Below are positions 1 through 64,000 of a DNA stretch of 64,000 nt, one piece after another (position 1 is the stretch's first letter; each line of letters opens with the position of its first letter). The stretch is from Saccostrea cucullata (taxonomy: Eukaryota). The stretch lies in the NCBI RefSeq assembly GCF_032062105.1, contig NW_026918275.1, forward strand, positions 1 to 64,000. The letters run 5' to 3'. A program made the position numbers and the translations under genes. The notes under the pieces were generated by a model. That model did not search any database and was not told where the DNA came from. It worked only from the letters and a program-made list of their open reading frames with translations.

Positions 1-676
1 TAAACCATACGATTCTAGCAGCACTTTCCAAAAGCAAAAGAATAAAAATTTTAGAAATAAAAATTAAGTTTCAAGGTATGCGGCGTAGTGTTGAACTTTT
101 GTATCTCTTTTTTTTACAAACAACAGAGGAAAGGCTGATCGGCAAATAAACACCCTCCCTGCTTTAATTTAACGAAGAAATTGCAGAATTATATTACCAT
201 ACCTTATTCATACGCTTTATTCCCACAAGAATCACACATGATATTTATTCTTAATGCTTTTAAACTCCGATTTCTTGTGTTTGTTTACATCAATTCTCGT
301 TACTTTTCCCTTTCTGCTACTGCATGATCAACAGTTATGACGTCACGGGTTTGGAATGTAACCCCTGTGATAACTACAGAGGTCCAGGTACGACAAAATT
401 CCGTTGATATTATTCTTCTGCATAGTTTGGTTCATTTTTGCGACTTCAAATCAATCTTAGATATCGATTTTAAGAAATTGTTATCTCTAAATCTCACTTC
501 ATATAGCTTATTATGACGTCATATCATATAGGCAAGTAGAATATTTGGTTGTAACCTCAACCTACCCGCGTATTGAAATCTATACATACGTACTAAAATA
601 TACAGACACATGAAAAAATTGTTTAGTATAAGATTATTAACCATTGAGTGGCAAAGGCGGAGGAATTGTCCATGGG

Positions 677-1336
677 TTAGGCCATTTGATGAATGGAGAC
701 ACCGATTGTGAGCTGATCCAAGGGGGTGTTGAGGCCTTTTCTTTCTGTTTGTTCCTTTGTAGGAGATGTTTGAGTTACTGATGGAGCTTTGGGCACTGTT
801 TTTATGCCAAGGGCTCCCCTAAAGAGTTTAACTATAGCTGTTAGTCTCACTTTCATGTTAAGATTAATTTTATCATAAGTCATGCTATCTGTGCCACAAA
901 TTCGTCTTTATTTTGTATTTCTGGAAATTGTTTGCATGCAAAATAGATTTCCACATTGTCTTTAACATTTTTTTTATTTCCAAAGTCTTTTCTGTAAATA
1001 ACTGCATCTGAAAGTTCTCCCAGGATTCGGAACATTGACTTACTAGATGTACATAGTCTTCCTTTTTTACACTGTTATAGGTAAGTCCCTTGTTTCAATT
1101 TGAGTAAGAACCTCCCTTGGGTTGTATTTATGACAGTTTTTCTCCAGAAAATTGGAACTTGCCTTGACTCCTCCCCTTCTGAAGCGGACTATAGTGTCGA
1201 GATTCGTCTTTGTCATAATTAGATGTTTGTGTTCTTGTATCCTTTGGATTTTCTTCATGGTGTGGCAAAGGGAGTTGACGATTATTTTCATTCCGTGCAT
1301 GGAATTGACAGAAACTGAATGATGAGGTCGAATCAA
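677..1336 (-). pseudogene. Possible degenerate LINE ORF1-like (SGNH esterase-like) fragment
   Basis: Broken minus-strand ORFs 1067-1336 and 677-883. MTYDKINLN resembles the SGNH block V DxxHLN motif with the His lost. Weak match. Confidence 0.2.
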
Positions 1337-1745
1337 GTGTGTTTACTTGATTAATTAAATCTGTAAGATTAGATGCAAAGTGATGAAATTAATGTGGACT
1401 AATCGGTATGTGTTTCCACTTACTATTTTACAGGGGTATAAAAATGTTGGATTTCACATGCAGTGAATCCGGAGAAACTGCTCAATTGTTGATTTTGGAT
1501 TCAATATATAGAATCTAGGTGTTCTGACTCTTTTTTCCTGTGTGTATTTGGGGAATCTGAGATCAGAGATTGAACAGACTGTAATATTTGGGTCTTCATA
1601 CAGTAATGATCTGTGATTTTATCAGCAAATTGTTTCAATGTGCTGTCTTTTTGTACAAATAATGAACATGCCAATGGCTGTGCGTTTAATATACATGTAT
1701 ATTTTAATCATTATTTTTAAAATATGAACTGCTTTTTTTAAACAG

Positions 1746-2143
1746 CACATGAAGGGTATTTCCATGATTGCTGGAACATTTTACAAAAATACCCGAGTCT
1801 ACAGGGAAAAGACGGGGTTTATCCATTAAATATAACCTCCAAGCCAACGTTTGCGTACTGTGACATGACAACGGAAGGGGGAGGATGGACAGTAAGATAA
1901 ATAAGTCATCTGTTCTACAAACACCAAAACTTCTTTAATTGAAAAGAGACCTACACACTTTCCCATGTTTTAATAATCAGACGTTTCTATATGAAACTTA
2001 CTTATGTCAAAGTAAATAAAAGAGAGAGCATTCTTACATGTTTCAGGCAATACAAAGAAGACAAGACGGGTCTACAGATTTTTATCGGACGTGGTCAGAA
2101 TATAAACAAGGTTTTGGGAATCCCTCAAAAAACTATTGGATTG
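1746..2143 (+). CDS. Fibrinogen-related domain protein (FReD/ficolin-like), two internal exons 1746-1891 and 2047-2143
   Basis: AG/GT-bounded exons translate to [43 protein letters not shown] and [33 protein letters not shown], the canonical N-terminal FBG motifs. Confidence 0.93.
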
Positions 2144-2189
2144 GTAAGTTTGTTTTATGAAAGATTTGAATAATAAAGTGTCTATCTAA

Positions 2190-3060
2190 ATGTAGAATTG
2201 TGAGCATCCCCTCTGCCGTGTGCTCCTTGTCACGATCGGGAAATAACGGAAAAATCCGTTGACAATTCAGTGTACAGCGGAACTCGTTTACAAGCACGGA
2301 TATTACGAATGTGGATATAAAGAATTATGAATATACATGAAACGTAGACTAATAATTTCATACGTCAAAGTGATTTCGCTATAATCGAATTAAACTGTGT
2401 AAATAATGGACTAACAATAAGTATGAGAAACGTCACCATTTCACCTAAGGATAAATTGTATTTGCTGTTATGTTCATTGTGCCGACCATAAAACTTACGA
2501 AAAGACGATTTGAAAGGAGACTGCTGATATCCTTTTTTCAACAACTTGTTTGTCCATAATTTATCTTGTTTTAGAACTGGTTATACGTAGAGCATGCTCT
2601 TGTTTATTGAATCAACTGAGATATATATACTCCGTATACAGGCGATGAAGATATACAGATATTGCTGCGATAGAAAAATTAAGTCATCATCTTTATAATA
2701 GAGCTTGAAACAGATGTTGTACGGACATGTGTTTCAATCAAAAGAGAATATTTTCGTTAAATCCCTAAGATGAAATCATAGATAAGCGGCTTTTTGTTTC
2801 TTTCCGAGCCCCGCTGACATTATTTACTGAACGTCCCTCGTATATACTCCGTATGCAGTTGATGAAGGTATATTGTTAAAGTCATCACGTTTATCACATG
2901 GCTTGGTTGTTAGGTTACCATTAATGTCTTTTTCAATTAAAATATCCAAATATGAAACAGATGTGTCAGACTCTGTAGTATCTTCTAAGCTCACCGGGAT
3001 AAATCGTATCGATATAAGAATAGAAATAACCAATGTAATAATTTTCAATAAAAATAAGTA
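2190..3060 (-). mobile_element. Penelope-like retroelement RT C-terminal fragments (degenerate, partly duplicated)
   Basis: DTTESDTSVSYLDILIEKDINGNLTTKPCDKRDDFNNIPSSTAYGVY at 2824-3048, plus a second SSPVYGVYISQLI..RAC..SSFRKFYGR segment near 2480-2660. Confidence 0.8.
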
Positions 3061-3699
3061 AAAAAAGTAATAAAATTTTCAACTTATGGTTTCAGGTGTA
3101 AGTAGAGCTCACGGAATGACTCCTTTGTTGTAGTATTTTAGAAATTTCAGAAACACAAAAGGACCAATAATTTGCCAACATTCAAAATTATGTGGATTAT
3201 TTTTTTTAAATTCATAATAGTCCCTATAGTTAGGGTTACCTCAAATAGGGATGAAATGTAACACAATGGACAGAATTTTTTCCCATTTCTGCAGTGTCAT
3301 ATTAGTCAAATTGATATCGAAGCATATCCATATTGCGTTAATTAAAATATTTATCTATATTTGAATAAAAATTGCAAAAAAACAAAAAAAAAAAAACAAC
3401 AAGGTGCACCAGAGTTCTTACTTCCTTCTTTTAAGAATACAGTCGATACCATGTTAGATGATGTCCGTGAACAGATTTCATGTTAAGTATCGTACATTAA
3501 AAGTACTGCAAGTAGCATCTAGTTCTGTCTTCATTGATAAGTTAAGATAAAAGAGACTAACTGTAATTGTTTTATTTAAAAAAAAAAAAACGTTTAAAAG
3601 AATTAGCATACAAAAAAGGGAATGTTTATTTTCATTATTAAGAATTATTACTAAATAATATGAGTAGAAAAACCTTACATAAATTGTCGAATTTATCAA

Positions 3700-5160
3700 T
3701 ATGCATGACGATAAAACTTTCTTTACTCTTCACTTATATATTAACAGTATTGAAAGAGAAACTTCAAGAGTACTGTGCAACAATATACTCAAGAAATGGT
3801 GAAAATCAAATGTGGATACTTAAAAATGCCAAGGAATTTTTGGACCATTTGAAATAACAAGATTTTACCAAACTCCCCAGCTTAAAAACTTACGAATTTT
3901 CAACTCTATACAAAACTATCCGCACAATAAATTAGAGTCCAGTCTTTTCGATATAATTGACGGCTTCTTTTTCAATAAAAATGGAACAAGTAAAATTACT
4001 TACGTGTCATTGGTCATTTGCAAAATTATTTTGTAAAAAAACATTCTGATTGTACACACAAGTACTCTAAAGTCGACATCAAAAAGATTCTGGGGCTTCT
4101 GATTGACAATATCTGTGTTTTTTGTTGACCAGGTCTTCTAACAATCTATTGGAATTCCCATGGGTACCAATTGCACCCCGTTATTAGCAAACCTAATTTT
4201 GTATTCATATGTAGCAGAATTTGTTGACATTCTTATGAATGAATAGGGAAAAAAACGCTTGGTATGGCCTTTAACTCGACATTTGGATATATCAACGACG
4301 TATTGTCATTAAAAACTTTTAATTTCCATTCCTATGTCAATACGATTGTCTGTGTTATCTTGTGATAAAGACACCAGGGAGTATGACACATTTTACTGAA
4401 AAAGACCTCAATGGAAATCTAACAACTAAGCTCTATGATAAATGTTATGACTTTAATTTTTCTATTGTCAACTTGCCTTACTTATGCAGGGAGATACCTT
4501 CATCACCTGCATAAGGAGTTTATGTACTTCATGTTGCGAATTGTGGCAATTTTAATGTATTTTCTAGAAATTGAATGATGTACAGGTATAATCTAGAATG
4601 TTCTATATGTTTCGTGAATTAATTATCAAGACGTATCTAGAATATGTCAAAATGTGTTGACCTAGAATTTAATAGAAGTTTCTTTTTCCAGATGTTTCTT
4701 CGATACTATATATATGAGAGTTTTTGTGATCTTGATTATTATCGATTTATTGAGTTTATTGAGATTACATTGAATTTACGTTGAAGAAATATTGAATACA
4801 TATCAGAAACCATCTGATCATCTTAGCCAATGTGGTATTGTGATTGTTAACCCATGTGGATTTGTTATTTGCCTTTAATCGTCAGAATAAATTATAAAAG
4901 AAGATTTCCGTGTGATTGTGATTTGCCACACTTCAGTTGATTCGATATGCAAGAGCAACGATGAAAATTACTGACAAAAAAAGTTGATAAAACGAATATC
5001 AGCATTCTCCTTCAAAGTCGTCATTTCGAAAGTTCAATGGTCGATACAATGACCTTGTCAGCAAATACAACTTATCATTGAGTCAAGTGCGCTTTTCAAT
5101 TGTTAGTCAATTATTTATACTTATTTTTCCCTGTTTTCACAATCATGACAAGGAGCACAC
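3700..5160 (+). mobile_element. Penelope-like retroelement RT pseudogene
   Basis: LQEYCATIYSRNGENQMWILKN, YEFSTLY, QSIGIPMGTNCTPLLANL, FGYINDVLS (decayed YIDD), LYDKCYDFNFSIVNLPYLC and QLIRYARA in order, with many stops and frameshifts. Confidence 0.85.
4532..4930 (+). mobile_element. Solo LTR (399 bp) with 5-bp TSD CTTCA
   Basis: Starts TGTTGCGAAT and ends ATTTGCCACA (imperfect inverted ends). CTTCA lies at 4527-4531 and 4931-4935. Internal TATA-like run and AATAAA. It splits the Penelope frame GVYVL|QLIRYARA. Confidence 0.85.
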
Positions 5161-5329
5161 TACATCATCGATATATCTAGATGTCGCGTTGAAGGCCACA
5201 TCAATCGTTTGTTTGTTTTTTTTGCATACGATCTTGCACAAATTCTACACAAATTCTGATTCATATGAATGCAAAAATAGGTTTTGCTATTAACGAGATG
5301 CAATTAGTACCAATCTGAAAACCAAAAAA

Positions 5330-6266
5330 TTTTCAGATATAGTCAATCAGAAACTCAAGCATCTTTTTGATATCAACTTCAGAGTAGCTGTGTGTACAAT
5401 CAGAATGATTTTAACAAAATAAATTTGCAAACGATTAATGACCATGGAAATAACCAATGAAGAGGTAAATAATATGACGAGTTTTATTTTATTGAAAAGA
5501 GCAATTTTCGATGATATCAAAAAGCCTGGTATATATATATATATATAGAAGTATAATTTATTTTATAGTTAATTCCAAGATCTTCTTAAAAACAATTGAT
5601 ATACTTGATATAATGTTGTTACTTGCTTTGTCGGTAGAGACCGGTACAGTACATACTGATCATGTAATCTATCTAGTTGGTTTTTCACTTCTTGATTAAT
5701 GAATACAAAAGGATAGATGATTTTCATATTACCCGTCAATTTTTTTAAATGCAATTTTAACATGGATCTGATACATATTTAATTCCTTCTGACAATGCGT
5801 CAATTTCTTTATAATATCTAGCCAATCGCCTTGTGTTATCTTCAACAGAATCAATAATATTTATGAAATTCTGTCACCAGATGAAGGATCGGCTTTCCCT
5901 ATATTTAGGTCTTTTTTTAAAAAATAAATGAGCTAAGGCCCTCATTATAATAAAGTTACCTGTAATAACGTGTCCAGCAGGACAATAGTTAAAGGGTAAA
6001 AATGAACATGAGCACGTTGTAGGATTATATGTTTTAGATACTCGATATCCAGGACATGTCAAATTTTTTTCTAATTAAAAAGTTTGAAAAACAATAGTCG
6101 ATGTATATTCATAGGATATACAAGGTGTGGTCTTTAACTTGAAATATGGTGTAATACAAGACTGGGCTCTTTTTTGATTAAAGATATTACTTATATAAAC
6201 CGTGTCAATTCCTCAATTGGCATATTAAAGTTTATCGAAAAGACGGATTGCTTAGCTGCATTTTCT
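5330..6266 (-). mobile_element. Penelope-like element N-terminal/RT fragment, inverted relative to 3700-5160
   Basis: TCSCSFLPFNYCPAGHVITGN, KRPKYRES and LDRLHDQYVL motifs. About 5360-5530 is the reverse complement of about 3950-4085. Confidence 0.75.
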
Positions 6267-6521
6267 NNNNNNNNNNNNNNNNNNNNNNNNNNNNNNNNNN
6301 NNNNNNNNNNNNNNNNNNNNNNNNNNNNNNNNNNNNNNNNNNNNNNNNNNNNNNNNNNNNNNNNNNNNNNNNNNNNNNNNNNNNNNNNNNNNNNNNNNNN
6401 NNNNNNNNNNNNNNNNNNNNNNNNNNNNNNNNNNNNNNNNNNNNNNNNNNNNNNNNNNNNNNNNNNNNNNNNNNNNNNNNNNNNNNNNNNNNNNNNNNNN
6501 NNNNNNNNNNNNNNNNNNNNN
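6267..6521. other. Assembly gap
   Basis: N run. Confidence 1.
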
Positions 6522-9500
6522 GGACCTGCTACAGATACGCAAGTCGTAAAATGGGGACATAAAAAACATTGGGGACTTGATTTAAGTCCCCAAACTTTTT
6601 TATCGTTGAAAACGAAAAATTGACATGTCTAAATCCTAAAAATATCAAAAAAATAACGTGTCCCAGTTACGGGGTTTTATCGGACACATGATTACACAGA
6701 TATCGTGTTGATTGAAATTGCCATCTTCACTTACACATCTCTGACGTTACACACTTCTAGATTACGCATGCGCGTGTGTAAAAAAAGCGGAAGTCCAATT
6801 GTTTCGAAGCGGGATACAATAAACATGTGGAAAAGAAGACACAGAGGAAAGCCTGGACACAGAATCCTAGATTCTTTTGATAAAGATGATTTTTATGCTG
6901 AAAACGGTATGTTATCTACTTCTTGGATAAAATATGGTGCGAGGAACATGCATCAAAGTATTGAAGGGGGGAGGGGGGCAGTGACGATTGCTGCATAGGC
7001 CTATCGGGTACTCAGTTGAAATGAAAAGACAGTTATTTATGTGATTTTCTTTCTTGAAATAGTACACAATTTATGCTATTCATTTCACAATGATTAAAAA
7101 TTCATCAAATGAAAGGTATATTAATCGAATGTGTTTTGTATTTCATGTCAACATGAAATGACCTTTTAATACTAAGTTTTAACTCAATTTAACTGAACTA
7201 AATCCAGTCCACTTTAAATGTAGTTTGTATGTGTGAGTTTTTTTTGAGCCAATAATGAGATCGGATTGTACCAATCCCTCCCCCCTTTCTTCTTGAGATC
7301 TGCAACTTATTGTTTTTAAAGCCAAACCTAAGAGCGGGTTGTACCAAACACCTCAACAACCCACCCCCTTCTTCTTGAGCCCAGCAACCTATTTCTGGTG
7401 TTGTTTTCTTTTCATTTTTAAAGCAAAAAGTGAGATCGGATTGTACCCCCCCCCCCCACCCCCTTTTACTTGAGAGAGAACATAAAGTGTAGTTATCAAT
7501 TCAACATTTATTTTACTTGTCCTATAATATATAGACATTACTTAATACAATAATAGCCTATTTCAATTTTACTCAAAATGCACTTATTAGGCCCCTATTT
7601 ACTGCTAAAGAGCAAATAATTGAAGATCAAGTATATATTGTTTTCATGTTGTTTATATTATAGAAACTTGGGCTGAAGCATCTTTAAATTTAAAAAGCTC
7701 CCACATTACTTATATGAAAGTACAATTCATTAAGTGACAATTATATTTTCCACATTTTTTTTTAATTATTATCATTTTACAGCATTCTTTTTAAAAAAAA
7801 AATCACATTTGATCTCTCTAAGGGCCTGTACGTGTTATGGGCATTGGAATAAAAATGCTCAGAAAGAAAATATGGATAAAAACGTACGTCTTGAACAAAT
7901 TTTATTAACGAATTTTTTTTTCTTCATATAATTATTATCCTTAAACATGTTAAAAGATATAGAATTAAACTAGAATATAAAAATCATGCAAACTTGTGTT
8001 TATTAGATTTTTTTTATCAGGTCATTATATCCTAAAGCAGGACATTATACCCCTGTCGTTTTTATTATGTCCAATAAAAAGTTTATATATTTTATTTTGC
8101 ATTTTGCTACGATTCTTATAGAAGATAACAATATTTATTATTTCCAATAAAAATGATATTGTGTATGCACCAAAATTGACAAAAAACTATTTATTATAAT
8201 CAGTCAGGACATTGTACTATAAGGGCATTATACACTTCCGGTGTAAACAGCTTACTCAGGAACTGAGGAAGCAGGTAAGGCATGGTTTGGACTGAAAAAA
8301 AAAACACGTCCTTGTTTGATTCCTTGAAACGATTGTGTAATTATGTTCTGGAGACTTGAAGTCTGTACAAAGACACACTACATCAAAGTAGTTTCATGTC
8401 GACCGCTTTATACCTGATCATCCTGATCATGGATAAGCCTTTCCGAATTCCCTCGGTTTAATTCTCATTTCACTGTTAGTGTGTTTGTTTATATATACAA
8501 ACAGCTTTTAAATTGAATTTTTAAGAGTTCATTATAATTGTATTTTATATGATATGATCTTTTTTAAAACAGTGTGCAATGTATTTAATTTTTGTATCCT
8601 TTCTATCAGAAAGTCATAGGCTATAATAAGAATCATTTGACTTGTTTAATGTATTGTGGTATATTAAGTTTATTTATGTATTCTCAAATTATTTCATTTC
8701 GATCCCGATGTAAATTATCTTGCTTATATTTGGAAACACCCACTTTTATGCGACCATCAGATCGGGGAGGAACTGGCTTAATTCTCTATAGTTACACTCT
8801 TCACATACTAGGCTTTTTGTCCATCTGTTTATATTGCTTTTATAGTTTACACTCTTCACATATTTTGGTTGGGGGTAAATCATCTTTTTGTCCATCTGTT
8901 TATATTGCTTTTATAGTTTATATTTGGGTTAGACTATATTTTGGTTGGGGGTAAATTATGTCAAAAGTGTAACGTAACATTTTAAGCAATTATCAGATAA
9001 ATTAATAAATCCATTTAAAAAAAAAAGTTTTTAATCCATCAGAAAAGAATTTATAGATCTATTGCAGGTAGCAATACATATTTTTCAAAAAAAAAAAAAA
9101 AAGAAAGAAAGGCAAGAAAAAAGAATAAAAGAGAAATTAGAGATATTTATTTATAGAAAAAGAGGCACTATCTGTCTTTCAAATTATTTTACGTCTTATT
9201 GTTTCTATTCAAATTTTGTTCAGAATATCGTTAAAATCCAGTCTTTTATAAAATCAATTCCACAATTCTTCCCTAAGAAAATATTGGAAACAAAAATTTT
9301 CAGTATTATCAGTTAACATTTTAATACACAGTTAGAATAGTTAAGAATATTTGATGAAGGAAAGCGATCTAAGTGACATTGATCTAAAGAAAAAGTTCAT
9401 CACAACAAAATTTCCTGTATAAATATCGATAAACATCAACAACAACAACAACAACAACAACAAAAAAAAAAACAATTTTTGAACAAAATAAATAAAGATA

Positions 9501-10682
9501 TATAGAACATTTATGAATATCTCCTTTTATAATTTATAGAATTTAAGCACAGAATATATATCAAAAGACTCACACCCCCGTTATATTTGAAATACTTTAA
9601 ATCCAATATGATAACTTATTAAATTAATAAGTCTGTTTTATATACCAATATATACAAATTAATTTGATCAAAATGACCATGAAAGTATAACATGTGATTT
9701 AATTTTTCCAGAGATTTTCTGCGTACATTCATTTCATTTAAGTGATGGAATCATAGTTAAGAATCATCCAAAATCATCACAACAAACACTGTATAATTCA
9801 TCCTGAAACAATTTTTCAAGTCCTAATCAAAGTGACCGTATTGAATAAGTACCCGTATATATACTAAATGAAAAGGAAATATAAACAAAAGACCGTTCCT
9901 AATGAGATAGTGAACAAACTATTCTAAAGTGACCGGGAGTTATATAAATACTGCAGAATATTAAATAAACAAATAAAATAATATATTTAGAAAAAGACTG
10001 ACTTTAAAATACATAACATGTACATCGTAGTACATTATAGCAGTTTTCTGTAAGACTTGTAATAAGTTTGTAAAGTCGGAATACCAATATTGACCTCATA
10101 GAATAATTTGACACCTACATGTAGTATCGCGAGTACCTCACAGATATATAAATTCTTACTACCGCTCTTTTGCAAGGGAGTAGAGAAGGCTCTAAATCGC
10201 ACAATTTAGATATCTGGGGTATAACAATGTTTACACTAGACAATCGAATGATTCAAACAACCATTATGCCAAAAGTACAGTGAATTGCCAAGGATTGAAA
10301 TCTAAATAGTACAAATGTAGCTAGATTATCAAATAAGGAAAGTTAAAGTATTAATGAACTTTCAAAAGTAATGATGTTCAATGAGAATTTAATGAGAAAA
10401 GTCTGCTCTAAAGAGAAAAGTAATTGTTAAAAATGTAACATATGAGGATAAGCCATTACAAGGAAGTTTTTGATTATGCAAGAACAATAACGTCATGTTT
10501 CTGCATACTAAGTCTTCAGTTTCAGAGAGTAGTGGTATGGATTCAGAAAACCACAGTGTGGTGATCCGGAAAGTTTGAATGTCACGCTAACTTGCTCAAA
10601 AGTCAAATATTATATTTTTATTACACGCTTAGTAATAAATACAGGTTTTTTGCATATGCAATATGGCTGACGTCACAATAGC

Positions 10683-10775
10683 TGTATCAGCCCTGCAGGG
10701 CTGATATGGATTTGCGGGGCTGATAACCTATATCAGCCCTGCAAATCCATATCAGACCTGCAGGGCCTCAATATC
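10683..10775. repeat. Short palindromic (hairpin) element
   Basis: TATCAGCCCTGCAGGGCTGATATGGATTTGC...GCAAATCCATATCAGACCTGCAGGGC is self-complementary. Confidence 0.7.
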
Positions 10776-11853
10776 ACACCCTTAATAAATTAAACCACAA
10801 AAACAGTACTTGTGATCATACACAGTTTTTGGTGGGTTCATATTCTTGTAATTTTAACTTTTTGAAAATAAATTTAATCTTAATTTACAAATACATATAT
10901 TTACATTCGCTGTGTTTTTCTACTAAGCCAACTGTGAAATTGATTTGAAAATCATTTTCGTGTATACTCACGCCTAGAAATATACACGGAGAAACGTGCG
11001 TTACTGTGACGTCAATTTTTAGTAAAAGTATATCAATATAGGGCAGCGATAAATTCAAATATTGAGTATATTTTCGATGATTCCAAACATGTAAAATGTA
11101 AATATAAGGAATGTTTTTAAGTTTAGTGTGAATTTTGGTGAACAACTTGCACGTATGCATATTTGCTAGCTTCATGAAATATGCCTACGTGACAAGTCTG
11201 TGTATTCACAACCAATACCTCACACAAAACTTAAAAACATTCCTTAAGTAATAGATTATTTTCAAATTACGGATGGAGTGCATTGAAATAGAAGTAGAAA
11301 CAAACCCAAATCGTGTGAGACAATAGACCATGTACATGTAGTATGTTAGTTTACTGAGGCCGAAGGCGATTTAAAAGTCAGCCAATTTATTCATTGTTAT
11401 TAAATGTTGAATTTCCAAATGTTTGACAAGTTTGTTCTTGTCTCCAACAAATGTATACACTCATGATTTAAAGCATAGTGTAATAACACATTATGATTAG
11501 TGTTGGCAAATCAGACGATTTTTATTAAGCGGTTACTCACTTCATCTTCCGATTGAGTACCCGGTTACTCGGATGATTTTTGGTAAAAGCATCAATATCT
11601 ATTATTTATCTTATTGTATACTTATCGGTGGTAGTAATGCACAAATATACTGTATATGGACATTATATTTACAATACACACATATGATATCGTCAAAGAT
11701 TTACTGTTTTAAAATAAAGAAATAAGGAAGTCGACACACGGAGAAGACAAATAAATATGTCATTGTCAATCACCATTTTACACTTTCCTTTTCAGCCCCT
11801 GAAATATGTCGCAATCAAGGAGAATAATTATTTACATACTCCATAATTAATAG

Positions 11854-12165
11854 CATAGGCATCGTAACCGGGGGGCTAGAAGGGAAACAAACCCAAATCG
11901 TATTCCCCCCCCCCCAGTATTTTTTTCCAAATATATACATAGTATAGACATTGATCATATCTTCGTGAGTTTAGCCCCCCCACTTTCCACAGATACGTCC
12001 TACATGTAGTATAGGTTAAAATTGGTAAAAGTGTTGGTGTTTGGAAGAAAATTTTTGGTACTGGAATTCGAACCTTTTTTTTGCTTGTCAGATTTTTTTG
12101 GAGGTACAAAAAAAAAATTTCTTACACTTAGCCCCCCCACTTTCAATTTGCTTCCGACGCCAATG
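11854..12165. mobile_element. MITE, probably hAT-like
   Basis: TIRs CATAGGCATCGTAA and TTCCGACGCCAATG; AATAG on both flanks; internal poly-C/G tracts. Confidence 0.6.
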
Positions 12166-14503
12166 AATAGTCAGTATGTGGAGTTTCCAGTAAATCGCTG
12201 GTTTCCGAATATTTTAAGATTAGGTGATTTAACAGATTTTGAATCAGCTGTTCTTCTGGTAAACTCCAAGCTTATTATGTCTGCGACAGCATCTTGTTAA
12301 ATTATCAAATGAGGTAATTATAATTCAGGTCTTCAAAAGATATATACCCCAGCAGATCAAAGCTATCAATTATATAAACTGTGAAAACTAATCAAAACAG
12401 TTTGATCCACTACAACCATGCACTAGATCAAGTCTAATGGTATCTAAAATTAGGGAAATGTGTAATTTAGTATACCGGTACATTTATAAATTATTAAACA
12501 TTTATTTCTATGCCTTTACTATGGAGAATTCATTTTATCCAAGCAACCGAATAGCAGTTTTACTAACCGATACTCACATCGTTCGACAGTTAACCAGTTA
12601 ACTGGGAACACGGATATTGCCAACACTTAGATTTATGATTGTAATTTATCAGCTACTATATATTTTAAAAGTGGAAAAAATATTATTAAACAATAGATAC
12701 TCAACTATTTACTAAGAAAGTAGTTTAGTGCATTGGTATCTAGCATGGTAACATTTGCAATGACACATGTTTTAAAACGCCCAATTTGATTGGTCAAAAA
12801 ATGTTAGCAAATCTATGGTTGGTCAACATGGTCAAGAGGGAAAACCCAAAAACCTCCTAGAACTTTAATTTGAAGTGAACTCACTCTGAGGTACACCCCA
12901 AAATGCCCAAGGAAAAGGTGTCTAGTCCAACCAGAGAGCACCCTAATCCCTGATCATTTAATTTCTATGCTTCTTGTATAGGAATGGGAACTCAATAGTA
13001 TTACAAACTTTTACTTTGAGAATAAAATTGATAAATTTCTGTATAAAAATGCTTTTACAACATGTATTAAAGATTTGTTCCTACTTTTAAAAAAATTCCA
13101 ATACATTCTGAATTTAATTTATAATTTTTTTTGTTAGAATGTTCAAGGCAACCAGAAGCTTGAGTCCATCCTGAACATAGAGACAACACAGATATTAGCC
13201 AAGCTAGATATTGCTAGAGGATTAGTCAACAATTCAGCAAGGACTAGTGATGGATATGTTCCAGGTTCCACAGCTAGGAGAATGTCAGGAAGAAAAGCCT
13301 CATCATTAAAAGTGTTACAGGTGAATTATTTAGGAATTTAAAAAAATAAATAGGATAGATAAAGATTCACCAGGGAATGAATTTTTTGTTGGTTCATGAT
13401 CACATCTATTGAGAAGCCAAAGGCAAAAGTATTGCATGCAGTAAATATTGTTTGGATGTAATCACACTTATATCATTGTATATAAATAACCTTTATCCGT
13501 ATTGATAAATATTTTGAATTTATTTCAGATAATATAAATCTAAATTCATTACTTTGTCAAATTATATTTTCGTTTCCAATGTCTTTGTTCAAGAGACAAT
13601 TACAAATAGTCAAATGAATGCACTTTATTTCTCCATCAATATACTGGTTCATTGATAGGCGCTGCTAAAAAAAAAATCACGTGCAGGGCGGAACAAAAAT
13701 AGACAGACAGTAGAAGCAGGGCTTGTAGCAAAATTTTTATTGGCCCCGAAAAAATCATATATATATATCTTTTTATAATATAATACAAGAACTTTTAACT
13801 GTCATTTTCAATTTCATGACATTTTAATGTTAATAGTTACTAGCTAGTTCCTGTTGCTTGCATGTTATAATAACTTTATGCTTTTTATTTTATATAAATG
13901 AAATTTCTGCAGTTAAAATATATTATGACTGTGTATGATTTTTATCACAAGCCCAACCAATTTTTATTTTGATCACATCATCAAAATTCATCGGAAAAAT
14001 AAGACAGTTATTTCTTAAATAACATTTTTATTCATTTATTTAATACATGTTGTATGAATTTTGCCAGCATCTTCAGATGGTGAAATGTCAAGCAAAAAGT
14101 GCATTCCAAGCCCTCAAGAAGTTGTGTCAAGCCCTAGTCGTAAAGGCATTCCAGATCTAAAGAGTAGAAATGGACCTATATGTATGGTTTTATTGATGAA
14201 AATATGCCATGCCCCAGTGACAAAGGTGAACCAGTTTCTAAAAATGGAGATGAAGCTTGACCCTGGAAAGAAAGCATGTCTGTCTCTAATGATAGAGATG
14301 TGACTTTATCCAGGGACTGAGATCTGCAAGTTCTAAATGAAGGAGATTTGCCAGGTGCTGATATTACTGATATCCTACATGTGGGTCCCATCTGCTCAAG
14401 GTTCCAATAGTGAAAAATCTTGGTTAGGAATGAAGTGTCATCAGGTATTGCTTCTATCAAGAATCTTCTTTCTTTAGAATTAATAAAATTAAAGCTTAAA
14501 TTA

Positions 14504-26000: not shown

Positions 26001-28228
26001 TGTAAGTCCCCAAACTTGTACCCTGTGTATTAGGTCCTCAGTTTACATATATACCTTATCTTGTGTGTAAGAAGTCCCCAAACTTAGTTCCATGTGTATT
26101 AGGTCCTCAGTTTATATATATACCTTATCTTGTGTGTAAGTCCCCAAACTTGTACCCTGTGTATTAGGTCCTCAGTTTACATATATACCTTATCTTGTGT
26201 GTAAGAAGTCCCCAAACTTGTACCCTGTGTATTAGGTCCTCAGTTTACATATATACCTTATCTTGTGTGTAAGTCCCCAAACTTGTACCCTGTGTATTAA
26301 GTCCTCAGTTTATATATATACCTTATCTTGTGTGTAAGTCCCCAAACTTAGTTCCCTGTGTATTAGGTCCTCAGTTTACATATATACCTTATCTTGTGTG
26401 TAAGAAGTCCCCAAACTTAGTTCCCTGTGTATTAGGTCCTCAGTTTATATATATACCTTATCTTGTGTGTAAGAAGTCCCCAAACTTGTACCCTGTGTAT
26501 TAGGTCCTCAGTTTACATATATACCTTATCTTGTGTGTAAGTCCCCAAACTTGTACCCTGTGTATTAGGTCCTCAGTTTATATATATACATTATCTTGTG
26601 TGTAAGAAGTCCCCAAACTTGTACCCTGTGTATTAAGTCCTCAGTTTATATATATACCTTATCTTGTGTGTAAGTCCCCAAACTTAGTTCCATGTGTAGT
26701 CCTCAGTTTATATATATAAGTCCTCAGTTTATATATATACCTTATCTTGTGTGTAAGTCCCCAAACTTAGTACCCTGTGTATTAGGTCCTCAGTTTATAT
26801 ATATACCTTATCTTGTGTGTGTCCCCAAACTTGTACCCTGTGTATTAGGTCCTCAGTTTACATATATACCTTATCTTGTGTGTAAGTCCCCAAACTTGTA
26901 CCCTGTGTATTAGGTCCTCAGTTTATATATATACCTTATCTTGTGTGTAAGTCCCCAAACTTGTACCCTGTGTATTAGGTCCTCAGTTTACATATATACC
27001 TTATCTTGTGTGTAAGAAGTCCCCAAACTTGTACCCTGTGTATTAGGTCCTCAGTTTACATATATACCTTATCTTGTGTGTAAGTCCCCAAACTTGTACC
27101 CTGTGTATTAGGTCCTCAGTTCTTGTGTGTAAGTCCCCAAACTTGTACCCTGTGCATTAGGTCCTCAGTTTACATATATACCTTATCTTGTGTGTAAGTC
27201 CCCAAACTTAGTTCCCTGTGTATTAGGTCCTCAGTTTATATATGTACCTTATCTTGTGTGTAAGAAGTCCCCAAACTTGTACCCTGTGTATTAGGTCCTC
27301 AGTTTATATATATACCTTATCTTGTGTGTAAGTCCCCAAACTTGTACCCTGTGTATTAGGTCCTCAGTTTATATATATACATTATCTTGTGTGTAAGAAG
27401 TCCCCAAACTTGTACCCTGTGTATTAAGTCCTCAGTTTACATATACCTTATCTTGTGTGTAAGTCCCCAAACTTGTACCCTGTGTATTAGGTCCTCAGTT
27501 TATATATATACATTATCTTGTGTGTAAGAAGTCCTCAAACTTGTACCCTGTGTATTAGGTCCTCAGTTTATATATATACCTTATCTTGTGTGTAAGTCCC
27601 CAAACTTAGTTCCATGTGTGTTAAGTCCTCAGTTTATATATATACCTTATCTTGTGTGTAAGTCCCCAAACTTAGTTCCATGTGTATTAGGTCCTCAGTT
27701 TACATATATACCTTATCTTGTGTGTAAGAAGTCCCCAAACTTGTACCCTGTGTATTAGGTCCTCAGTTTACATATATACCTTATCTTGTGTGTAAGTCCC
27801 AGTTTATATATATAACTTGTACCCTGTGTATTAGGTCCTCAGTTTATATATATACCTTATCTTGTGTGTAAGTCCCCAAACTTGTACCCTGTGTATTAGG
27901 TCCTCAGTTTACATATATACCTTATCTTGTGTGTAAGAAGTCCCCAAACTTGTACCCTGTGTATTAGGTCCTCAGTTTACATATATACCTTATCTTGTGT
28001 GTAAGTCCCCAAACTTGTACCCTGTGTATTAGGTCCTCAGTTTATATATATACATTATCTTGTGTGTAAGAAGTCCCCAAACTTGTACCCTGTGTATTAG
28101 GTCCTCAGTTTACATATATACCTTATCTTGTGTGTAAGTCCCCAAACTTGTACCCTGTGTATTAGGTCCTCAGTTTATATATATACCTTATCTTGTGTGT
28201 AAGTCCCTTTACTTGTACCCTGTGTATT
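26001..28228 (+). repeat. Satellite array, 65-bp unit (variants to ~69 bp), roughly 33-34 copies
   Basis: Unit GTAAGTCCCCAAACTTGTACCCTGTGTATTAGGTCCTCAGTTTACATATATACCTTATCTTGTGT; period 65 (26882 to 26947). Confidence 0.97.
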
Positions 28229-28852
28229 CATGTCGAATCATGTCGAACAAAATTGCTGCGTTTGCTCTCAAGAACATCTTTTTGTAATAGTACTATTGTG
28301 GCAAGGCCGTTACTAGGCTTAAATTTTTAGTGAGGCAAGGGATCTGGAGGCAACCAGGATAATTCTCAGGGGGGGGGGGGGGTGAAACCCGTATTTTCAG
28401 GCAATGAAAGACAATCTTTTTTTTTTTTTTTTACATTTTGAATTATATTTTTTTTTACATGCTTTCAACACGATAATGAAGCACCTGGTGATATGATCGA
28501 TTTACAGAAAAGGAAACAAAAGTTTAAAATCTTAATTTTGTTTAAAGATCGAAACACATAATTAATTTAAGTGCACTTTCAGAAAACTCTTAAAATTTTA
28601 GTGAGGGATTTGCCTCAGTCAGTGGTACTTACGACATATGTGGCAGAGATACTGCAGAAAAGATCGATGCAGTTCATTCCTCGGGAAAATGTGCATTGTT
28701 GACTAGTACTAAAGCGATACATGAAAAGAAAAAAAAAACAAAAAAAACAAAACAAAACAAAAAAAATCTTCACGCAAGTAGCAATCGATCGCAACGGATA
28801 TTCCTAAGCCTTTTCTAATGTCTGAAATATTGGCCTATAGATCAAAGCAGAT

Positions 28853-29392
28853 ATCTTCTTCTTCCCATTCAATACAAACCATTTAAGTATTATCGCATTC
28901 TGCATTAGGGGTGAGTGTCTATATACAGTGCTCGTTAAAATTAAAAAAATAAAAGATATTAAAAGCGCAGTTGTGATTTCTACTAGAGATTGGCACTGGA
29001 CAGCTGGGTCTTAAAGCTGTTCAGGGTCTTGGCATCAACTGTTCTTCCTGGTAATGAGTTCCACAGCCGGATGGCTAAGGAGGAGAAGGAGGTCTTGTAC
29101 ACTTCTGTTCTGGTGTGTGGTAGCAGGAATCGCAGGGTGTGGCCTCTGGTTCTCAGTGATGGATGTAGGTAGCTCTCCGCCGGGATGTCCAAAAGATGGT
29201 AGACTATCCTGTATAGCATGTTGTCTGGGACTCTTTCCCGACGGATCTGTAGTGACTGCCATTGGAGCTGCTGAAGTATGAATGTTACGCTGCTTCTTTT
29301 TTGGTAATATCCAATTGCGAATCTGTCTGTCCTACGCTGTACGTACCGCCTCGATCTTCTTGATGCCCTCCTTCTTGGCCGGGGACATATTC
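28853..29392 (-). mobile_element. 5'-truncated CR1/L2-type LINE (RT C-terminus, 3'UTR, GAA tail)
   Basis: MLYRIVYHLLDIP...RTRGH...YKTSFSSLAIRLWNSLP...LNSFK, ending in GAAGAAGAAGA. Confidence 0.85.
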
Positions 29393-29591
29393 GATGGTAG
29401 ATCGTACAAGTGTAAATATCAATGTAAATTTACATTTAATTTGCGAAGTGCAACCCCCTTCCCCCTCCTTTTAAAAATCACATGTTTTTAAAGTTGTAAT
29501 TAAGTAGGATGTCTTGGATTTGGTATTTAATTAGGATAAAAAAATTATGCTACATGTACCTCTCCCTGCGTAGCAAGTAGGCTAGCTTTGC

Positions 29592-29730
29592 AAGTGGCGG
29601 ATCCAGGAATCTTGAAAGGGGGGCAACAAGTTTGGGGTCGGTGCCCAAAGCCACACACAAAAAATGATTTATTAAATCTTATGTATATCTAGACTCAAAA
29701 GCCCCCCCCCCCCCCTCTAAATCCGCCAGT
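29592..29730. mobile_element. Short MITE
   Basis: AGTGGCGGAT...ATCCGCCAGT imperfect inverted ends with G/C tracts. Confidence 0.5.
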
Positions 29731-30179
29731 ATTTGCATACAAGATAGTAGCTTTACGTAGAGGCTAAGTAGCGGCTACGATCTTGAACGCACTCTGTCAA
29801 CTGTCTTATTGCATAAAATTACGACTGTTTATAACGAGCATTTGATGGACAGTGCTTCCCATTTCAGATTTTGTGTACAAGTTTTGTTGCAGGAAAGACA
29901 GTGACTTGATCAAAGTCTAAAATACATTTGAAGCAGTGGCATAGCGCCCTTTACGCAACAACACAAATGAATACACAGATTTTTTAAAAAAGAAAATTAA
30001 AATAATAATAGTAATAATAAAAAAAACATGTCGAAAGTTCAATAACGGATTAACATAATTAGGTTATTTTATAAAATCTAGATTGTTTTTATCCATACGT
30101 ACGAAATATAATATTTTCAGCTTCAACCTAAGATCTTTGAAACAGTGTATAATTATATCGTTTTAGAAACTTTTTTAAA

Positions 30180-30680
30180 AAGGAATCACTGTCTAGTTTG
30201 GAGAGTATGCCAGGGCATCAACAATAGTGGGAAACATGGGATAATTTTAGCATAACGGGCTTCGCCCCCTATGCTAAAATAAACCCATGTTTCCCACTTA
30301 TTGTTGATGTCTCTGGCATACTCTCCAAACTAGACAGTGATTCCTTATATTTCCATTTCATTGTGAAATAAAATTGAAGACTTAGACATTTAAAATGTAG
30401 ACTAATAGATTTAAATTACACAAGGACTTCCATGCCAATTTCCATAGTCCTCGCACACTGACGTCAAACACAAAGGCAGCCGCACGAGATTTACATGCAT
30501 ATTTTGCCTTCCTTAGCGTCAGACACAGAGACAGATGCGCATGAGATTTGCATGCGTATTAGGCCTCCTTAGCTGCTGACCTATCGACCTGCCTAATTTA
30601 CATTCCGGCAGAATTATCAAGAAATAATCTCCCCCAACTTTCAAACAGATATTACAGAGAAAAATGGAAATATTAGAATA
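30180..30680 (+). mobile_element. Hairpin-headed non-autonomous element (Crypton-type candidate)
   Basis: Near-perfect hairpin 30180-30346 (AAGGAATCACTGTCTAGTTTGGAGAGTATGCCAG...CTGGCATACTCTCCAAACTAGACAGTGATTCCTT). Then ATATTTCCAT at ~30347 and its inverse ATGGAAATAT at 30664. Confidence 0.7.
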
Positions 30681-31072
30681 ACAATGACGATCGAATTTCA
30701 GATATAACTGTATCCATTCAAAGCAAAAGCAAATAATAAACGATGCTTTTTACTAATTCCCCTAATAATCACCTAAATTAACTGCGTTGTACTAGCACTA
30801 TAATTTTAAACAATGAATTTTAAAATGTAGCAGCATTTTCAATGAAAAATATTCATAAGTTTAGTGAATATACCAGTGTATAGATTTTTTTTTTTTTTTT
30901 TTTTTTTTGCATTTATGAAAAACCTACGAAAGCCCATTGAGGCCAGTTCAGAGAAAGAAATATTTTTAATGCGTTTAAATGCAATGATTTTAGCGATTAA
31001 ACGCAATAATTATTGAGTTATTAACTGTGAAATTTTCGCCTTTTTAAAGATAATTTTAAATTATTTTTACAG

Positions 31073-31374
31073 GCTTGTATATTTTCCTTCAATCATCTAT
31101 CCCTTCATCGTCTCAAGCCACGGTCCGGAGTCCGTATATAGCTCTTTCCAGAATGGGAGAGGATCGTACATTTTGGCCGTGGTTTGAGACGATGCTATCC
31201 CTTATGCATGCCCATTATCTTGATATAAGAAACACTCAAAAAAGATCAATTCGTAACAATCCAGTGTACAGTTGTCAGTCAGATGGAACAAACCTAAGAA
31301 AAAAGCTCACTTTCTCCGAGGACAAGAACAACTCACTCTGTGTTACTCGATACAAGTATTCTCTGCAGCATTGA
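31073..31374 (+). CDS. Candidate terminal exon with a STAT-linker-like motif
   Basis: TTTTTACAG acceptor, then an open frame containing TFWPWFETMLSLMHAHYL, ending TGA. Confidence 0.35.
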
Positions 31375-34300
31375 GCGGCGATGAATTTCAATTGTATGTA
31401 TTCCTTAGAATTTAATCACATTGCTTTTATTCCATTTGTGCTACTGGTGCTTGTCTGGGTTACATGTAGTGTGTTACGTATTGCTTGAATTATTTGAGCT
31501 TAATATATTTAGAATAAGCTATATGTACTTTTGCTCTAGGTCAATGTTCTAATTTTGAAAAAAGTAGGGCTACATCTATCACTATCAGTATTGTACTCCC
31601 TTGGATTTCATTTAGGCCTATGTAATTTGCTCACATTAATGGTATGTTTTTATTATATCCACGGAAATATGTTGTAAAATAAATAGACTAGACAAAAGAA
31701 TAGCATTTCATAAACAGTAGATATTACCACAAAGTACAATGAGTAGTAAAGAAAATATCAGTTTCTAGTACATGTATTACGTTTGGAGATAAAAAGTTCA
31801 GAATAATAATGAAAGTGAAATAAAGATTTATGAAAAACAAATTGTAACATATATGTATTCAGCCTAATGTGACAAATCGGAACGGAAATCGACAAGCTTT
31901 CTGTAAAGAAAAAAACAAGCCCGGCCGGATAGGTCAGGTCCCTATTTATATTGAACTTTTCAACGCCATTTTGCGATAGTATGATAGAGTTTTCCCGCGT
32001 TTCGTAGAATAGCGGGAAAGCATTGTATGATAGAAACGTATTTTATTGGAAATGCCTGTTTATGGTAGGCGTGGCCAAAGGAAGACCAATGAGAAGGCGT
32101 TATTTTGTGAGGTGTTGGATCATTCCAAGCCAGTGCTCCGCAGAACACACACGTGTTTTTTATATTTATATTCAAATGAATACGTTTCTATAAATAATAT
32201 TACAACAATATTGTCATATTATTTGATTTTGCTTTATTATACATGTACATATATGGTGTTTCTGCATACCATGTACTGCTCCGAATGCATGTTCGGCATT
32301 CTCCCTTGAGGCATTATTTATACATAGCGACGTGCACATGTTTTCCATAGTTACTCGTCTATGTTTTTTTTTCTGGGCGGTTTTTAATGTCTTTAATAGG
32401 GGTACAATGCATAGCATGTAACTTATAGTTACATAATGTAACCATTGCAGTTCTTCATTGATCACATACACATTAGTGTATGACTGTTTGTTATGGATTG
32501 TTAGTTAAAGAGATATATGCCGTATTAGTGTTTTATTTTAAAAGAAATAAATGTATAGGTGGTGTCTCATCAAGTCGTAACGGTAAAAGTTATATACTTT
32601 CTGCAAATAAGACTATTCCACTCCATCACTTTTAAAAGTTATGAAATATTATTAGGTAAAAATTATTTTCTCTCCGAGACGGATAATAAACCGCCTCTTA
32701 TTGAAATATTCATGATCACGTGGTTTCGCATGCTCACAGCAAACAATGGTCCAATCTCGTGAATGAACCGAAAAGCATAATGGTCTACTACGTTTTTACT
32801 ACAAACACGTGAGTTAGGGATTGTTAATACGTGAGCACACCTCAGAGTTGGTTGCTTTTTGTACCGAGGAATAATCACGTGCAATTGTCTTTTCACTAGC
32901 AGTACAGCACGGTGAAACTCGAAACAAACGGACCTGTACAATGGAGTGGGGAAAACTTTAATCTTTATCATTGTTAATCATTTGTAGGCAAATATGAGCA
33001 TGGGATTAGTAGATAATAAATGTACATAATGTATTAAGCATGTAAATGCTTGGGAAAATGCATCAAGTCTTTCCGAGAGCGATTTTAAAAAACTAGCCTT
33101 TTCGAAAAACACATGTAGAATTTTATGTAGTAACCCATAAATGCATTAAATGCAACTCATTGAGCTGATTGGTATATTTGTCAGTCATATTGGTTCCTCA
33201 CTGATCAGACGTCACAAAAATATTTTCCTCGACCTGATTTTTCTCGCGATGCTTTTCCCGCGCACACGCGCAGATCCAGGATAAACGGTCAGTCCTTTAT
33301 AAATATGCATGAGAATATCGTGTTCTTTTCCGGACCAGTACTTTTTTAATACCGAATAATATTTCGTCGAATTTTCAAGAATGCTTCAATTTTTGATAGC
33401 TTATCATAATTCAGAAATTTTTGTTCGGTTTCAGCTGTGCAAAAATACTGCTTAACACGGCACACATATCTTTAAGCTTACAGCTTAAGTGTTGTATTAT
33501 TTGTCTATTTTGAGGCAAAGTCTGTCAAATAATGTGTGAAGAATATACTTATATAAAGCTGCTACAATAAGGAAAACATATTTGAAAAATAAGCCAACTT
33601 TACACATATTATGTAATTTTGAATGTTTGATATGAGGAATATCATTTAAAATTGATCACATTAAAGCAAACACGTTCTTTCATGTAATACTAGCCTAAGT
33701 ACTTTGCATTTCTTATTATTATTTTCACACTGCATGTGAAAAAAATATCACTTATATTCAATGGACGAAATATATTGCAAGAATTCCACTGTTGACAATG
33801 ATGTATGTATTGTCTTAATTCATGAAAACAAGAAATGCTTTGTTAAAAGAGGATTTAGTGGAGTTGTAAGTTTTGTCAAAACTCAGCATTTTTTTTGTTA
33901 ATATTTAGTAGAACTACGATTGTATAAAGATAAAAAAAAATATTTCGAGTTAATTTTCTGATGTAAAAACCTGGAAATCCATGTGCTTACAGGGCTTCGC
34001 TATAAATGGTTTATCGAGTCACTGAGATTTTTTTTATATACATATAATAAAATAATTCCATGGTCATACATGCATAGTCAGGGAGATTTTGCTATAATTT
34101 ATAAAACTGATTCCTGGACTAAATCCGTTATTTTGCGTAAACGGGGGAGAAGGGATGTTGGCAGGTATAACATAATAGTGGTGCTGTGGAGCCGTAATAA
34201 AATGTAAAGGGTAAATTTAAGAAGCCGTTTTCCTTATGTATATATAGTGAAGCAAAAAAATGTCTTTTGAACACATCCACCTCATTCCTTTAAAAAAACG

Positions 34301-34826
34301 TAAACCCCACCAACAGCGCATAGAAATAGATTATTTATAAACGTTTGGGAAATGATATAACATGTTTTTTTTTCTTTTTTATTTTCATTTGTTATTGCTT
34401 ATTAAGGAATTTCTGGATTGGAAATTTTTGGACTAAGGATAACCCTTTCCCACATTGAGAAATCCCTGAATCCGCGCCGGAATAAATAAATAAATAAACA
34501 TGTCCAACCATCTTCCAAACTTAAATTTATAAATATGTCCCCATTTCTGTTCCTTGTGTATGAGGGACTGAGTAAAGGTCCCCAATTCTGTAAGCTTATG
34601 AGAAGTTGGGTCCCCTACCTTTACACAGAGGTCCCCATATTGGCACTTCCGGGTCCCCATTTTCTAAATTTATGAATATATCATTCTAGCTCAAAGACTC
34701 AGTTTATTTACTTATTCCAGGATACTTACGGGGTAAAATAAGTTAAACAATACCAATTCTGCCACGAAATCGCTTAGTCCCCATTTTAAGATTTTTTGGC
34801 AGGGTCCCCAGATCGAAGTCCAAAAG

Positions 34827-35606
34827 GATTTTTGATAATCAGTGTTACCTTAGTTCTCTACACATACGAGGTAAAGCAGGAGAGGGAACTAGACTGGCCT
34901 GTTTGTTTACATTCAGCTGCGGTACCAGATTAATTCTGATTCTGACAAAATCGGACCGTGGTATTAGGATTGAAAAACTCACTGTCAGTGTCTTATCATT
35001 TATATTGATAGTTTTAAAATATTTTTCATCAGAATATAAACGTGATTCATGTAAGAAATCCATTCTACTCTGTAAATGAGCCCGGCTCTCTGTACTTCTG
35101 AGTACTTTGATGTGATCCTGTTCAAGGCAGGATGTTGACCCCATAGTCGCCATTTTAAAGCTACGTGCAAAAATATAGTTCTTACTCTCAACCGCTTTTG
35201 AGATAATACAAACGCTAAATAAAGCAACAAAAATGAAACGAAGTTTCATCTATAGAAAATAAACAGTAGTATTGACTTTGAAAACTTCATACGTCAAAGA
35301 ACATAGTTCATAAGCGTAAAGATTTTTGATAATCAGTGTTACCGTAGTTCTCTACACATACGAGGTAAAGCAGGAGAGGGAACCAGACTGGCCTGTTTGT
35401 TTACATTCAGCTGCGGTACCAGATTTATTCTGATTCTGACAAAATCGGACCGTGGTACTAGGATTGAAAAACTCACTGTCAGTGTCTTATCATTTATATT
35501 GATAGTTTTAAAAAAAAATTTCATCAGAATATAAACGTGATTTATGTAAGAAATCCATTCTACTCTGTAAATGAGCCCGGCTCTCTGTACTTCTGAGTAC
35601 TTTGAT
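34827..35606. repeat. Direct duplication of ~285 bp (34827-35111 and 35321-35606)
   Basis: Both copies start GATTTTTGATAATCAGTGTTACC and end GTACTTTGAT, with few mismatches. Confidence 0.95.
34849..35153 (-). CDS. First coding exon of a BTB/POZ-like protein
   Basis: AAAATGGCG start context. LQSRMDFLHESRLYSD...ININDKTLTVSFSILIPRSDFVR resembles a BTB N-terminus (SD..I.V.DK.F.VHK.IL..RS.YFR). GTAAC donor. Confidence 0.45.
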
Positions 35607-35701
35607 TTGTTTATTTTAAGATTTAAACCATATGTTCATATACATATTCTTTTATAATAATATAGGTAGTTATTTTTTATATTACATGTATTTCTTTAAA
35701 A

Positions 35702-36833
35702 ATGAAGGTAAGCTCAGTAAGTGGGGTGACGAGAACGGCCGATGATGTCAAAAAGAAATGGAGAAATGTTTCCAGCGACTCCAAGAAAAAGCTATCACAT
35801 GCGAGGAAGGAGGCTACAAAACAGGAGGAGGGTCATCGTCGGCAGTGGAACTCAGTGCCACAGAATGAAGGGTATTGGAGACGATGGGACAGACAGCAAC
35901 AGTGTGGAGGAATAGACACAACTGGACCATCTTCGTTCAATACCAGTCTACAGGAAACTTTCATTACTGATAGGTAATAATCAATGGATTATTAAATTCA
36001 TCAGATAAAGCTAAGTCATTTCCACCAAGACAAAATTTACTTTTATTCCCAAGCAAAAATCATGTATGTGTCTTTAATTTGCATTGTTTCCATTCAGCGA
36101 CCAACAAGAAAGTGTTACAGACGCCACATCAGAGACCACCCTTAAAAGGAAGAGGTCTTCCGGAAATGAGAAGGCTCACCACCTAGTAGAAATAAAACGG
36201 GAGAGATAAGAAGTAAAGTTTATGAAAATATCCGTACTCTATTTTCTTAGTTTCTTATAAATAACAAGAGGCCCACGGGCCTTATAGGTCACATGAGTAT
36301 CACGAAACAACTTTCATACTTAATTCAATACCCAGGAGCATAGCAGATTTTCAAAGAAATAATGCTTTTCACTATATAATCTATATAGCCCCACTCTAGC
36401 ACCTAAGAACCCCTGACCCCGGGGCCATGAATTTCACAATTTTGGTAGAGGACTCAATGCTGATTACAATCATGCAAACAGTTTGACTGCTTGATGTCCA
36501 GGAGTAAAGAAGAAGAATTTTAAAGATTGCATTAATTTTAGTGGTTTTGGCCCCACTCCTCAGGCCCCAGGAGGGCAGGGACCATGAAATTCACAAATTT
36601 GAAAGAGGCAGCATTATTCAACATAACTATGTATTTGGCTTGTTTATTAAATACCCAGAAGTAGAGAAGAATATTTTCAAAGAAATAATGTATTTTAACA
36701 GTATAATCTATATAGCCCAACCCTAGTACCTAAGAACCCCCTGACCCCAGGGCAATGAAATTCAAAATTTTGGAAGAGGCTGCCTTATTCAACAAAACTA
36801 GGTACTTGGTTTGTTTATCTACTGCCCAGGAGC

Positions 36834-36867
<34 letters not shown>

Positions 36868-37003
36868 CACTATATAATCTACATGTAGCCCCGCCCTAGC
36901 ACTAAAACCCCTGACCCCAGGGTCATGAAATTCACAATTTTGGAAGAGGTTGTCATATTTAACAAAACTATGTAATTGATTTGTTTATCTAATGCCCAGG
37001 AGC

Positions 37004-37037
<34 letters not shown>

Positions 37038-37620
37038 CACTACCTAATCTATGTAGCCCCGCCCTAGTACTAGAACCCCTGACCCCCGTGCCATGAATTT
37101 CACAATTTTAGTAGAGGACTCAATGCTGATTACAATCATGCAAACAGTTTGACTGCTTGATGTCCAGGAGTAAAGAAGAAGATTTTTAAAGATTGCATTA
37201 ATTTTAGTGGTTTTGGCCCCACCCCTCAGGCCCCAGGGGGGCAGGTATCATGAAATTCAGTTTTTGTTCCGCTTCACCCATAGATGCGTTATACCAAATT
37301 TGGTTGAAATTGGTCGAGCGGTTGCAGAGAAGAAGCTGAAAATGTTCAAATGTTAACACACGACGCACGACGACGGACGAAAACGGATAACAATAGTTCA
37401 CCTGACTTTACTCAGGTGACCTAATAAAGATTGATTTCCAAAAGTACAATTATAAAAGCAAGTACAATATAAACTTATTATTGTCAAATGTTCTTTACCT
37501 ATACCTTTAAATTACAGGTAGAGAAAAAGAGGCTGGAATTGGAGGAAAGAAGATTAGATCTAGAGCAGAGAAGATATGACTTGGAGGTAGAGAGACATTT
37601 TAGGGGGTTTATGGTGTGTT
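35702..37620 (+). pseudogene. Harbinger Myb/SANT-like DNA-binding protein (exons ~35702-35973, 36098-36212, 37518-~37620)
   Basis: VSSVSGVTRTADDVKKKWRNVSSDSKKK...EATK, frameshifted at the usual TGGG motif. C-terminal coiled coil VEKKRLELEERRLDLEQRR. Convergent with the Harbinger transposase. Confidence 0.8.
36263..37424 (-). mobile_element. Non-autonomous Helentron/Helitron with central repeats
   Basis: AACAAGAGGCCCACGGGCC end, tandem repeats, GACG microsatellite and TCACCTGA...TCAGGTGACCTAA stem. Confidence 0.85.
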
Positions 37621-37645
37621 ACTCGCAGAAAGTGCTTAAGTATTA

Positions 37646-63572: not shown

Positions 63573-64000
63573 TAAAAAATTTGTGACATTTAATAGTTTG
63601 TTTGAAATTTTAAAAAATATTATTAACTATGCCATATAATTTTTAGCAGACACAAAATATAAAGATGAGAAATAAAAACAATTTTGTAAAGAGAGATAAT
63701 CCAATTAAATGTGTAATTTCAACTTAGAGTTAACAGAAAAATCATGAAAATGGGTCTATTTTTTTTTCTCAAAAAATTTTTTTTAACGTTTGTTTTCAAA
63801 TGATACTTTTTATCTGTTAATCAATGATATATTTATTTATAAATTGTATAAGTTTTAACTTTATACCTCAGATAGTTTTGGAACTTTTGTAACACTTAAG
63901 TTTTGGACAACTTGACCTTTGGCAAAACCTTGAACAAAAAAAAAATGCTGACACTGTGACTTCTACAAAACTATTTCATCGTTAATGTTTGATTAGCATT

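Follow-up and report, generated by a model that had tools for sequence, protein, structure and literature searches.

CryptonV elements are DNA transposons that encode a tyrosine recombinase, and some of their families are microsatellite-specific according to a published one-sentence summary (Kapitonov and Jurka 2012, cited in PMC8869645). Microsatellite-targeting Cryptons have been described almost only in Repbase, and the searchable literature names CryptonV in passing. For the Crypton A, F, I and S groups, the available text of PMC3212892 describes a coding content restricted to the recombinase, a proposed circular intermediate and non-autonomous derivatives. Together with the available text of PMC9977147, which reports that excision of an active CryptonF was seen in Chlamydomonas, it also describes an absence of terminal inverted repeats (TIRs), matching direct repeats of 4-6 bp and clean excision. 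Tn916, Tn1549 and CTnDOT rely on a tyrosine recombinase for which coupling sequences need not be homologous and which forms heteroduplexes (PMC5812530, in the part available), and the accessible portion of PMC10871703 describes telomere-targeting endogenous nimaviruses of 278-401 kb that have a tyrosine recombinase, simple-repeat sites and concatemers across the repeat. In the searchable literature, which includes neither Repbase Reports nor most subscription journals, no SET-plus-recombinase microsatellite elements and no Crypton coupling sequences were found; open literature of the same extent describes no junction spacers, scars or end-motif arrays, and PMC10294476 makes no mention of Crypton.

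The element compared here with these systems occupies 6522..34812 of a 64,000-nt stretch of Saccostrea cucullata DNA (the window) and represents what is called family 1; family 2 is a sister family with a SET-domain gene, and family 3 comprises elements of the type found on contig C8085. Family 1 best fits CryptonV as published in its one-sentence summary, a likeness by description. Like some CryptonV families, family 1 is microsatellite-specific; the recombinase is absent from family 1 and present in family 3. A size of 28 kb, a SET fusion, inverted subterminal motifs, arrays and junction 4-mers go unmentioned in the available text of the searchable papers that name CryptonV. Crypton A, F, I and S elements are without TIRs and end in matching direct repeats; in contrast, family 1 has TRCGTG arms with inverted GGGGAC clusters, and the junction 4-mers of families 1 and 3 match in 6 of 19 elements. 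Tn916, Tn1549 and CTnDOT differ in being bacterial, in their AT-rich targets and in their Xis and conjugation genes, and the family-1 spacer is 4 nt; the likeness to these elements, namely non-matching coupling sequences at static junctions, would be one of mechanism. Endogenous nimaviruses and family 1 are both large elements in simple repeats, but family 1 yielded no viral gene. The element is best regarded as belonging to a known but thinly described kind, of which the unusual features are mismatched 4-nt spacers, candidate scars across the genome and conserved motif arrays.

Ends, extent and copy number

An earlier, sequence-only reading of the window had proposed a single large DNA transposon with imperfect inverted ends, and the strings on which this was based are all present: GGACCTGC lies at 6522, and TAAAATGGGGAC at 6547 has its reverse complement at 34777. 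The clusters of GGGGAC/GTCCCC that it reported at both ends are likewise evident from counts: the outermost 300 bp contain 3 motifs on the left and 7 on the right, as compared with 2 in the 23.6 kb of interior outside the arrays. These motifs are present in the portion of the left end that can be seen in the window (6522..6830, + strand), and the true left terminus, 5'-TGCGTG, is placed by other copies ~25 bp to the left of 6522, beside a GT/CA microsatellite. At the right end (34530..34823, + strand), which contains seven GTCCCC motifs, the terminus is expected from other copies near 34830; the window copy is without the last ~7 bp, including the terminal CACGTA, and continues into a duplication with a period of 494 bp. 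With its right terminus lost, the window copy is probably immobile. The left end of family 1 forms a small hairpin, and much of the variable interior of the window copy resembles nested small repeats.

The exact left terminal motif occurs 46 times in the genome (window included) and the right one 41 times, while controls occur 0 times, and each family-1 end has at least 40 scored matches genome-wide. Eleven contigs were fetched for comparison, and in 10 of these the left-to-right copies are colinear with the window and mostly 90-99% identical. Contig C21090 contains two copies in tandem, C19886 contains two right halves in inverted orientation, and one further left-right copy is present on C13524, beyond the 11 contigs. 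Twelve left-right pairs besides the window copy have ends about 18-36 kb apart, and the length is 18.3-36.4 kb in copies whose termini can both be read; exon variants divide the copies into a younger group, which includes the window, and an older group. Searched genome-wide, the ends are thus repeatedly paired at a distance and are not independent short repeats. This pairing at 18-36 kb on many contigs supports a single large mobile element and argues against two truncated relatives, the alternative that had been offered alongside it. Family 1 is a young, non-autonomous family of roughly 45 copies, with a length of ~28 kb in the window. Six looser matches to the end pattern and one more (L101-L107) were dropped as chance.

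Insertion into GT microsatellites

Family 1 inserts specifically into (GT)n microsatellites. A GT/CA run of at least 10 nt touches the terminus in 24 of 29 distinct flanks at left ends (17 GT, 7 CA) and in 21 of 22 at right ends (18 GT, 3 CA). When both ends are pooled, 45 of 51 flanks abut (GT)n or (CA)n, as against 26 of 20000 random places (0.13%), and these flank counts are slightly inflated by some flanks that are probably allelic duplicates, such as L012/L013 and L031/L033. Empty sites were also sought and were found as paralogues carrying a plain GT tract. Seven paralogous loci of the L009 site, some of them overlapping, are element-free in this way, and the element-free locus L282 matches family-1 flanks on the left (92%) and on the right (84%), those of L141 and L028. 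Because element-free paralogues of both sites exist, the GT tract predates the insertion.

Coding content and the sister family

The sequence-only reading had placed decayed multi-exon genes between the ends and regarded the element as carrying cargo. Spliced exons with broken frames are indeed present, but the two that can be assigned are decayed parts of a SET-domain gene belonging to the element itself. Exon 1 of this decayed gene (MWKRRHRGKPGHR...) lies at 6825..6909 (+ strand), with the position and donor of exon 1 in family 2, and its score of 51 against the N-terminus of the SET protein P0007 was reached by 1 of 2000 shuffles. Exon A (13141..13320, + strand), whose frames are broken or short, is homologous to a downstream exon of the family-2 gene, with a DNA score of 72 compared with a shuffle maximum of 34. 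Exon B (15593..15695, + strand) is spliced at GT-AG in RNA reads and is frameshifted in the subfamily of the window; the same transcript as A and B ends in a last exon or 3' UTR at 16509..17350 (+ strand), the end of which is approximate and taken from read depth. RNA placed on 6522-17830 reveals GT-AG splices from 13320 to 15593 (76 reads in X21 and 42 in X22) and from 15695 to 16509 (103 and 58 reads, respectively), and these reads originate from related copies that are mostly 90-95% alike. Two exon-like segments, D, lie at 23896..24191 (+ strand), the second of which (D2) was matched to family copies; exon D has 24 matches in the genome, most of which are known copies of the family, and none was recognised as a host gene.

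Family 2 was found at 4 loci, also in GT tracts, and has ~290 bp of left end in common with family 1 at 90%. In its gene, exon 1 is found at the corresponding position, together with a SET exon (E 1.3e-9) and the downstream exon homologous to exon A of the window. Because exon 1 and exon A are both homologous to this gene, the window element retains its own gene with the SET part lost, rather than cargo. No right end of family 2 was found in 70 kb of contig C5986, and the family-2 sequence retrieved yielded no recombinase. The RAG1-like and Mutator-like ORFs that lie close to family-2 ends were considered as helpers and rejected, being not common to the family-2 loci.

There is no long ORF in the window element. 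Among 132 of the 187 window ORFs of at least 45 aa (those remaining after exclusion of AT-rich-looking ones), nothing exceeded the curated cut-offs of Pfam and no DDE domain was found, a search by which short exons could be missed; nor was a DDE transposase found in the family-1 element or its end-sharing partner. Six-frame searches of the window and the 11 fetched contigs gave no match to recombinase motifs and none to a recombinase profile (best E 3.1). In agreement with the earlier statement that no transposase was recognised, none remains in the window element, from which the SET and recombinase exons have been lost. Word-indexed protein searches with the SET exon and with the ORF at 14058-14300 had no matches, which counts for little.

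Family 3 and a candidate tyrosine recombinase

The closest relatives of the SET domain include proteins with a C-terminal recombinase-like domain, and among 13 proteins of at least 700 aa, 4 retain both recombinase motifs. The fish genes that combine SET and recombinase are presumably CryptonV. A genome search with the recombinase-like domain of these relatives gave 38 matches. One of these, on contig C8085, falls within an element of 23.7 kb that is bordered by GT tracts and has the termini TGCGTG and CACGTA, SET exons, a 35-bp GTCCCC array and an open ORF of 726 codons. Its first GGGGAC lies at +23 (left) and +21 (right), offsets identical to those of family 1, and the end geometry [N4]TGCGTG...CACGTA[N4] is found in both families; beyond the terminal hexamer and GGGGAC, the ends of families 1 and 3 have no similarity.

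As judged from its modelled structure, the C8085 ORF encodes a tyrosine recombinase with a predicted XerH/Cre-like fold. The candidate catalytic residues R193, K239, R314, H340 and Y349, numbered within the modelled 394-aa part (pLDDT 88.8), are shared by 80-82 of 82 sequences. A structure search of the PDB placed XerH/XerA in the first 8 ranks (E<=0.001), with Cre, lambda Int and Tn1549 Int behind them. The fold search alone found a recombinase, as PDB sequence searches with the C8085 protein matched none, and Pfam did not recognise the ORF; DUF3504, which the CryptonA recombinase matches, was not matched. Among 120 listed homologues, 3 have PF00589 and 2 have SET; the nearest named one is from Crassostrea virginica, and close relatives are found in oyster, echinoderms and fish. 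This nearest homologue, together with 166-bp arrays of a type known from oysters, points to an oyster-like bivalve as host. The ORF is scarcely transcribed, with a depth of at most 2 in 3 RNA runs.

Family 3 has 101 end matches in the genome. In 14 other family-3 contigs that were fetched, most copies are 7-14 kb and no SET or recombinase match was found. Families 1 and 3 occur in tandem in one tract, with family 3 after family 1 in C18941 and before it in C12080, and both occupy paralogues of the L282 site. The proposed link of family 1 to a recombinase rests on descent and end geometry, and C8085 may not be its true helper, the ends being otherwise unalike. It is highly probable that family 1 is a recombinase-type element, and probable that it is a non-autonomous (GT)n transposon moved by the tyrosine recombinase of a related, CryptonV-like SET-plus-recombinase element.

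Internal satellite arrays

Satellite 1 (17837..19304, + strand) consists of a 64-bp unit repeated 22.8 times (~23 copies) and satellite 2 (26001..28228, + strand) of a 65-68-bp unit repeated 33.5 times (~33 copies), with GTCCCC and GTCCTC in each unit. The earlier observation that the end motif recurs within the satellites is upheld for the left end, which has a 17-mer in common with satellite 1 (reached in 0 of 300 shuffles, with a shuffle maximum of 13) and a 15-mer with satellite 2 (again 0 of 300, though the shuffle maximum was 14). The right end and the satellites have 10-mers at most in common, which is the chance level. Satellites 1 and 2 are homologous to each other (56 of 66 columns) and are therefore treated as having a single origin. 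Both arrays are present in 9 of 9 single family-1 copies examined, with lengths that vary about 2-3-fold between copies; of the tandem copies on C21090, the second is without both and its partner retains satellite 2 only. Satellite 2 has 172 exact matches in total, and among the 100 listed, on 16 contigs, the family right end is always downstream in the same orientation. Nearly all other left-right pairs carry both satellites, so that the suspected co-occurrence of satellites and ends is largely the rule. Contig C16426 has both arrays and no family-1 end in the 30 kb read. In family 3, the 35-bp GTCCCC array is kept, at 5-12 units, in 14 of 14 contigs fetched besides C8085, and in most of these the left end, array and right end are all that is in common with C8085. 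The 35-bp unit is unrelated to the family-1 unit except for the motif, which has the same orientation.

Because arrays are retained in two lineages, they may have a function in cis, perhaps as an enhancer for synapsis of distant ends, a possibility to which somewhat less than an even chance is given; the motif of ends and arrays would then be a putative protein-binding site. Inheritance from one ancestor per family explains array retention nearly as well. Accordingly, there is a nearly even chance that family 1 is a recombinase-type microsatellite element with passive arrays, in which slippage amplified the motif unit once per lineage and the product was then inherited. The single origin of satellites 1 and 2, the variable array length in family 1, the chance-level similarity of the right end and the second C21090 copy without arrays all agree with passive arrays, but this last copy may have moved within its tandem pair, which is flanked by (CA)n and carries an identical N4 at either outer end. 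Less easily explained by passive arrays are the unrelated unit of family 3, with the same motif in the same orientation, and the short family-3 copies that keep the array with little other interior in common with C8085.

Junction 4-mers and interrupted GT tracts

The N4 adjoining the termini is usually TGTG, and AGGG is found at 15 of 86 junctions, in both families and next to both termini. Among the 19 elements with both termini readable, a set that leaves out C14492, C17786 and C911 (eroded termini) and elements missing an end, 6 carry one and the same N4 at their two ends and 13 carry different ones, and all four TGTG/AGGG end pairings are present. At junctions flanked by (CA)n, 7 of 11 carry a GT-type N4 that is foreign to the target strand. 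A target site duplication (TSD), as implied by the sequence-only reading, was not consistently found at aligned junctions; moreover, the mismatched N4 and the GT-type N4 in (CA)n flanks exclude a simple TSD. As read from static junctions, N4 would fit coupling sequences exchanged without homology, as in Tn916, and this interpretation is moderately favored.

The pattern (GT)4-GAGGG-(TG)4 occurs 475 times in the genome versus once for the reversed pattern, the one control used. In a sample of AGGG-interrupted tracts, hand-picked from the first 100 listed and with mostly unrelated flanks, 20 of 20 are without an element end within 300 bp. Such AGGG interruptions of GT repeats may be excision scars. 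AGGG resembles the telomere repeat, and another source is possible.

An origin of the junction 4-mers and AGGG in microsatellite mutation or telomerase-like repair, rather than in strand exchange or excision, is considered unlikely. Microsatellite tracts mutate fast, some contain TTAGGG/TGAGGG-like runs (L290, L295), and excision is deduced here rather than directly observed. However, such an origin would have to account for the asymmetry of 475 to 1 for the same two substitutions, for AGGG at the exact 4-nt position by both termini in two families, and for GT-type 4-mers at (CA)n-flanked junctions.

Other classes of transposon

Subterminal motif clusters, imperfect inverted ends and internal tandem arrays are typical of CACTA/EnSpm- or Mutator-like elements, and family 1 has all of these, as would a DDE cut-and-paste element with its TSD hidden in the microsatellite. 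Such an element is nonetheless very improbable, given that N4 is unequal between ends in 13 of 19 elements, that the 132 window ORFs contain no DDE domain, and that the transposase-like ORFs of family-2 loci are not common to those loci. The fixed-length TSD of DDE superfamilies (EnSpm/CACTA, MuDR, Zator) is absent at family-1 junctions, and the family-3 relative, whose end geometry matches, has a predicted tyrosine recombinase; the model of TIRs and TSD made by a DDE transposase, implied in the sequence-only reading, is unsupported on both counts. A rolling-circle element of the Helentron type with repeats at its centre, or else a segmental duplication between independent short repeats, is exceedingly improbable: oyster Helentrons carry satellite arrays (PMC7492417 and PMC8268682, in the text available) and the left end has its small hairpin, but the fixed inverted termini in unrelated flanks, the GT/CA target in place of the TT of Helentron/HINE insertion, the balanced end counts, the colinear interiors and the SET/recombinase kinship all oppose it.

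Proposed mechanism and significance

For a transposon moved by a tyrosine recombinase, the following mechanism is proposed. The recombinase would bind the TRCGTG arms, aided by GGGGAC at +23 on the left and +21 on the right, and the internal GTCCCC arrays would probably be extra binding platforms that bring the distant ends together. Excision would produce a circle in which the arms are joined by a 4-nt spacer drawn from both flanks, a match between them being unnecessary. The circle would then integrate by recombination into a GT tract, in one orientation or the other, and resolution of the mismatch would leave the spacer (TGTG, AGGG, TGAG and others) on one side, on both or on neither. A later excision would leave the spacer in the tract as an interruption, for example GTG-AGGG-TGT. 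Taken as a whole, the proposal that a group of animal transposons recombines in the manner of Tn916, with 4-nt coupling sequences between (GT)n sites, hundreds of AGGG scars and end-motif arrays as an enhancer, is put forward tentatively and with more doubt than belief.

For family 1 the junctions can be read, element-free sites exist and there is a candidate enzyme, which makes the chemistry of transposition testable, and the occurrence of recombinase relatives in oyster, echinoderms and fish means that the result would generalise. As an integration tool, a recombinase able to insert 28-36 kb at GT repeats would also be attractive. Should the scars prove real, microsatellites would be interrupted in part through the excision of transposons. 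Should the arrays act as enhancers, there would be a functional reason for the satellites carried by some elements, and if the Tn916-like enhancer reading is true, dispersed satellites would be working parts of these elements and not passengers.

Nested and tandem elements

An open ORF of 1060 codons on contig C5986 of the genome (G000; L127:8486 to L128:1665), which has no Pfam match, contains motifs that we take to be those of RAG1-like/Chapaev-type transposases and is probably an element of its own. The second family-1 copy of contig C21090 and the copy L098 of its sister family 2 (C14038) contain a nested retrotransposon and a transposase, presumably Gypsy-like and Mutator-like, to judge from their motifs. 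Elements of 17-21 kb are arranged in tandem on three contigs (C6302, C13018 and C21039; L162-L167 and L179-L180), where part of them adjoin TTAGGG runs. These possess a SET gene and, on the opposite strand, an ORF of 933-944 aa that lacks a convincing Pfam match; one copy has a family-1 insertion.

Unusual copies and recombinase relatives

Inverted halves with two outward-facing right ends are found in family 1 (C19886, L079-L080) and in family 3 (C5485, L306-L307). For a family-3 copy (L313-L314, C6994), the insertion site is not a GT tract but a 22-bp minisatellite that includes TGCG. Further recombinase relatives occur on C1728 (L230-L235), C12469 and C17595 (L211-L214, L229); one exhibits SET, a (GA)n flank, GGGGAC close to its end and GAGGAC arrays, and the rest numerous 44-bp arrays.

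Other features of the window

A segment specific to the younger family-1 subfamily (13969-14560) contains an exon-like ORF with RNA depth up to ~27, for which a homologue was sought and none found. An ORF at 28986-29429 on the minus strand, fixed in most copies, resembles the 3' end of a LINE reverse transcriptase. Two 16/21-bp repeat blocks spaced 3 kb apart (37669-40940) and a 5-kb GC-rich stretch (42000-47000) are likely other mobile elements.
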